A stretch of DNA of 64,000 bases from Escherichia phage SelmaRatti. This document shows positions 1-64,000 of this stretch, piece by piece. The translations under genes and the position numbers were made by a program. The stretch is from the sequence record MZ501103. The stretch is one strand, 5' to 3'. Below the pieces are notes generated by a model. It did not search any database. It was not told where the DNA came from and saw only the letters and a program-made list of their open reading frames with translations. Within the stretch, counting starts at the first letter, position 1. Every line of letters begins with the position of its first letter.

Positions 1-221
1 CTAGCTAGCTGTTGGTTTATTTGCTCTACAGTAAGCTTAGCTTTATTACTACAATGTGGGCAACCACTACCCTTTCTTATATTATTTAGGTAAGCTTTCC
101 ATTGGTGGCCATTTAAGCATTTAAACATGGCTGGTGTTCTTATGTTAACCCATTCACTTACTATACTAAAGCCTCGTGACTCTAACTCTTTATTTATTTG
201 TTTTGCTGTTAACTTTTTCAC
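1..221 (-). CDS. T5orf172-type zinc-ribbon endonuclease-like paralog, partial (gene continues past window start)
   Basis: Minus-strand translation from GTG at 221 gives VKKLTAKQINKELESRGF...GHQWKAYLNNIRKGSGCPHCSN, the same GHxW/GCPxC repeat as 9649-10512 and 24387-25076. Confidence 0.45.
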   Translation of the reverse strand, partial: MKKLTAKQINKELESRGFSIVSEWVNIRTPAMFKCLNGHQWKAYLNNIRKGSGCPHCSNKAKLTVEQINQQLA

Positions 222-240
222 TATACTTTATATACAACAA

Positions 241-262
241 AGGAGAGCCGAAGCTCTCCTTT
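241..262. terminator. symmetric GC hairpin (AGGAGAGC-CGAA-GCTCTCCT) followed by T-run, bidirectional terminator candidate
   Basis: Perfect inverted repeat followed by TTTTCTTT; lies just beyond the stop of the minus-strand gene 269-559. Confidence 0.55.
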
Positions 263-268
263 TCTTTA

Positions 269-559
269 TTATTTTTTACCTACTGGCGTAGCTCTATCAA
301 GTTCACTAGACAATGAAGTGATACGTTTTACCTTATTTACCGGGATGAATCGGAAGCTATCATTAGTACGGCTAAATACTAGAATCTCGTCGTCTTTTGG
401 TTGGCGAATACGCTCCTGGGCGAATCGTTTACTGAGATACTTATCAGAAAAGTCCATAGTACCTTGAAGATACGTAGTACCTTTTTGACGTAATTTCTCA
501 TAATGAAGGTAGAACTCGTTATGAGCTTCACATGCGGAGATGATTTCTTGTTTATTCAT
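269..559 (-). CDS. hypothetical protein (96 aa)
   Basis: ORF in minus-strand gene array. Confidence 0.5.
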   Translation of the reverse strand: MNKQEIISACEAHNEFYLHYEKLRQKGTTYLQGTMDFSDKYLSKRFAQERIRQPKDDEILVFSRTNDSFRFIPVNKVKRITSLSSELDRATPVGKK

Positions 560-574
560 GCAAAAATCCCCTTA

Positions 575-985
575 TTACTTAGTGATAGCTCGGATTGCTT
601 CTGCCAGATGAGCAGCCGCTTTACCAGTCAGTTTGTCGATAATTGCATCATCCAGAAAATCTGGTGCTAGGCCAGCATCAGAGAATGCTGAACGAAGATC
701 GGCATGAGCTTGGGCTTTAGAAGTGCGAGAACCACCAGAAGCTTTTTCTCCAGTAGATGCGCTAGATTTAGAAGCAGAGCCAGCAGCTTTCTTGATGTAC
801 AAACCTGCTTTAGTCAGCTTCATACGAAAACCGTTCGGAGTTACACCATTTTCCTGGGCAATTTCGCTAACAATTTCCATGCTAACACCCGGACGTTCAT
901 CCTCTGGGAATTGCTCCATACGAGCAACGTATTCGGAAGACATTTTTTCGAACAGTTCATCAGTCCACTGAGTTGGAGTAGTCAT
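575..985 (-). CDS. hypothetical protein (136 aa)
   Basis: ORF; antisense ORFs 704-1006 and 723-971 considered spurious. Confidence 0.55.
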   Translation of the reverse strand: MTTPTQWTDELFEKMSSEYVARMEQFPEDERPGVSMEIVSEIAQENGVTPNGFRMKLTKAGLYIKKAAGSASKSSASTGEKASGGSRTSKAQAHADLRSAFSDAGLAPDFLDDAIIDKLTGKAAAHLAEAIRAITK

Positions 986-1091
986 ATTTTATATTTCCTT
1001 AATTAAGAATTAAACAGAATAGTTCTTTCAAACTATGAGAATATTATATCAAGAATTATAGGATTAAGCAACTGAAATTTTTCGGTAATTG

Positions 1092-1346
1092 CTACACATC
1101 TAGTTCAACAATCTCCCAATCGTCGGCCAGAGCCTCGTCTAGGGTAAGGTTTACTTGACGGATAAGTGGGGATTCCATACCGTTCTCCCACACATGTTCA
1201 GTCACTGTACCCTGCTCTACGTTAAATTCTAAAACCACTGTAAAGTGTTTATTATTTTCCCAGCTATCCCGCTGGAGATATTTTACATCCCCATCTTTCA
1301 GTAAATCTGTTAGCTTACTCACGGCGTTTTCCTTTTTCTTTATCAA
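1092..1346 (-). CDS. hypothetical protein (84 aa)
   Basis: ORF, overlaps upstream gene end. Confidence 0.4.
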   Translation of the reverse strand: MIKKKENAVSKLTDLLKDGDVKYLQRDSWENNKHFTVVLEFNVEQGTVTEHVWENGMESPLIRQVNLTLDEALADDWEIVELDV

Positions 1347-2019
1347 GTTTCAGGGCAGCCTTGACAGCTTCGTTAATCAACGTAATAATTTCTTCACGAG
1401 TCCATTTATATCCTAGAGATTTTACGTCAACCCCTAGCTTTTCCAGATGTTTAACAGAGGCCAACTCGTAATTCATATAGTGGACGTTCTGTTGTTTGCC
1501 TTCCGATAGAAGCCATACACGGTAACAACCAACAGGATTATCCATTGCTTTTTTGATTTCACCGATACACTGGTATCCAGGAACCCAAACAAGCTCACCA
1601 ACTGCAAATTCTTCTGCTACAGCATCATCAGGAATAATTGGAGGATTCAATGGATCTACAATATCGTTCAAACGAAGTAGAGCACCGTATCGTTCCAGAA
1701 CAGATTTAACCATTGCTACAGAGCGATAATTACGATCGGCAATTTCTTCGAAAGAATCACCAGATAAATACTGCTCAATAACGTTAGCTAACTCGATGCC
1801 TTCAATGAGTGTGCCACGTTTCTTTTTCTTCATTTCGGCAACTTGAATCTGGCGATCTTGCCACTCCTCAATCATCCTTTCCATAGTTGGATTGGACGAT
1901 ACGCCGAGCATTTCACATGCTGCTTTCTTAGTACCACCGTTCTCCAGATGCTCTATAACCTTTTTAAAGACTTCATCTGGGATTTCATGGATATGTTTCT
2001 TTCTACGAGAACCAGCCAT
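1315..2019 (-). CDS. hypothetical protein, possible HTH DNA-binding N-terminus (234 aa)
   Basis: ORF; N-terminal segment GGTKKAACEMLGVSSNPTMERMIEEW looks like a helix-turn-helix. Confidence 0.55.
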   Translation of the reverse strand: MAGSRRKKHIHEIPDEVFKKVIEHLENGGTKKAACEMLGVSSNPTMERMIEEWQDRQIQVAEMKKKKRGTLIEGIELANVIEQYLSGDSFEEIADRNYRSVAMVKSVLERYGALLRLNDIVDPLNPPIIPDDAVAEEFAVGELVWVPGYQCIGEIKKAMDNPVGCYRVWLLSEGKQQNVHYMNYELASVKHLEKLGVDVKSLGYKWTREEIITLINEAVKAALKLDKEKGKRRE

Positions 2020-2087
2020 ATTTAAACTCCTCTCTCAAATTTATGAATCTATTATACAGAAATTTTTTGAACTATGCAAATAAATTT

Positions 2088-2330
2088 TTATGATTCCTTG
2101 AGCAAAGAAGCAAGTTCAGCATAGACTTTATCTAATTCAAAGCCGATGCGAAGAGACACGTTTGTTTTCCGTTGTTTAAGTAACCACTCGGATATGTTAG
2201 GGATGCCAGCTAGTCTAGCAGGAACCACCCTACATAGCTTTTCCGAAGTGTCGTAAACAGGAAATTTATGTTCTTTTACTGGAAACTTCCTTGTTTCCCA
2301 TTTTTTATTCTTCACTGTCATTTCTAGCAC
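2088..2330 (-). CDS. hypothetical protein (80 aa)
   Basis: ORF. Confidence 0.4.
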   Translation of the reverse strand: MLEMTVKNKKWETRKFPVKEHKFPVYDTSEKLCRVVPARLAGIPNISEWLLKQRKTNVSLRIGFELDKVYAELASLLKES

Positions 2331-5094
2331 CTAGCTCCGCCATTGCTTCATCATGCATATGTTTCTCCTCATCAGTCATAAACTTATACGGGATTGGCAT
2401 ACACTCGATTTTACAATAAGTCCTGTACCAGTCTACAATATTCTCCGTGTTCATATCCTTGCCAATACCCATCATACCAAGATACATTCTTGCATATTTT
2501 GGGTTAGCACTCTGACCTGTTTTAAGGAAGAAATCTTTCTTCTTACCTTTCAGAGCTTCTATGAATGGTTTGATAGTGACATTTGAACACTTCTTAATAT
2601 CTTCCCAGAACATCTCGTGCATCTTATGGAAGAATGCAGCTCGATCATTAGGTTTATCCTTGATATATTGTTCAACATGCTCAACTGTTACATCTTTAAT
2701 AGACTCAAGATGATAGTAGCGAACAAGAAGTAGTTTAGCTTCATACGCATCTGCATGGCGTGGAGCACAATAATCAGGAGTTGAATACAAAATAGCTTTG
2801 ATTCGCTCTTCCGTATATTCCTTCCCAGCACCTTCGATAGTTCCCCAGCTTTCACTGAAAATATCAATAGTTGCACCCTGATCAAGCAAGTAATAGCGTA
2901 GAGTACTAGTATAGTTTCTAGATTCCAGCTCCCTGCGACGTGCATATAGTTGCTGTGCTAACTCCAGCCAACCCTCATCAATGTTATATTGCTCAGAACC
3001 TGCGGAGAATCCACTCGTAGATTTATCAATAAAATAATAGATATTCTGAGCACCACGGTCGCGCCTGATTGCTTGAAAACGCATGTTTGGCGCTTGGTTA
3101 CTGGTTCTAGTGATAACGAATACGTTATCAAAATAGTTGAAGTCAACACCACTAGTTACGGATGGACTACATAATAAGCAATCAATTTGTTGATCAATCA
3201 GCTCATTAGTTGTGTAATCCAGAATACGTCTAATATCCACATCAGACGTAGAATTTGAGTGGATTTCCTTAACTAACGCACCCGTATTACGACGTAATGC
3301 CATACCCTTCTCATTCAGCTCATCAGGGCCACAATCAGATACCAGAATAGATTTCTCACCCATCTCTAGAGAAGTCTGAAGTGCAACCCAAATACTGGAT
3401 TCATCAGGAAACTCATAAGCATGAGCTTTTGACAGCATTTTACGGTGATGATTATAAAATGCAACCGGTTTATCAAACTCGATCAAAGAACCATATGCTT
3501 CAATTGTTTCTGCACTAATATCACCATCTGATAATATAATGATTTTTGCAGTTGCAAGAATATCCCGAAGAACCTGAATACATTCACGACGTTGTTTAAC
3601 AACCGGGGCGAATAATAGGTCGTTCATTACTGCATCACATTCATCGATAAAGATTGCATCAATTTGACCAATAAAACTCTTGAACTTATGCAAAGAGTGA
3701 ATAGTTGTGGACATACGGTCAATAGCACCACGCTTAAAATTAAGCATATCTACAGACTTATCATATTGTCCTGCACTAAATTTCTTAGCATTGGAAGATA
3801 CTAGCGCTCTAGTATTTGTAACTGCTAAAAAGTTGCCAGGAAGAACACCTGCGTCCAGCCATTTAGTTACTGCCGTAGTTTTACCAGTACCAAGACTTGC
3901 CTTAACAAAGGTTATGTGGCCTTTTGGAGGCACAATGTTAATCTTCAGGTATGGAACTTCTGGTGGAGAATCCACTTCTAATTTCTTGAGTGGAACACCC
4001 TTCAGATTTAATGGAATCTCACGTTTAGAATTATTAACAAACGCTTTGAGAGCCTGCTTACGACCGTTATTAAAGTAATCTTGAATATTACGACTGTTAT
4101 CTTTAGTTGCAATATATTCAGATAAAGCGGGTTTAATCTCACGTTCTAGCCATGCGAAATCAACACCATCCTCTAATGCTCTATGGTATAGTTTAGGGAT
4201 AATACGCAAGTACACCCCATCCTCAGCTTCTTCCAATTCGCTGATAGTTTCTTCTACTTTATCAGACGCGATCTTTTTGCCTTTAATTTGGTCAAGTAAG
4301 GAATAGAATTCCTCTTTGAACTCCCCTCTAGTTGTTTCATAGTCAACCAGATTATTAGGCAAATTTACCTTCGAACCTTTAACATACACCAGACGTGGCT
4401 TACTATCCGCTTTAAACGGATCAACAATACCATCACTAAATAAAGGATCGGCAAAATAATGGAGCTGGACAGATGAATAATAAGCTAAGTCGGCAATGTC
4501 AAAACCGAATTTTTGCTTACTACTATCATTGATAGACGTAAATAAGAACTTTAACTGACCTTGAGTTACCTTGACGTTAGATTCTAGCATTAAGTGCATT
4601 CGGATACCTGGTTTTAGGCCAGCCGAAGACGATGCATGAGCAATAAACCCTGCATCAAGAGGAAACATGTCCTCACTAATACTATTCAACATCTTAATAA
4701 TGTGACGGGCCATGCCTACAAGATTAAACTTGTCGTACCCACCGGTATCTAGGATACCATCCACGTCCATAGCAATAATATTGCTAGGGTTAGACACATT
4801 AAAGTTACCTTTCTTACGTCGCACATTATTTTTAGGTGCAAGACATCGACCTCGTACCGCAACGATATGAGGGTCAGACGTTAAACGTCTCATAAGTGGT
4901 AACATTTCGGCAAGGCTTTGCGGGTCGTGCTCTTCTATTACATCAAATTTGAAGGGCATAGAGGCTGGTTTACCTTCTGGATGCTCTTTCGAGAATCGCT
5001 TGGCAAAGGTATAATCTTCCGCTTTGATTTCTCGCCAAATACCTGTTGCTAAATCACGAGAAAATCCGGCGTGACCTTGAAGAATAGAAAACAC
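2305..5094 (-). CDS. large P-loop ATPase, SF2-helicase-like, possible replication-initiation or origin-binding protein (929 aa)
   Basis: Walker A SLGTGKTT and DExD-like Walker B IFIDECD in the central region; 2.8-kb ORF. Confidence 0.6.
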   Translation of the reverse strand: MFSILQGHAGFSRDLATGIWREIKAEDYTFAKRFSKEHPEGKPASMPFKFDVIEEHDPQSLAEMLPLMRRLTSDPHIVAVRGRCLAPKNNVRRKKGNFNVSNPSNIIAMDVDGILDTGGYDKFNLVGMARHIIKMLNSISEDMFPLDAGFIAHASSSAGLKPGIRMHLMLESNVKVTQGQLKFLFTSINDSSKQKFGFDIADLAYYSSVQLHYFADPLFSDGIVDPFKADSKPRLVYVKGSKVNLPNNLVDYETTRGEFKEEFYSLLDQIKGKKIASDKVEETISELEEAEDGVYLRIIPKLYHRALEDGVDFAWLEREIKPALSEYIATKDNSRNIQDYFNNGRKQALKAFVNNSKREIPLNLKGVPLKKLEVDSPPEVPYLKINIVPPKGHITFVKASLGTGKTTAVTKWLDAGVLPGNFLAVTNTRALVSSNAKKFSAGQYDKSVDMLNFKRGAIDRMSTTIHSLHKFKSFIGQIDAIFIDECDAVMNDLLFAPVVKQRRECIQVLRDILATAKIIILSDGDISAETIEAYGSLIEFDKPVAFYNHHRKMLSKAHAYEFPDESSIWVALQTSLEMGEKSILVSDCGPDELNEKGMALRRNTGALVKEIHSNSTSDVDIRRILDYTTNELIDQQIDCLLCSPSVTSGVDFNYFDNVFVITRTSNQAPNMRFQAIRRDRGAQNIYYFIDKSTSGFSAGSEQYNIDEGWLELAQQLYARRRELESRNYTSTLRYYLLDQGATIDIFSESWGTIEGAGKEYTEERIKAILYSTPDYCAPRHADAYEAKLLLVRYYHLESIKDVTVEHVEQYIKDKPNDRAAFFHKMHEMFWEDIKKCSNVTIKPFIEALKGKKKDFFLKTGQSANPKYARMYLGMMGIGKDMNTENIVDWYRTYCKIECMPIPYKFMTDEEKHMHDEAMAELGARNDSEE

Positions 5095-5712
5095 AACAAT
5101 ACTCCTGTGTTGGTTAATCGAAAATCTTTTCTTTAGGACTATTCAGAAAGAATAGAACAACTATTACTACTATTTACGTAAACATCAATTATCATCAAGC
5201 AATATGAATAAGTTATCATATCTCAGTGCTGTGCTCTCTTCGCTCATATACAGAATAGAACCTAGGTCATTGGCCGCTAAGCCGATTCTATTTGTCCTCA
5301 CTATCCTATTGGTAGGTGACTACTGTACGTGCCGCCATTCGCTGCTCTTTTCGTTCGCACCCCCATATAAAGCTCTGCCTATATAACGAGCTAAATATGC
5401 ACGGTTTGGATTTACCTTTCCGAATTCAGGGTACACAGATCACTTAATTGAAGATTAACTAATGCAATATAAACACTAGTAACAGTTAAAACAACCCTTA
5501 ATGGGGCAGCCTAACTGTTCCGTATCGCGGATTGTAAACAAGAAAAATTAGCAAAATCAATTTTTACTAATGTCTCTCAATTCAATATAAATATTATATC
5601 AAGATTTTGAGCACCGTGCAAGTAAATTTTTCCCAAAGGTGCTATCAGTGTCTTTGAGTACAGAGAAAACCGAGCCAAAATGACTCGGTAATCAGAGTTC
5701 AGCTAGTAAAAA

Positions 5713-6105
5713 TCATTCATCATTTAGGCCTGGAACATAAATCCCAATACGGTTTAATTGTTCTTTAGCTTCTTTGAGAATATCTGGAGTGTACTCCCAA
5801 ATATCATCTTTCACCTGTAAAAGATGGGGCGAACAACCGTCATCAGGCACACGACATATGGCAAAACCACGTGGATGGAACAAAGAGAAATTTAGGGAAA
5901 CAATTAAACCCATAGAGGACAATTCATTCCAGTCCATCTCCCATTCCCCGGCATATCCAGACAGGAAAACGCCAGTGCAGGGATCATCTATTTGCTGCTC
6001 TGGAAAAGTGAAGGAGGCTTGCTTTACCCCCAACCAACGTTGTAGCAGCTTCTCAGCACGCTTCACCAAACTAGGATCAATCTGGCGCCAATATACTTGT
6101 TCCAT
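5713..6105 (-). CDS. hypothetical protein (130 aa), tandem paralog of 6115-6543
   Basis: ORF; shares segment ELxxMGLxxxLNxxLFxP with neighbour. Confidence 0.55.
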   Translation of the reverse strand: MEQVYWRQIDPSLVKRAEKLLQRWLGVKQASFTFPEQQIDDPCTGVFLSGYAGEWEMDWNELSSMGLIVSLNFSLFHPRGFAICRVPDDGCSPHLLQVKDDIWEYTPDILKEAKEQLNRIGIYVPGLNDE

Positions 6106-6114
6106 TCTGCCTCC

Positions 6115-6543
6115 TTAAGCAGTTAAACCTGGGATCATATACCCGAAACGGCGAAGTTTCTGAATCCCCTCATTCACTTCTTCCGGTGAGTAAGACCAAC
6201 CATAACGTTCATTAACCTGAAAACCAGGAGATTCACTAGTTTTATAGTTAACAACTAGGCGATGCTTAGCAGGCATAAACAGCTTATAGTTTAACGCAAA
6301 AACTAAGCCCATTTCGTCTAACTCTTTCCAGCCCACAATCTCTTCAAGACCATCCTCTACCTGCACAATTAAACCAATACAGGGGGCCTCATCAATATCA
6401 TCCTTAAAAGCAAAGGAGATTTCGTTATTCTCACACCATATTTTCAAAGAGTTAATAGCCTCATTATACAGGCTAGCTGGGAGAGTACGCCAAAAGTTAA
6501 CCAAAATTGGGTTAGCTTCTTTAGAGAATACATTATTGAACAT
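6115..6543 (-). CDS. hypothetical protein (142 aa), tandem paralog of 5713-6105
   Basis: ORF; WKELDEMGLVFALNYKLFMP similar to neighbour. Confidence 0.55.
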   Translation of the reverse strand: MFNNVFSKEANPILVNFWRTLPASLYNEAINSLKIWCENNEISFAFKDDIDEAPCIGLIVQVEDGLEEIVGWKELDEMGLVFALNYKLFMPAKHRLVVNYKTSESPGFQVNERYGWSYSPEEVNEGIQKLRRFGYMIPGLTA

Positions 6544-6545
6544 AT

Positions 6546-6995
6546 TTACACCTTAAATTGTTGTAAGGATTTACACATTTCAATATCTGGGCTAAATTCT
6601 AGCATATAGCTAACAGCTTTTAAATCTTGAAGATTTATCCCAGTCCTACCGTTGACTATAACCGTTGGATACTGATACATCATAGCACCAGCACGCTCAA
6701 TAAGGTCATCAACGTTAGTAGTCAAATTTACTACTTGACCAGGATATTTCTTATACCATTCCCCAATACGCAAGTGTGCAAGGTTAGGTTCAACAGTTTC
6801 TAGCTCTTCACGTCGCTTGTTGTAAAACATATGGGTTTTATGATAAAAGTTACCACGAAAGGCATGAATATTACATACCTCTTCTAAGTCATAATCATCC
6901 CACAATGCTTTACCACTAGCAGTATCAGTACGGAAGGCTCGTACACCACTTTCAACACTCAAACCTACACCACTGATAATAATTAATCTACGCAT
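6546..6995 (-). CDS. truncated Sir2-like (sirtuin N-terminal half) protein, probably non-catalytic (149 aa)
   Basis: ISGVGLSVESGVRAFR matches sirtuin GAGIS.ESGIP.FR; TTNVDDLIERAG matches TQNID.LHERAG; the expected catalytic His position reads VIVNG (Asn); no zinc-ribbon or C-terminal half. Confidence 0.45.
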   Translation of the reverse strand: MRRLIIISGVGLSVESGVRAFRTDTASGKALWDDYDLEEVCNIHAFRGNFYHKTHMFYNKRREELETVEPNLAHLRIGEWYKKYPGQVVNLTTNVDDLIERAGAMMYQYPTVIVNGRTGINLQDLKAVSYMLEFSPDIEMCKSLQQFKV

Positions 6996-7209
6996 TTTTC
7001 ACCTGTTCTCTAAAGTTTTGCCCAATACTGTCTAACAGCTCAGCTAATTCTTTATTGCCTTTCTCCATTAAGGTATTAGCAATAACTTCTAGCATAGTAG
7101 CGCAGGATTCAACACCATCCTTATAGCCAGTTTCCCAGTGCTGCATTAATGCGTTTTCCAAAGCGGTGTTTAAATCACTGCCTGGTAGCATCGGCTTCGA
7201 GAATGCCAT
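6988..7209 (-). CDS. hypothetical protein (73 aa)
   Basis: ORF. Confidence 0.45.
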   Translation of the reverse strand: MAFSKPMLPGSDLNTALENALMQHWETGYKDGVESCATMLEVIANTLMEKGNKELAELLDSIGQNFREQVKNA

Positions 7210-7381
7210 AAAGTTTCTCCTCTAGTTCCATAACACGATTTTCATAAGAGGCACGCAACTTTTCAATTGCCAGTGCACGCACTGTAACCTCATTAGAATT
7301 AATAGCTAATTGGGCCAGATCTTCTGTTTCCATACGTCCGTTGTAAATTAAGCGATATTTAAGATGTTTTACGTTTTTCAT
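7175..7381 (-). CDS. hypothetical protein (68 aa)
   Basis: ORF. Confidence 0.4.
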   Translation of the reverse strand: MKNVKHLKYRLIYNGRMETEDLAQLAINSNEVTVRALAIEKLRASYENRVMELEEKLYGILEADATRQ

Positions 7382-7773
7382 ACTTTTAGCTCCGCCCCAA
7401 TATCCTCATAGAAGTAATCGTAGTAAACTTGCTTAATATGATGCTTAATAACAGAGGAGAAATCCTCTGTGCCATTAGAGGTAACATTAAATACTTGTAA
7501 GTGGTTCCAATACACAAATTCTAGAGTCTCTTTTAAGTCTTCAGGTTCTTCGTATATAGGATTATAGACAGTAATATCTAATTCTTGCTCTACAAAGTCG
7601 CCTAGTAATGTAGGATACCCAATACCTTCTAGTAATGAGTAATCACCCGTAGCAGCAAAAATAGCTTCCTGAATAGTATCTACCCCTAAGTGATAATGTC
7701 CTAACTTAGATACAACAATAAATGGTTTTAGTTCCATATACCCTCCTCTCAAATTTATAAATCTATTATACAT
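7378..7773 (-). CDS. hypothetical protein (131 aa)
   Basis: ORF. Confidence 0.5.
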   Translation of the reverse strand: MYNRFINLRGGYMELKPFIVVSKLGHYHLGVDTIQEAIFAATGDYSLLEGIGYPTLLGDFVEQELDITVYNPIYEEPEDLKETLEFVYWNHLQVFNVTSNGTEDFSSVIKHHIKQVYYDYFYEDIGAELKV

Positions 7774-7835
7774 ATATTTTTAGCTGAAAGCAAATAAAAT
7801 AAAAGCCAGGTCGACTAGCAACCTGGCTGATTAGC

Positions 7836-9662
7836 TTATTTAAGATTTAAGTGTTTTACTCTACCAAGCACTTCTTTTTGTTTCCCAGAATTGAAAGGCC
7901 TACTGCCCGGGGATCCCAGGTACCCGCAAACCCTACGTGTAACCTCTATTTCTTCAGATCCACAACCCGGACATACAAACCCACGTTCAGAAGCAACAGA
8001 TTCACCCATATATCCGCAGTTGAAACACTCATCAATTGGTATATTAACACCAATATAATGGCTACATTCTAGCCCCTTATCCACCACATACTCAAGAGCT
8101 TTGTGGAACTTTTTCATTTGAGGTAGTTCCACAAATGATATATTACCACCATTAGCTATTTTGGTAAAATGAGCTTCGTACTCAAATTTAGTATCTGGGG
8201 CTACTTTCTCTCTTACGTCCAAATGGTGACTATTAGTAAGATAGCCTTTATCTGTTAACCAAGAATACTCTGGGAACCTACGTTCTAGTAATTTATTAAA
8301 ACGATTACATAGAGACTCACTAGGAGTAGCATACAAGCTAAACCCAAGATTAGTCTCATTAGCTTTAACTTCGCAACGATTTTTTAGGTGAGTGAGAACT
8401 TCCTCTGTAAATTCAATACAATCCCTATGGGTTTGTGGTAGACCAAACATTATTTGGCACATCTCATAGACCCCAATGTATCCAAGAGATACAGAAGATC
8501 TACCCTCAAAAATAGGCCATACATACTCTTCCCCATCTAAACGCACACCAAAACCCCCGTGCATATAAAGAATAGGGGCTTGTTTAGCCTTCACTTTCTT
8601 AAGTCTATTTAAGAAAAAATCATGAGCTTCAAAAGCCTCATCCACATATTTGTCCAGAATATCCCAGAAATCTTCAAAAACCCCATCTGCCTCAGCAGCA
8701 ACCATAGGTAGATTAATAGACACTACACCTAAATTATTGCGCCCTGCAATTTCTCCGGAGGGGATAGCAGATAAAAAGCTACGACAACCCATAGGTGCTT
8801 TAAAATCACCAGTAACAGCTACAACTTTCTCGTAACTTAAATAGTCCGGGTACATACGGGTAGCAGAACACTCAAGTGCTAGCTGTTTTATATCGTAGTT
8901 AGGGTCGCCTGGATTTTTATTTAACCCTTCTTTAACTGAGAATACTAGTTTAGGGAAGATAGGGGTTGACTCAGCAGCACCTAAACCTTTAATACGGTTT
9001 TGGAGGATGGCTTTCTGAATCATCCTTTCCTCCCACCCCTGTCCTAGCCCAAAGCCAAGCGTAACAAAAGGAGTCTGTCCATTAGAGTTAAATAATGAAT
9101 TAGTTTCATACTCTAGGGCTTGGAATGCGTCATAACACTCTTTTTCAGTAAGTTCAGTAGCATATACAGCAGCTTTCCTTTCATCCTTGAGCCAACGTAG
9201 ACCACGACCCAGATGTTTATTGTAAGACTTTCTGACATACGGGGCTAGAACCTCATCGATACGATCAATAGAGGTGCCACCATACTGAGCACCAGATACT
9301 TGGGCAATAATCTGAGCAGTGATTGCACATGCAGTAGTTATGGATTTAGGAGTTTCAATATTTGCATTACCAATTTTAGTACCATTCTTCAGCATGCTAC
9401 CAAGGTCTACTAAGCAACAGTTAGTGTACCCCTGTGCTCTGTAATCCATATCATGAATGTGTATCTTACCTAGATTATGGGCGTCTAACAGGTGTTTAGG
9501 TAACTCTTGCGATACTAAATACTTGTTAACTTCCCCAGCTAATAAGTCTCTTTGAGTATGGAACATCTCACTAGGTTTATTAGCATTATTATGCTGTAAA
9601 TCCTTATCCGCAGTTAGAGTGAGCAGACCTTTGCAATTCTCAATTAATTCATTCTCTGTCAT
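7836..9662 (-). CDS. nrdD: anaerobic ribonucleoside-triphosphate reductase (class III RNR)
   Basis: 608 aa; C-terminal glycyl-radical motif RVCGYLG preceded by Cys-rich zinc ribbon (CFNCGY...CPGCGS). Confidence 0.85.
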   Translation of the reverse strand: MTENELIENCKGLLTLTADKDLQHNNANKPSEMFHTQRDLLAGEVNKYLVSQELPKHLLDAHNLGKIHIHDMDYRAQGYTNCCLVDLGSMLKNGTKIGNANIETPKSITTACAITAQIIAQVSGAQYGGTSIDRIDEVLAPYVRKSYNKHLGRGLRWLKDERKAAVYATELTEKECYDAFQALEYETNSLFNSNGQTPFVTLGFGLGQGWEERMIQKAILQNRIKGLGAAESTPIFPKLVFSVKEGLNKNPGDPNYDIKQLALECSATRMYPDYLSYEKVVAVTGDFKAPMGCRSFLSAIPSGEIAGRNNLGVVSINLPMVAAEADGVFEDFWDILDKYVDEAFEAHDFFLNRLKKVKAKQAPILYMHGGFGVRLDGEEYVWPIFEGRSSVSLGYIGVYEMCQIMFGLPQTHRDCIEFTEEVLTHLKNRCEVKANETNLGFSLYATPSESLCNRFNKLLERRFPEYSWLTDKGYLTNSHHLDVREKVAPDTKFEYEAHFTKIANGGNISFVELPQMKKFHKALEYVVDKGLECSHYIGVNIPIDECFNCGYMGESVASERGFVCPGCGSEEIEVTRRVCGYLGSPGSRPFNSGKQKEVLGRVKHLNLK

Positions 9663-10512
9663 TGATTATTTCCTCGATAAACTTTATAGCTACTTTTGGT
9701 TCAATATTGAAGAATTCCGTAGCACCGTCAAAATCTTTGTACTGGCAATTCTGCTCTTTAAAGTAGTTATGGGCTAATTTTTCTATTAGAACTGCACCAC
9801 TATATTCTCCAATTTCAAATACTTTAATTATTTCCAAATCAGTAAGGTGGCTACTAGACCTAATATGTAGAAGTCTACGCTCTGGATTGTTAGATCTACC
9901 TATTTTAACTCCGTGTGATGGGCTATGCATAACATATATCTTAGTACTTTCTAAATCTCTATAACTACAGTAAGGACAACCATTCCCTCTTAATACAGAT
10001 CCTGGAGTAGCTTCCCACCTATGCCCTGCACCACAAAGAAAGGCGGTCTTAGTATTCGCATTACTATACTCACCCACTATTCTGATATTTCTGGCAGCAA
10101 GACGATCATTTATAGTATTAACACTAAGTTTCTGTTTATTAGCAGCACAAGATGGGCAGCCACTACCTCTATTAATTATACTATTAAGTGTAGTAGCCCA
10201 CTCATGACCACAAACACACCTAAATTTAGTATTTATATCAGCACTATTTTTATAGCCGTTCAACAATGTAATACCTCTGTCCTGTAATATAGTATTAATT
10301 TTATCAATATCTAGTTTACGGCTACTAATAGAGCAAGTATGACACTTGGTCTTTCCATTCCTAATGGCGTCAAATTTAGCTGTCCATTGATGACCGTATT
10401 CGCACTGATACGTATGCCTATACCTAGAATTTTGATATGGCTTATCCACCATAGTAAAACCACGCTCGGCTAGGCATTTATCTACTTCTTCTTGAGTTAA
10501 TTTTTTCGGCAT
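9649..10512 (-). CDS. T5orf172-type endonuclease-like protein with repeated zinc-ribbon modules
   Basis: Three repeats of GHxW...G.GCPxC plus C-terminal IYVMHS...KIGRSNNPERRL (GIY-YIG-like); start moved to Met15 (MPKKLTQEE) by paralog alignment and RBS GGAGA. Confidence 0.6.
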   Translation of the reverse strand: MPKKLTQEEVDKCLAERGFTMVDKPYQNSRYRHTYQCEYGHQWTAKFDAIRNGKTKCHTCSISSRKLDIDKINTILQDRGITLLNGYKNSADINTKFRCVCGHEWATTLNSIINRGSGCPSCAANKQKLSVNTINDRLAARNIRIVGEYSNANTKTAFLCGAGHRWEATPGSVLRGNGCPYCSYRDLESTKIYVMHSPSHGVKIGRSNNPERRLLHIRSSSHLTDLEIIKVFEIGEYSGAVLIEKLAHNYFKEQNCQYKDFDGATEFFNIEPKVAIKFIEEIINDRE

Positions 10513-10540
10513 TCCACTTCTCCACAGAATTTTTACACCT

Positions 10541-10569
10541 ATTATACTAAACATTATCCACTATGTCAA
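10541..10569 (-). promoter_or_regulatory. sigma70-type promoter (TTGACA-17-TATAAT) on minus strand
   Basis: Reverse complement reads TTGACATAGTGGATAATGTTTAGTATAAT upstream of the 10512 start. Confidence 0.55.
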
Positions 10570-10706
10570 TTAAAATTTTCTTTCGCCATCTAATACTGTA
10601 ATATTTCGCGTATAAATAAATGATTATCTAGTATCATATTTCTACCTTTATAAGCAAGTAAATTTTTTATTTAAAAGCAATATCATAGGTTTATTTAAAA
10701 TTATAC

Positions 10707-10735
10707 TTGCTTTTTGCTGTAAACCTTGTTATAAT
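10707..10735 (+). promoter_or_regulatory. T5-type early promoter (TTGCTT-17-TATAAT)
   Basis: ACTTGCTTTTTGCTGTAAACCTTGTTATAATAT upstream of phoH. Confidence 0.6.
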
Positions 10736-10811
10736 ATATTTGTAAGTTGATAAACAAGATCTCTTTGTTGATCCTCTGTTAGAAGCGAAGTACACTATAG
10801 GAGTGTTATTT

Positions 10812-11564
10812 ATGGGAAAAGCACGTCAAAAAAGAGAGAACCGCAATGGTTCAAGAAAGCGTGGCAACAAATATGAGAATAACGTAATTCAGGCTGATTT
10901 TTCTAATGATTACGCTAACCCAGTTGCTAAATCCCTAGTAGGTAAAAACCGAGAGCAAAAATCATATATCAATATGATCAAGAACAACACAGTGACTGTG
11001 GGTATTGGTGAGCCAGGTACTGGTAAAACCTTTATCCCGTCTGTTCTTGCAGCTCAGGAACTCGTAGACATTCACTCAGATATTGAGCAAGTGATTCTAG
11101 TCCGTCCTAATGAACCTCTAGGTAAGTCTCTTGGTATGCTTCCTGGTGATCTAGCAGAAAAGCTAGAGCCTTGGTTAGAGCCAATAGCTGATGGTATGAA
11201 ATGGGCCATCGGTGATCATGCCTATAATGGGTATGTCGAACGTCAGAAAATTAAATTTTTGGCTGTAGAACATGCTCGTGGCAGAACTTTCAACAACTCC
11301 TATGTAATTGTCGATGAAGCTCAGAATATTTCCGTTGAGGCAATGATTTGTCTCCTAACTCGTGTAGGACAAGACTGCCGTTTAATTATCTGTGGAGATA
11401 TAGCTCAGAAAGACATTAAAGGTGACTCAGGTCTAGCACTCCTTATGGAAGTCTATGAAAAATACGAAAATGCCCCATTCTCAATGATCGAATTGATTGA
11501 TAACGTTCGTTCTGTTGAGTCTAAAGCATTCTATGATATTTTTAAAGACATGGGGAAGGTGTAA
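10812..11564 (+). CDS. phoH: PhoH-like ATPase
   Basis: Walker A GEPGTGKTF; start placed at ATG 10812 after RBS AGGAG rather than the GTG at 10803. Confidence 0.8.
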   Translation: MGKARQKRENRNGSRKRGNKYENNVIQADFSNDYANPVAKSLVGKNREQKSYINMIKNNTVTVGIGEPGTGKTFIPSVLAAQELVDIHSDIEQVILVRPNEPLGKSLGMLPGDLAEKLEPWLEPIADGMKWAIGDHAYNGYVERQKIKFLAVEHARGRTFNNSYVIVDEAQNISVEAMICLLTRVGQDCRLIICGDIAQKDIKGDSGLALLMEVYEKYENAPFSMIELIDNVRSVESKAFYDIFKDMGKV

Positions 11565-11565
11565 T

Positions 11566-11763
11566 ATGGGAGACGTTGTACATCTACACCGAAAAACTAA
11601 AATACATCGTACTTCACTGAGTGCTGCTAATATGATTACACGTAAGGAAGGGGAAGAAAGTCCTAAGACTACCCTAGCGTGGAAAATTGTAACCTCAAAT
11701 CCAAATCGGCCCTTCAATTATAATGAACTAAGTACCTCAATAGATATTCTGCTGAGAACTTAA
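11566..11763 (+). CDS. hypothetical small protein (65 aa)
   Basis: ORF with RBS GGGGAAGGTG; the longer ORF-track version overlaps phoH. Confidence 0.4.
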   Translation: MGDVVHLHRKTKIHRTSLSAANMITRKEGEESPKTTLAWKIVTSNPNRPFNYNELSTSIDILLRT

Positions 11764-11907
11764 GTGGCCAAAAACTAGACTGACAACACAGAAGGCCTGG
11801 GTATGAAAATGCTCGGGCCTTTTCTATCAGAAAATTTTATTTGCCAAATGACTGAGAATAAAGTAAACTATTTCCTAAATCCTGATAACTATAAAAAGGA
11901 AAGCCAA

Positions 11908-14900
11908 ATGAGCCATCGCATTGAAAAAGTAATTAAACGTGACGGTACTGTAGAAGACTTTGCTCCTGAAAAACTCAATGGTTGGGCAGAGTATGGTTGC
12001 AAAACAGTTGATGTAAGTTGGTCAGCCATTACTATGGCTGCTCAAAAAACCCTACCTAAAGGGGTTGTAGATTCCGACACTCTTATGGACGCATTAATTA
12101 AAGCTGCTGAAAGTCTTATCAAAGATAACCCAGCATACGATGTGCCAGCAAAGGAATTACGTCTTGCGCAAATGCGTAAGCGCCTTTATGACTCTTTCGA
12201 ACCACCTTCTCTACGCTTCTTCCATGACCACATGGTTAGCGTAGGTACATGGGAAGACATGAGTGCATGGATTACCGATGAGCAATTTGAAGCTCTGAAT
12301 CAGGTTATCGACCATGATCGTGACCGTCTTTTTACTAGTGGTGGGCTGAAGCAGTTCTTTGATAAGTATTCACGTCGTAACATAGCCACTGGTGAAATTT
12401 ACGAAACCCCTCAATTCGCCTATATGGGTATGGCAATGGCGATGTTATCTCAACCTAACTGGACAATTCTAGATGCAATCGATCTCTACAATGCAATGTC
12501 GCTCCACAAGATCAACGTTCCTACGCCGCCATTGGTTGGCTTGCGCTCTAGTGACCGTGGATTTGCTAGTTGCTGCCTCGTGGATTCCACTGACACATTG
12601 GATTCAATCGACACAGCAGAGCACATCGTCTTCAAAATGGTCGCAGCCAGAGCGGGAATCGGGTATCATCTTGAAAGCAGATCAATTGCTGATCCGGTGC
12701 GAAATGGGGCATTCCCGCATTCCGGAAAACTGCCATATTATCGACACATTGACCGCTCAGTAAAGGCCAATACTCAGCAAACTCGTGGTGGTTCTGCTAC
12801 AGTGTCTTATCCATACTTCGACCCTGAAATCATTCAATTGATGCAGGTTAAGCAACAACGTGCTACAGATGAGAATAAAATCGATAAGATGGATTATTCT
12901 CTGAGCTTTAACAATCTTTTGTTAAAACGTTATCTTAAAAACGAAGATATTACGCTAATGTCATACTTCTATGCTCCAGAAGTTCATGAAGCGTTTTATA
13001 GTGATGACGAGGCTAAATTTGAAGAAATCTACGTGGCAGCGGAGAAACGTGTGGCATCTCTTACAAAAATCGACCACGAAGGAAAAACAGTTCCAGCAGC
13101 TCCTAAAGTCTCTGCAAAAGAAATCCTAGATACTTGGCTACGTATCCGAATGGAAACAGGACGTATGTACGCTCACCACATCGGGGAATCTAATCGTCAC
13201 GGTAACTTTCTTGATCCAATCCGTATGACTAACCTTTGTGTAGCTCCAGAAACAAAAATTTTAACCAAAAATGGTAACATAGAGATTATTGATTTAGTTG
13301 GTAAAGAAGTAGAGATTTGGAACGGGCAAGAATGGTCAACAGTTATCCCTGCTAAAACTGGGGAAGCTCAGGAGTTGATGAAAATCACATTCTCTGATGG
13401 ATCTACTATTGAATCTACTCTTTATCATAAGTTCTACCACCAGCCCAAATATGTAAGAGAGGATCGTAGTACCTCCTTCAAACAGGGTCTAGAAGAGGTA
13501 CGAGCAGTAGACTTGCAAGTAGGTATGAAAATGCCTAAATTTAGTAATCCTATTGTAGATCATGGAAATATGGTACTAAAATCTCCTTATACTAACGGTT
13601 TCTTCACTGGAGATGGAACTTATGGAAGACATGGAGAACCTAAGCTGTACTTCTATGAAAAAGGAGGCAAACTACCATTAGTGGATAAAATTGACGCAAA
13701 GATTCAGGGAAGTGGATTACTGGACAGCACAGGTAGACTGAGTTATATTGTTAAGTCTGATTTAATGCCGAAGTATTTTGTACCTGGCCCAGAATACACT
13801 ATTGATAGCCGTATCAAATGGTTAGAGGGATATTTAGATGCAGATGGCTGCATACAGAAAAATGGCACAACCCCTAGTATTGTGGTTGCTTCGGCAGAGC
13901 CTGATTTTCTAAGTAAAGTGAAGGATTTGTTACTAGAATTGGGGATTACTAGCAAGATTATTTTAGGACGCCAAGAAGGTGACTACGAGTTACCAGATGG
14001 TACTGGTAGTAGTAGTAAACTATACCACTGCAAGGAGACTAGTAGGCTTATTGTGGGGAGTAGTGGCTTCTGGAAACTTAAAGATTTAGGACTCTCTTTG
14101 GATAAAGAGAAACTCTTAAACCTAACACGCCCCAATAGAGACGCAACCCGTTTTGTAACTGTAACTAACGTTGAGTTTACTGGTCGTATTAGTGATACCT
14201 ATTGCTTTACAGAACCTAAATTAAACTTGGGTGTATTTAATGGCATTTTAGCTGGTAACTGTGTAGAGATTACTCAGCCTACACGCCCGTTCCACCACAT
14301 CACAGAGCTGTATAAGACAAAAGAGCAGCTTGATCAAATGAAGCCGGAGGATATTGGTGAAGTATCTCTGTGTAACTTAGGTGGTGTTGTACTTGGACGC
14401 ATGGAATCTCTGGCTGAGTGGGAAAAAACTTGCTACATCCTTCTGAAATTCGTTGATACAATTATTGAAATTCAGGATTATCCGTTCCCAACTATGGAAT
14501 ATACGGCTAAGAAACGTCGTAATGTTGGTATTGGCCTGATGAACGCAGCAGGTGCAATGGCAGCAGAAGGTCTGGCTTATGAAGGTATTGAAGCCCGTAA
14601 CTGGATTCACCGTGAGGCTGAAAAACTGTCTTACTTCCTGCATAAAGCCTCTGTACGCCTAGCTAAAGAACAGGGCGCATGTGAGTGGTTTGATCGTACT
14701 AAACCATCTAAAGGAATTCTGGTAATCGACACTTACAAGAAAACTGTTGATGAACTGGTATCCGTAGGTCTAGAAATGGATTGGGAATCTCTGCGTGCAG
14801 ATATTCTGAAATACGGTATGCGTAACTCTGTTCTGACTGCGCAGATGCCTGGAGAAAGCTCTTCTGTACTATTGGGTGTTACCAACTCAATTGAGCCACC

Positions 14901-15264
14901 TCGTAAGATTGTATCTATCAAGGGTAGTGCAGTGAATAAAGTAATTGCAATTGCTCCAGGTGCAACCGATTGGGATACTCTCATGAGCTATAAACTGGCC
15001 TATGATATTGATCGCACTGAGTGGATCAAGTGGAACGCCGTTTACCAAAAATTCTTGAGTCAGTCATCAAGTTTCCAGATGTATTATGATTACTCTAAAT
15101 TCGAGAATGAAATCATCCCTGGCCCAGTAGTAGTTCGTGACTTTATGACTGCGGTTAAGTATGGTATAAAAACCTGGTATTATGCTAACTTTAACACTGC
15201 GAATGGTGGAGGAGCTGGTGAAGAGGCGGCAACAGGTTGTGCATCAGGCGGTTGTCAGTTATAA
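11908..15264 (+). CDS. nrdA: ribonucleoside-diphosphate reductase large subunit (class Ia), intein-containing
   Basis: ATP-cone-like N-terminus after ATG 11908 (MSHRIEKVIKRDGT); active-site NLC/VEI split by an insert; exteins sum to about 777 aa. Confidence 0.85.
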   Translation: MSHRIEKVIKRDGTVEDFAPEKLNGWAEYGCKTVDVSWSAITMAAQKTLPKGVVDSDTLMDALIKAAESLIKDNPAYDVPAKELRLAQMRKRLYDSFEPPSLRFFHDHMVSVGTWEDMSAWITDEQFEALNQVIDHDRDRLFTSGGLKQFFDKYSRRNIATGEIYETPQFAYMGMAMAMLSQPNWTILDAIDLYNAMSLHKINVPTPPLVGLRSSDRGFASCCLVDSTDTLDSIDTAEHIVFKMVAARAGIGYHLESRSIADPVRNGAFPHSGKLPYYRHIDRSVKANTQQTRGGSATVSYPYFDPEIIQLMQVKQQRATDENKIDKMDYSLSFNNLLLKRYLKNEDITLMSYFYAPEVHEAFYSDDEAKFEEIYVAAEKRVASLTKIDHEGKTVPAAPKVSAKEILDTWLRIRMETGRMYAHHIGESNRHGNFLDPIRMTNLCVAPETKILTKNGNIEIIDLVGKEVEIWNGQEWSTVIPAKTGEAQELMKITFSDGSTIESTLYHKFYHQPKYVREDRSTSFKQGLEEVRAVDLQVGMKMPKFSNPIVDHGNMVLKSPYTNGFFTGDGTYGRHGEPKLYFYEKGGKLPLVDKIDAKIQGSGLLDSTGRLSYIVKSDLMPKYFVPGPEYTIDSRIKWLEGYLDADGCIQKNGTTPSIVVASAEPDFLSKVKDLLLELGITSKIILGRQEGDYELPDGTGSSSKLYHCKETSRLIVGSSGFWKLKDLGLSLDKEKLLNLTRPNRDATRFVTVTNVEFTGRISDTYCFTEPKLNLGVFNGILAGNCVEITQPTRPFHHITELYKTKEQLDQMKPEDIGEVSLCNLGGVVLGRMESLAEWEKTCYILLKFVDTIIEIQDYPFPTMEYTAKKRRNVGIGLMNAAGAMAAEGLAYEGIEARNWIHREAEKLSYFLHKASVRLAKEQGACEWFDRTKPSKGILVIDTYKKTVDELVSVGLEMDWESLRADILKYGMRNSVLTAQMPGESSSVLLGVTNSIEPPRKIVSIKGSAVNKVIAIAPGATDWDTLMSYKLAYDIDRTEWIKWNAVYQKFLSQSSSFQMYYDYSKFENEIIPGPVVVRDFMTAVKYGIKTWYYANFNTANGGGAGEEAATGCASGGCQL
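13237..14259 (+). mobile_element. intein with LAGLIDADG homing-endonuclease domain inside nrdA
   Basis: 341 aa in frame; starts with Cys after NL, ends in Asn followed by Cys of CVEI; motifs GFFTGDGT and LEGYLDADGC. Confidence 0.75.
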
Positions 15265-15272
15265 TAAAAACA

Positions 15273-15300
15273 AGGAGATCTTCGGGTCTCCTTTTTCTTT
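15273..15300 (+). terminator. rho-independent terminator after nrdA
   Basis: AGGAGA-TCTTCGGG-TCTCCT hairpin then TTTTTCTTT. Confidence 0.7.
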
Positions 15301-15310
15301 GAAATTTTAC

Positions 15311-15339
15311 TTGCTAATCGCTACCAGATTTGCTATAAT
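15311..15339 (+). promoter_or_regulatory. T5-type early promoter (TTGCTA-17-TATAAT)
   Basis: TTACTTGCTAATCGCTACCAGATTTGCTATAATATT upstream of nrdB. Confidence 0.65.
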
Positions 15340-15370
15340 ATTCCTGAAATAGTGAGAAAGAGGAAAATCA

Positions 15371-16516
15371 ATGACTACTTTACTAAACCTGAATTGGGAT
15401 CATACTAATGCTGACCTTTTCCTGGGAGATTCTCTCGGTATCGCAGATTATGTACGTGTAGCACATCCAGAACTAGAACGTCTGGCGTTATTAGCTCGCT
15501 CTCAATTTTGGACTGAAACTGAAATCAGTCTGGAAGCAGATAAGAAACAATGGCCTAATCTCCCACGAGAAATTCAGGAAATTACCCTCCTGAACTTAGC
15601 ATGGCAGACTCAAACAGATTCTTTCATTAGTCGCGCGCCTGAAGCAGCTATTATGCCGCTTGTAAGTCGTCCAGAATTGGAAGGCATGCTCAAACAGTGG
15701 AGCTATTTTGAAGACCTGCATAGTCGTGCTTATAGCAATATTATTCGTAATGTTCTGACTGATCCAGCAGAATTTATTGATTCTGTAACCAAAAACCAAG
15801 AAGCATTCGCACGCATCGCTGATTCTGTTGAACTATTCGATGAACTGTACCAGTTAGGTCAGTATTTCATCGCAGTACGCGATCATCGTGGTGACAATAC
15901 ATATCCAGAAACTGAGTTCCCTGAAGTTAAACGTGAAACTCAGGCTAAGCTATTAGACGCTTACTTTGCGATCTATGGTCTGGAAGCAATGCAGTTTTAC
16001 GCATCCTTTGCATGTACCTTTGCATTAGCAGAGAACGATATTCTGCAAGGTATTGCTAAAAATCTGCAATTAATCGCTAAAGATGAAGCTCTGCACACTC
16101 AGATGTCCAAAGCAATCATCCAGATTATGTTCCAGCAGTTTGACAAAGATCTGGTGGATGAAGCAGTGGCTAAAGCACCAGCACAGCTCCTGAAAACTCT
16201 GAAAACTGAAATTGAATGGGGTCACTTCATTTTCAAAGGTCGTAGTCTTATTGGCTTGAATGCAGAACTTCTAGAAGAATATCTGTACTTTGTGGGGCGT
16301 AATGCATTTATGCACATCGGTGTAGAATGGCCTAGTCATTTACCAGCAATCACTAAGAACCCCATTCCGTGGATCATGAACTGGCTGGATACCACTTCTT
16401 TACAGCCTGCTCCACAAGAAATCCAGATCGGTGCAGCATATCGTGTAGGTCAAGTCACCGAAACCTCTACTGATACTCTGAAAGATCTGGGTAATGAATT
16501 TGGAGATTTCTTATGA
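15371..16516 (+). CDS. nrdB: ribonucleoside-diphosphate reductase small subunit
   Basis: 381 aa directly downstream of nrdA; length and position typical of class Ia beta subunit. Confidence 0.8.
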   Translation: MTTLLNLNWDHTNADLFLGDSLGIADYVRVAHPELERLALLARSQFWTETEISLEADKKQWPNLPREIQEITLLNLAWQTQTDSFISRAPEAAIMPLVSRPELEGMLKQWSYFEDLHSRAYSNIIRNVLTDPAEFIDSVTKNQEAFARIADSVELFDELYQLGQYFIAVRDHRGDNTYPETEFPEVKRETQAKLLDAYFAIYGLEAMQFYASFACTFALAENDILQGIAKNLQLIAKDEALHTQMSKAIIQIMFQQFDKDLVDEAVAKAPAQLLKTLKTEIEWGHFIFKGRSLIGLNAELLEEYLYFVGRNAFMHIGVEWPSHLPAITKNPIPWIMNWLDTTSLQPAPQEIQIGAAYRVGQVTETSTDTLKDLGNEFGDFL

Positions 16517-17046
16517 TTACAGCAATGTATGCAGTTGGGCCGAATGGAGAGTTCGGCCTCCGAGGTAAACTTCCCTGGGGTTCCTTCAAAGAAGAACTAG
16601 ATGCTTTCTATTCTCAACTGGACGTGTTGAATCCAGATAACATCATCATTGGTGCGGGTACTTATTTAGCACTTCCAGAAGTTGTTCGGCAACGTATGAT
16701 TGGAGAATCTGACCTCTTTATTCGTGCGGATCGTCCTCTGCCTGATGATATTAAACATGGTATTTACACTCCAATTTCTAAGATTGGGGATACATTACCT
16801 ACATTCTTAAAAGATCAACAGACAGTGGTTTTAGGTGGCGCAACATTACTGTACGAAATGTATATTCATGGACATATTGAAAGTGCTTTTGTATCAACAA
16901 TCTTTAGTAATCAAAAACTAGAGGCAGATGTACATCTGGATAATATGATTCTAGATTACAACTATGAATCTACTCGTTTAGTTTACGCAACCGGCGCAAA
17001 CAGTGATAACAGCCTGCGATTTGTACAGGAATTGGTTACTTATTAA
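16513..17046 (+). CDS. frd: dihydrofolate reductase
   Basis: 177 aa; start overlaps nrdB stop (ATGA); N-terminus MITAMYAVGPNGEFGLRGKLPW is DHFR-like. Confidence 0.75.
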   Translation: MITAMYAVGPNGEFGLRGKLPWGSFKEELDAFYSQLDVLNPDNIIIGAGTYLALPEVVRQRMIGESDLFIRADRPLPDDIKHGIYTPISKIGDTLPTFLKDQQTVVLGGATLLYEMYIHGHIESAFVSTIFSNQKLEADVHLDNMILDYNYESTRLVYATGANSDNSLRFVQELVTY

Positions 17047-17879
17047 TGAAACAGTATATTGATTTAATTAATAAAGTTTTATCTGAGGGAACTCACGTGT
17101 CTGACCGGACAGGTGTAGGTACTATCTCTTCCCTAAATAATATTGTCTCTTTTGACCTTACTAAAGGGTTTCCAGCAGTAACAACAAAAGCACTAGCGTG
17201 GAAATCCGTGGTAGGGGAGTTGTTGTGGTTCCTCTCAGGATCCACTAACTTGTATGATCTAGAAGAGTATACTCATGGGACTAGAGGAGAGAAGCGTACT
17301 ATCTGGCATCCTAATTATGAAAAACAAGGGGTCGAAAAAGGCTACACTGAAGGTTATCTGGGATATATTTATGGGAAAACCTGGAGAGACTTCTTCGGCA
17401 CAGACCAGATTATGAAACTAATCGAGGATATCAAATCCGATACTTTTCATAATAGAAAAATGGTAGTCTCAGCATGGAATCCTGCAAAACTTGACGACGT
17501 TGTGCTTTCCCCCTGCCACGTAATGTTCTCCGTAAACCAAAGAGATGGACACCTACACTTAACATGGTACCAGGTTAGTTGTGATGTATTTCTGGGATTA
17601 CCATTTAATATAGCTAGCTATGCCTTACTCTGTCATATTTTAGCTGCACTCACAGGAAAGAAACCTGGGTCAGTAACGGGACATCTTGTGGACACTCATA
17701 TTTACTTAAATCACCTAGACCAAGTAAAGGAGCAAGTAACTAGAGAACCCCTGGAGCTACCTAGACTAGTGCTACCAAACTTCTCTTCCTTAGAAGATCT
17801 TCTGGCCCTAACACCCAAAGACTTTATCCTGGAAGAATATAAACATCACCCTAAATTAACTGGTAAAATGGCAGCATGA
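17046..17879 (+). CDS. thyA: thymidylate synthase
   Basis: 277 aa; catalytic-Cys region LSPCHVMFSVNQ and LGLPFNIASYALL. Confidence 0.85.
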   Translation: MKQYIDLINKVLSEGTHVSDRTGVGTISSLNNIVSFDLTKGFPAVTTKALAWKSVVGELLWFLSGSTNLYDLEEYTHGTRGEKRTIWHPNYEKQGVEKGYTEGYLGYIYGKTWRDFFGTDQIMKLIEDIKSDTFHNRKMVVSAWNPAKLDDVVLSPCHVMFSVNQRDGHLHLTWYQVSCDVFLGLPFNIASYALLCHILAALTGKKPGSVTGHLVDTHIYLNHLDQVKEQVTREPLELPRLVLPNFSSLEDLLALTPKDFILEEYKHHPKLTGKMAA

Positions 17880-18649
17880 TTTACATCTATAGTATAACTC
17901 AGTTATCTACTGGAAGACAGTACGTTGGATCGACTAAGGATATTGAGGCTAGAAAGCGTAAACATTTTTACTCACTAAGTAAGGGGAACCACCATAACGC
18001 TTTTCTACAGAGAGCTTATGATAAAACCGGAAAGCAAGACTTTGTATTTGACATCTTAGATACTACTGAAGAAGTAGATCAGCAGTTCCTACTAGAAGAA
18101 GAGTGGGCTAAGGAGCTGGGAGCAGAGTTCAACATAGGTAGTTACGGTGGTGGGGATAATCTCACAAATAATCCTCGAAGAGAGGAGATTATTAAGAGAA
18201 TTGGTGAGAGTGTTAGAAAGCATATAGCGTCCTTATCTGAAGAAGAAAGAAAAGCCCGGTGGAGTAGACCAGGTGAGCTAAACTATAACTGGAAGGGAGG
18301 AGTATCTACTCGCTCAAAAACATGTATTGATTGTGGTTCCCTACTAGCCCTTAATAACACTAATGGGGAGTACTGTAATAGTTGCAGGGATCGAACAGGT
18401 GAGAATAACCCCTTTTATGGGAAGAAGCATACTGAAGAGGCTCTGAGCAAGATGTCTCAGGCTTCTAAGCAGTACCAAGAAAGTATTAGAGAGGGAAAGA
18501 CACCCCTTCCTACCCACTTTAAGGCAGTACGTGTGGATGGTGTGGAATACGTTAGTATGAGTGCAGCAGCTATAGCATTGGGGTGTTCCACAGCGACTAT
18601 AGGTAATAGAGTTCGTTCACCTAAGTTCCCGACGTATGAGTTTGTATAA
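17876..18649 (+). CDS. GIY-YIG homing endonuclease
   Basis: N-terminal IYIYSITQLSTGRQYVGSTKDIEARKRKHF; overlaps thyA stop. Confidence 0.75.
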   Translation: MIYIYSITQLSTGRQYVGSTKDIEARKRKHFYSLSKGNHHNAFLQRAYDKTGKQDFVFDILDTTEEVDQQFLLEEEWAKELGAEFNIGSYGGGDNLTNNPRREEIIKRIGESVRKHIASLSEEERKARWSRPGELNYNWKGGVSTRSKTCIDCGSLLALNNTNGEYCNSCRDRTGENNPFYGKKHTEEALSKMSQASKQYQESIREGKTPLPTHFKAVRVDGVEYVSMSAAAIALGCSTATIGNRVRSPKFPTYEFV

Positions 18650-18658
18650 TTTAAATAG

Positions 18659-18682
18659 CCCTTCGGGGCTATTATATTTAAA
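18659..18682 (+). terminator. rho-independent terminator
   Basis: TAGCCC-TTCG-GGGCTA hairpin followed by T-rich tract. Confidence 0.65.
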
Positions 18683-18751
18683 TTTCATTTGCTTATTTAG
18701 TGAAATTTAAATATAATATACTCAATTAATAAACAAAGGATAAATACGAAT

Positions 18752-19261
18752 ATGATTAATCCAAAAGTAGCTAATGCCTATATTAAGTACAAAGAAGGGA
18801 CAGCTTCAAAAGAGCAGCTAAAGTTGCTGCTAGATGTAATAGCCCAAACGTTCCATTATATGGAACTACATGCACTAAATAGTGATGAGGACTGCCAGCT
18901 AGTCATTCGTTATGATGGAGTAGGTCAGGAAGAGGAATGGCCGGACTATCTAGCAGAGGAGATAGATAGTATAGAGTGTGATGAATCTTTAACTGCTGAG
19001 GAAACAGCACAGAAGGTTCAAAGAGTACTAGATGAATATTATAAAACCAAACCTAAGAGGGGTGCAACCTGTTCCATAGAAACTCTCACACCTTGTGAAG
19101 ATGATATTCAAGAGGTAACTGAGTGGTTCTCAGAGTTTAAAGAATATACCCACTACTTTAGTGAGCCAGCTTTTCTCTCACTATTAGCACTACCTAGAAT
19201 GTATAAACCAGCAGATAGTGAACCATCACATTGGCCTGAAGATACCTACGAAGGGGAATAA
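18752..19261 (+). CDS. hypothetical acidic protein (169 aa)
   Basis: ORF downstream of promoter-like TTTGCTT...TATAAT. Confidence 0.55.
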   Translation: MINPKVANAYIKYKEGTASKEQLKLLLDVIAQTFHYMELHALNSDEDCQLVIRYDGVGQEEEWPDYLAEEIDSIECDESLTAEETAQKVQRVLDEYYKTKPKRGATCSIETLTPCEDDIQEVTEWFSEFKEYTHYFSEPAFLSLLALPRMYKPADSEPSHWPEDTYEGE

Positions 19262-19263
19262 TA

Positions 19264-19740
19264 ATGTCGGTTTTCCACGTTTACACAGATGGGGCTTGTA
19301 AGGGTAATCCGGGTTTAGGTGCTTGGGGTTTCGTAGTTTATGATCCTAATGACGAACGTTTAGGTTCTAAGTCGGGTTTCAGCCCAAAAACTACAAATAA
19401 TGAAATGGAACTCACAGCTATTGTTGAAGTTCTGCGCTGGGCCACTAAGAATGATAAACGCCCAGTTATAATTTACACTGACTCTGCATACTGTAAAAAT
19501 GGTATGGAGAGTTGGGTATTTGCCTGGCAAAAGAAAGGATGGAAAAAAGCAGATGGTGAGGCCCCTCTTAATCTAGAACTATGGAAAGAGGCATTTTCTT
19601 TACTACAGAAATATATAAACTTCCATGACACTACGCCTACTTTTATAAAAGTCAAAGGTCACTCAGGGGACCCTAGAAATGATGAAGTAGATGCTCTATG
19701 TAACACAGTTATTACTGAGCAAGAACTTGCTGAGATGTAA
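19264..19740 (+). CDS. rnh: ribonuclease H
   Basis: VFHVYTDGACKGNPGLGAWGFVV and TNNEMEL RNase H1 motifs. Confidence 0.85.
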   Translation: MSVFHVYTDGACKGNPGLGAWGFVVYDPNDERLGSKSGFSPKTTNNEMELTAIVEVLRWATKNDKRPVIIYTDSAYCKNGMESWVFAWQKKGWKKADGEAPLNLELWKEAFSLLQKYINFHDTTPTFIKVKGHSGDPRNDEVDALCNTVITEQELAEM

Positions 19741-19760
19741 TAAATAAATTAAAAATCTTC

Positions 19761-19789
19761 TTGCTTAAAGCCCTCTAATTTAGTATAAT
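19761..19789 (+). promoter_or_regulatory. T5-type early promoter
   Basis: TTGCTT-17-TATAAT. Confidence 0.6.
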
Positions 19790-19816
19790 ATTCGTATTGA
19801 AAGTGAGGAGGGCTTT

Positions 19817-20095
19817 ATGCGAATTTATAACTCAAATTCATTAGGATTTAAACCGTTGAGAAAACGTGCACAATCACCTCGTCAAATAAGAAAGGCTAAT
19901 ATTGGTGAGCCAGAAACACGTCTCCCACCTCCTCCAGAACAACGTTTAGTTTATCTGGATGAAGAATTAGCTGAACGCGAAAGAAAAGCTCAAGAAGAGA
20001 TTGAGCGTAAGAAAATGTGTACTGCTCCAGCGTATAATAAAGGAGCGTATCAATATGTTTCCGATGCAGAACAAGCCAAGATGGTTGGTAGATAA
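19817..20095 (+). CDS. hypothetical protein (92 aa)
   Basis: ORF after promoter and RBS GAGGAGGG. Confidence 0.5.
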   Translation: MRIYNSNSLGFKPLRKRAQSPRQIRKANIGEPETRLPPPPEQRLVYLDEELAERERKAQEEIERKKMCTAPAYNKGAYQYVSDAEQAKMVGR

Positions 20096-20178
20096 TTTTT
20101 AAAAAATTCAGTTGCTAAACGCTTCAAATTCTCGTATAGTATACTTCATAAATTGATAAACAAAAAGGAAAACAAATA

Positions 20179-20694
20179 ATGGCTAAGCAGAAAAACGCAA
20201 AAACTCAAGCAGCTACTACAGTTAAAACTTTCCCGCAGACTGAGGCTAACCGCAAAGCTCGTCTGGAACGCCACCTGCGCAAGCACCCTACTGATGCTCA
20301 AGCTGCACAGGCACTGAATCGTCCGGCTCCTATTCGTCAAAAGCCGAAGGCTAAGAATGCTACTCGTTCTGTAGCCCGCCTTGTGACCTATGTACAGGGT
20401 TATGGTCACAAATCTGTTCCAGTAACACTGAGTTTCAATGCTGGAGCTGAATTGTTCTCTCGTAATGGCATGGCCATGAAAGATTATGAGAAAGCAGTTA
20501 ACCAGAAGCGTAAACCAACGGCAGATGTACTGCGTGATGCTCGTGGACAGTTTGGTTCTGTTAAGCCAAATATCTTCGGTGTAGAGTATAGCAAAGATAA
20601 CGTTCGTGCTCTGTGCTACGGTGTAGGGATTAAATTCACGGGCGATTCTGCTCGTAAATCTGCTAAACCAGCTCGTAAACGTAAAGCGAAGTAA
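20179..20694 (+). CDS. hypothetical basic protein (171 aa), possible nucleic-acid binder
   Basis: ORF; Lys/Arg-rich termini. Confidence 0.55.
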   Translation: MAKQKNAKTQAATTVKTFPQTEANRKARLERHLRKHPTDAQAAQALNRPAPIRQKPKAKNATRSVARLVTYVQGYGHKSVPVTLSFNAGAELFSRNGMAMKDYEKAVNQKRKPTADVLRDARGQFGSVKPNIFGVEYSKDNVRALCYGVGIKFTGDSARKSAKPARKRKAK

Positions 20695-20700
20695 TAGATA

Positions 20701-20726
20701 AGAGGGGCTTTCGCCCCTCTTAGTTT
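20701..20726 (+). terminator. rho-independent terminator
   Basis: AGAGGGGC-TTTC-GCCCCTCT hairpin then TAGTTT. Confidence 0.65.
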
Positions 20727-20735
20727 GGAGAAACT

Positions 20736-20957
20736 ATGCGTAATTTTGTAGTAAAGAATGATTTTAACCGTGCTAGCACTCATAAGTCTGCTAGAGATTA
20801 CACACGACTTTCTAGTCATGAGATAATGGATTTAGCAGTGGATGAGTTAGACTTAGATGACCTCTCTATGGAAGAGAACTGGGATGTCAGTGAAGATATG
20901 CTTCCTGGTTTTAAAGACCCCAAGAAGTGGGAGTCTATTAAAGAGACAACTCTTTAA
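20736..20957 (+). CDS. hypothetical protein (73 aa)
   Basis: ORF. Confidence 0.45.
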   Translation: MRNFVVKNDFNRASTHKSARDYTRLSSHEIMDLAVDELDLDDLSMEENWDVSEDMLPGFKDPKKWESIKETTL

Positions 20958-20985
20958 TAGTTTTCTACACAATAAAGGATAAGTT

Positions 20986-21687
20986 ATGAAAGTAAAACCA
21001 TTTGGTATGCTAGATATTGAATCTCTAGGAACTCCAGGAGATTGTGGTACTACTCATATTGTAATGCCTTCTTTCGCTTTTGTGGCTATGCACGGAATTG
21101 ATAAAGATCCTGGTCTAGTGTTTGTTACTTTAGATGTACAAGATCAGCTTAATTCTGGAGCTAAAGTTACGGCATCTACTCTAGCATTCTGGATGGATCA
21201 AGCTAAACATAGCCCGTCTGCTGTCCACATTATGGAAGCTATGAAGGAACGTAATCCAAAACTGATTGCCTTCCAAAATGGTAAACATTATTGCACTAAT
21301 AAATTAGGCTCAAACTATGCTGCCTTCTCTATGGCTAAAAACATTATGGAATCGGCTCTAGGAGAGAATGCTCTATACTACGGCAATGGCCCGGAGTTTG
21401 ATATGACTATCTACTCTGCAAATACGTTCCACGCGGGAACTCACGAAGAGGTAGTTCCGTGGAAATTCTGGAACTTAGGTAATGTTCGATCTATACGCAA
21501 TCTTTGGATGCAGGCTGGCTATAGTTATAAAGATCTAGAAGCCGAAGGTATTAGCTGGGCAATAGCTAAAATGGAGAAGATGGACACCATTCGTTATGGG
21601 ATCTATCCGGTTAAGCATGATCCAGCATTCGATGCCTTAGTTGAGAGCTATTGTATTGCAGCTATGATCGAAAAAATGAAAATTTGA
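20986..21687 (+). CDS. hypothetical protein (233 aa)
   Basis: ORF with RBS AAAGGA. Confidence 0.55.
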   Translation: MKVKPFGMLDIESLGTPGDCGTTHIVMPSFAFVAMHGIDKDPGLVFVTLDVQDQLNSGAKVTASTLAFWMDQAKHSPSAVHIMEAMKERNPKLIAFQNGKHYCTNKLGSNYAAFSMAKNIMESALGENALYYGNGPEFDMTIYSANTFHAGTHEEVVPWKFWNLGNVRSIRNLWMQAGYSYKDLEAEGISWAIAKMEKMDTIRYGIYPVKHDPAFDALVESYCIAAMIEKMKI

Positions 21688-21774
21688 TTTGCTTCCGGCT
21701 CCAAAATTCTGTATAATATATTCATAAATTTGAGAAAACAATAAAAAAAAGAAAACAATAAAAGGAAAACAAAT

Positions 21775-21957
21775 ATGCCAGTATCTAAAAATGTTCGTAA
21801 AAATGGTAAGAAAGCTACTCGTAACCTGGGTATCCGTCGTATGGCTGAACGTCAATCAGGTGTCCAGAAAATCTTTGATCTGCTAAATCGTGCTAATCCT
21901 AAAATTGATAACAGTAACGATACTGTTCTGCGCACTCTGCTGGCAATTGGTCTGTAA
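21775..21957 (+). CDS. hypothetical small basic protein (60 aa)
   Basis: ORF after T5-type promoter at about 21690-21725. Confidence 0.45.
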   Translation: MPVSKNVRKNGKKATRNLGIRRMAERQSGVQKIFDLLNRANPKIDNSNDTVLRTLLAIGL

Positions 21958-22010
21958 TAAACCAAGTTTAAACAAATTCAAATCTCAAATTTCATATAAG
22001 GAAGCAAATA

Positions 22011-22649
22011 ATGACTACTAGTATTTCTAAAACTCGCGCTCTGGCAACTATCAAATCTCTGGAAGCTAAAATCCGTAAAGCTACTGAACAACAGCTTCTG
22101 ATCGCTGTTGGTGAAGGTAAGGATAAAAATAAGGTTGTAGTTGGCGCTGCAATCGAAGTAGACGATCTGTCTGCTCGTATTAAGACTGATTTCCAGTCTC
22201 TGCTGGATATGATGTCCCAGCGTGATCGTATCAAAGCTGCTCTGATTAAAAGCAATGCTGAAACAATCGTTGAGATTGGCTCTCGTAAGATGACTGTTGC
22301 GGAAGCAATTGAAGCTAAGCGTTCTATGGAACTTAAAGCCCAACTGCTGGATAACATGCGTAAGCAGTTCCATGCCGCTACGGTTAAGTTTAATACGCAG
22401 AAAGCACAGTTTGATGCTAAATATGAGCGTTTGCAGGATAGCATGGCTACCCGCGATAAGAAAACTTCCGAAGATGAAGTTAAAATGCAGCTCAACCTGC
22501 TGGAACTCAAGAATACTCCATTCTTGATTGACCCGCTGGAACTGGAAAAGCTGATTAAGCAGCACGACGAGGAATACCAGGACTTTGCAACAAATGTTGA
22601 CTTTGTTCTGTCCGAGTCTAACGCCTCTACCTTTATTGAAGTAGAGTAA
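22011..22649 (+). CDS. hypothetical protein (212 aa)
   Basis: ORF with RBS AAGGAAG; antisense ORFs 21978-22790 and 21992-22510 rejected. Confidence 0.55.
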   Translation: MTTSISKTRALATIKSLEAKIRKATEQQLLIAVGEGKDKNKVVVGAAIEVDDLSARIKTDFQSLLDMMSQRDRIKAALIKSNAETIVEIGSRKMTVAEAIEAKRSMELKAQLLDNMRKQFHAATVKFNTQKAQFDAKYERLQDSMATRDKKTSEDEVKMQLNLLELKNTPFLIDPLELEKLIKQHDEEYQDFATNVDFVLSESNASTFIEVE

Positions 22650-23091
22650 TAATTTAAAAGCTAGTAAATCGGTAGACGAAAGCCCAAGCATCTTACCTCG
22701 CAGCAGCGGTTGAAATACGAGGTTAAATAAGACCGCTGACCATACTATAAAGTATAATCTATTGGAGATTATGTTTATTACATCAGACACTTAATCTGAC
22801 ACGTAAAAACAAAGCGTCGTTGATATTACCGACACAACTTCAAAGATCAACATTTAAGTATGAAAGCTGAAAAGTTTAAAGAACTCAAACTTCTAAACTT
22901 CTAAAGCTAAAAGATGCAAAGTATTCGTTGATGATTCAAACCCTAGATCAAAGGTACATGGCTCGTAAGATATGGCCTGTGGCGCCTCTAGGCTGTTTAT
23001 CGGTTTACTAGTTTCACAATTTAAAAATGTATTTGCTAATCTACTAAATTATATGTATAATATATTTTTAAATTGATGAAACGAGGCTATT

Positions 23092-23913
23092 ATGGGTAAA
23101 TTACAAAAACAAATACTACCATATATAGATTATATTCGAGAAATTATAAAATATAATCCTTATACCGGTAAATTATTTTATAAGCCTAATAAATACAAGA
23201 ATAAAACTTGGCACACCCTATATGCTGGGAGAGAAATATGTAGTAAGAACTCTAATGGGTACATCAGAGTTAGCTTGCTCTTAGGTAATAAACCCACAAT
23301 TATTTATGGGCACCGAATAGCGTGGTTGCTCCATTATGGTGAAGAGCCACCTGATATGATCGACCATATAAATACCATACCGTGGGATAACAGAATTCTT
23401 AATCTAAGAGAGACAAATTTTAAGTTAAATAGGATTAATACTGATAAAACCGTAGGTGTAGAACTCCTCTCCGAGGGTTTTGTGTATAGCATTACATTAG
23501 GTGGAAAGTTTTTCGTATCTCCTGGCTTCACCACTTTCGAACAAGCTAAAGGGGAAAGAGAAAAACTAGTAAATGGTTTATGTAATGCAGAAATTGGGAA
23601 GCAGACCAATATTCTAATAGACGATGTTAGAGATCTACCTGAAATGTCCATTATTTGTCGTACAGTTATAGGTGCGCTGGAACTATCAGATATGTTTAGT
23701 TTCACAGGATCCTATTTATTTATGGACTCAGATTTAGGGGATCCAGAGGTACAAGGAAAAGATTTATTAGATCATATACTATTTTTAGGTCAAAGACCAC
23801 TAAAAGTGGTTCTAGTAACATCTAATCCTGTTGACGCAGAGTACATGAGAGGAACCCTTACGTCTTATGGATACCGAGAAAATCCCAATAGATTAGAATA
23901 TGATCTATTTTAA
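23092..23913 (+). CDS. HNH homing endonuclease
   Basis: GHRIAWLLHYGEEPPDMIDHINTIPWDNRILNLRE HNH-type motif. Confidence 0.65.
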   Translation: MGKLQKQILPYIDYIREIIKYNPYTGKLFYKPNKYKNKTWHTLYAGREICSKNSNGYIRVSLLLGNKPTIIYGHRIAWLLHYGEEPPDMIDHINTIPWDNRILNLRETNFKLNRINTDKTVGVELLSEGFVYSITLGGKFFVSPGFTTFEQAKGEREKLVNGLCNAEIGKQTNILIDDVRDLPEMSIICRTVIGALELSDMFSFTGSYLFMDSDLGDPEVQGKDLLDHILFLGQRPLKVVLVTSNPVDAEYMRGTLTSYGYRENPNRLEYDLF

Positions 23914-23925
23914 GGAGTAAAAAGA

Positions 23926-24375
23926 ATGAAGGCAGCTTTGCTTTTAGTAGCTGCCCTTACCTTCAGCTTTAGTAGTCAGGCATCGCACGATGCAAAAGAA
24001 ATAGATTGCATTGCTAAAAATATCTATTTCGAAAGTCGTGGTGAGGGCATAAAGGGAATGACGGCGATTGCACATGTTACTAAAAACCGTGTAAACTCCG
24101 GTAAATTCCCAGATTCCTACTGTAAAGTATTATATCAGTCTAACCAGTTCTCTTGGGTATCTAAGAGACCAAAAGTTGATAAAACTGATGAGGCTTGGCA
24201 AACCGCCAAGAATTTAGCTAGAGTGATATACTACGTTGATTTACCACAAGATCCTACACATGGAGCACTATACTTCCATAGTGGTAAAGATAAACCTTAC
24301 TGGACAAAGAAGTTTAAGAAAACAACTAAGATTAAGGGACATACGTTTTATAAACCTGTTGTCACTAAAACTTAA
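23926..24375 (+). CDS. secreted SleB/CwlJ-like cell-wall hydrolase
   Basis: Signal peptide MKAALLLVAALTFSFSSQA; AKNIYFESRGEG...AIAHVTKNRV...FP.S.C.VLYQSNQFSWV. Confidence 0.75.
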   Translation: MKAALLLVAALTFSFSSQASHDAKEIDCIAKNIYFESRGEGIKGMTAIAHVTKNRVNSGKFPDSYCKVLYQSNQFSWVSKRPKVDKTDEAWQTAKNLARVIYYVDLPQDPTHGALYFHSGKDKPYWTKKFKKTTKIKGHTFYKPVVTKT

Positions 24376-24386
24376 AAATTTATTAA

Positions 24387-25076
24387 ATGAAAAAATTAAC
24401 ACAGGAAGAAGTAGAGAGTTACCTAGTTAGTAGAGGCTTATTCACTAATGATAAGTATACTAATACTAGGACTAAAATGCAGTTCTGTTGCACCTATGGA
24501 CATGTTTTTAATGCTACCCTAAATAATATTAGGAACGGAAGAGGTTGTCCCTACTGCTATGGAAATGTTAGGTACACTCAAGAACAAGTATCTGAATATT
24601 TGCGTAGTTTAGGATATTACACCATTACCAAATATATAAATAATAACTCTAAGCTACAACTTACTTGTAGTAAGGGGCATGTATGGATTACCACTTTTAG
24701 TGCCATAAAAAATATGGGTAATAGATGCCCTGAGTGCTCCAATATATGGAGCGATGGTGGGATACTTTATATAATAACTAGTTCATTAGGTACAAAAATA
24801 GGAATTACTAATTCTCCTGCTCGTAGGTTAAGGGATTTGATTACTGCATCCGGGGATCCCACAGCTAAGTATTATGGTCATTATACATATGGTAGCTCTT
24901 CTAAATCAGAAACCCTTGCTTTAGAGAAGAAGGCACATATGTATTTTAAAAGTCATAATTGTGGTTATAGTGGATTTGCTGGATCTACTGAATACTTTAA
25001 TATTTCCACCGAAGAGGCAGAAGAATTCCTCTTGAAAGAGGGGGCCACAATAGTACAGAAAGAGGGTGGTTTATGA
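24387..25076 (+). CDS. T5orf172-type endonuclease-like protein
   Basis: Paralog of 9649-10512: GH.W/GCPxC zinc ribbons plus ILYIITSSLGTKIGITNSPARRL. Confidence 0.6.
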   Translation: MKKLTQEEVESYLVSRGLFTNDKYTNTRTKMQFCCTYGHVFNATLNNIRNGRGCPYCYGNVRYTQEQVSEYLRSLGYYTITKYINNNSKLQLTCSKGHVWITTFSAIKNMGNRCPECSNIWSDGGILYIITSSLGTKIGITNSPARRLRDLITASGDPTAKYYGHYTYGSSSKSETLALEKKAHMYFKSHNCGYSGFAGSTEYFNISTEEAEEFLLKEGATIVQKEGGL

Positions 25077-25242
25077 AGAACTTGATCGTCATTGGTGTTA
25101 ATACTCGCGGTATTCGTACTACGAAAACTGTTAAAACTTCCAACGTTGCTGAGATCACTACGAACCCTAAGAAGTTTGATTTCGCTAAAGTCTCGGCAGT
25201 TATGACAGAACAATCTTTTAACCAAGCACTGGGAATTAAATA

Positions 25243-25686
25243 ATGGAAGAGAATATTCTAGATGTTTTGCGTAGGGCTTTGCAGGGATCTAAGGTTGATG
25301 GTTCTGATAAAGAAGTAGCTAAAAGCTACCAGACCATAATCGGAGATCTTCAGCGTGTTGATAAAGACTTCATTACTTCTGAACAGTTTGTATCTTATCT
25401 AAAAGCTCAACTGAAAAGCATTAATCAGACGAAAGCTAAACTTCACGGTCAAGACCTTGATAATTATAGCTTGCAGTCTGCTCAGTATGAATATATACTG
25501 AACAAATGGTTACAGCAGTATTTGCCACCTCAGTTATCTGATTCTGAGATTCGCAAATACTTTGCAGAATTAGTTAAGTTGAACCCTGGGATTACAAAAG
25601 GTATGCTGATGAAAGCGATTAAGGAAGAATTTCCTGGGCGTTATGATGGTGGTACTGCTGCTCAGATTGCTGGCGAATTTAATTAA
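25243..25686 (+). CDS. GatB/YqeY-domain protein
   Basis: C-terminal LPPQLSDSEIRKYFAELVKLNPGITKGMLMKAIKEEFPGRYDGGTAAQIAGE resembles YqeY. Confidence 0.55.
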   Translation: MEENILDVLRRALQGSKVDGSDKEVAKSYQTIIGDLQRVDKDFITSEQFVSYLKAQLKSINQTKAKLHGQDLDNYSLQSAQYEYILNKWLQQYLPPQLSDSEIRKYFAELVKLNPGITKGMLMKAIKEEFPGRYDGGTAAQIAGEFN

Positions 25687-25694
25687 AAATTTAC

Positions 25695-25723
25695 TTGCTA
25701 AATGCTTATAAATTCTGTATAAT
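25695..25723 (+). promoter_or_regulatory. T5-type early promoter
   Basis: TTGCTA-17-TATAAT followed by the recurrent CATAAATT box. Confidence 0.65.
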
Positions 25724-25800
25724 ATATTCATAAATTAGAGAGTAATTCTTCTCTAATTTATTAAATAGTGGGGTGTGGAAATCACTTATGTAGTAACACT

Positions 25801-25872
25801 GCCGTCCTAGTATAATTGGTATTATCAAGCCGTAACTGGTGGAAGATGTAGGTTCGAATCCTACGGTCGGTA
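25801..25872 (+). pseudogene. tRNA-like element, degenerate (no clean anticodon arm)
   Basis: Perfect T-arm GTAGG-TTCGAAT-CCTAC and 6/7 acceptor pairing, but D and anticodon stems do not fold canonically. Confidence 0.35.
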
Positions 25873-26375
25873 AGAACTGGATAACTGATGCTTTTAACGT
25901 AAAAGCTTCCGAGGTTAGTTGCGCACTGCCTAAACCACGCGGTAGTTGGTTCCAGACTAACCAACCAGTCTGCTGAATAGTTTTATTACGATTTAACTAT
26001 GTCCAGGCTAAAGAAGAACTTTAGAAGGTATTTCTAGGGTAGTGAAGTTCTTTCTCCATATCGGAGTAGTTTTTCAGGCTATCCACAAAGTGGGAAATGC
26101 TGACATGAGAGATGTCACTAATGGTGCACAATAGCACAGGTAATTCGCGATAACTCCTGTTGAGTAGCAGCAAAAGGCGGGAAGTCATGACCCCAAGCCT
26201 AACCGAGTCCTCAATATACCGCAGGACATAACCACTAAGTCACCCTGACTTAAACTGGAAAATAATAGACGTTACCGTATTTTGTCTTGAAATACTTAAT
26301 GAGTGAGACTTATGACTCTCCCGGTATCGTCTGTATTTTTAAGAGTTTTTACGAGAGTTCTTAAAAATACTTAAA

Positions 26376-26450
26376 CGGGGTGTAGTCTAAGGGAGAGGCA
26401 GGAGTCTTCTAAATTCCTTTATGCAGGTTCGAATCCTGTCACCTCGGCCA
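26376..26450 (+). tRNA. tRNA-Arg(TCT)
   Basis: Hand-folded cloverleaf: acceptor CGGGGTG/CACCTCG, anticodon loop CTTCTAA, T-loop TTCGAAT, encoded CCA. Confidence 0.65.
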
Positions 26451-26484
26451 ATTTTATTAACTGTAACTAAAACAAAGGAAATAT

Positions 26485-27432
26485 ATGTTTAATACTAAAA
26501 ATATGAAAGAACTAACTTCTGAGCAGAAAGTAATTCGTACTATTAAACGTTGGGGGATTGGTGCTGTAGTTGGTTTAGCAGGTTTAATCCTAGCTTTTAA
26601 TTCATATACTATTGTTTCTGATGGTACGGTTAAAACTCAAACATTCCTGGGTAAAGTAGACCCTAATCCAGTATTACCTGGTTTCCATATTGTAAACCCG
26701 TTTGCATCTTTCGATACTTTCAGTACAAAAGATATTGCTGTAAAATTAGATAAACTTCAGGTTCCTAGTCAGGATAAGTTTAAATCCACTGTTGACCTGA
26801 CTGTTATGTTACAATTTGATGGTTCTAAGGCACCGATCAACCGTATTAATGCAGGTACTCAGGATCAGGCTCTAGATAAGTACGTAACTGAAAAATTACT
26901 GTCCACTATTCGTGAGTTCGGTAAGTCTGTACCTAAAGCACAAGATTTATTTGATGCTAAAATTCAGGCTCAATTGCAAACTGCAATTCAACAGGAAGTT
27001 GAAGAGTATGCACGCCCATATGGTTACACAGTTAAGCAGGTATTCCTTCAGGATATTACTTTGCCACCGGTAATCATGGAACAGGTACAGAATACCAAAG
27101 TTCGTGAAGAACAGGTTAATGCTGCTAAAGCTGAATTAGCTCGTGTTGAACAGGAAGCACAGCAAAAAGTTAAACAAGCAGAAGCAGATCGTGAAGCTCG
27201 CAACAACCAAGCTATCGCTAATGAACGTGACGCAGATGCTAAACTGTACGCAGCTAAGAAAGAAGCTGAAGCTAACGCCGCACTGCAACGTACCATTACT
27301 CCTGAGATGATTCGTTGGAAACAACTGGAAGTTGAGATGATTCGTGCTCAGAAATATCAAGGTGGTGTGCCGCAGACTGTGGTTGGCACTGGTTACGATG
27401 GCCAGATGATTATGGATATGCGTAATAAGTAA
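26485..27432 (+). CDS. SPFH/band-7 (prohibitin/HflKC-like) membrane protein
   Basis: N-terminal TM helix, SPFH-like core, long Ala/Glu/Gln coiled coil. Confidence 0.7.
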   Translation: MFNTKNMKELTSEQKVIRTIKRWGIGAVVGLAGLILAFNSYTIVSDGTVKTQTFLGKVDPNPVLPGFHIVNPFASFDTFSTKDIAVKLDKLQVPSQDKFKSTVDLTVMLQFDGSKAPINRINAGTQDQALDKYVTEKLLSTIREFGKSVPKAQDLFDAKIQAQLQTAIQQEVEEYARPYGYTVKQVFLQDITLPPVIMEQVQNTKVREEQVNAAKAELARVEQEAQQKVKQAEADREARNNQAIANERDADAKLYAAKKEAEANAALQRTITPEMIRWKQLEVEMIRAQKYQGGVPQTVVGTGYDGQMIMDMRNK

Positions 27433-27571
27433 TATCCACGCGTAATATTCGAAGTAAGCCCTGTGTTTCCTGGAGAGCGCAGGCAATTAAATGAATTTAT
27501 ATAAAATTTTGCTTGTTTTTGCGCGTAAAATTTTATATAATATTTACTCAAATTTGGAAGAATACGTTAAC

Positions 27572-27943
27572 ATGAATACTAATAAGAAAGGAAATATAGG
27601 GCTAGGAAGTGCGATTGCTCACTTTACTAGTAAAGGTTTGATTGTTTCACTACCTTTAAATGACAGTCAAGATTACGATCTAATCGTAGATATGGGGGGT
27701 ACTCTAAATAAAGTTCAGGTGAAATATACCTCCCAAAAGGCACCCTCTGGTAGTTATATTCTAGCTATGAGAAGTACAAGTGGCACTTCTAGAGTAGCGT
27801 ATAAGACTCTTAATGAAACTAATATTGATTTAGTGTTTGTGTATACTGATCAGTATCAGTTGTTAATTCCAATTAAGAAATTAACTAATAAAAATCAAAC
27901 TACCCTTACTAAAGAATTAGTACAAGAATTCCGAGTTATATAA
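27572..27943 (+). CDS. hypothetical protein, possible PD-(D/E)xK-like fold (123 aa)
   Basis: Start moved to ATG 27572 downstream of a T5-type promoter; DYDLIVDMGG...KVQVK resembles D-x-D/E-x-K. Confidence 0.4.
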   Translation: MNTNKKGNIGLGSAIAHFTSKGLIVSLPLNDSQDYDLIVDMGGTLNKVQVKYTSQKAPSGSYILAMRSTSGTSRVAYKTLNETNIDLVFVYTDQYQLLIPIKKLTNKNQTTLTKELVQEFRVI

Positions 27944-27945
27944 AA

Positions 27946-28035
27946 GGAAGAATACGTTAAAAGGTAAACGAGCTGATTGCTAATCAGTAGCTCTGAAATA
28001 TAGCCTTGTGGGTTCGATTCCCACTTCTTCCGCCA
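27946..28035 (+). tRNA. tRNA-Ser(GCT), long variable arm
   Basis: Acceptor GGAAGAA/TTCTTCC, D-stem CGTT/AACG, anticodon loop TTGCTAA, T-arm GTGGG-TTCGATT-CCCAC, CCA encoded. Confidence 0.7.
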
Positions 28036-28041
28036 AACATA

Positions 28042-28116
28042 GGGTCGGTAGCTTAAAGTTAAAGCGGTGGCCTCATAAGCTAACGAGTAGGAGTTAGATT
28101 CTCCTCCGACCCACCA
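28042..28116 (+). tRNA. tRNA-Met or Ile2 (CAT)
   Basis: Acceptor GGGTCGG/CCGACCC, anticodon loop CTCATAA, unusual T-loop TTAGATT, CCA encoded. Confidence 0.6.
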
Positions 28117-28291
28117 AATTAAGGAAATAAGATGTATAGACATCCACCTCCGCCAACACGTCGTTCTAGAGAAGTTATCCTCATGGAATTGACTAAAAAC
28201 TTCAAGGCAACTCTTGAAGATAGAGATTTAGGCACAGATGAAGATGTTGATTTCATCTGTAAACTATTAAAAATGAAACTGGAGAAACAAC

Positions 28292-28498
28292 ATGGCTAAT
28301 CCTGAAATTACCGCACAACGTTTCATGCTTAAAGGCATGATTGCTGAGGCAGGTATGACTCAAGAAGTTGTAGATTTTCAAAAGCAATTCCTCAATATTC
28401 TCACTCAAGCCAAAGAGCTAGGAGAGAAAGAACATGGAGCAGCAATTATGGCTATATCTCTTATTAGTCTAGACTTGGCTGAAGAATCAGGAGTTTAA
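28292..28498 (+). CDS. hypothetical protein (68 aa)
   Basis: ORF with RBS GGAGAAA. Confidence 0.45.
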   Translation: MANPEITAQRFMLKGMIAEAGMTQEVVDFQKQFLNILTQAKELGEKEHGAAIMAISLISLDLAEESGV

Positions 28499-28528
28499 CT
28501 CCTCCAAGCAGAAATTTTAAAAATGTAC

Positions 28529-28558
28529 TTGCCTTTTGCTTTAAATTTCTGATATAAT
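28529..28558 (+). promoter_or_regulatory. T5-type early promoter
   Basis: TTGCCT-18-TATAAT then ATAAATTGATGAG. Confidence 0.6.
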
Positions 28559-28587
28559 AGTTATATAAATTGATGAGAGGAATCAGA

Positions 28588-28863
28588 ATGTCAAAACGTG
28601 TTACAGCAACTGGTATTGAAAGTGTAATCTGCAAATCCTGGGAAGACAGGGAAGGTGAGATTGAATGGCTTTATTTCTATGATGTAGAACTTCTACCGGA
28701 AGTTAAAGCTAAATGTATTGAAGCTGGTATGGCTCCTGATGCTACTGCTGATGTTGAGATTATCATGAATAAGCTAGAGGGTCTGGTAATCACTGTTAGT
28801 GATGAGGGCGAAGAAGTCTTCGAACTTCCGTTCTCCTTAACTGTCACTCCTAAGTTCGACTAA
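28588..28863 (+). CDS. hypothetical protein (91 aa)
   Basis: ORF; start at ATG 28588 after RBS GAGG. Confidence 0.5.
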   Translation: MSKRVTATGIESVICKSWEDREGEIEWLYFYDVELLPEVKAKCIEAGMAPDATADVEIIMNKLEGLVITVSDEGEEVFELPFSLTVTPKFD

Positions 28864-28991
28864 CTAATACAGCACTGAGCAAGTTCTTCAAAATTTTACT
28901 TGCTCAGTGCCATAAAACTTGATATAATAGTTATCTAATTTGGAAACATATTTAAAAGTGTTTAAACTAGTATTTGAATACTTTTAAATGT

Positions 28992-29075
28992 GCATCGTTG
29001 GCAGAATGGCTATTGCAGCGGTCTGTAAATCCGTGCCCTTCGGGGTTGGTGGTTCAAATCCATCACGATGCACCA
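28992..29075 (+). tRNA. tRNA-Tyr(GTA), long variable arm
   Basis: Acceptor GCATCGT/ACGATGC, anticodon loop CTGTAAA, variable hairpin GCCCTTCGGGGT, T-arm GGTGG-TTCAAAT-CCATC, CCA. Confidence 0.65.
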
Positions 29076-29434
29076 AATTAAAGGAGCTGCTGATGCATCC
29101 TGAAAACTTCTTTATTTACTGCGAGGATAAGTAGCTGAAACGTAGAATTAACAAAGTCTATCATTATCGTGCTAGTCAACAGCCTTATATATACGCTTTT
29201 GACGGTGATCACATTCCACTAGAACAATTATCCTGTGATTACATGATATTGAAGAACTTTGACGAGACAAAGATCTCAAGCGTTCATAATCGACAGAATC
29301 CATTAACGTGGAAATATAAGAAGAAAAAGAAAGGCATCAAATTCTTAAAAAATGTAGTTGCTTAGTTTCCAAAAGTTCTGTATAATAATTACATAAATTG
29401 AACTGGAGAAGCAACATGACAGAACAAGGTAAAT

Positions 29435-29507
29435 CGACCGTTGGCTGAATTGCTTAGGTGAAGGATTGCAAATCCTTTTTATGTGAGTTCAAATCTCATG
29501 CGGTCGT
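29435..29507 (+). tRNA. tRNA-Cys(GCA)
   Basis: Anticodon arm AAGGA-TTGCAAA-TCCTT, T-arm GTGAG-TTCAAAT-CTCAT, acceptor 6/7 pairs; D-arm irregular. Confidence 0.55.
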
Positions 29508-29517
29508 CTAAATTTTA

Positions 29518-29600
29518 GGGTCGTTAGCCAAGTGGTTTGGCGGCGGATTGTTAATCCGTGTCGAAAGACAACGTAGGTTCGATTCCTGCACCCGCTGCCA
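29518..29600 (+). pseudogene. tRNA-Asn(GTT)-like, aberrant (about 14-nt extra segment, non-pairing acceptor)
   Basis: D-arm GCCA/TGGC and anticodon arm GCGGA-TTGTTAA-TCCGT fold well, but 3-prime ACCCGCT does not pair with 5-prime GGGTCGT. Confidence 0.4.
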
Positions 29601-29620
29601 TCTTAATAGAGGATTTCGAA

Positions 29621-29785
29621 ATGAAAGTATTTCGATTAGTAGTAAGTGATCGACGTTCTAGCAAAGATCGTTCGAAGTATACCTTAGCCCACTATGGTAA
29701 AGATGAAAAAGAAGTAATGGTGGAGTTTGGGATTAATCATCGCTACTTAGAAGTTTACTCTATTAAGGAAGTTTATCCGTATTAA
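29621..29785 (+). CDS. hypothetical small protein (54 aa) between tRNA genes
   Basis: ATG 29621 after RBS AGAGGA; ORF-track start lies inside the upstream tRNA-like element. Confidence 0.4.
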   Translation: MKVFRLVVSDRRSSKDRSKYTLAHYGKDEKEVMVEFGINHRYLEVYSIKEVYPY

Positions 29786-29863
29786 GGGTCGTTAGCTCAA
29801 TTGGTTAGTAGCACTTGCCTTTTAAGCAATAGGTTGAAGGTTCGAGTCCTTCACTACCCACCA
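29786..29863 (+). tRNA. tRNA-Lys(TTT)
   Basis: Acceptor GGGTCGT/ACTACCC (one mismatch), anticodon loop CTTTTAA, T-arm GAAGG-TTCGAGT-CCTTC, CCA. Confidence 0.65.
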
Positions 29864-29870
29864 AATTTTT

Positions 29871-29944
29871 GCTCGGTTAGTTTAATGGGAGAACCCCGTC
29901 TTTACACGGCGGTTGCGATAGTTCGATTCTATCACCGAGTACCA
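29871..29944 (+). tRNA. tRNA-Val(TAC)
   Basis: Acceptor GCTCGGT/ACCGAGT, anticodon loop TTTACAC, T-arm GATAG-TTCGATT-CTATC, CCA. Confidence 0.6.
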
Positions 29945-29969
29945 ATTAACTCAAAATAAGGAATTGCAA

Positions 29970-30329
29970 ATGCAATTATCAAGCAAGATTCAAGGTTATT
30001 TCGGTCATGTGACAATGGAGTTCGCTATCTCTAAAGGTTGGGATTTCGAGCAAGATCTAGCTGAGTTCTACAAAGATATTGATCTGAACGTACCGTATAT
30101 GGGACTTTCTACTGGTCAGGAGATCACAGAAGCCGATGTATTCAAGGCAAGTCAAGGTGAGATAACACCTAGTTTTGCCACTTTTTGGAGTGGCTTCACA
30201 ATTAAAGAAGAAGCTCCAGATGATGATGTATTTATGCAAAGCATGCACTCTGGGAGTTCTGATATGTTATTTGTTAAAGATGTACGACATATCCAAGAAG
30301 TGGTAAAAACGTATTTGCAAAATGCTTAA
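29970..30329 (+). CDS. hypothetical protein (119 aa)
   Basis: ORF; ATG 29970 after RBS TAAGGAA. Confidence 0.5.
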   Translation: MQLSSKIQGYFGHVTMEFAISKGWDFEQDLAEFYKDIDLNVPYMGLSTGQEITEADVFKASQGEITPSFATFWSGFTIKEEAPDDDVFMQSMHSGSSDMLFVKDVRHIQEVVKTYLQNA

Positions 30330-30876
30330 TTTCTTGTTATAATATTTATATAAATTGATGCGAAAATAGCTGCCTAGATACCAGGTGTATGACGTCTACA
30401 CTAGCAGAGCTACCGAAAAAGAGATCCTCAGGATAAACGTCGTAGCAAAATTAGTCTGGTATCCATCAATTTAGTTCACTAAGGTATTAGCTCGACCTAG
30501 GACTGGCTGCCAAAAAGCACGACCCCTACGACTCGGGAGAAGTTCTAGATTAGTCCACTAGATTCAGCGGCAACTGAATAGTGTATCGGGTTTGTGAAGA
30601 GCGGCTATCCTCTACTGGCTAATGTATGAGGTTAGTACGCACACCGAGCTAATAGCCTTAGTAAACTAAAGAATTTGGGCGAATAGTGTCAGCGGGAGCA
30701 CACCAGACTTGCAATCTGGGAGGGAGGGTTCGAGCCACTCTTTGTCCACCAAATTAAAAAGAATGCGCGCGATTGACGGAATAGGTATACGTGTAAGCCT
30801 TAGAAGTTGAATTTTGAGGGTTCGAATCCCATCGAGGCGTAACTGCCTGGTGTGATAGAGGCATCATCTTATTATT

Positions 30877-30967
30877 GGAAGAGCAAATCGAATTGGCGAC
30901 GAAAACCGCTGGGAAAGTGGCTGACTGGTAAAACGGCTTGAGAGTTCAAATCTCTCCTCTTCCGCCA
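30877..30967 (+). tRNA. type-II-length tRNA-like gene, anticodon unresolved (possibly Ser or Leu)
   Basis: Perfect acceptor GGAAGAG/CTCTTCC and T-arm GAGAG-TTCAAAT-CTCTC with CCA; internal arms not resolved by hand. Confidence 0.45.
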
Positions 30968-30979
30968 AACAATTTATAA

Positions 30980-31074
30980 GGTAGGTCAATCCAACGGCTG
31001 GCGATGGACTCCGACTTGAAATCGGTTGATCGTAGTGATACGGTGTAAGGGTTCGATCCCCTTACCTACCTCCA
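30980..31074 (+). tRNA. tRNA-Ser(TGA)-like, long variable arm
   Basis: Acceptor GGTAGGT/ACCTACC, T-arm AAGGG-TTCGATC-CCCTT, anticodon stem-loop CCGA-CTTGAAA-TCGG, CCA. Confidence 0.55.
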
Positions 31075-31440
31075 AATCTTGAAGTATGCCGGAATCGGTA
31101 GACGGGGCTTCCTAAAGGGCGTAAGGGGAACATCCACTCCTCATAAGATACCCGAAAACGAGGCTGAGATAAATGGTCTATCTCGTGAAGGTTCAAGTCC
31201 TTCTGCTTCTTGATACCTCTATGGCTCAAAGTGTAACGGTGCTATTTGATGCTCTTAGTAAGACTTTCCCGACATGCGTTCGGGGGTAAGCTGCTAAGAC
31301 TAGAGTAGAAGAGTTTCGGAGAGCCGCCACAATTGAAAATTCGTACTCGTCTTGAGCTGCGTGCAATAGGAGATAACTTGATTAGTATTCTAGAACATGC
31401 TAATTGAGGAAGGTTTCTCTAACCCTGCGAGTTTTCAATT

Positions 31441-31531
31441 GTGGCTATATCATAATTGGTTAATGATCCTGATTGTGAATCAGGCCTTCCAAGCCTCGCT
31501 GAGTAGGGTTCGATTCCCTCTAGCAGCTCCA
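31441..31531 (+). tRNA. tRNA-His(GTG)-like with unusually long extra arm
   Basis: D-arm TCAT/ATGA, anticodon arm CCTGA-TTGTGAA-TCAGG, T-loop TTCGATT, CCA; 19-nt variable region and one acceptor mismatch. Confidence 0.45.
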
Positions 31532-31548
31532 ACTTTAAGGAAACATTT

Positions 31549-31770
31549 ATGCACGTTTTTGAGTTTAGTGATAAAAGTAACAATAAACGAGTTATTGTTA
31601 TTGGAGAAACATACCGAGCTTATGAACAAACTGACGGCTCTGTTATCTTGAATGATGAGAAAGCTGGTTTCAGTTTCTATCCTGACGAACCTTATGAAGA
31701 GTTTCGTACTAAGTTTCTTTTACCAGACTGGCTAGCAGTAGCCGAGCAACGAGAATCCAAAGATGGCTGA
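31549..31770 (+). CDS. hypothetical protein (73 aa)
   Basis: ORF with RBS AAGGA immediately after tRNA-like gene. Confidence 0.5.
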   Translation: MHVFEFSDKSNNKRVIVIGETYRAYEQTDGSVILNDEKAGFSFYPDEPYEEFRTKFLLPDWLAVAEQRESKDG

Positions 31771-32285
31771 TAATCTAAAATTAAGGTTGACAAACAAAAG
31801 AAATACGTTGAGGTTGAATTAGGCGAATAACGCTTAAAGCTAACTTTCGAGTTTCTTCAGCAGTTGGCTATGACAGTTATGACTGATAAGTCTCCTGTTA
31901 TTGAAAAAGAAATCCCGTTGAAATAATGGGATCATCGCTCTTAAAGCATTGCCGGAGATGCAACGGTCTTGTAAACCGTGGAACGGGCGTGACAGCAGGA
32001 AGTAGACTGCAACTCCATGCTATCCAGGAGTATAAATGTAGAAGCTAAGACTTTAGATAGCCATTGTCTTAGCGTGAGCAATCACGTAGTTGCAACAGAC
32101 CAGGGGGATCGCAACGTTAAAATCAAAGCTCCTGTACTTATTAAACTTAATGGGACTATCAATCCACAAGCCGGACTACGAGCGATTATCGGGTATTCAC
32201 TTAATAAGCAAGCCTGCCTTCCAGTTTTTATCTTGCTTCTGGGTTAACAAAAAGCTGAGCCAAATTCTAACATCAGGGAGATCTA

Positions 32286-32654
32286 ATGAAAGCGTATCAA
32301 AACCTTAAATCTGGCGTAATTAACATTGTTCATAACAATCAGATCATTCAACTATGTTCTAAAGATGGTGAACTTAAACAGAAAGTTCTAGTCGAAGATC
32401 TAGAAGGTATCACACCTCACTTTGACCCTGAGGCCTTTCGCATTGTAGATGTGGAAGTGATTCCTCAAATCGAGGGAGGTCAGCACCTAAATGTCAATGT
32501 GTTAAGTCGTGATCAGCTTTTGGATGCACAGAAACATCCTGAAAAATACCCTCAATTAACTATCCGTGTTTCAGGGTATGCTGTACGTTTTAACTCACTG
32601 ACGCGTGAACAGCAGAACGACGTTATTAGTCGTACATTTACTCAGGCGATGTAA
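32286..32654 (+). CDS. GrcA/YfiD-like autonomous glycyl-radical cofactor
   Basis: [11 protein letters not shown]...[36 protein letters not shown] matches the PFL C-terminal glycyl-radical domain. Confidence 0.8.
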
Positions 32655-32735
32655 TGGGGCTTGGATACGGTTTCTACGAACTACGTAAGGTAGTCGAGCA
32701 AACTCCATTTATCTCCCAAGTTTTAGGAGAAATGT

Positions 32736-32981
32736 GTGGATCGAGCATTAAGACGTCATCACCGGCAACGTGTAAAGAACAACCGCAAGAAGTATTGGAC
32801 AGTCTTCCCACATGAAGAAAGCCCTAAGCGGTTAGGTATTATCACTACTACTCCTTGCATCTGTTCTTGTTGGATGTGCGGGAATCCTCGCAAACACTTT
32901 AAGAATAGTAAAGCAGGGATGAAAACCTCGGAGATTAGGAAAATGGTGGATGGTAAGCTTTGGCGTGATCATGTGAAATAG
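32736..32981 (+). CDS. hypothetical Cys-rich basic protein (81 aa), GTG start
   Basis: RBS AGGAG 6 nt before GTG; CICSCWMCG cluster. Confidence 0.45.
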   Translation: MDRALRRHHRQRVKNNRKKYWTVFPHEESPKRLGIITTTPCICSCWMCGNPRKHFKNSKAGMKTSEIRKMVDGKLWRDHVK

Positions 32982-33240
32982 TTTGCTCTTTTTCCTGATG
33001 ATGATGTATCATGTATGGCAGTGAAGCCTTGAGCCTTGAGCTTTCGCTTTAATGCATTGTGAAATTTTTATAGATTCACAATGACATTAAGGCCACGCTC
33101 CACCGAAAGGTGATAATGGCAAGAGATTTGGATGAGGCTCGACAGGAAACTGTCGGGCCTTTTCTATATACAGGTAAATAATTTATGTATAACAAAATTC
33201 ATCCACATTAGGTTAATTTAAAAGACTTAATGGAGGTAAT

Positions 33241-33588
33241 ATGAGCCGTACTTATCGTAGACAATCTGGTGATCAGTGGTGGAAGTCTAAAGCTAATTAC
33301 ACCCAGGGATATACTTTCCTCAAAGCAAGTGGCTACTACATTCGTGTTATTTATGCTAAATCCTGGGATGAGGTAGAACAGGAAATGGAAGAAGCAACCA
33401 TTAGTAATGAGAAAAAGGATGGTTATAACTGGAATTCTGTTAGTAAGAATGTTAAGTGGCATTCTAATAAAATGGTTCGTCAAGGAAATCGTCAAGAACT
33501 CCACCGCGTGATGAAAGATCCAGAAAATTATGACTATAATCGCGATCATGACATGCGTAAGCGTGGATTATGGTGGTGCTATGATTGA
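33241..33588 (+). CDS. hypothetical protein (115 aa)
   Basis: ORF with RBS GGAGG. Confidence 0.5.
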   Translation: MSRTYRRQSGDQWWKSKANYTQGYTFLKASGYYIRVIYAKSWDEVEQEMEEATISNEKKDGYNWNSVSKNVKWHSNKMVRQGNRQELHRVMKDPENYDYNRDHDMRKRGLWWCYD

Positions 33589-34102
33589 GAACAAAATGGA
33601 AGAATGGAAAATCATCGAGAATTTTCCATCTTATGAGGTTTCTAGCTTAGGTAGGGTTAGAAACTTAAAAACAGGAAAAATCCGAAAACCCGTAGTACAT
33701 CACAGTGGATACTTACAACTAAACCTAGTAAAGAAAGATGGGTCTAAAAAGACTGTGTATATCCATAGGGTAGTGGCCTTTGCTTTCTGCAATCCTCCTA
33801 AAAACTGGAAAGAATTAACTGTCAATCATAAAGATGGAAATAAGGAAAATGTAGAGGCTACTAACCTAGAGTGGATTAGTATGTCAGATAATTTAAAACA
33901 CACAAGACTTACTGGTTTAAATCATATAGATGGTGAAATGAACGGTAGGGCTTTATTAACAGCAGAACAGGTTCTTTGGATACGGAATGTTTATATACCC
34001 AGGGACAAGGAATTTGGGCAGAAAGCCCTTGCAGAAAAATTCAATGTTAGCAAAGCCACTATAAGCCATATAATAACACGTAGGACTTGGACAGAAATTT
34101 AA
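33581..34102 (+). CDS. HNH homing endonuclease
   Basis: ELTVNHKDGNKENVEATNLEW HNH motif; start at ATG 33581 overlapping upstream stop. Confidence 0.65.
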   Translation: MIENKMEEWKIIENFPSYEVSSLGRVRNLKTGKIRKPVVHHSGYLQLNLVKKDGSKKTVYIHRVVAFAFCNPPKNWKELTVNHKDGNKENVEATNLEWISMSDNLKHTRLTGLNHIDGEMNGRALLTAEQVLWIRNVYIPRDKEFGQKALAEKFNVSKATISHIITRRTWTEI

Positions 34103-34170
34103 ATAATTCATTTGCTAAACCTCTCTTTTCTTGCTATAATATGTTTATAAATTGATGAGAGAGGTTTGAA

Positions 34171-34452
34171 ATGAAAACTCGTCTAGATTGTGCTGTTCAT
34201 GTTCTTGAACATGATGTTGTGGGAACCTGTATGTCTTACCACGAAGCAGGTCGCTTAATTAAAGAACGTGTGGCAGATGTGTGCGGATTGAAGATTACTG
34301 TTAAGGAAGCTGATGATCTTTTAGGTCAAGCACTAGAGAAAACCGAAATGTTTCTCTGCGATTCTTGTTCTTGGTGGTGTGAAGCTCACGAACGTTCTTT
34401 CAACGATTATGATGTATGTCGTGATTGTAGTGGGGAGGATGAAGATGAATAA
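34171..34452 (+). CDS. hypothetical Cys-rich acidic protein (93 aa)
   Basis: ORF after T5-type promoter; CDSCSWWCEAH and CRDC pairs. Confidence 0.5.
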   Translation: MKTRLDCAVHVLEHDVVGTCMSYHEAGRLIKERVADVCGLKITVKEADDLLGQALEKTEMFLCDSCSWWCEAHERSFNDYDVCRDCSGEDEDE

Positions 34453-34744
34453 GTTTATTATTGCACTGATGATCTCCGCAGTTAGTTTCGGTTCTCTGGC
34501 ATCTACCAAAGTTTCTATGAAAAACGGGAATGTTAGGATACAACAGAACGGCATTATTACCGAGTATGGTAAAGTTCGTGATGTTAAAGAACGTAATGGT
34601 AAAGTAGAAATCTATACTAATAAAAACTTCTCTACTCCAGCCGTTACTATTAGCAAACACGGTGAAATAACCACTCAACGTACTAATAGCTCCGGTTCTT
34701 TTACTTGTCGTTATGATTGCGACTTTGAAGGTGAAGATGAATAA
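34445..34744 (+). CDS. secreted protein with signal peptide (99 aa)
   Basis: MNKFIIALMISAVSFGSLA signal-peptide-like N-terminus. Confidence 0.5.
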   Translation: MNKFIIALMISAVSFGSLASTKVSMKNGNVRIQQNGIITEYGKVRDVKERNGKVEIYTNKNFSTPAVTISKHGEITTQRTNSSGSFTCRYDCDFEGEDE

Positions 34745-35132
34745 TTTAGACCCTAGAATTAAATTTGCTATTACAGAAATCCAAGATCAAATTGATGAGG
34801 ACTTCACTGTTTGGTCAAGGTCTGGTAATGGAGAATATTGCCAGCTTTATAGCATGAAAATGGGTATCTCAATTGAGCTTAATATCAACTCTGAAGGTAG
34901 AGTAGAAGCCCAACCTATGTTTAGTATTCCAGGCTTCTCTGGATTTGTTGCAGGTATGAAATTGTGTCTACCAAATAACCATCTTCATCGAGTTATTTGT
35001 CAACTAGAGACTATTAAACACTTCTTACCAGAAGATAACATTAATGACCACTACCATGAAGTAGTAGCAGCTCATATGATGAAAGAATGCAAACGTCGGA
35101 GAGAAGAACGTGAAAAAGCTAAACATCAATAG
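34737..35132 (+). CDS. hypothetical protein (131 aa)
   Basis: ORF; start inferred at ATG 34737. Confidence 0.45.
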   Translation: MNNLDPRIKFAITEIQDQIDEDFTVWSRSGNGEYCQLYSMKMGISIELNINSEGRVEAQPMFSIPGFSGFVAGMKLCLPNNHLHRVICQLETIKHFLPEDNINDHYHEVVAAHMMKECKRRREEREKAKHQ

Positions 35133-35406
35133 CACAGTGCAGATTCCAGCAACTAAGGATATTTTAACATTCCTACGTAGTGAAAACACTCAGTTTTGGC
35201 ACGACTATATTCAGGAAAATAAAAATAATCCAGATATAGTGGCTTTTGCCAAAAAACGTATTGGTGAATATAAAGATCCAGAGATTAAAGATGGGATGAT
35301 TACCATGCAATTATGGATAGCTATGAAAACCTTTGGACCCACTATGAGTCTAGGATTTACTCCACTGTTTACTAATATTCTAATTAATGAAAAGGATCTG
35401 AAATGA
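35110..35406 (+). CDS. hypothetical protein (98 aa)
   Basis: ORF. Confidence 0.45.
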   Translation: MKKLNINSTVQIPATKDILTFLRSENTQFWHDYIQENKNNPDIVAFAKKRIGEYKDPEIKDGMITMQLWIAMKTFGPTMSLGFTPLFTNILINEKDLK

Positions 35407-35687
35407 TTATCTCTCCGTTTGCTCTTTGGTTCGTCATTGGCTCTGTGGTTGCTATTTACAGCTGTGTTGACGATGTGTTCTTCTCGAAAAACAAGGCTGT
35501 ATTATTAGAGCATCTGTGGCGAACTTCCCCAGATACTTTAATCTTCTTTGGTGCGGAAAAGGGATACAAGATCGCCCTAGTGATATTTATTATAATTGAC
35601 ACATTATTAGGGCCAGTAGCTCTCTACGGATTCTATCGTAAAACCCGCAAGATGAAACAACTCAAAGCTAAATACTTTGGGAAGTAA
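35403..35687 (+). CDS. hypothetical membrane protein (94 aa)
   Basis: Two hydrophobic helices. Confidence 0.5.
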   Translation: MIISPFALWFVIGSVVAIYSCVDDVFFSKNKAVLLEHLWRTSPDTLIFFGAEKGYKIALVIFIIIDTLLGPVALYGFYRKTRKMKQLKAKYFGK

Positions 35688-35797
35688 AGAATTCGCGTAG
35701 GACCGAGTTGCGTCACCTGCAACTGTTACGGATAAGGGAGTCGTGCCCCTTAGTGCGGTAAGTGGTGAGTTGGTCGCTGACCTTAACTGGAGATGAT

Positions 35798-36142
35798 ATG
35801 ACTATAGTATTAATTCTTGTTACCACTTGGTTTTTAATTGGTGCTGGGTATGCAGTAGATGTACTTAGACATTTGGACGAATATTCTGCTGAATGGTTCA
35901 TCAAATACCTTCGTATCGACAACAAGGAACATGAATTTAAAGATGAAAAGCAGAAAAAGGCAGTAGAGAAAATGACAGCCAAAGAATGTTTATTCTACAT
36001 GCGTATTATAGGATTCTTTGGGTTATTAATTGCTGGCCCAATTGGTTCTACTATTGCTCCGTACAAAGAAACAGTTGCTGACATCAAATTATGGAGAAAT
36101 GCAGGGGTACTACGCAAAGCTAGAGAAACTAATATTACATAA
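35798..36142 (+). CDS. hypothetical membrane protein (114 aa)
   Basis: ATG 35798; MTIVLILVTTWFLIGAGYAV TM helix. Confidence 0.5.
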   Translation: MTIVLILVTTWFLIGAGYAVDVLRHLDEYSAEWFIKYLRIDNKEHEFKDEKQKKAVEKMTAKECLFYMRIIGFFGLLIAGPIGSTIAPYKETVADIKLWRNAGVLRKARETNIT

Positions 36143-36296
36143 GATTGACACTAAGTCAACTTACTAGCAAAAGCAAATAATGACAAAGCCCAGCCTGCAC
36201 TTTTGCGACTGGGCTATTTTTGTAATAAAATTTTAGTTGCATAGATGCCCAAACTTTTGTATAATATACTCATAGATTGAGGCAATAGGATTAAAT

Positions 36297-36995
36297 ATGA
36301 GAATCATTTCTAAATTCGCAGATGTGTATGATTTGCAGAACAGTTTGTTTGATCCCGATCGTGTTTGGGAGCGTAAAACTGAAGAGTTACTAGTTAAGGT
36401 AACTGATGATGCAGAAAAGAACATTGTGCATACTCGCCAAGTATTTCGTGAGGGTTCACTATCTTTCCGTGGTGACTTCGAATACTTCGTAAACCCACTG
36501 TTTATTGCAGGTGAAGTTTACTGGCTACACGAGCTGTACTGCTGGCACCCAGCATTTAGTTTCAAAACGTTCAACCTCGACACTATGTTCGATAAAATGG
36601 AAGAGATGGGATTGCATGCTCGCTCCTACTTAATGGATAAGAGTCGTGGAGATGTTCGTGAAACAATGCGTGATTTGCTCGTTGAAGCAAAACCTAAAGC
36701 AGAACGTATCTTGTCCGAACTGCGTGTACCGATTGCATATGTGAAAGGTATTAAGAAGAACGATAACGATGATGTTCGTAACTTCGTGATTCAGACTAAC
36801 ATTCGTTTCCATCAGTCAGGTATTCCGTGGCAGGAAATTGAAAGTAACTTATACCGTTTACACCAGATGATCGAGCAATATATCTGGGGCGTGTTAGGAA
36901 CCGGTGAACCAAATACTATTACGATTTCCGATAAGGATCGCTTAGCTGCACATGGATTTGATACGATTACATCATTCAGGAATATGAAAAGATGA
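36297..36995 (+). CDS. hypothetical protein (232 aa)
   Basis: ORF after T5-type promoter near 36245-36275. Confidence 0.55.
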   Translation: MRIISKFADVYDLQNSLFDPDRVWERKTEELLVKVTDDAEKNIVHTRQVFREGSLSFRGDFEYFVNPLFIAGEVYWLHELYCWHPAFSFKTFNLDTMFDKMEEMGLHARSYLMDKSRGDVRETMRDLLVEAKPKAERILSELRVPIAYVKGIKKNDNDDVRNFVIQTNIRFHQSGIPWQEIESNLYRLHQMIEQYIWGVLGTGEPNTITISDKDRLAAHGFDTITSFRNMKR

Positions 36996-37435
36996 TAAAA
37001 AACTTTATTAGTTCCCTATGGCAAGGTAAGTGGTATATCCTGGGAGCAGGTCTAGCGATAGGCATCGGGTTCGGTGCTTATCACTTAGTAGATAAAGTGG
37101 AGACTCTAGCAGGAGATCTTGCGGTAGCTACTAAAAAGATTACGTCCCTAGAGACTTCCCTTAATAATATGAAAGCTGAGAGTAAACTTCGTGAAACTCG
37201 TATGAATCAGTATTTCACAATGAATAATGTTTCCCAAGCAGATCTAGACAAGAAGATTAATCAGCTTGATAAGGCACTTAGTCGTCAAGATATTATAGCT
37301 GCAAAGCCTGGATTGGTTACATTAATTGCTAAAAAGCAGAGTAAAGAATTTGAGGAGAGATTAGCATGTCTTTCTGGAAGTGTGGAATACTGCTCGCAGC
37401 CGCAATCACAATCACAGGCTGTGCACAAGAAATAA
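36992..37435 (+). CDS. i-spanin (Rz-like) candidate
   Basis: N-terminal TM helix then coiled coil; 3-prime end overlaps the lipoprotein gene in another frame. Confidence 0.6.
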   Translation: MIKNFISSLWQGKWYILGAGLAIGIGFGAYHLVDKVETLAGDLAVATKKITSLETSLNNMKAESKLRETRMNQYFTMNNVSQADLDKKINQLDKALSRQDIIAAKPGLVTLIAKKQSKEFEERLACLSGSVEYCSQPQSQSQAVHKK

Positions 37436-37719
37436 AGCCAGAACCTACACATGAGCTACCAACAGCTCACGTAGATTGGCCTAAAGGACTTCAACCTTGT
37501 AGCTTTGACTTTAAGTTTGAAAAGAAATTAGCTACAAATGGGGAAGATGGCGTAGTAGTAGTCGTACCATATAAAGATTGGAATATGTTGGCAAAATGCC
37601 GTGAGGCAGAATATTCATATATTTCACGGCTGACAAGTATGGTTTGCTTCTATCGCCAAGATTTACAAGAAAAACGTTGCTTAGTTTACTATCCACCAAT
37701 TAACAATAGGAAAGATTAA
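37366..37719 (+). CDS. o-spanin (Rz1-like) lipoprotein candidate
   Basis: Signal peptide with lipobox ITGC; gene overlaps upstream TM/coiled-coil gene. Confidence 0.6.
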   Translation: MSFWKCGILLAAAITITGCAQEIKPEPTHELPTAHVDWPKGLQPCSFDFKFEKKLATNGEDGVVVVVPYKDWNMLAKCREAEYSYISRLTSMVCFYRQDLQEKRCLVYYPPINNRKD

Positions 37720-38471
37720 TGTCAGTATTAGTCGGTTTACATGGCGAGGCAGGTGCGGGAAAAGATACCGTTGCAAAATTAATTATCGATTGGTGTAATA
37801 ACACGTATCCAACGTGTTTATCCAGTCGTTACAGTTTTGCTAAGCCCGTTTATGAACTTGCATCCGTAATTCTCGGTGTAACTCCAGAGTTTCTAGGAGA
37901 GCGCAGGGGAAAAGAGGTTGACCAATGGTTTACGGTCACACAATCTCAATTGGAGCGAGCCAGAGATGTGTGGTTTAAGTACGGTATCGATAAGTTTGAA
38001 GACTTCTCGTACGTTTGGCCTATTTTTGAGGAAAAATATCTTAATCCTCAACAACTTATCTCAGAGAATAAAGAAGACGGACTTTATAGTTTATTTATTT
38101 CTCCGAGAAAAATGTTACAGCTCGTAGGAACAGAGCTAGGAAGGCAGCTGGTGCATGAACGCATTTGGCTCATAATTCTGGAGCAATCCATCGCTAAAGA
38201 CGACCCAGATGTCGCCGTAATAACAGATGTGAGATTCCCCAATGAAGGAGAGTTACTAAGAGAAACAAACCATTTAGATATGGATTCTTTGATATTAAAT
38301 GTAGTACCCGCTGAGCAGAAGTTCACTATTAAATCAGATCATCCATCTGAAAGTGGTATTCCTGCAAAATATATTACTCACGAATTAGTTAATAAATTCG
38401 ATGGTATCAATAACCTTAAACTAGAAGTTTATAACTTCTGTGACTTAGAGCTAAAACCACTAGTTGGATAA
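37719..38471 (+). CDS. deoxynucleoside monophosphate kinase-like P-loop kinase
   Basis: P-loop GEAGAGKDT near N-terminus; 250 aa. Confidence 0.6.
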   Translation: MSVLVGLHGEAGAGKDTVAKLIIDWCNNTYPTCLSSRYSFAKPVYELASVILGVTPEFLGERRGKEVDQWFTVTQSQLERARDVWFKYGIDKFEDFSYVWPIFEEKYLNPQQLISENKEDGLYSLFISPRKMLQLVGTELGRQLVHERIWLIILEQSIAKDDPDVAVITDVRFPNEGELLRETNHLDMDSLILNVVPAEQKFTIKSDHPSESGIPAKYITHELVNKFDGINNLKLEVYNFCDLELKPLVG

Positions 38472-38483
38472 TCAAGGATCGCT

Positions 38484-39080
38484 ATGACTAATAAAAAAGA
38501 AGAAAAGACTAACCTGTTTCACTCCATTCGCCAATCTAATGAGTATACCTTTTTCTTTGATGAAGAATTAGGTCCGCCGGATGAATACCGTGATTTATCA
38601 ATGGTACTTATGCAAGCAAATGAGAACGACGAAATTAATCTGATGATTAATGGTCCAGGTGGTTATGTTGATACTGCTGCACAGTTATCTAACTTAATTG
38701 CTAATTGCCGTGGAACAGTTATAGGGCATCTGGTTGGTCCTAGTGCTTCTGCTTACTGCACAATCTTCCTATCTTGCCACGGTTGGGTAGTACATCCGCA
38801 TGCTACGCTAATGGGACACACGTTCTCTGGGGGGTTCTGCGAGAAAGGTCAAGAAATCAAGAAAGCCTATGAATCTTACAACAAGTTCGTAGAAGATATG
38901 ATGCTAGATGTCTACTATCCATTCTTCTCAATAGATGAAATCGACGAGATGGTAAAAGACAACAAAAATATCTATCTAGATAGCAAGGAAATCCATAAGC
39001 GTATTGAAATCTTGGCAAAATATCGATCTGAGCAATATAATAAAGCCCAGTTACCTCAATTCGAGGAGCATAAAGAATAG
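38484..39080 (+). CDS. ClpP/S14-S49-like serine peptidase homolog
   Basis: MINGPGGYVDTAAQLSNLIANCRGTVIGHLVGPSASAYCTIF resembles the ClpP INSPGG core. Confidence 0.55.
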   Translation: MTNKKEEKTNLFHSIRQSNEYTFFFDEELGPPDEYRDLSMVLMQANENDEINLMINGPGGYVDTAAQLSNLIANCRGTVIGHLVGPSASAYCTIFLSCHGWVVHPHATLMGHTFSGGFCEKGQEIKKAYESYNKFVEDMMLDVYYPFFSIDEIDEMVKDNKNIYLDSKEIHKRIEILAKYRSEQYNKAQLPQFEEHKE

Positions 39081-39092
39081 TAAGTAGTTTTA

Positions 39093-39124
39093 AGCCAGGG
39101 TTTAACGACCCTGGCTTTTCTTTT
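39093..39124 (+). terminator. rho-independent terminator
   Basis: AGCCAGGG-loop-CCCTGGCT hairpin then TTTCTTTT. Confidence 0.7.
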
Positions 39125-39145
39125 AAGAAAAATAAGGAAAAATAA

Positions 39146-39682
39146 ATGTTAACACAGAAGGAATTAAAAAGAAAGATAGAGTACAACCCAGAAACAGGAG
39201 AGTTCTTTAGGAAGCTGAAAAGTGGTAAAAAGTTAATAAATAATAGACCTAACAAAGATGGGTATATTTTAATAGGAGTTGCAGGGGGTGGAGTGCCACA
39301 ACAACTAGCCCATCGATTAGCTTTCCTTTACATGACTGGAAAAATACCAAAAATCGTTGACCATATTAATAGAAATACAGGAGATAATCGTTGGTGTAAT
39401 CTTAGAGACGCTACTCCACAACAAAACAGCAGAAATAGAAAGTCTAATAATAAGTCAGGATACTTAGGTGTATTTTGGAGTAAGGTTGCACAAAAATGGC
39501 AAGTACAAGTAACTGGATCAAACGAAGAGCTAGTATACGGAGGGTTATTCGAATACTTGGAACTGGATAAAGCAGTCGAAAAAGCAAATGAGCTAAGATT
39601 ACAGTACCATGGTTCTAGGGCAATGGTAGAGGTTTTCGATAATACACGACCGTTACCGCCTATTAAGGGATTAAATATGTGA
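39146..39682 (+). CDS. HNH homing endonuclease with AP2-like DNA-binding domain
   Basis: VDHINRNTGDNRWCNLRDATPQQN HNH motif; paralogs at 41873, 45342, 60574. Confidence 0.7.
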   Translation: MLTQKELKRKIEYNPETGEFFRKLKSGKKLINNRPNKDGYILIGVAGGGVPQQLAHRLAFLYMTGKIPKIVDHINRNTGDNRWCNLRDATPQQNSRNRKSNNKSGYLGVFWSKVAQKWQVQVTGSNEELVYGGLFEYLELDKAVEKANELRLQYHGSRAMVEVFDNTRPLPPIKGLNM

Positions 39683-39811
39683 TCCAACCCCCGGATATAA
39701 AGTATACTTGACATTACGCAAAAAATTTTGTGCTCCAGAAGTGATCTTTAAAAACACATTGTAATTTTCCTCCAAAATTAGTATAATGGTATTGGTTAGA
39801 GGAGGTTACAA

Positions 39812-40468
39812 TTGGAAAAGTTCTTACAATTATTAACGGTACTGCTCCAAGAAGCGAAAGATCCAGCATCGCTTCTTAAACGTCTGCTAACTATCTTAGT
39901 TGCTGTCATTATTTTCTTGTTTGTAAGTAACACTAGCGAGGTGATGTCATTTTTAAAGACTTTCTCCACGTCTTCGGTTTTACAGGATGTTCAAACCCAA
40001 AGGATAGATAACTTTCCTAATGTAGCACGAGAAAAGAGCATGGTACTCTTTTCTCAAACGGGTGCGGATGCTGTTTTTGTCGTCAAGTATAAACCCGATG
40101 CCATTAATGATTATTCTAACATTATTGCATGGGAAAGCAATGCGCAATTAGATAGGGCTGACTTGGCCGATAAAGCGGTAAATAAAACGTCTGAGCTATA
40201 TAGACGTCACTTGGAAGGCTTTAACTACGCATCGGATTTAAGTGTAAAAGTAAATAAATACATGGGGTTAAATATACCTGCGTTTAAGAACGTTACTTTT
40301 AATTACATATACACTTGTCCGTATTTCAATCTAAACAATATCTATGCTGGATATATTGGTATTGCTTGGAAAGATAATCCTGTAGATGCAGCCGATTCTG
40401 AACAGTTCAAGGAATATTTAGCAAAGCTCTGTTCCCCACAACAGAGATCTTTAGGTAGGTCAATATGA
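39812..40468 (+). CDS. holin candidate (218 aa)
   Basis: TM segment LLTILVAVIIFLFV; directly upstream of and overlapping the endolysin gene. Confidence 0.55.
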   Translation: MEKFLQLLTVLLQEAKDPASLLKRLLTILVAVIIFLFVSNTSEVMSFLKTFSTSSVLQDVQTQRIDNFPNVAREKSMVLFSQTGADAVFVVKYKPDAINDYSNIIAWESNAQLDRADLADKAVNKTSELYRRHLEGFNYASDLSVKVNKYMGLNIPAFKNVTFNYIYTCPYFNLNNIYAGYIGIAWKDNPVDAADSEQFKEYLAKLCSPQQRSLGRSI

Positions 40469-40878
40469 GTTTTAAATTTGGTAAAAATAGCGAAAAACAA
40501 TTAGCTACTGTTAAGCCAGAGCTACAAAAAGTAGCTCGTAGGGCTTTAGAATTATCTCCATATGATTTCACGATCGTACAGGGTATTCGTACAGTAGCAC
40601 AAAGTGCCCAGAATATTGCTAATGGTACTTCATTTTTAAAAGATCCTAGTAAAAGCAAGCATATTACTGGGGATGCTCTTGATTTTGCTCCATATATTAA
40701 TGGCAAAATTGATTGGAATGACTTAGAAGCATTTTGGGCAGTTAAAAAGGCTTTTGAACAAGCTGGTAAAGAGCTAGGCATTAAACTTCGTTTTGGTGCT
40801 GATTGGAATGCTTCGGGAGACTATCACGATGAAATAAAACGTGGTACCTATGATGGCGGTCATGTAGAACTAGTTTAA
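40465..40878 (+). CDS. endolysin, M15-family L-alanyl-D-glutamate peptidase-like
   Basis: 137 aa; HITGDALDF and DGGHVEL zinc-peptidase motifs. Confidence 0.75.
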   Translation: MSFKFGKNSEKQLATVKPELQKVARRALELSPYDFTIVQGIRTVAQSAQNIANGTSFLKDPSKSKHITGDALDFAPYINGKIDWNDLEAFWAVKKAFEQAGKELGIKLRFGADWNASGDYHDEIKRGTYDGGHVELV

Positions 40879-40888
40879 TTAATAACTT

Positions 40889-40914
40889 AGGCGGGAATAT
40901 TCCCGCCTTTTTAG
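40889..40914 (+). terminator. rho-independent terminator
   Basis: GGCGGGA-ATAT-TCCCGCC hairpin then TTTTT. Confidence 0.7.
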
Positions 40915-40955
40915 GCAAAGGGGGCTTTAATAATTTTTGAAGATAGGAGAAAGCC

Positions 40956-41372
40956 ATGTTTGCAGAACTATTCACTATGATGCTGCTAGGTATCTGGAAA
41001 ATAAGTCTAGTAGTATTCGTTTTAATGATAGTCTTTACTATCCTTGCATTAACTACCCGAAATAGCTTATTAATAAAGGTTATTCACGGACTAGAGTATA
41101 TAATTATGGGTTCATTCGGCGTTTGTAAATGCAATTGCCATAGAGATACGAAATATTGTTGGTTATGGATGGAACTAGAGAATCCTATATCCATAGCTTT
41201 GGCTGTTTCATTCGGTATGATTCTTATGGCCCTTACTCTAGCATTAATACCTTTGATGTTAGCTGGAGGAGTTACAGCGTATTTCACCCTTTTCTCCCCA
41301 ATAACTATGTACTCAATTTACCCAATAACTATGTATCTAGTTAGGAAAAGATTTATACATGTAGTAGATTAA
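40956..41372 (+). CDS. hypothetical polytopic membrane protein (138 aa)
   Basis: Several hydrophobic helices. Confidence 0.5.
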   Translation: MFAELFTMMLLGIWKISLVVFVLMIVFTILALTTRNSLLIKVIHGLEYIIMGSFGVCKCNCHRDTKYCWLWMELENPISIALAVSFGMILMALTLALIPLMLAGGVTAYFTLFSPITMYSIYPITMYLVRKRFIHVVD

Positions 41373-41447
41373 GATAAAAAAGTAGTTGACTTTTAGCCCT
41401 AGTTATTATATAATATATACATAAATTAGTTAAGAGAGGTATATATT

Positions 41448-41876
41448 ATGTCTGATCGTTTCTACACTCAAATGGCTGAACATTTTCGTATACCACATTA
41501 CGAGCTAAACATTGCACTCCGTGATCATGACTCTCCTGAGTACAAAAAGCTCGAAAAGAAAGCGGAAAAATCTATTGATACAAAGGTAGGTGCATCTATG
41601 TCTAAGGGCAAAAAGTTAACTCGTCTTGATCTTAATAAAATTTTAACTGAACTTTTGGGTACTGATATTGAAGGTGCTAAATTACCGCTTCTTGTACTAG
41701 AGACTATGATTAAAAAGGTCAAAAATAAAGAGTATAAAAAGGTAGAAGTCCCAGAAGGAAGATTGAAGGCTCCTTATCAGGAAGCATTAACCGAGTGTTT
41801 GGGTGTAAATCTTGATCTGAGCACCGCAACCGTAAAAACTATGAAAAACTTCTTAGAGGCCATTAATAAATTGTGA
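41448..41876 (+). CDS. hypothetical protein (142 aa)
   Basis: ORF after T5-type promoter. Confidence 0.5.
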   Translation: MSDRFYTQMAEHFRIPHYELNIALRDHDSPEYKKLEKKAEKSIDTKVGASMSKGKKLTRLDLNKILTELLGTDIEGAKLPLLVLETMIKKVKNKEYKKVEVPEGRLKAPYQEALTECLGVNLDLSTATVKTMKNFLEAINKL

Positions 41877-42379
41877 TTACTATGGAAAGATTATTAGAGG
41901 TACTAGAATATCATGAAGATGGTACTCTAACCTGGAAACCTAGACCGGAAGGTACAAGAGGTTGGAATACTAGCCTTAACAATATGCCTGCTGGGTCTAT
42001 TAATGCTGATGGCTATCTAATGCTCTCTATTGATGGAGAACGAATACTTGCGCATAGAGCAATCTTCTTTATGCACAAAGGCTATTTACCTGATATAGTA
42101 GATCATGATGATACCAATACGCTAAACAATCGTATTGGTAACTTAATAGAAGCTACAAAAGCTCAAAATGCTTTTAATAGGAAATCGGCTAATAAAAATA
42201 ACCTATTGGGATTAAAAAACATATCTCAAAGAGGGAAGTCTTTTAGAGTAAAAATCTCTAGGGCAGGAATCAATTATATGAAAACGTGCAGTTCTTTGGA
42301 AGAAGCAATTGCATGGAGAGATAAAAAACTAGAAGAACTCCACGGTGAGTTTGCCAGCAAAGGAAATAAAAATGTCTAA
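41873..42379 (+). CDS. HNH homing endonuclease (AP2-like)
   Basis: IVDHDDTNTLNNRIGNLIEATKAQN; paralog of 39146 and 45342. Confidence 0.65.
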   Translation: MITMERLLEVLEYHEDGTLTWKPRPEGTRGWNTSLNNMPAGSINADGYLMLSIDGERILAHRAIFFMHKGYLPDIVDHDDTNTLNNRIGNLIEATKAQNAFNRKSANKNNLLGLKNISQRGKSFRVKISRAGINYMKTCSSLEEAIAWRDKKLEELHGEFASKGNKNV

Positions 42380-42662
42380 ATTAGTCTATCTATTAAAAGG
42401 TTCCACTTGTAACCCATGTAAACTTTTCGAACCAGTATTTGATAAAGTAGTCAGCGACTATAATTTGGAAATCCATAAAGAGACTGATAATACAGAATTA
42501 ATGCAGAAATTTGGTGTGCGCCAAGTTCCTGTAGTAGTTCTGGCAGATCGCTTACCTAATGGTCGAGTAGAAGCTAACCATATTTTGATTGGACGTCAGC
42601 TTCGTAAAGAAACTATGCACGAAGCTATTAAAAATTTCCTGGATGATAACCCAGAGGATTAA
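42372..42662 (+). CDS. thioredoxin-fold protein (CxxC)
   Basis: GSTCNPCKLFEP active-site-like motif; start at ATG 42372. Confidence 0.55.
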   Translation: MSKLVYLLKGSTCNPCKLFEPVFDKVVSDYNLEIHKETDNTELMQKFGVRQVPVVVLADRLPNGRVEANHILIGRQLRKETMHEAIKNFLDDNPED

Positions 42663-42668
42663 TAAACA

Positions 42669-42700
42669 AAGCCTGATCAGCTAAGATCAGGCTTTTATTT
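42669..42700 (+). terminator. rho-independent terminator
   Basis: AAGCCTGATC-loop-GATCAGGCTT hairpin then TTTATTTT. Confidence 0.7.
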
Positions 42701-42759
42701 TACTTGCTTTTTACTAAAAATTTTGGTATAATACTTATATAAATTGATAGGAGGATTAA

Positions 42760-43005
42760 ATGTTAGCAGAGCAAGCAAAACGTTTAGCTAGGATAAATAG
42801 AGTTGCACTCTTTAAGAGCCGAAAGAAAACGTATAGATGGGTTGAGCGGAGGATAGTATCTTCTGTAGAGGCTGGGGGTTCTTTTATACAATTTAATCGT
42901 GATGAAATTAGTTATGAAGCTATAAAAGCCCTCTATAAAGATGGTTATACTCTCCAATTATCTAATGAGTATGGCACAACTATTTTAACTGTTATTTGGG
43001 AATAA
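42760..43005 (+). CDS. hypothetical protein (81 aa)
   Basis: ORF after T5-type promoter. Confidence 0.5.
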   Translation: MLAEQAKRLARINRVALFKSRKKTYRWVERRIVSSVEAGGSFIQFNRDEISYEAIKALYKDGYTLQLSNEYGTTILTVIWE

Positions 43006-43007
43006 TT

Positions 43008-43871
43008 ATGAAAAAAGAATTTAATGTGCATAAAACACTAGTAGTACCTGATGATGTTAATTTATTCTTTGTTGGTGATATTCATGGATGCAACGATTTA
43101 CTAGAAGATGCACTACAATTAGCTGGCTATAACGGCAAGAAAGACTGCGTTGTATGCGTGGGGGATTTAATTGATCGAGGCACGCAGAACCTACAAGTTT
43201 TAGCCAAATTCCTGTATAATCCACGCTTTATCAGTGTCCGTGGAAACCACGACCAGTTTATGATTGTGGGAGATTGGGCTAACTGGATGTATAATGGTGG
43301 TATGTGGGCTATGAATGAACTAGATGCAGATACCATTAAAAATATTGCCGAAGATATGGCTGAAAAACTTCCAGTATTTCTGACTGTGCTGCATCGTGGC
43401 AAGAAATTTGGTGTTGTTCATGGTGGTGTACCTTTTACATACAAAGAATGTGGTAACGAAGTAGAAACCCAAGTATGGGATAATCTTATTGCGCAAGTAG
43501 AAGCAGCTAAGGAAGACCCACATGACCATCCGGGATACCATGTTGAACCATATTTATGGGATCGAGATGTAATCCAAGAAATAGGCTTCTACTTGTCCAA
43601 AAATGGTGAGGAACACCCATATTTCCAGCGTTATGCAGGATTTAAAGAAAAATACATGGTAGAAGTGCCAGAAGTTAAGGGGGTAGATTTTGTGTTCCAC
43701 GGACACACTGGGGTTCCTTACCCACTTCTTTATAAAAACCGTGTTTATCTTGATACTGGCGGTGTTTTCAACGGGCAGTTGACGGTTGCGCAAGTTAATG
43801 ATGAAACTGGCAAAATCACAACATTTACCACGCTTCGCGAAGATAGCTGTGGCATACAGAGGATTCTTTAA
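43008..43871 (+). CDS. Ser/Thr protein phosphatase (calcineurin-like metallophosphatase)
   Basis: GDIHG, GDLIDRG and GNHD motifs. Confidence 0.8.
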   Translation: MKKEFNVHKTLVVPDDVNLFFVGDIHGCNDLLEDALQLAGYNGKKDCVVCVGDLIDRGTQNLQVLAKFLYNPRFISVRGNHDQFMIVGDWANWMYNGGMWAMNELDADTIKNIAEDMAEKLPVFLTVLHRGKKFGVVHGGVPFTYKECGNEVETQVWDNLIAQVEAAKEDPHDHPGYHVEPYLWDRDVIQEIGFYLSKNGEEHPYFQRYAGFKEKYMVEVPEVKGVDFVFHGHTGVPYPLLYKNRVYLDTGGVFNGQLTVAQVNDETGKITTFTTLREDSCGIQRIL

Positions 43872-44392
43872 TGAAAGTCTGCTTTTGGAGCGATCTACAC
43901 TTAGGACATGAAAATATTACTAAATTCAGACCAATCTTCTCTACTATGGAAGAGCATGATGAATTTATTATGGATACTATTACATCCATGAAAGATAAGC
44001 GTACAGTATTTTATATTTTAGGGGATGCATTTGTATCTAGAAATGGTTTGGAGAAATTCGAAAAACTCTTTAGTAATGTTAGAACTACATTAGTTTTGGG
44101 GAACCACGACTTAGAACGAGAAGGGTTATCTTTCAAAGACTTAGTGGGAGTTGTAGATAACGTACAATCCCTAGTTAAGTATAAAAACTTTTGGCTTTCC
44201 CATGCTCCAGTACATCCAGAAGAGTTAAGGGGCAAGAAGAACTTACATGGGCATACTCACTTTGAGTTAATGGGGGACCACCGTTATATTAACGTTTGTG
44301 TAGAGTATGCAAAATCACCAGTACGCCTGGAAGACATCATGAATGGTAAGTACACTTCTCATGATAAAACTAGCTGGATGTTAAATGTCTAA
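43871..44392 (+). CDS. metallophosphoesterase
   Basis: SDLHLGH, GDAF, GNHD and GHTH motifs. Confidence 0.65.
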   Translation: MKVCFWSDLHLGHENITKFRPIFSTMEEHDEFIMDTITSMKDKRTVFYILGDAFVSRNGLEKFEKLFSNVRTTLVLGNHDLEREGLSFKDLVGVVDNVQSLVKYKNFWLSHAPVHPEELRGKKNLHGHTHFELMGDHRYINVCVEYAKSPVRLEDIMNGKYTSHDKTSWMLNV

Positions 44393-44500
44393 GTATATAG
44401 CTGAGGTTATTATTAAACGAATTATACAGGCGATAGCAATACTTATAATCATTTGTATTGCTATTGGCACAGGATTAGGCATTTTAATTGAAAGTTTTAT

Positions 44501-44529
44501 TTGCTAAAATGCCTAAGTTTCTGTATAAT
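44501..44529 (+). promoter_or_regulatory. T5-type early promoter
   Basis: TTGCTA-17-TATAAT then TTTATAAATTGATGAG. Confidence 0.65.
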
Positions 44530-44559
44530 TACTTTATAAATTGATGAGAAGGAATCAAA

Positions 44560-44991
44560 ATGAACAAAGTTGATAAAGCTCTAGTTTTCGCAGCAGCAGA
44601 TAAGTTTGAACAAGTTAAGGCAACTTTCCGAACCTTGTTCCAGTCTTACGTTCAGGATAAGTCTAATCCTATCTCTGAACGTTTGATGGTCTGGGAATGT
44701 CATGCATGCAATGCCTTATTAATTGCTGATTATCGTAGCGATATAGATAAAGATCTGTGCGAAATTCTTATCGCTGAGGAGGCAGAACGTTATCAGTTAA
44801 TCTCTTTCCAAGATTTGGCAGAGCATATCATTCCCGATGATCTTTGGGATAAATACTATGGTGATCCTGAAGATGAAGGAATGACTCCAGAAGCATGCAT
44901 TGAGCTGATCTGCAAAGATCATCCTGAAATTGCAGAGAAATTTGAAAAAGTTTTTGCTTCTGAGTTCTCCGGCGTTGTTAACGATTGGTAA
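44560..44991 (+). CDS. hypothetical acidic protein (143 aa)
   Basis: ORF. Confidence 0.5.
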   Translation: MNKVDKALVFAAADKFEQVKATFRTLFQSYVQDKSNPISERLMVWECHACNALLIADYRSDIDKDLCEILIAEEAERYQLISFQDLAEHIIPDDLWDKYYGDPEDEGMTPEACIELICKDHPEIAEKFEKVFASEFSGVVNDW

Positions 44992-45051
44992 GTAATTAAA
45001 AAATTCAGTTGCTTTAAGCCTTAAAATTCTGTATAATAAGTTCATAAATTA

Positions 45052-45345
45052 ATGAGAGAGGAAATTCTAATGGAAAACATGACTAAAGACTTCGACGCCT
45101 CTAACCTTACCAAGACTGAAATGGCCAATGTATTAGCAATTCTTCTCGACATGCAAGGATTTGAGGGGCAACTGATGAAAATGTCCATCCCAGCAATGAA
45201 AAAGATGTATGATTCTCTTAATAAGAACGCTATGGCCTTTAACTTAGCGAAACAAGAGGCACGATTTGCTAAAGAGCATCAAGCAGTGGCAGAACGCCGA
45301 GCAGCTAGCTTTGAGCGTGAAGTCAAGCAATTAAAGAAAAAATGA
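45052..45345 (+). CDS. hypothetical protein (97 aa)
   Basis: ORF after T5-type promoter. Confidence 0.5.
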   Translation: MREEILMENMTKDFDASNLTKTEMANVLAILLDMQGFEGQLMKMSIPAMKKMYDSLNKNAMAFNLAKQEARFAKEHQAVAERRAASFEREVKQLKKK

Positions 45346-45878
45346 TAACACAAGAAAGATTAAAAGAGCTATTTGAATACCGCCAGGAAACGGGCGAGTT
45401 TATAAGGAAAGTCAGTAGAGGGCGAGGTAAAGCAGGTAGTATTGCTGGTAGTCCTGATAAGGATGGTTATATATTTATTGGAATAAATAGAAAAAGATAT
45501 GCAGCCCATAGATTAGCCTTTTTGTATATGGAGGGGTATATTCCAAATCTAGTACACCACTTAAATAATATAAGAAAAGATAATAGATGGTGTAATTTAA
45601 AAGATTGTACGTCCCAAGAGAATAATCGTAGCAAAATCGCTCAATCTAATTCGGGGTACTTAGGAATTACTTGGAAAAAAGATAGACAACAATGGAGAGT
45701 CCAGGTCAGAAGCGCCGAAAGTATTACAGTACACGGAGGCTACTTTAGGTATCTAGATTTAGAGTTGGCAGTTCAAAGAGCTAATGAACTACGTTTAGAA
45801 CTACATGGGGCTAACGCTGTTATAGAAACTTTTGATCATACAAAACCCTTACCTACTTTAGAGGAATTAAATAAATGA
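45342..45878 (+). CDS. HNH homing endonuclease (AP2-like)
   Basis: LVHHLNNIRKDNRWCNLKDCTSQENN; paralog of 39146. Confidence 0.7.
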   Translation: MITQERLKELFEYRQETGEFIRKVSRGRGKAGSIAGSPDKDGYIFIGINRKRYAAHRLAFLYMEGYIPNLVHHLNNIRKDNRWCNLKDCTSQENNRSKIAQSNSGYLGITWKKDRQQWRVQVRSAESITVHGGYFRYLDLELAVQRANELRLELHGANAVIETFDHTKPLPTLEELNK

Positions 45879-46156
45879 TTACAGAAATTTTAATTGGGTT
45901 ACTAATTCTTACTACGCTAGTAGCGATTGGTGGAGTTATTGGGGTTGTAAACGCACGAAAAAACATGGAAAGTATGCTCATTACTAATGATGGATTACAC
46001 CACCGTTTGCTAGAGCAAGAGCAAGATATTGAATTAGCACAAAGACGCTCAGATATTCTTAAAGAAAAATTAAATAATATAGAAGCAATAATTGGGAATA
46101 ATAAATTACCCGCTAAAGTAATGCGTACACAGATAATCACGGAGATTAAAAAATGA
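45875..46156 (+). CDS. hypothetical membrane protein (93 aa)
   Basis: N-terminal TM helix. Confidence 0.45.
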   Translation: MITEILIGLLILTTLVAIGGVIGVVNARKNMESMLITNDGLHHRLLEQEQDIELAQRRSDILKEKLNNIEAIIGNNKLPAKVMRTQIITEIKK

Positions 46157-46395
46157 TGTTTATTCTAGCATTTTATATAATCGTGGTAGGGGTTCTAGTT
46201 ACTAAGTACCATACATGGGCACCAAAGAATGTAGCTAAGGTAGCATTATTTGTTATTCCAGTTCCCCTTGTTATATTTTCTATGCTACTAGTGATGTTAA
46301 TCGGTAAAGTGACGAAGACCGATGTTAAGCGCATTGCTGACGAATTGCAACAGTCCTGTGATATGATTGAGGATATTATTAAAGATGAAACTTAA
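46153..46395 (+). CDS. hypothetical membrane protein (80 aa)
   Basis: Two TM helices. Confidence 0.45.
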   Translation: MMFILAFYIIVVGVLVTKYHTWAPKNVAKVALFVIPVPLVIFSMLLVMLIGKVTKTDVKRIADELQQSCDMIEDIIKDET

Positions 46396-46711
46396 TTTCA
46401 ATGAGTTAAATACTTTGCATGAGCTGTTACAGTTTGTAAATAATAATATTAGTATTCCAGATGATACACTAGAAGTTCTCATGTTAATAGAGAAAAAGGT
46501 AGGGGTTGAAATTGAGGATTCTTGGAAACCACTTTCTACATTAACACCTCTCAAAATGAAGGTGGTTGTTAAAAATATTGAAACTGGAGAAGAACGTGAG
46601 ATGGTTCGTACAGAACTAGCGAATAGTTACTCTCCAACGTCTGTAGTGATGCAACATGATGGTGTTTCCGAAGTTCTACAGACAGCTAATTACGTATGGC
46701 GTCTCCCATGA
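46367..46711 (+). CDS. hypothetical protein (114 aa)
   Basis: ORF; true start may be the internal Met. Confidence 0.45.
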   Translation: MRILLKMKLNFNELNTLHELLQFVNNNISIPDDTLEVLMLIEKKVGVEIEDSWKPLSTLTPLKMKVVVKNIETGEEREMVRTELANSYSPTSVVMQHDGVSEVLQTANYVWRLP

Positions 46712-46810
46712 TTGATTTAGTACCAATTACTGCTGGGCTAATAGCATTATTAGTGCTAGCAGTTTTCATTATTGTGGAGCAGGCCAAAGTAATAAGGAGA
46801 CTTAAAAACA

Positions 46811-47011
46811 ATGATAAAACGTATTGTTTATCAGACACCAAAGATTGTAACTGAGTATTTTGTATTACTGCCTCAGATTGTATTTCTAACAGCATTATTT
46901 AATATACTTTTTCGACATCTAGGAATAACGGAAAATATATTCTATACTTCTGGGTTACTTCCTTTTATGTACGAAGGCATCATTATGGCAATTAACGGGG
47001 TTCGTAAATGA
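46811..47011 (+). CDS. hypothetical small membrane protein (66 aa)
   Basis: Hydrophobic ORF; an unlisted 49-aa TM ORF lies at 46708-46857. Confidence 0.4.
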   Translation: MIKRIVYQTPKIVTEYFVLLPQIVFLTALFNILFRHLGITENIFYTSGLLPFMYEGIIMAINGVRK

Positions 47012-47469
47012 CAGCACTACAACAACTACAGAATTACTGGTTTGATAACCAATTTAACGATCTCTTCATCCAGTTGTTTGTCGAAACGAACGGACGCTTC
47101 AACTACCGATTCTTTAATAAGTTTCACGAAACAAAATTCTCACATACAGAAATTAATGCAGCAATCCAAGACCTAACTGGTTCTAAAGTAATTCAGTATC
47201 GTGAAGTAGACTTCACACCAGATTGTTTTGGGTTTGAATTGTTTAAGAAAGCGTATAAATTTGGTAAGTTTGAGGATGCTCGTCAATGGGTTCATGATTT
47301 CTGGTACAACACCGATATTGTCCCTAGTCGCGTGCTGATTCTTAACTGGATTGCTAAGCAACATCCACCTAAAACGCAATCATCCTTCTTACCGACTGAC
47401 ACAGGAAACCTCTACCATGACAGAAAAGAAAAATCCATTATTGGAGCAGATGAAGGAGTGGGAGAGTAA
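47008..47469 (+). CDS. hypothetical protein (153 aa)
   Basis: ORF. Confidence 0.5.
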   Translation: MTALQQLQNYWFDNQFNDLFIQLFVETNGRFNYRFFNKFHETKFSHTEINAAIQDLTGSKVIQYREVDFTPDCFGFELFKKAYKFGKFEDARQWVHDFWYNTDIVPSRVLILNWIAKQHPPKTQSSFLPTDTGNLYHDRKEKSIIGADEGVGE

Positions 47470-47788
47470 TATTGAAACTGGTCTAATAGACGGTGAAGAT
47501 ATTGTCAACTCCATGCTAGAAGTAACAGTAGATAATATTAATCCTATTTTGGCTGGAGAAACCTCAGATCTTATAGGACTCTCTAGCACATTTGATTCTT
47601 TGGCTAAATTAGCTTTAGACGATGAAGAGATAACTAAAGAAGATCTCGCTACAGCTATGAATATGGCTATTAATGCTTACATCGGTAAACGTACTGATGA
47701 ACTTGGTAAACAGATCAATAAGCGTGATGCTACGCTAGGTCTTATGGAAACGGCCACTATGTTAAGAAGTGGTAAACAACTTCATTAA
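47351..47788 (+). CDS. hypothetical acidic protein (true start probably internal Met near 47417)
   Basis: ORF overlapping upstream gene. Confidence 0.45.
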   Translation: MLSNIHLKRNHPSYRLTQETSTMTEKKNPLLEQMKEWESNIETGLIDGEDIVNSMLEVTVDNINPILAGETSDLIGLSSTFDSLAKLALDDEEITKEDLATAMNMAINAYIGKRTDELGKQINKRDATLGLMETATMLRSGKQLH

Positions 47789-47794
47789 TTTTAG

Positions 47795-47828
47795 GAGGCC
47801 AGAACAACTAAGTCCTGGCCTTTTATGT
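47795..47828 (+). terminator. rho-independent terminator
   Basis: GGCCAG-loop-CTGGCC hairpin then TTTTATGTTTT. Confidence 0.65.
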
Positions 47829-47844
47829 TTTCAAGGAACTTCAA

Positions 47845-48048
47845 ATGCAAGTATATGTCCTTACTAGAGATATAAATGAGTATAATCAGGATGGTGAGTA
47901 TTTTGTAAAAGTATTCGCTGAAAAGCCAAGTAAACAACAATTATTAGATGCGGGGGTACCCGAAGACCAGGCTAAGTGTATACTACAAGATAAAGAGTTT
48001 ACCGGGGATGCTTACGAATGTTTCTACCTTAACTGTGAGACTATTTAA
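47845..48048 (+). CDS. hypothetical protein (67 aa)
   Basis: ORF. Confidence 0.45.
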   Translation: MQVYVLTRDINEYNQDGEYFVKVFAEKPSKQQLLDAGVPEDQAKCILQDKEFTGDAYECFYLNCETI

Positions 48049-48490
48049 TATGAGAGAGAAAGTAAATGAATTATTAATCGAGGAAGCTAACAACTTTCCA
48101 ATAAATAGATTCATTAAATCGGATGGATCTATTAATAGAACTAAGATTAAGCAGCTACATCCCGACTTTCAACAAGAAGCACTAAACCTTATATTTATCA
48201 AGAAAGCTGTTGCAGTTCATGGAGCTTTCTTTGGGTATGAACGTGTAAATTATAAGACAATGCAACAGCAAGTCGAGATCTACTGCCCGGACCATGATGG
48301 TTATTACTGGCAAACTGCTAGATCTCATTTAGAAGGGCACGGTTGTCGACTGTGTGCACACAAGGTTGTGCAGCGTGTCACGGATTATGGAACTTATACC
48401 GTGCCATCATGTTACCATAAATTTGTAATTGACGATAATCATATAGTTTGGTATAATAAGTTTTCAAAGTTAAGAATGGAGATAAAATAA
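47948..48490 (+). CDS. hypothetical protein with Cys/His cluster (true start probably Met near 48050)
   Basis: CPDHDGYYWQTARSHLEGHGCRLCAHK putative zinc-binding segment. Confidence 0.45.
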   Translation: MRGYPKTRLSVYYKIKSLPGMLTNVSTLTVRLFNMREKVNELLIEEANNFPINRFIKSDGSINRTKIKQLHPDFQQEALNLIFIKKAVAVHGAFFGYERVNYKTMQQQVEIYCPDHDGYYWQTARSHLEGHGCRLCAHKVVQRVTDYGTYTVPSCYHKFVIDDNHIVWYNKFSKLRMEIK

Positions 48491-48670
48491 TGGAAACACT
48501 TTTTTAATGCTCGTAGGTTCGTTAGTAGTTATATTAGCACTTCTACTAATCTGCAATATTCTTAATAATAAGAATTTAGAGTTAAAGTGTGAGAACCAAA
48601 TCCTTAATCGTGAACTTACACAATATAATGTAGCAGCTCGCAAGCTGTTAGACAAACTGGAGAATAAATA

Positions 48671-49282
48671 ATGTTTACACAACAAACCATTAAAGTAGTA
48701 GCAGATCATGAACTCGACACATGGGATTACAGCTTTAAAGATCTGACTGCTACAGTACAGTTTAAATCTATGCAACTGTCGTTTTTGCACACTGATCTTC
48801 AAGGTTGTAAAGAGTTTCAGGCTAAGCTCATCGATGCTCGTAAGATTTTTGGTACGGCTCGCATCCCGGCTGATAACCTGATTAATGCACTAATCGATGC
48901 AGGGTACAAACTCGTGAAGACCGAGGTGAACCGCCCTAGTACTCCAGTGACTATTAGAGATCCGTGGCAGTCAGGGACAATCTCAATGCTGAATAACTCC
49001 GATAAAAGATTAATGTCGGATATGCACAATGTTCATTGTGGTGGTGTGGTAAGCAATACGCAATCATATAAGTTTGGTGAAGATTGCGGCCCTTCTGTAC
49101 AGCTGCAACATACCCAAGAGGCTTTTGAATCTGATATGCGAAGCGTAGCACCTGAGGATGCTGGAGTTTCTAGGAGTTCTGTTTGTACTATTCATTTTAA
49201 TAATCTTAGGCCTGGGAATATAAATGATACTATCCTTGAAGCGTTGGGGGCTGCTCTTAATGAAGATAAGAGAGGTAGTTAA
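48671..49282 (+). CDS. hypothetical protein (203 aa)
   Basis: ORF. Confidence 0.5.
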   Translation: MFTQQTIKVVADHELDTWDYSFKDLTATVQFKSMQLSFLHTDLQGCKEFQAKLIDARKIFGTARIPADNLINALIDAGYKLVKTEVNRPSTPVTIRDPWQSGTISMLNNSDKRLMSDMHNVHCGGVVSNTQSYKFGEDCGPSVQLQHTQEAFESDMRSVAPEDAGVSRSSVCTIHFNNLRPGNINDTILEALGAALNEDKRGS

Positions 49283-49629
49283 TGATATTTGGTAAAACAA
49301 AAATAACTTCTGCTGGTGACGATTTAATTACTCTTAGTCTCTACTATAAAGATGAAAATGTAGAATTAGAAACATTAGAGTATATTCTAATAACTACTAA
49401 TAAGCCAAAAATAGGAGAGTTATTTGATATAATATCTATAGTCTCTGCTAGGGAAGATATTCCAAGTATAACACCAAAGAATATAGCTCACTTAGCACAA
49501 CAATTAGGAATCCTATGGTATAAAGTAGATCTTCCAGCTAAAGAAAGAACCAAAGGAACCTTTGCAGAAGTTGCAAGAAAACCTAAGCCAGAAAAGAAAG
49601 AAACAGGGGAGCAAGCGTCTGATATATGA
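49282..49629 (+). CDS. hypothetical protein (115 aa)
   Basis: ORF. Confidence 0.5.
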   Translation: MIFGKTKITSAGDDLITLSLYYKDENVELETLEYILITTNKPKIGELFDIISIVSAREDIPSITPKNIAHLAQQLGILWYKVDLPAKERTKGTFAEVARKPKPEKKETGEQASDI

Positions 49630-50339
49630 TTAAAGAAGCTGAAAAATTAAAACGTCTCATCCAGTTAGCGCGTGGTGCTACACAAAAGAGTCTTTCACAG
49701 CTAACTGATGAAGAAAAATATGCAGTAATGTTTTTAGGAGATCATTATCCTGCTAAGTGGGATAAGGGTAAGATCAAATATGATCGTGATGCAAAACAAG
49801 TAGTTTGGTCAGGCTCATATGTAGAGGTGAATAAAGCATTAAAGGCTTTAGATCCTGCAGCAAAAGGTTTCTCTTCTAATGCTATTCATATTCTAATTGA
49901 TGAAGATCTCCCAAGATTTAAGGAAGCATCATTTAAAGAAGCATTAGCTAGCGAAGATCTTATTCCTTTCAAACATGGCAAATATGCACATCTTCCTCCA
50001 CTAGAAAAAGAGAAACCAACTCTAGTTAAAGATGAAGTTTATCGTGGGATTGGCACAATGCTAGCGAGTTTGACTGTAGCTCTCCATAAAGATCTAGAGT
50101 TAACGCCCTTAGAAAATGCTGTGCATTTCATGTGCCATAAATATGAGGATACATTTAAAGAACTATGTAAGTCGCTAGGAATGCCAAGTTACACGATATT
50201 AAACTACGCTCCTGAGTATACTAGAGCAGCTCGCGGAACTATGGATTACGATGATACAGGATCAACTGCTTCCTATTTAGCAACTTATATCTACTTCGCA
50301 TCCTTAGGTATCAAACTCAAATCCAAGAAGGAGGAATAA
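49626..50339 (+). CDS. hypothetical protein (237 aa)
   Basis: ORF. Confidence 0.55.
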   Translation: MIKEAEKLKRLIQLARGATQKSLSQLTDEEKYAVMFLGDHYPAKWDKGKIKYDRDAKQVVWSGSYVEVNKALKALDPAAKGFSSNAIHILIDEDLPRFKEASFKEALASEDLIPFKHGKYAHLPPLEKEKPTLVKDEVYRGIGTMLASLTVALHKDLELTPLENAVHFMCHKYEDTFKELCKSLGMPSYTILNYAPEYTRAARGTMDYDDTGSTASYLATYIYFASLGIKLKSKKEE

Positions 50340-50356
50340 AAGTTAACAAAATTTTC

Positions 50357-50386
50357 TTGACAACTCATTGCGGCACATGTTATAAT
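50357..50386 (+). promoter_or_regulatory. sigma70-type promoter (TTGACA-18-TATAAT)
   Basis: TTCTTGACAACTCATTGCGGCACATGTTATAATAATC; no ORF follows. Confidence 0.65.
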
Positions 50387-50393
50387 AATCTCA

Positions 50394-50560
50394 TAGATTA
50401 ACAACTACTCTAGTTGATTAACTCTAGGGGCGATGATTATTACACGAATGTCTCGTATAGCTTGCGGCTGAGCAACAGCGGTATGACGGCATGAGTACTC
50501 ACGTAATTAATCACGCGCCCCCAGGAGAGACTCTCATGAAATTGGGGGTCTCTTTTTCTT
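50394..50560 (+). ncRNA. candidate small non-coding RNA (about 165 nt) bounded by promoter and terminator
   Basis: Strong promoter at 50357-50386 and terminator hairpin AGAGAC...GTCTCT plus TTTTTCTTT at 50525-50560, with no ORF of 20 codons or more between. Confidence 0.45.
50525..50560 (+). terminator. rho-independent terminator
   Basis: GAGAGACTC-loop-GGGGGTCTCT then TTTTTCTTT. Confidence 0.65.
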
Positions 50561-50639
50561 TATATTATTTAAATATTTAAATATTTTTAATGGCAATATC
50601 TGTGTTCAAGATGATACACCGGTTGCCGCTCATCTGCTA

Positions 50640-51300
50640 GGATGGCACAACACTTTCTAGTAGACTCCTAAGTTTCTAGGAAAACTCTCACTTTCTAGGG
50701 CAGTTTCTCTCCAACGTTACATATCCTAGGCCGGTTTTCCTATACAGGGCGGTTATGGGGAGGGCGGTTATTTCTAGAAGACATTTTTTGAAAACATTTT
50801 TCCAGAAATTACTGTCGGATTTGCACCTTGTGTTTCTAGAAATTTATGGTCGGATTTGCACAATCGCCTAAGTTTTTAGGAACATATAATCTCCTGAAAA
50901 TGGCAGCATTATTTCGGGCCGAAGGCCCATGATTGCCTGAGTTTTTAGGGCCACAGAAATTTTCACTTGTCAAGCTATTTTGCCCCATTTTGCTAATAAA
51001 ATTTTACTTTTTCTGCACCTATCTCAAATTAACCCAAATTATCTCAACTCTTCCCCAAAATCCCCGCAAATCGGGTGCCCCGCACCAAACATGCGCCCCT
51101 CTCACAGTTCCCTCAAATTTCTCTCGCTATCTCACCTTCACTACAAACCTATACAATCACACACCATCTCATCGAAGTCACAAAAATTTCATCGGATTCG
51201 CACAGCTCAACACATGTCGGATTTGCACATACTCTAGCTAATTCCACAGGATTCGAACGCAGTTCGTGATTGCTGGAGTTTTTAGGGAGACAGATTCGTC
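50640..51300. repeat. dispersed short repeat family, about 8 copies of (A/G)GTTT(C/T)TAGG
   Basis: Copies near 50646, 50663, 50684, 50774, 50833, 50871, 50942, 51283. Confidence 0.55.
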
Positions 51301-51415
51301 ACTCTCACGAATTTATAAATTTTTTTCGGGTCGGATTTGCACACTACCAAAAATTGTCGGATTTGCACATACATGCCCGCACGTAACACCCGTGGAGCAT
51401 TGTCGGATTTGCACA
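50814..51415. repeat. iteron-like direct repeats, 7 copies of GTCGGATTTGCACA
   Basis: Copies at 50814, 50849, 51192 (variant TCGGATTCGCACA), 51216, 51330, 51356, 51402, all same orientation. Confidence 0.8.
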
Positions 51416-51420
51416 AAAGC

Positions 51421-51438
51421 GCAGGGCAATTGCCCTGC
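51421..51438. repeat. perfect 18-bp palindrome GCAGGGCAATTGCCCTGC
   Basis: Exact reverse-complement symmetry. Confidence 0.8.
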
Positions 51439-51443
51439 TCGCC

Positions 51444-51615
51444 TGAATGCGAATGATAATGAGAATCAATCTCGTTTAAAAAGCTGAATGCGAATGATAA
51501 TGATTCGCATTTAAGAAAGGGAATGAGAACTATTCAAGAAGTGAAATGATTCTCATTTAAAAAGTGGAGTGATTATCGGTTAGCTAGTGAAATGCGAATG
51601 ATAATGATTCGCATT
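51444..51615. repeat. three copies of AATGCGAATGATAATGA, two forming palindromes AATGCGAAT-N7-ATTCGCATT
   Basis: Copies at 51444, 51485, 51591; related half-sites AATGATTCTCATT at 51543. Confidence 0.75.
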
Positions 51616-51648
51616 TAAAAATGGAAGTGAGAAACACTATTATTTAAG

Positions 51649-51730
51649 TTATCCACAGACTTATCAACAGCACGATTTGACTTGACAGAATCCTAGCCAT
51701 TTTGAGGCGTTATTAACAGACTTATCCACA
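51649..51730 (+). promoter_or_regulatory. cluster of DnaA-box-like 9-mers (TTATCCACA x2, TTATCAACA, TTATTAACA)
   Basis: Exact consensus TTATCCACA at 51649 and 51722; one-mismatch boxes at 51661 and 51710. Confidence 0.6.
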
Positions 51731-51738
51731 GCTTATCC

Positions 51739-51758
51739 TACTGTATAAATATACAGTA
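51739..51758. promoter_or_regulatory. LexA-box-like palindrome TACTGTATAAATATACAGTA
   Basis: CTGT-N8-ACAG with AT-rich spacer, matching the SOS-box consensus. Confidence 0.6.
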
Positions 51759-51998
51759 TTCCTATGTAGTGAATAATTCTAATATAGGCCTAAAACGTCC
51801 TGAATCGCATTCTAACGCGTTTAATTTTGGTGGAGGTATTTTAATATGGGGAAATTTGAGGAAGGCCATAAAAGGTGGGGCCAGTAGTTGCGCCCCGTGA
51901 TTATTAGTGGTAGATATATTTTTGCCAATAGCGGCGGATACTGTCGCCACCAGCGGAATCATTCACAGCCTCAACATTACCCGCGAAAATATATAATC

Positions 51999-52343
51999 TC
52001 ATTGTGCCACCTTTCGAAACGCTATTTCAATACTATCCGCAGTGGATTGAATATATGCGCCTTTCATTATCAGGCGCTCGGTGCATATCTTGCGAAAAAT
52101 GTTGATAAAATCATCTTCATTTTCTGCAATTAATGCCTCACCCATAACCTGAACGTCACAAGACCCAAAAGTTAAAAATTGAAACGCTAGTTCACGGGCG
52201 ACAACGGCAGAAATTTTATAATGCGCCTTACCCTCATAAATATTAACCACGCCTTTATAAACTGGTGAAAGCTGATTTAAATAGTTTGCTAATAATGCCG
52301 GACGGCAATTAGCAACAAAACGATTGCCCTCATAAATAACCAT
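51999..52343 (-). CDS. hypothetical protein (114 aa), last gene of the inverted-repeat-flanked module
   Basis: ORF with strong SD GGGAGG. Confidence 0.55.
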   Translation of the reverse strand: MVIYEGNRFVANCRPALLANYLNQLSPVYKGVVNIYEGKAHYKISAVVARELAFQFLTFGSCDVQVMGEALIAENEDDFINIFRKICTERLIMKGAYIQSTADSIEIAFRKVAQ

Positions 52344-52466
52344 TTTATAACCTCCCGATCAGATAGCCTGATAAAAGCATAAAGATACCCAACGAAAGAG
52401 GGTCATTCTTAAATAAGGTGGCGATAAAACCGCCAGCCATTGCAAGGAGAACAACAATAACGCTTT

Positions 52467-52679
52467 TCATAGTACCCCACGAAACGCAGCGTAAAAGGTG
52501 GCAAAATGTTTAACCGTTTCAGCGATCACGTTGCCGCGCTTATCAAATTTTTTCTCGGTAACACGAAAGGCATTTTTGTTACGTGCTACATATTCGATTT
52601 TACAATCTGGACGCTCGAACGTGTTAACATCCACCAGCTTAAAGCCTTTCGAACGTGCAAGAGAAACGTTGCGTATCAT
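52467..52679 (-). CDS. hypothetical basic protein (70 aa)
   Basis: ORF with SD AAGGAG. Confidence 0.5.
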   Translation of the reverse strand: MIRNVSLARSKGFKLVDVNTFERPDCKIEYVARNKNAFRVTEKKFDKRGNVIAETVKHFATFYAAFRGVL

Positions 52680-52681
52680 TT

Positions 52682-52864
52682 TTATTCTCCTTTACTAATC
52701 ATGCAGCCCAGCAGATAAGAAAATACAGCAATGCCAGCGCCAATAGTAACCATTGGTTTTGTATTTACTAAACCGCAATAAGAATCTTGAATACCATAAG
52801 CGGTGGCGAAAAGAGTCAGAATAGCGCCCAAGATACCCGCCAGAATAGCTCGAAAAATAACCAT
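52682..52864 (-). CDS. small two-helix membrane protein (60 aa)
   Basis: MVIFRAILAGILGAILTLFATAYG and VTIGAGIAVFSYLLGCMI hydrophobic helices; SD AGGGGA. Confidence 0.5.
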   Translation of the reverse strand: MVIFRAILAGILGAILTLFATAYGIQDSYCGLVNTKPMVTIGAGIAVFSYLLGCMISKGE

Positions 52865-52913
52865 TTTTATTTCCCCTAGTTAGTGGGTGATACTGTATAT
52901 CCCCCGTTATTAC

Positions 52914-53144
52914 TTACATTAAAATAATTTTTGCAGCTTGTTTTTTGGTGCAATGTTCCGCTTTCAATTCATCCAGCAAAAAACCAGCCGTTGGCTGATC
53001 AATTTGATCATTATCATAAAGCGCCTGAATGGTAGTGTAAGTTTTAGCAATGCCGTATTCTTGCACCATTTCATGAATGATGACGCGGTTAGATACCCAG
53101 CCTTGCGCGGTGAACAGATGACTAGCAGAAGAATAAGCAACCAT
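52914..53144 (-). CDS. hypothetical protein (76 aa)
   Basis: Start set at the Met preceded by SD GGAGG rather than the longer ORF-track start at 53201. Confidence 0.5.
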   Translation of the reverse strand: MVAYSSASHLFTAQGWVSNRVIIHEMVQEYGIAKTYTTIQALYDNDQIDQPTAGFLLDELKAEHCTKKQAAKIILM

Positions 53145-53261
53145 TTTAAGCCTCCAAATTTTTGGGAAAATTTTCAGTCCACCGTTTCGGTGTAAAGGCA
53201 TTATAACAAAAAAGGCCGCCGATTATGGCGACCTTTACAAAACTTTACATTAGGTTAATTA

Positions 53262-54236
53262 TTACTCGCTTTCGCTGTTTTGGGTAAAGGTGGAAATATC
53301 AATACCTTTCACCATTTCATCAATCATTTCAGCGATATTAAAACTTTGCACCATTTCCAGCATTGCCGCCTCCATAGCCGCTCCTGCTACCGCTTTCGCT
53401 TTCGCATTAGTCGGGGCGTACTGGTCAACCGCTACACTCAGCAGGTTAGCGATCACTACACGACCAATCGGCGTATCAATATACCCTTTAATCATAAACG
53501 GTGCTTTTTTAGCCGCTACTTTCGTAATTTGAGTCAGTGCAATTTTACCCGCTTCCAGTTTTGCAGCGTTTACAACAGCAGACTTATTGGCGGCAACGAT
53601 AGAAGATACTTTAGTCATGATATTTCCTTTATTTTCAGTAGTTTGAGTGCTAGAATTTACAGCATATTTTTTCGTGTTGTCAATAGGCTGATTTTCCTCC
53701 TTCCAGAAGGAAAAGCCCGCGCTTTCGATAACCCCATCATATATGTATGGGTATATTTCCGACGGTAGCAAAAAATTGCCATCATCATCAAAGGCCATTA
53801 CAGCCGCCAGACGATAACCGTCACTAATTGACCGATTCCAGCCAACGGATAAATAACTCCAAAATGAATCAAGAAAGTTTTCAACGTCATAAAGGTCCTT
53901 ATCATAAGGCTCATAATTTTCTATCGAAAAAGCTTCTAAGCCCACCCCAGTATCATAGGCTTTTACTGTGCTACCTTTTACAATTATAAAATCAGCATCC
54001 AGCCCCCTACTAGAAAGTAGGTGATTATCTCGATTATATAAAACAAGCGTTGCCCCTTGCTTGTACAGTTGCAAAAAACTACTCATATCATAGGCGTCAT
54101 ATTCATCAAAAAAGTTTTGATGAATAGTTTCAGCCTTGTTAACAAAGTGTTTGATGATGGATGTTCTGCTACCATCCAGCAGGTTACACAGCGAACTTTT
54201 TAAGACGGCTGCGTTATCTGGTTTATATAGCCTCAT
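53262..54236 (-). CDS. hypothetical protein (324 aa) with Ala/Lys-rich amphipathic helical C-terminus
   Basis: SD GGGAGG; C-terminal 130 aa of repeated amphipathic/hydrophobic helices (GRVVIANLLSVAVDQ, AVAGAAMEAAMLEMV). Confidence 0.6.
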   Translation of the reverse strand: MRLYKPDNAAVLKSSLCNLLDGSRTSIIKHFVNKAETIHQNFFDEYDAYDMSSFLQLYKQGATLVLYNRDNHLLSSRGLDADFIIVKGSTVKAYDTGVGLEAFSIENYEPYDKDLYDVENFLDSFWSYLSVGWNRSISDGYRLAAVMAFDDDGNFLLPSEIYPYIYDGVIESAGFSFWKEENQPIDNTKKYAVNSSTQTTENKGNIMTKVSSIVAANKSAVVNAAKLEAGKIALTQITKVAAKKAPFMIKGYIDTPIGRVVIANLLSVAVDQYAPTNAKAKAVAGAAMEAAMLEMVQSFNIAEMIDEMVKGIDISTFTQNSESE

Positions 54237-54351
54237 TTGTTGGCCTCCCTCGTTAATCGGTAGAAGAATGATAATGGTATTTTCTTTCTAGGGCAAGTAT
54301 TATTTTACCTTTTTATTTTCCTTGCCTAACGCCTAGTTTTATGCTAACCGC

Positions 54352-54423
54352 GCAGCGGTGTAATAAAGAGCAAAACACGGCGAAGCCACCAGGCCGACGC
54401 GTCGAGGCTTTACTTTAATATTA
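54352..54423 (-). promoter_or_regulatory. structured 5-prime leader candidate (long imperfect inverted repeat) upstream of the 324-aa gene
   Basis: GCAGCGGTGTAATA pairs with TATTACACCGCAGC across about 45 nt containing the palindrome GACGCGTC. Confidence 0.35.
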
Positions 54424-54497
54424 CACCGCAGCGTTTTGCTCGTTAGAAAGCGATTTAGGCCGCGTAAAATTGATTGCAGTTGTTAACACTACCTTTC

Positions 54498-54517
54498 TAC
54501 CCTGTATATTTATACAG
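54498..54517. promoter_or_regulatory. LexA-box-like palindrome CCCTGTATATTTATACAGTA
   Basis: CTGT-N8-ACAG; reverse complement nearly identical to the box at 51739. Confidence 0.6.
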
Positions 54518-54526
54518 TAGGAAAAC

Positions 54527-54596
54527 CTGTGGATAAGCCCTTATATCACCACCTATTGTGTCAAATCATTTTGTGCTGTGGATAACTTTGTGGATA
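54527..54596 (-). promoter_or_regulatory. cluster of three DnaA-box consensus 9-mers (TGTGGATAA on plus strand)
   Basis: Exact TTATCCACA on minus strand at 54527-54535, 54576-54584, 54588-54596. Confidence 0.65.
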
Positions 54597-54635
54597 ACTT
54601 AAATGATAGTGGTTCTCACTTAAACCGATAGTTTC

Positions 54636-54716
54636 TTATAGTTATTATTATAGTAGTGATTATTTTTATAGTTATTATTTTTATAGTTATTATTTTTATA
54701 GTTATTATTTCTATTT
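54636..54716. repeat. AT-rich tandem repeat, about 4 units of ATAGTTATTATTTTT
   Basis: Head-to-tail units; roughly 90 percent A+T; 40 bp from the DnaA-box cluster. Confidence 0.75.
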
Positions 54717-55453
54717 AATTTATAAGTATATTATATAATATGAAATAGTTAGTTGGCTAATGAGATTTTCCGGGATTAGTAGTCTGCTAATAGTTCAGGC
54801 TGTTACAATCCACCAGCATGATTATCATCCTAGCAATTATTAGTCTGCTATCTTTCTAATACACAACAACAAATAAAAGTCAATTAATTTATTTCATAAA
54901 ATAACTCAATGCCCCTTGATTTTAAAAAGTCAATACCTTTTACAACTATTTTTCAATTTTGCTTTTGTTAAATATTTGTTAAATCGAAAATGAGCCGCCT
55001 AAAACGCCCTAGAAAGCGGTAAAATTTTCAGGTATGCCATTGCATAGCCTACCCTCGTTTATCGTCACCACGAGCTTTTTAGATTTTGTCAAGTAGGGGA
55101 GAGCAAATATAAATGAAAAAATTACTTGCCTATTTGCTTTGTTTTGTGGTATTCGCGCGCCCGTTTCTTTTAATTTTAGGCCGTCACCGCACGCCATCCG
55201 GTGAATCGTGTCTTTACGTTTCTTTACAAAAATAAGGTTGCGCCATTTTCGGGAATCCCCTATTATTTATCACGTAGGGCGGCAATGACGAACTACACGG
55301 CGGGAAGTTTACCGCCGCGCTCTTTAAAAATTGGGTATATCTTAAAGTCTATCGGCGGTAAACTTATCTATTATAAGGAATCGACGATATGAAACAAACT
55401 TTATTAATCACCGGTAAACCAGCCAAAAATTGGATGGCAATACTAGAAAGCTG

Positions 55454-55481
55454 TTGACAATAGCTCAACAATCCGTAAAAT
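55454..55481 (+). promoter_or_regulatory. sigma70 promoter (TTGACA-16-TAAAAT), pre-early operon P1
   Basis: Near-consensus -35 and -10 elements. Confidence 0.6.
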
Positions 55482-55587
55482 ATCGATTCACGCAGTACAA
55501 GAAAGGTAGCCAGCAAGGTTTAGAAATGGTCTGGCGAAATATTATGATTGACTTGAAAGAAAATCATAAAAAACTGCAAAAAATTGT

Positions 55588-55616
55588 TTGACAACCTAGC
55601 CGATAGGCTTTAAGAT
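55588..55616 (+). promoter_or_regulatory. sigma70 promoter (TTGACA-17-TAAGAT), pre-early operon P2
   Basis: Consensus -35 with 17-bp spacer, about 140 bp upstream of first pre-early ORF. Confidence 0.6.
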
Positions 55617-55754
55617 GTACCCCGTAGTAACTGCTCTTTAACGACTTGGAAAACGATAATGTTTAGGCTAACTCCTAGTGGATTTTTTCTTATTATCTGC
55701 TACTTTCTAGCAGATAATGCGGAACAATCCATCAAATAACTTGGAGTTTATACC

Positions 55755-56006
55755 ATGAAAAACGTTATTACCGCGCCTAAAATTGGTCAATCCGTCTTCA
55801 TTCCTTTCGTTACTAAAACGGATGAATTAACCGGAAAAGCCGAACGTATTAAAGGTGCGGCGCTTATGCCGTTCGATACAATCGATGCGGTATACGCTGA
55901 AACGGAACGTAGTAACAACGGAAAAACTATTTATAGCGTTCGGGTTAAATCTGGCGACGCTGTAAAGGTTGTTCAACGTAACGAAAAATGGGAAGCCGTA
56001 GCGTAA
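55755..56006 (+). CDS. hypothetical pre-early protein (83 aa)
   Basis: ORF with conserved TGGAGTT RBS context. Confidence 0.55.
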   Translation: MKNVITAPKIGQSVFIPFVTKTDELTGKAERIKGAALMPFDTIDAVYAETERSNNGKTIYSVRVKSGDAVKVVQRNEKWEAVA

Positions 56007-56100
56007 TAGTGTTACTTTATATTCCTCTGTTTCAGGGGAATATAATAATTAACATTAGGTTAATCTAATCCCTTAAATTAAATTAATTGGAGTTATAATC

Positions 56101-56517
56101 ATGGCTAACGTTAAAACCGAAAAATCTGCAAAATTCGCATGGAATGAAGAAAACACCCAGCAGGCTGTTACCATGTATCAGCAGCTCATCAATGAAAACG
56201 GCTTGGAGTTCGCCAACAGCGACGGCCTGAGAGAGATCGCAAAAGCAGTGGGCGCGGCTTCTCCCGTATCCGTTCGGTCAAAATTGTCCAGAGCGAAAGT
56301 CTATCAAAAAAGCGATAAGCCTCGCAAGGTTGGCGGCGGCAGTTCAATTCGCAAGGCGCACTATGTACGCGTTATTGCAAAACATGCTATTGATTCCGGC
56401 ATTATCAAAGACGCTGACGATTTAGCAAGCCTTGAAATCGCAAAATTGGAAACGCTGGACGCCGTGGCGCAACTATTGGGCGTTGCCGATGAAGTAAAGC
56501 AGGCCGCAGGTGAATAA
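56101..56517 (+). CDS. hypothetical pre-early protein (138 aa)
   Basis: ORF with TGGAGTTATAATC-ATG context. Confidence 0.55.
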   Translation: MANVKTEKSAKFAWNEENTQQAVTMYQQLINENGLEFANSDGLREIAKAVGAASPVSVRSKLSRAKVYQKSDKPRKVGGGSSIRKAHYVRVIAKHAIDSGIIKDADDLASLEIAKLETLDAVAQLLGVADEVKQAAGE

Positions 56518-56574
56518 ATTTAATTAGCTGGGAATATTCCCCGCTATAATTTCCCTTTGACTGGAGTTATTAAA

Positions 56575-56772
56575 ATGATCTTTTACCCCACTGAATCGCT
56601 AATTTTAGGCTTATTTATTATGGCGGCCTCATTATTATTTGCTTATTTTCAAAATGATTTAGATTCGTATTATTTTAAGCGAAAAGCTAAATTGGCAAAG
56701 CGTTTAGGTCTGATTTGTTTTATTGCCGCCATTGCTCTTGGTGTAAGTTCAAGCCTAATGCCTATTAGTTAA
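56575..56772 (+). CDS. small membrane protein (65 aa)
   Basis: ATG 56575 after CTGGAGTT RBS; two TM helices. Confidence 0.5.
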   Translation: MIFYPTESLILGLFIMAASLLFAYFQNDLDSYYFKRKAKLAKRLGLICFIAAIALGVSSSLMPIS

Positions 56773-56869
56773 ATATTGCAAATTATAACGCCACTCATTT
56801 GCGGCGTTATATCTGGCAATATTTGCCAATAACAAACGTTTTTAATCCCTTCAATGGAGTTTTATTACT

Positions 56870-58534
56870 ATGGTTATTTCCGCAGAAAAACAAATCCAGA
56901 TTCTCAACCTTGCCGCTGATTTTAATTTTTATGGTAAACGTCTGCGCGCTACTAAGCTGGAAGTTTGTGACGATATATCAAAAGCTGTTTATGATACGCC
57001 GAAACATTCCACCGCTATTTGTGACTGGCTGGAAGCAAATAAGCCAGCGAAACCGAAAGCGGCAAAAGCTGAAAAGGCGATTAAAAACGATGATCGCCCC
57101 GAAGCGGCTGGGATTGTTTCTAGTACGGTGGAGCAATGGGAAGTAAAACAAGGTAAACGCTTTATTATTACATCGATTCAGAATAATACGTTCCCACATA
57201 AAAACTTTTTAGCCTCGCTTGAACAATATGCCCAGTTTATCGGCGCTGATTTGCTTGTTTCTAAGTATATTTATAATAAAAACGGATTCCAAAATGGAGA
57301 AGGGGCAGACGGTATCAAATATGATTCCGCATTTGATAAATATATCTGCGAGAAAAATGTATTTTTAAACAATCGCCGTTTTGCTTTCATGGCTGAAATT
57401 AATGTTTTGCCAACCGCAGATTATCCGCTTTCTGGATTCGCTGAAACTGCAACGGCTTTAAATATTGAAGGGCTGGCAATTGGTCACGCTAAAATTACCG
57501 CCGAAAGCGTGCCAGCTTTAAAAGGTGGAGTAGTGCGCCGTATGTATTCAACCGGAACGGCAACGTTAAAAAACTACATTCAGCAGAAAGCAGGACAAAA
57601 GGCCGGGGCGCTGCATAATTTCGGGGCGCTTATTGTTGAGTTCGACGACGACGGGGAATTTTTTGTTCGCCAGCTTGAAACGATGGACGAAAGCGGCGTT
57701 TTTTACGATTTGAATATTTACGCCACTCCCACCGGATGCTATGAAACAACGGGGCACGTTTTAGGTTTACAATATGGCGATATTCACGCCGAAAAATTAG
57801 ATGATGATTGTGCCGTTGCGTCATGGGCTGGCGAAAATAGCTTGCTTGATATTTTAAAGCCTAAATATCAGTTTGTGCATGACGTGCATGATTTTACATC
57901 GCGCAATCACCACAACCGCGCGTCTGGTGTATTCCTAGCGAAACAGTATGCAGCCGGACGTGATAAAGTTCTGGATGATCTCATCGACACGGGGCGCGTG
58001 CTGGAATCAATGGAACGCGATTTCTCGCAAACAATCATCGTGGAGTCTAACCATGATCTGGCGCTTTCCCGCTGGCTGGATGATCGTAATGCTAACATTA
58101 AAGACGACCCAGCAAACGCGGAACTATATCACCGCCTTAATGCTGCAATCTATGAAGCTATTGCAGAAAAAGACGACACTTTCAACGTGCTAGATTATGC
58201 GCTGCGCAAGGTTGCAGGCTGTGAATTTAACGCCATTTTCCTTACTACTGATCAATCTTTCAAGATTGCAGGCATTGAATGCGGCGTACACGGTCACAAT
58301 GGCATTAACGGAAGCCGTGGCAATCCGAAACAGTTTAAGAAATTGGGCAAATTAAACACCGGACACACTCACACGGCTAGTATTTACGGCGGCGTATATA
58401 CCGCTGGCGTGGCTGGTTCCCTTGATATGGGTTACAACGTTGGCGCGTCAAGCTGGACGCAAACGCATTTAATTACCTATGCGAACGGCCAGCGCACTTT
58501 GATTGACTTTAAAAACGGCAAATTTTTCGCGTAA
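56870..58534 (+). CDS. A1: A1-like pre-early protein, SbcD/Mre11-like metallophosphoesterase
   Basis: 554 aa; phosphoesterase motifs GDIH, HDVHD, ESNHD, GVHGHNG, GHTHT; position in pre-early operon upstream of dmp. Confidence 0.6.
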   Translation: MVISAEKQIQILNLAADFNFYGKRLRATKLEVCDDISKAVYDTPKHSTAICDWLEANKPAKPKAAKAEKAIKNDDRPEAAGIVSSTVEQWEVKQGKRFIITSIQNNTFPHKNFLASLEQYAQFIGADLLVSKYIYNKNGFQNGEGADGIKYDSAFDKYICEKNVFLNNRRFAFMAEINVLPTADYPLSGFAETATALNIEGLAIGHAKITAESVPALKGGVVRRMYSTGTATLKNYIQQKAGQKAGALHNFGALIVEFDDDGEFFVRQLETMDESGVFYDLNIYATPTGCYETTGHVLGLQYGDIHAEKLDDDCAVASWAGENSLLDILKPKYQFVHDVHDFTSRNHHNRASGVFLAKQYAAGRDKVLDDLIDTGRVLESMERDFSQTIIVESNHDLALSRWLDDRNANIKDDPANAELYHRLNAAIYEAIAEKDDTFNVLDYALRKVAGCEFNAIFLTTDQSFKIAGIECGVHGHNGINGSRGNPKQFKKLGKLNTGHTHTASIYGGVYTAGVAGSLDMGYNVGASSWTQTHLITYANGQRTLIDFKNGKFFA

Positions 58535-58591
58535 TTAAATTATTTCCCTAGCGGCTTGAAATATAGCCGCTATTATAGGAGCTAAATTAGA

Positions 58592-58849
58592 ATGAAAGTT
58601 ACATTACCCAAAACATTGGACGAAAAAGTATTCATTTCACCGGATGAAATGGAATCCGGTGAAGTTTACAGCTTCGGGCCTATCCTAGCCGCCAAAACTA
58701 ATACGGATGGCATTATTACGGTCAATTATCGTGATAATGATATTGTTCCTTTTGAAGATGATGACGCTTTTTATGAGTGGCTAATCGTTAATAATTTACC
58801 CGTAGACGGTGAATTAACGCCATATCAAATGCAAATTATCATTAAATAA
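58592..58849 (+). CDS. hypothetical pre-early protein (85 aa)
   Basis: ORF with RBS AGGAG. Confidence 0.5.
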   Translation: MKVTLPKTLDEKVFISPDEMESGEVYSFGPILAAKTNTDGIITVNYRDNDIVPFEDDDAFYEWLIVNNLPVDGELTPYQMQIIIK

Positions 58850-58860
58850 AGGTATCAATA

Positions 58861-59151
58861 ATGAAAATTAATTTACCTAGTAGTGAGTTTTCCCCTAAAT
58901 CCCTTTTATTAGATGATATTATTAATCAATATTCTTACATAAACGGGGAAGTATATCGCGCTTGTTCTGACTTCCTAGATTATCCCGATTATCCAATCTA
59001 TAAGGGTGATTTCATTATACCTGTTTATAATGGTGTGCTAGTAGTATGTAAAGCTGGGGCTATTGTTATAGATAGCTGCACATTATCACAAGAAACGTTT
59101 AAAGTGCCGATAGAGTTAACTAATTATTCTACTAGTATCACAGTACAATAA
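58861..59151 (+). CDS. hypothetical pre-early protein (96 aa)
   Basis: ORF. Confidence 0.5.
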   Translation: MKINLPSSEFSPKSLLLDDIINQYSYINGEVYRACSDFLDYPDYPIYKGDFIIPVYNGVLVVCKAGAIVIDSCTLSQETFKVPIELTNYSTSITVQ

Positions 59152-59187
59152 ATTAAGTCCCTTATTAAATTAATTGGAGTCATAAAC

Positions 59188-59583
59188 ATGGATAAATCTA
59201 ACCGTATCCCATTCGATCGCGCTCAGTCTTCTATTGTTCTGGTTTATTCTAATGGTGAACGTTACCACGTCGAGGCGGGGCACGTTATTGGTGAATTGCT
59301 AGACTTTAACGAGGCGCTACAGGTTACTACTTTCGCCTATACCACGGGCAAGGCAGCAAGCCGCATTAAAGCGAAAGGCGTTTATATTGATACCATGAAA
59401 CAAGAAACCATCATTATTGACGCTGTAAAATCAGGTCTAGCCTTTGCAGTAGTCGCACCTTGCCCCGCTTGCCTCGATGATCAATTGATTAGCGCAAAAG
59501 TATATACTTGTGCGGGTATTCGTTCCAATGTATCCGGTGAGGATGTTAGTTTTATCGCTGATGCGTTGGCTTATGGTCTTTAA
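59188..59583 (+). CDS. hypothetical pre-early protein (131 aa), possible A2-like partner
   Basis: ORF with TTGGAGTCATAAAC-ATG context; A2 assignment is positional guess only. Confidence 0.45.
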   Translation: MDKSNRIPFDRAQSSIVLVYSNGERYHVEAGHVIGELLDFNEALQVTTFAYTTGKAASRIKAKGVYIDTMKQETIIIDAVKSGLAFAVVAPCPACLDDQLISAKVYTCAGIRSNVSGEDVSFIADALAYGL

Positions 59584-59596
59584 TAGTTAATTTATT

Positions 59597-59620
59597 ATTG
59601 CCCGCTGATAAATAGCGGGC
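59597..59620 (+). terminator. hairpin, weak terminator or attenuator
   Basis: TTGCCCGCT-loop-AGCGGGCAA without a strong T-run. Confidence 0.35.
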
Positions 59621-59663
59621 AATGCTGAATTAATCTAATCCCTTAAATGGAGAACGTAACAAA

Positions 59664-60398
59664 ATGAATCAAGTTAAAACGAATATTACCCGCAATTTCC
59701 CGCATATTTCCCGCGTCATGATTTGGGACTTAGACGGCACTATCGTTAATTCATTCCATCGCGTAGCGCCTTGCTTTGATGATAACGGGAATCTAGATTT
59801 AAATAAGTATTCCCGCGAAGCCTGCAAACATAATTTAATAATGCAAGATACTTTATTGCCGCTTGTTACATATATGCGCCAGTGCATGAATGACGCAAAT
59901 ACTTTAAACATTATCTGTACAGCTCGACTGATGAGAAAGTCGGACTATTATTATTTGCGTAAACAAGGCTTACGAGGGGGTGTGAATAGTAATATCCGTG
60001 TATTTTCCCGCGATACACTACACAAATATTTTAAAGCTGATAAGGTTAGCGAAATATACCACAGCAAAGACGCAGTATATAAATCTTATTATTTTGAATT
60101 ATTTAAACAGTTATATCCGAACGCTGATTTTACAATGATTGATGATCATAAAGGCGTGCTATCAGCGGCGGCATCATACGGATTTAAAACGCTGGACGCG
60201 CAAGCCGTTAACGATATTCTATCAATCGGCGTGGCATTGATAGGTGAAACCTTTATCGATGAATCTCTTGAGGATGATAATGATTATCAGTTCCTAGCCG
60301 ACCGTCTGCAATTATGTTGGGAAGGTATGACCGAGGAAGAACGCGCAGAATATAGTTGCAGCCCGCAACAATATATTGAGAAACTAAAAGTTGCGTAA
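59664..60398 (+). CDS. dmp: 5-prime-deoxyribonucleotidase, HAD-family (Dmp-like)
   Basis: 244 aa; HAD motif I in VMIWDLDGTIVNS. Confidence 0.7.
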   Translation: MNQVKTNITRNFPHISRVMIWDLDGTIVNSFHRVAPCFDDNGNLDLNKYSREACKHNLIMQDTLLPLVTYMRQCMNDANTLNIICTARLMRKSDYYYLRKQGLRGGVNSNIRVFSRDTLHKYFKADKVSEIYHSKDAVYKSYYFELFKQLYPNADFTMIDDHKGVLSAAASYGFKTLDAQAVNDILSIGVALIGETFIDESLEDDNDYQFLADRLQLCWEGMTEEERAEYSCSPQQYIEKLKVA

Positions 60399-60417
60399 TA
60401 ATTAAAGTTGAAATTGT

Positions 60418-60451
60418 TTCACCCTGCAATTAAAATGGTTGCAGGGTGAAA
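60418..60451. terminator. long hairpin between convergent dmp and HNH genes
   Basis: TCACCCTGCAA-loop-TTGCAGGGTGA. Confidence 0.45.
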
Positions 60452-60573
60452 TAGTTAGCAGGGTAATAGTAACGGGGGTGGCGGTTAGGAGACTAAGTAT
60501 TCTCCCACTAGCCACTGCACCCACCCACGCGTACGTAATCCAAAGAATTTGGTAAAAGTCATTTTAGTGCTAA

Positions 60574-61071
60574 TTAATTATGATTTGCAAACTCGCCGTG
60601 ATAATGCTCCCTGGCTTTTTTAAGCTCTTTTTCAGCCTGCTCAATGGTTTTAAAAGTTCCTACGGTAATTCTATTGCCATTTACACGTAGTTTTGCTTCG
60701 AACTTTTCCTCCCCACGTTTATATACCCCCTTAACTCCGGTAGATTCATTTTTCCATCCCGAAGAGTTTTTGCCATTCTCTGCATTTGTTGCTTTACGCA
60801 GGTTATTCCACCTATTGTTGAAAGGGTCTTGATCTTTATGATCAATGAGAAACTCACTAGGATCTTCTCCTGTCATGTATAGATACGCTACCAGATGGGC
60901 CTTATATAACCCATTACTGCCCATTGATAGGGATATTCCTGAGCTATTTCTACTGCCTGCTGGCTTACCTTTACGACTCCCTGAGTTCCAAGTAAATATA
61001 CCCGTCTCTGGATCATAATCAAATTTCTTCTGGTATTCTGCTAAGGGGAGTAGAGGTTTATGATTTGCCAT
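60574..61071 (-). CDS. HNH homing endonuclease (AP2-like)
   Basis: LIDHKDQDPFNNRWNNLRKATNAEN HNH motif. Confidence 0.7.
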   Translation of the reverse strand: MANHKPLLPLAEYQKKFDYDPETGIFTWNSGSRKGKPAGSRNSSGISLSMGSNGLYKAHLVAYLYMTGEDPSEFLIDHKDQDPFNNRWNNLRKATNAENGKNSSGWKNESTGVKGVYKRGEEKFEAKLRVNGNRITVGTFKTIEQAEKELKKAREHYHGEFANHN

Positions 61072-61255
61072 CTATCTTGAATCTCCTCCGAGAACTTCTT
61101 GAATCATCATTCCACTCCCACTCGAACTCCGCACGTTTCTCGTCAAACTTCCGCTCCCTTTCCGCAGTATATTTACGATGCTTGTTAATAGCCGCAGTCA
61201 TTCCGAAAACTCCCGCGAGTATCCCAATAATAAAAGCAATTATAATACTAAACAT
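61058..61255 (-). CDS. small membrane protein (65 aa)
   Basis: N-terminal TM helix MFSIIIAFIIGILAGVFGMTAAI. Confidence 0.45.
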   Translation of the reverse strand: MFSIIIAFIIGILAGVFGMTAAINKHRKYTAERERKFDEKRAEFEWEWNDDSRSSRRRFKIDGKS

Positions 61256-61442
61256 CTAATTCCCTCTCAATTTGCAGAATACGGGTGCTGTCACAACGTT
61301 GCAGTAGTACTAGCTTTTCTAGAGTAACTTGTTGTTGTTTTACTTGAGCTTCTAGAGTTTTTAAGCGGAGATACACGATACGAGAGACAATGAAGATTGC
61401 CCAGACTAATATTACTATTAGTGTAACTGCCATTTCCATCAT
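61248..61442 (-). CDS. small membrane protein (64 aa)
   Basis: TM helix VTLIVILVWAIFIVS; overlaps neighbours. Confidence 0.45.
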   Translation of the reverse strand: MMEMAVTLIVILVWAIFIVSRIVYLRLKTLEAQVKQQQVTLEKLVLLQRCDSTRILQIERELDV

Positions 61443-61850
61443 TTACGTTTCTCCGTTAATAAAGTTTCAATTCTAGCTAAGTGATTATCTAAGATACATT
61501 GCCCAATAATCACAATCCCTAGCAACGCAATAAGTACCCATTCCATTAAATCCACCCCGCCATAGCTGCTAACCAAAAACCTGCGAAAATAAAGAATAGG
61601 ATAGTTCCGAACCCAAAGCTATTAATCCAGCTATCGTACACTTCTCCACGTCTGCTCTTTCTTTTGTTTGACATATCTTTCATGCTCCTATAAATATGGT
61701 ATTTAAAATATTCTATAATTTGTGCATAACCAACCGTGCCTGTGAACTCCTAAAAGGACTTCTACTTTTCTTACATAGTGGTTTCTGCCAATATACCATC
61801 CAAAAAATAAAAAATTTAGTTTACTTGGATGTCTTTTTGCTTTATACTAA

Positions 61851-62117
61851 TTACAGGTAGTTAGATTGCTCTAGTTTAAATTTACAATCACCATATTTAA
61901 GATCAAACTGACTGAGATCCCACCACCCAAACTTAGTACGGAGCTGTACTACTGGAAAGCGATCTCCCTTAATACGAACTTTTTGAACCTTGAGGCCGTA
62001 ATGTTCCTCTCCCGCACCTCCAAAAGATTTTACAAATCCCGTACAAAATGGTTTGGGGGCAGGTGCACAACCAGATAACATAACTGCGGCAACTAGTGCA
62101 ATTACAAACTTTTTCAT
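61851..62117 (-). CDS. llp: Llp-like lipoprotein (receptor-blocking superinfection-exclusion candidate)
   Basis: 88 aa; signal peptide with lipobox LSGC; divergent from the receptor-binding protein gene. Confidence 0.55.
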   Translation of the reverse strand: MKKFVIALVAAVMLSGCAPAPKPFCTGFVKSFGGAGEEHYGLKVQKVRIKGDRFPVVQLRTKFGWWDLSQFDLKYGDCKFKLEQSNYL

Positions 62118-62202
62118 ATTTATCTCTCCATTTCTATTTTATGAATATATTATAGCAAAGTAGAGAGATAAAAGCAAATACATTTTTATAATAGGAGATT
62201 AT

Positions 62203-63990
62203 ATGGGTTTTTTCGCTGGAAAATATAGTGATGGTAAGACCGTACTATCTTTAAATACTGAATCTGGGGGTGACATTAATGCCCACAAAACTCCTAATGC
62301 CAATACTATATTTCATTCTGATATGCCATTTGTTCTAGTTGAGAGTACGTATGAGAGTGCGTTAAGTAATGCTGGTAATGGGTTCTTTGTATGCCAAATG
62401 CCTTCTGTAATAGCCAATTTAAAGAGTAATGACCCTGGTATGGTTATACTAACCGCTGTTGAGATAAATGGTACACATAGAGCTTTTCTTAATGGTACTC
62501 AATCCCAGGTTGGACAATTTCTTACATTTTTTGAAGATCTCTCTATTGGCAGGGCTGGTGCTGAATTAGGTCTTACGTCAGCTTTTGCATCTGGTAATAG
62601 CTTAGCACATGGTACTTATACTTATAACTCCAGTCTAGGCCATGAAGAGTCAATAGCTAGGCAAGGTACTGGTGGTACTATATCACAGGCTTCTGGGTTT
62701 AACTTATACAGACCAAAAGGGGCGTACGCCGGTGAAGCTATAGGCAGAGCATGGACTTTAGCAGGATTTCCAGCAGGAGCGTCTACAGTACCTATAGACG
62801 GTGGTAATGCTGACTACTGGCACCCTAATTGGCAAGCCCCTATAGGAGCCGCTTATAGAGGACATAATTGGTTTTACGTTTGTAACTCTAATATACGTGG
62901 TTATGTAGGTAAAAAGGGCACAGTACCAGCTAATGTTAACTTATTGTATCAATCTCCTACTTACCCTGATAAGGTTTATATATGTAAAGGTTCAACATCT
63001 AACCTAGCAGCACAGGCCGCTAAGAAAGTGTATGTGCAGGATTGGTATAACATAACTCCTACCAAAGTTATTTGGTATGTACTTAATTTGAGGTATTCTA
63101 ACGGTAATATGGGTGTATCTGGTAACCCATTTACCGGATCAGATATACTTATAACTCCATCTAATTTTACTATAAAAGGGGTTAGTCTACCAAATACTGG
63201 ATATAAGTTTATCAACCAAAATGCTTTTGGTAATTTAGGCTATAGACCAGATATGGAGTACATTGGAAATAATGCAGCGTACACTGGAGCCTTTGGAGAC
63301 ACCACTGCGCGTTGTGAAATTGTAGGATCTAGTAACGGATCTTTATGGTCTCCTGTAGATTATGGAGGGGCTAAGTCTCAGATTAGTATTTACAAGTTCG
63401 GAGCTGGTAAGCAATGGTACGTAAACTCAAGTAATAACACTATAGGTAATGAGCATGGAGCTGTGTGGAGTCCTAGTACTGTACCTTTAAGACTATTTCC
63501 TAATAATGTTGCTAGTACCTACGTTGGTGATGATATAACCCCAGCGTATCCTGGAGCAGGTAACTACTATACGGCTCTAGCTACCATAGGACTAGGATTA
63601 CCTAATGCTAACGCAACGGTAATATTAACTACGGAAGTTATTATGGGTAATATTAATACGGCTGGAGGAGCCATACGCACATACGGTGGTACTGCTTGGC
63701 AAGTACAAGGAAGAAGACAGCATAGTTACACGGAAGGTGATGGAATATTCCATCAAATATTAACCTTACCTCCTGGATACTTAGTCCCTTATCACTCCAC
63801 TACTGCATACAGTTATACTCAAACTTGGGCAAGTAGACCTGATGAGTTAACATTTAGAAGAAACGGATATATTTATACTATTAAAAATCTAGGAAATGGT
63901 AATGCTGAATTGGGCGTAATTATTCATGCTGCTGAGGCTGCAGCTATTTTCCTACCTAGATTAAGAGTAACAGTTCAACGCCTTACCTAA
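62203..63990 (+). CDS. oad: receptor-binding tail protein, pb5/Oad-like
   Basis: 595 aa; N-terminus MGFFAGKYSDGKTVLSLNTESGGD; Gly/Asn/Tyr-rich; adjacent divergent lipoprotein. Confidence 0.55.
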   Translation: MGFFAGKYSDGKTVLSLNTESGGDINAHKTPNANTIFHSDMPFVLVESTYESALSNAGNGFFVCQMPSVIANLKSNDPGMVILTAVEINGTHRAFLNGTQSQVGQFLTFFEDLSIGRAGAELGLTSAFASGNSLAHGTYTYNSSLGHEESIARQGTGGTISQASGFNLYRPKGAYAGEAIGRAWTLAGFPAGASTVPIDGGNADYWHPNWQAPIGAAYRGHNWFYVCNSNIRGYVGKKGTVPANVNLLYQSPTYPDKVYICKGSTSNLAAQAAKKVYVQDWYNITPTKVIWYVLNLRYSNGNMGVSGNPFTGSDILITPSNFTIKGVSLPNTGYKFINQNAFGNLGYRPDMEYIGNNAAYTGAFGDTTARCEIVGSSNGSLWSPVDYGGAKSQISIYKFGAGKQWYVNSSNNTIGNEHGAVWSPSTVPLRLFPNNVASTYVGDDITPAYPGAGNYYTALATIGLGLPNANATVILTTEVIMGNINTAGGAIRTYGGTAWQVQGRRQHSYTEGDGIFHQILTLPPGYLVPYHSTTAYSYTQTWASRPDELTFRRNGYIYTIKNLGNGNAELGVIIHAAEAAAIFLPRLRVTVQRLT

Positions 63991-64000
63991 AGGAGGAAAT

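What the first reader, a model, noticed from the sequence alone, without database searches (positions are those of the whole stretch)
61058..63990. Receptor-binding locus with a cluster of small membrane ORFs
Seen in sequence: a pb5-like 595-aa protein faces a divergently transcribed 88-aa lipoprotein with lipobox LSGC. Upstream on the minus strand are four overlapping small ORFs each with one TM helix (61058-61255, 61248-61442, and two ORFs below 60 aa at about 61443-61540 and 61555-61690). Established knowledge: in T5 the Llp lipoprotein blocks the FhuA receptor and lies beside the receptor-binding gene. Inference: the small membrane ORFs may be further exclusion or lysis-regulating factors.
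Basis: partly seen in the sequence, partly recalled or inferred. Interest (0 to 1): 0.45.

Follow-up and report, generated by a model that had tools for sequence, protein, structure and literature searches.

The report
T5-type BtuB receptor module, annotated
This is the ordinary, already published host-recognition locus of a T5-like phage (Escherichia phage SelmaRatti): a BtuB-class tail-tip receptor-binding protein, its known receptor-blocking lipoprotein, and four conserved small membrane-protein genes of still unknown function.

Summary
The window matches Escherichia phage SelmaRatti (Bas34): six proteins of this locus are exact matches to its GenBank entries.

- **RBP (62203-63990, +).** It is a full-length homologue of T5 pb5, but only about 30% identical. 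It belongs to the BtuB class: it shares a 90% cluster with the SPC35 RBP and is 81% identical to the RBP of TrudiRoth, which is experimentally BtuB-dependent. The BASEL table lists BtuB for SelmaRatti.
- **Llp (61851-62117, -).** It is the BF23-type Llp and is 98.9% identical to DT57C Llp. That protein, cloned alone, excludes BtuB phages but not T5.
- **Small ORFs.** They are orthologues of T5.159 to T5.162. All show purifying selection (dN/dS 0.05-0.43), have Shine-Dalgarno sites and overlap by 1, 4 and 8 nt.
- **Position of the small ORFs.** They lie outside the exchangeable RBP/llp cassette and are 76-96% identical to T5's, although the receptor differs.
- **Predicted topology.** It puts their soluble parts in the cytoplasm. 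T5 encodes holin, endolysin and spanins elsewhere.

So the small ORFs are not receptor-specific blockers and not core lysis genes. Their function remains unknown. An HNH homing endonuclease sits at their 3' end. The verdict is already known and of low interest.

The parts
62203..63990 (+). Receptor-binding tail-tip protein (pb5/Hrs homologue, BtuB class), 595 aa. Exact match to SelmaRatti QXV84460.1.
   Evidence: It matches phrog_4815 at E=1.7e-275 and solved T5 pb5 (8b14_B) at E=2e-45. Identity is 30% to T5 pb5, 27% to FepA-type S124, 81% to TrudiRoth, 59% to phiR2-01 and 96% to NR01 and vB_SenS_S124. Its 90% cluster includes the SPC35 RBP. TrudiRoth's dependence on btuB was complemented experimentally (PMC8594841). 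The BASEL table lists BtuB for Bas34.
62118..62202 (.). 85-nt divergent control region between llp and the RBP gene.
   Evidence: Read by eye on the minus strand: ATTTGCTTT, 17 nt, TATAAT, followed by the Shine-Dalgarno site GGAGAG and the llp ATG. I recall that T5 early promoters look like this, but that is my own knowledge and was not tested. The simple consensus scan missed it because TTGCTT matches only 3 of 6 positions of TTGACA. T5 annotates divergent promoters in the same spacer.
61851..62117 (-). Llp, the BF23-type receptor-blocking (superinfection exclusion) lipoprotein. The precursor is 88 aa and the mature protein 72 aa, starting at the lipidated Cys17.
61684..61850 (-). 167-nt spacer between the llp stop codon and the first ATG of o159.
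   Evidence: No terminator-like site was found and the RNA has no significant structure (z=-1.5). Only about the last 32 nt before o159 are shared with T5. The rest travels with llp. No promoter was mapped here and T5 annotates none.
61546..61674 (-). o159, the orthologue of T5.159 (bas34_0166), 42 aa. It is predicted to be tail-anchored, with a basic N-terminal segment in the cytoplasm and one C-terminal TM helix.
   Evidence: It matches phrog_8596 at E=4.6e-31 and is 96% identical to T5.159. dN/dS is 0.05-0.21. Variable sites at codon positions 1/2/3 number 12/10/28, p=3e-3. It is found in 447 phage records. The motifs RRGEVY, SW, N, G-G and AAMAG are invariant across the 14 aligned sequences. 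AGGAG lies 10 nt before this ATG. The sequence is an exact match to QXV84458.1.
61439..61546 (-). o160, the orthologue of T5.160 (QXV84457.1), 35 aa, with an N-terminal TM helix and a short charged tail.
   Evidence: It matches phrog_6369 at E=7.3e-25 on residues 11-45 of the longer TTG ORF and is 94% identical to T5.160. dN/dS is 0.05-0.26. Variable sites at codon positions 1/2/3 number 15/4/20, p=6e-3. The start overlaps the o159 stop codon (TAATG). GQC.LDNHLARIE is invariant.
61248..61442 (-). o161, the orthologue of T5.161 (bas34_0164), 64 aa, with an N-terminal TM helix and a coiled-coil-like tail ending in ELDV. It is the least constrained of the four and the one most often missing.
   Evidence: It matches phrog_5851 at E=5e-32 and is 77% identical to T5.161. 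dN/dS is 0.24-0.43, and 0.73 against phiR2-01. The codon-position test is not significant (p=0.21). It is absent from NR01, NBEco002, 2-3, bombadil and TrudiRoth. It is found in 303 records. It overlaps o160 by ATGA.
61058..61255 (-). o162, the orthologue of T5.162 (bas34_0163), 65 aa here against 72-81 aa elsewhere. It has an N-terminal TM helix and a highly charged tail. This copy has a 7-aa in-frame deletion and a short, HNH-associated C-terminus.
   Evidence: It matches phrog_6447 'membrane protein' at E=5.9e-30. It is 100% identical to SelmaRatti bas34_0163. dN/dS is 0.18-0.38. Variable sites at codon positions 1/2/3 number 17/18/38, p=3e-3. An exhaustive profile search of 1.84 billion representatives found only 5 hits, all already in the set whose named members are all T5-like phages.
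60574..61071 (-). HNH homing endonuclease (QXV84454.1), 165 aa, inserted between o162 and the terminal-repeat boundary. Its start overlaps the end of o162 by 14 nt.
   Evidence: Pfam HNH_3 matches at E=1.5e-12 and phrog_99 at E=5.1e-56. The gene is absent from T5, DT571/2, NBEco002, TrudiRoth and many other records. Genomes carrying this 165-aa homologue (slur09, Stp1) share the o162 tail IDGKS/IDGRS.
59601..60525 (+). Inner end of the terminal repeat (pre-early region), including the dmp gene (59664-60398). This is context, not part of the module.
   Evidence: It is 91.7% identical to T5 L002 7529-8453, which is T5 record 111528-112452. The T5 right terminal repeat starts at 111532.

Best explanation
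This is the standard host-recognition end of a T5-like (Tequintavirus) genome, and it matches Escherichia phage SelmaRatti (Bas34).

**RBP.** The 595-aa protein is the tail-tip receptor-binding protein, a homologue of T5 pb5 and BF23 Hrs. By class membership it binds the vitamin B12 transporter BtuB, not FhuA.

**Llp.** The divergent 88-aa gene encodes the BF23-type Llp lipoprotein. It is made early from its own sigma-70 promoter, lipidated at Cys17 and sent to the outer membrane (residue +2 is Ala). By analogy with the solved T5 Llp-FhuA complex, it would bind the periplasmic face of BtuB and lock it in a form the RBP cannot use. That would prevent superinfection and the loss of progeny on cell debris.

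**Small genes.** Downstream on the same strand are four tightly packed, translationally coupled genes, the orthologues of T5.159 to T5.162. They encode real, conserved proteins with one TM helix each.
- They are not part of the exchangeable receptor cassette.
- Inference 1: they are read through from the llp promoter as early genes.
- Inference 2: they sit in the inner membrane with their conserved soluble segments in the cytoplasm.
- Inference 3: they serve an accessory, receptor-independent function at the cytoplasmic membrane. I put about 0.4 on a generic host or envelope-modulating role, about 0.2 on exclusion at the DNA-entry step, and about 0.1 on lysis timing.

**HNH.** A free-standing HNH homing endonuclease has inserted at the 3' end of the block and replaced the C-terminal tail of o162.
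For: **Identity.** Six proteins of the locus are exact matches to SelmaRatti GenBank entries.

**RBP.**
- It is homologous to pb5.
- It shows BtuB-class similarity: 81% to TrudiRoth, whose btuB dependence was complemented, 59% to phiR2-01, and a shared 90% cluster with the SPC35 RBP.
- It is only 27-31% identical to FhuA-class and FepA-class RBPs.
- The BASEL table lists BtuB for Bas34.

**Llp.**
- It has a lipobox.
- It is 98.9% identical to DT57C Llp, which excludes BF23 and DT57C but not T5 when expressed alone.
- A Cys pair is conserved, matching the Cys11-Cys58 disulfide of T5 Llp.

**Small ORFs.**
- They match their own PHROG families and correspond to the T5 annotation.
- dN/dS is below 1.
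- Third-position variation is enriched for three of the four.
- They have Shine-Dalgarno sites and overlapping stop and start codons.
- They are 76-96% identical to T5's, although the RBP is 30% identical and the Llp unrelated in sequence.
- The cassette boundaries fall at about 61716 and 63952.
- No terminator or stable structure lies between llp and o159.
- The basic residues flanking the TM helices are consistent with cytoplasmic tails.

**HNH.** Domain hits and a presence/absence polymorphism support the call.
Against: - The topology rests only on hydropathy and the positive-inside rule.
- Co-transcription with llp is inferred from the lack of a terminator and from T5 annotating no promoter there. 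An extended -10-like TGGTATATT in the spacer could be a separate promoter.
- The codon-position test is not significant for o161 (p=0.21).
- The T5 CRISPRi-ART screen calls T5.159 to T5.162 'Not Fit'. That screen also calls the portal, ltf and lys genes 'Not Fit', so it says little.
Confidence: 0.82

Rival explanations
1. The four small membrane proteins form a second, receptor-independent layer of superinfection exclusion. From the inner membrane they would block DNA entry by a superinfecting T5-like phage, in the manner of T4 Imm or HK97 gp15, and so complement Llp.
For: - They lie on the same strand directly downstream of llp, with no terminator between.
- o159 and o162 are conserved across FhuA, BtuB and FepA classes, as a receptor-independent function would require.
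- They show no fitness effect in single-infection laboratory screens.
Against: - Llp alone already gives 100-fold to 10^6-fold exclusion.
- The predicted periplasmic exposure is only 0-4 residues, which leaves little to contact an incoming tail-tip complex.
- There is no similarity to any known exclusion protein or PADLOC model.
- No such second exclusion layer came up for T5 in the papers read here.
Confidence: 0.2
2. They regulate lysis, acting as antiholin-like or holin-modulating small membrane proteins, or as extra spanin-like components.
For: - They have a single TM helix plus a coiled-coil or charged tail, which is the general shape of holin regulators and i-spanins.
- o162 has a faint hit to phrog_1026 'Rz-like spanin' (E=0.05) and a below-threshold hit to LapA_dom (19.9 bits against a cut-off of 28).
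Against: - T5 encodes endolysin T5.040, holin T5.041 and Rz-like spanins T5.044 and T5.045 about 90 kb away in the early region.
- The hits are not significant.
- The predicted topology (C-terminus in the cytoplasm) is the opposite of an i-spanin.
- The adjacent lipoprotein is the characterised Llp, not an o-spanin.
- Five relatives lack o161 entirely, one of them (TrudiRoth) a plaque-forming BASEL isolate.
Confidence: 0.1
3. They are virion or tail-assembly factors, as several GenBank and UniRef records label them ('tail assembly protein', 'tail fiber protein').
For: - These labels appear on homologues of o161 and o160.
- The ORFs lie next to the RBP gene.
Against: - They are on the opposite strand from the late operon and co-oriented with the early gene llp.
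- They are 35-65-aa TM proteins.
- No experimental basis was found in the AKFV33 or BF23 proteome papers.
- PHROGs gives them unknown function.
- o161 is missing from five of the relatives examined, including TrudiRoth, which plates normally on K-12.
Confidence: 0.03
4. Some or all of the small ORFs are not translated, and the conservation reflects a DNA or RNA element near the terminal-repeat boundary.
For: - They are very short (35-65 aa).
- o161 fails the codon-position test (p=0.21).
- No direct expression data were found.
Against: - dN/dS is 0.05-0.43 in all but one pairwise comparison, even where dS exceeds 1.
- The reading frames are preserved through in-frame 21-nt indels.
- Each has a Shine-Dalgarno site, and the stop and start codons are coupled.
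- Amino-acid motifs are invariant across genera.
Confidence: 0.04

Closest known systems
BF23 hrs-llp and DT57C/SPC35 rbp-llp host-recognition modules (BtuB-specific T5-like phages)
   Same: - The gene order, divergent orientation and position before the small terminase gene are the same.
- The Llp is 98.9-100% identical.
- The RBP shares a 90% cluster with SPC35's.
- The recombination point between the RBP gene and llp was already described for DT57C, and the same mosaic is seen here.
   Different: The RBP is of the 595-aa type and only 67-70% identical to the 585-aa DT57C/L6jm type, although the Llp is shared. Nothing else differs in kind.
T5 oad (pb5)-llp module with the solved FhuA-pb5 and FhuA-Llp structures (PMC9586334)
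   Same: - The architecture is the same, and the RBP is a full-length homologue (E=2e-45).
- The Llp has the same design: a lipidated Cys, a second Cys 8-10 residues later and a third near the C-terminus.
   Different: - The receptor is BtuB, not FhuA.
- The RBP is only 30% identical.
- The Llp has no significant sequence similarity beyond the signal peptide and first-cysteine region.
- DT57C Llp does not protect against T5.
T5.159 to T5.162 (phrog_8596, 6369, 5851, 6447), annotated 'contains single transmembrane domain'
   Same: - These are orthologues in the same order and position, between llp and the right terminal repeat.
- They are 96%, 94%, 77% and 76% identical.
- Their function is unknown there too.
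   Different: The o162 copy here has lost 7 internal residues and carries a different, shorter C-terminus because of the HNH insertion.
Cor lipoproteins of T1, phi80 and N15 (FhuA-directed exclusion)
   Same: The PHROG family that both Llp types fall into is named after Cor. These are small outer-membrane lipoproteins that block a TonB-dependent transporter.
   Different: The NCBIfam Cor equivalog is not met: 15.8 bits against a cut-off of 31, and the match covers the signal peptide region only. The receptor is different.
T4 Imm and Sp, HK97 gp15 (small inner-membrane exclusion proteins)
   Same: This is a resemblance only, and it applies only to the unproven reading of the small ORFs. These are small phage-encoded membrane proteins that act independently of the receptor.
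   Different: There is no sequence or profile similarity. Membership was not claimed.

Membership tests
pb5/Hrs receptor-binding tail-tip protein of T5-like phages (phrog_4815) | Full-length sequence homology to pb5 | tested here: met
   phrog_4815 matches at E=1.7e-275 over residues 1-595. T5 pb5 chains 8b14_B and 8a8c_B match at E=2e-45 in two stretches, 1-199 and 280-595.
pb5/Hrs receptor-binding tail-tip protein of T5-like phages (phrog_4815) | Position immediately upstream of the small terminase gene and divergent from llp | tested here: met
   Synteny with NBSal003, T5, slur09 and DT571/2. Similarity to T5 resumes at 63953, just before terS.
BtuB-specific RBP class | Clusters with RBPs of phages shown experimentally to need BtuB, and not with the FhuA or FepA classes | tested here: met
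   It is 81% identical to TrudiRoth (btuB mutant complemented) and 59% to phiR2-01. It shares a 90% cluster with the SPC35 RBP. It is 27-31% identical to T5, slur09 and S124.
BtuB-specific RBP class | Actual dependence of infection on BtuB | not testable with these tools
   The BASEL supplementary table lists BtuB as the terminal receptor of SelmaRatti/Bas34. It was not verified independently here.
BF23-type Llp receptor-blocking lipoprotein | Lipoprotein signal peptide with a lipobox and a non-Asp residue at +2 | tested here: met
   The sequence reads MKKFVIALVAAVMLSGC-A. LPAM_1 scores 23.9 bits against a cut-off of 20.
BF23-type Llp receptor-blocking lipoprotein | Near identity to an Llp with demonstrated exclusion activity | tested here: met
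   It is 98.9% identical to DT57C Llp. That protein, cloned alone, lowers the plating efficiency of BF23, DT57C and DT571/2 more than 100-fold and does not affect T5 (PMC4728585).
T5 Llp / Cor family (common origin with the FhuA-directed lipoproteins) | Significant sequence similarity of the mature protein | tested here: not met
   T5 Llp chains are not hit in the PDB at E<=10. hhalign aligns only 28 columns, covering the signal peptide and first cysteine. The NCBIfam Cor model scores 15.8 bits against a cut-off of 31. Both proteins do fall in phrog_1119.
T5 Llp / Cor family (common origin with the FhuA-directed lipoproteins) | Same fold and the same disulfide linking the termini | tested here: inconclusive
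T5.159 to T5.162 small membrane-protein families | Orthology by sequence, order and position | tested here: met
   PHROG E-values are 5e-32 to 7e-25. Identity to T5 is 76-96%. Order and position match the T5 annotation.
Two-component spanins (Rz/Rz1-like) | An i-spanin with N-in/C-out topology and a periplasmic coiled coil, paired with an o-spanin lipoprotein gene inside the lysis cassette | tested here: not met
   The phrog_1026 hit is only E=0.05. Basic residues directly after the TM helix predict a cytoplasmic C-terminus. T5 has Rz-like spanins T5.044 and T5.045 beside dnk and the holin and endolysin genes. The neighbouring lipoprotein is Llp.
HNH homing endonuclease | An HNH domain and a presence/absence polymorphism between otherwise collinear genomes | tested here: met
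   PF13392 matches at E=1.5e-12. The gene is absent from T5, DT571/2, NBEco002 and TrudiRoth at the same site. Cleavage activity was not tested.

The most novel reading that the evidence does not exclude
The four conserved, cytoplasm-facing micro-proteins (T5.159 to T5.162 orthologues) assemble into one inner-membrane complex. Expressed together with Llp, this complex would give T5-like phages a second, receptor-independent protection of the infected cell. It might, for example, close the DNA-entry route or the TonB/ExbBD energy coupling that every FhuA, BtuB or FepA phage needs. That would explain why o159 and o162 are kept in almost all Markadamsvirinae whatever the receptor.
Probability: 0.15. 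Interest if true: 0.5.

Novelty: already known. Interest (0 to 1): 0.14.

Why it matters
**What is already settled.** The RBP/Llp pair is textbook T5/BF23 biology. This phage, SelmaRatti (Bas34), is published with BtuB listed as its receptor. For host-range prediction the practical point is that the locus is BtuB-class, not FhuA-class.

**What remains open.** The role of the T5.159 to T5.162 block is unknown. These four genes are real and translationally coupled. o159 and o162 are present in about 440 sequenced T5-like genomes, and no function, paper or phenotype was found for any of the four. The analysis shows they are not part of the receptor cassette and probably face the cytoplasm, which narrows the experiments worth doing.

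**A minor point.** The predicted fold and cysteine pattern suggest that the 'non-homologous' BF23-type and T5-type Llp proteins may share an origin.

Tried and rejected
1. **Domain libraries for the small ORFs.** Pfam, NCBIfam and PADLOC gave nothing above threshold. The LapA_dom hit (19.9 bits against 28) and the Rz-like spanin hit (E=0.05) look like generic matches between a TM helix followed by basic residues, so I rejected them.
2. **Literature search by locus tag** (T5.159-162, T5p157/158) found no papers.
3. **Wider homologue searches.** The word-indexed search and the exhaustive profile search for o162, and the search for o159, found no named homologue outside T5-like phages; most hits are unnamed metagenome contigs. 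One hit is a 461-bp contig labelled Bilophila, which is probably contamination.
4. **Paralogues in the window.** None were found.
5. **Promoter and terminator scan of 60300-62400.** The number of sites was no higher than in shuffled sequence, with no terminator between llp and o159. The scan also missed the likely llp promoter.
6. **RNA fold of the llp-o159 spacer.** It is not significant (z=-1.5).
8. **hhalign of the BF23-type Llp profile.** Against T5 Llp it aligned only the signal peptide region. Against the S124 'receptor blocking protein' it aligned nothing, which exposed that annotation as positional.
9. **Essentiality data.** The HIDEN-SEQ preprint covers no T5-like phage. CRISPRi-ART T5 data exist but are too insensitive to settle essentiality.
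10. **'Tail assembly' and 'tail fiber' labels.** I found no experimental support and rejected them.

Full report
**What is there**

- A 595-aa ORF lies at 62203-63990 (+).
- A divergent 88-aa ORF lies at 61851-62117 (-). Its signal peptide ends in L-S-G-C.
- Four packed small ORFs lie further down the minus strand, followed by a 165-aa ORF at 60574-61071.

They run 61439-61546 (35 aa, ATG) and 61546-61674 (42 aa, from the second ATG). Three results support these forms.
- The PHROG profiles match them end to end.
- Each has a correctly spaced Shine-Dalgarno site.
- They are exactly the sequences deposited in GenBank for SelmaRatti, and they have the lengths T5 annotates for T5.159 and T5.160.

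The gene junctions are TAATG (1 nt), ATGA (4 nt), 8 nt, and 14 nt into the HNH gene.

**Whose genome this is**

DNA searches place the window among T5-like phages of the Demerecviridae, genus Tequintavirus. The best hits are about 90% identical, to NBSal003 and NBEco001. Exact-sequence look-ups then show that six proteins of the locus are identical to proteins of Escherichia phage SelmaRatti: the RBP, both sub-60-aa ORFs, o161, o162 and the HNH enzyme. SelmaRatti is Bas34 of the BASEL collection (MZ501103, 107,080 bp). The Llp is an exact match to a sequence shared by many phages. The whole locus is therefore already deposited and annotated. The window runs in the opposite orientation to the T5 reference. 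The plus-strand genes at 56870-60398 (A1, A2-like, dmp) are the pre-early genes of the terminal repeat. Similarity to T5 ends at about 60525, which corresponds to the start of T5's right terminal repeat.

**The RBP**

It is a genuine pb5 homologue. It matches phrog_4815 at E=1.7e-275 and solved pb5 chains at E=2e-45 over both the N-terminal and C-terminal parts. It is only 30% identical to T5 pb5 and 27% to the FepA-type RBP of S124. In contrast it is:
- 96% identical to NR01 and vB_SenS_S124;
- 81% identical to TrudiRoth;
- 67-70% identical to the 585-aa DT57C/L6jm type;
- 59% identical to Yersinia phage phiR2-01.

Its 90% cluster contains the SPC35 RBP. TrudiRoth's dependence on btuB was shown and complemented in the BASEL study. 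That study also found that RBP clusters predict the receptor, and its supplementary table lists BtuB for Bas34. DT57C and phiR2-01 are also BtuB phages.

**The lipoprotein**

It meets the Pfam lipoprotein-attachment model and phrog_1119. It is 98.9-100% identical to the Llp of DT57C, SPC35, L6jm and about 180 other phage records.

Golomidova et al. cloned the DT57C llp, which differs from BF23's by one residue. Their reverse primer is the reverse complement of window 61670-61690, so their clone stopped at the start of o159. Leaky expression lowered plating of DT57C, DT571/2 and BF23 more than 100-fold and did not affect T5. The function of this Llp is therefore known by near identity, and it does not need the small ORFs.

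The same paper describes a recombination point between hrs and llp. The same mosaic is seen here: an Llp identical to that of phages whose RBPs are only 67-70% identical, while phages with closer RBPs (TrudiRoth, 81%) have a 68%-identical Llp.

**Is this Llp related to T5 Llp?**

By sequence it is not. No T5 Llp chain is hit in the PDB at E<=10. Profile comparison aligns only the signal peptide and the first cysteine. The NCBIfam Cor model is far below its cut-off.

Three observations point the other way.
- Both proteins sit in phrog_1119.
- Cys25 and Cys78 are invariant in 12 homologues. This mirrors the Cys11-Cys58 disulfide that ties the termini of T5 Llp together.

**The four small ORFs are real genes**

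They are the orthologues of T5.159 to T5.162. T5 annotates all four as single-TM hypothetical proteins in the same place, between llp and the right terminal repeat. Each matches its own PHROG family at E=5e-32 to 7e-25.
- Pairwise dN/dS against 8-13 relatives is 0.05-0.21 for o159, 0.05-0.26 for o160, 0.24-0.43 for o161 (0.73 in one distant pair) and 0.18-0.38 for o162. The comparison values are about 0.1 for dmp and 0.06-0.18 for the RBP within its class.
- Variable sites concentrate at third codon positions for o159, o160 and o162 (p=3e-3 to 6e-3). They do not do so significantly for o161 (p=0.21).
- Amino-acid motifs are invariant across genera. Examples are RRGEVY..SW.N in o159, GQC.LDNHLARIE in o160, ELDV at the end of o161, and FxEKRxEFE..WxDGSR in o162.
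- In 50,697 phage records, o159 occurs in 447, o162 in 438, o161 in 303 and o160 in at least 188. The last figure comes from a 35-aa query, so it is an undercount.
- No named homologue lies outside T5-like phages, even in an exhaustive profile search of 1.84 billion representatives.

**What the small ORFs are not**

*They are not part of the receptor-specific cassette.* Similarity to T5 covers 61079-61715. It breaks from 61716 to 63952, which is most of the spacer, llp and the RBP gene, and resumes at 63953 (alignment). Identity to T5 is 96%, 94%, 77% and 76% for o159 to o162, while the RBP is 30% identical and the Llp has no match. The same holds for slur09, which has a FhuA-type RBP. Receptor-specific blocking is therefore excluded.

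*They are not core lysis genes.* T5 has endolysin T5.040, holin T5.041 and Rz-like spanins T5.044 and T5.045 in the early region. The spanin-like hit of o162 is E=0.05.

*Their topology argues against the outer membrane as a target.* o159 has five basic residues before its C-terminal TM helix. In o160, o161 and o162 the TM helix starts at residues 1-5, and basic residues follow it within a few positions (directly in o161). Almost nothing is left for the periplasm. This rests on hydropathy and the positive-inside rule only.

*They are not all indispensable.*
- o161 is missing from NR01, NBEco002, 2-3, bombadil and TrudiRoth.
- o160 was not detected in S124, 2-3 or phiR2-01.
- NBSal003 has a truncated o162.
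- The T5 CRISPRi-ART screen scores all four, and llp, as 'Not Fit'. It does the same for the portal, ltf and lys genes, so it is weak evidence.

*Clusters of small hydrophobic ORFs are common in this genome type.* The window has 22 ATG ORFs of 30-100 aa with a strongly hydrophobic segment, including another run at 45875-47011. T5 annotates many more such ORFs.

**Most likely mode of action**

The shown parts are gene order, coupling, conservation and independence from the receptor. The inferred parts are as follows.

llp has a promoter that looks like a T5 early promoter: ATTTGCTTT, 17 nt, TATAAT (the resemblance is my own recollection). No terminator or stable hairpin separates it from o159, and T5 annotates no promoter there. 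The five genes are therefore probably one early transcript. A weak extended -10 (TGGTATATT) in the spacer cannot be ruled out.

I take the four products to be inner-membrane micro-proteins with cytoplasmic tails that carry out an accessory, receptor-independent task at the cytoplasmic membrane. My estimates are:
- about 0.4 for a generic host or envelope-modulating role;
- about 0.2 for exclusion at the DNA-entry step;
- about 0.1 for lysis timing;
- less than 0.05 each for 'not translated' and for the 'tail assembly' or 'tail fiber' labels found in some records, for which I found no experimental basis.

**The HNH gene**

The ORF at 60574-61071 has an HNH_3 domain (E=1.5e-12) and matches phrog_99. 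It is present in some genomes and absent from others that are otherwise collinear, including T5, DT571/2, NBEco002 and TrudiRoth. Genomes carrying this 165-aa homologue share a short o162 tail (IDGKS or IDGRS) and the 14-nt overlap. The insertion therefore replaced the 3' end of o162. This fits the known habit of homing endonucleases of sitting at exchange boundaries, a point cited in the BF23 paper.

**Verdict**

The locus is a known, published and annotated module, so interest is low. The only open question is the function of the T5.159 to T5.162 block. This analysis narrows that question to a receptor-independent, cytoplasm-facing, accessory role but does not answer it.

Noticed in passing
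window 60574-61071 (-), overlapping 61058-61071: An HNH homing endonuclease is inserted between o162 and the terminal-repeat boundary. Genomes carrying this 165-aa homologue share a replaced, shorter o162 C-terminus (IDGKS or IDGRS) and a 14-nt overlap. The o162 family has four alternative C-terminal tails in all.
   Followed up: partly
window 61058-61255 (-); proteins P0015, P0023, P0068, P0069: The o162 family shows three different in-frame 7-residue (21-nt) deletions. This phage lacks IAGVTRE. Two other members lack REIAERE. Two more lack GILAGVF, which lies inside the TM helix. The cause is unexplained. It could be slippage, or tolerance of whole-heptad loss in a helix.
   Followed up: no
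L005 3422-3733 (Salmonella phage S124, MH370375.1): This phage has a FepA-type RBP. The ORF annotated 'receptor blocking protein, T5 Llp-like' is not a lipoprotein. It is an acidic 103-aa protein homologous to S132 gp077 and TrudiRoth bas30_0203/0204. No ORF with a lipobox lies between its RBP gene and o159, so this FepA-class phage may lack an Llp at the usual site.
   Followed up: partly
L014 2217-2533 (TrudiRoth); L006 3606-3875 (S132): Epseptimaviruses carry an extra ORF, or a split pair of ORFs, between llp and o159. Tequintaviruses such as this window lack it.
   Followed up: no
L012 226-822 (Klebsiella phage AmPh_EK80, Sugarlandvirus): The two ORFs divergent from this distant RBP are proteins of 74 and 122 aa with an N-terminal TM helix and a coiled coil. 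They are not lipoproteins. The first begins MEVVIGALVLL, which resembles o160 (MEVVIIALL). The locus is cut by the end of the record, so the neighbourhood is incomplete.
   Followed up: no
window 61248-61546 and homologues in GenBank and UniRef: Homologues of o161 and o160 are labelled 'tail assembly protein' and 'tail fiber protein' in several records, and UniRef gives that name to SelmaRatti's own o161. I found no experimental basis, so these look like propagated misannotations.
   Followed up: partly
window 61851-63990: There is mosaicism inside the RBP/llp module. The Llp is 99-100% identical to that of phages whose RBP is only 67-70% identical, while phages with an 81%-identical RBP have a 68%-identical Llp. 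The same kind of exchange point between hrs and llp was reported for DT57C.
   Followed up: yes
window 44385-48671 (+), 56575-56772 (+): There are other runs of small ORFs with a strongly hydrophobic segment, for example 45875-46156, 46153-46395, 46696-46854, 46811-47011 and 48507-48671. This shows that clusters of small membrane ORFs are common in this genome.
   Followed up: no
window about 60521-60525: Similarity to the T5 terminal repeat ends here. The position corresponds to the start of T5's right terminal repeat at 111532, so this is probably the inner boundary of the repeat in this phage.
   Followed up: partly
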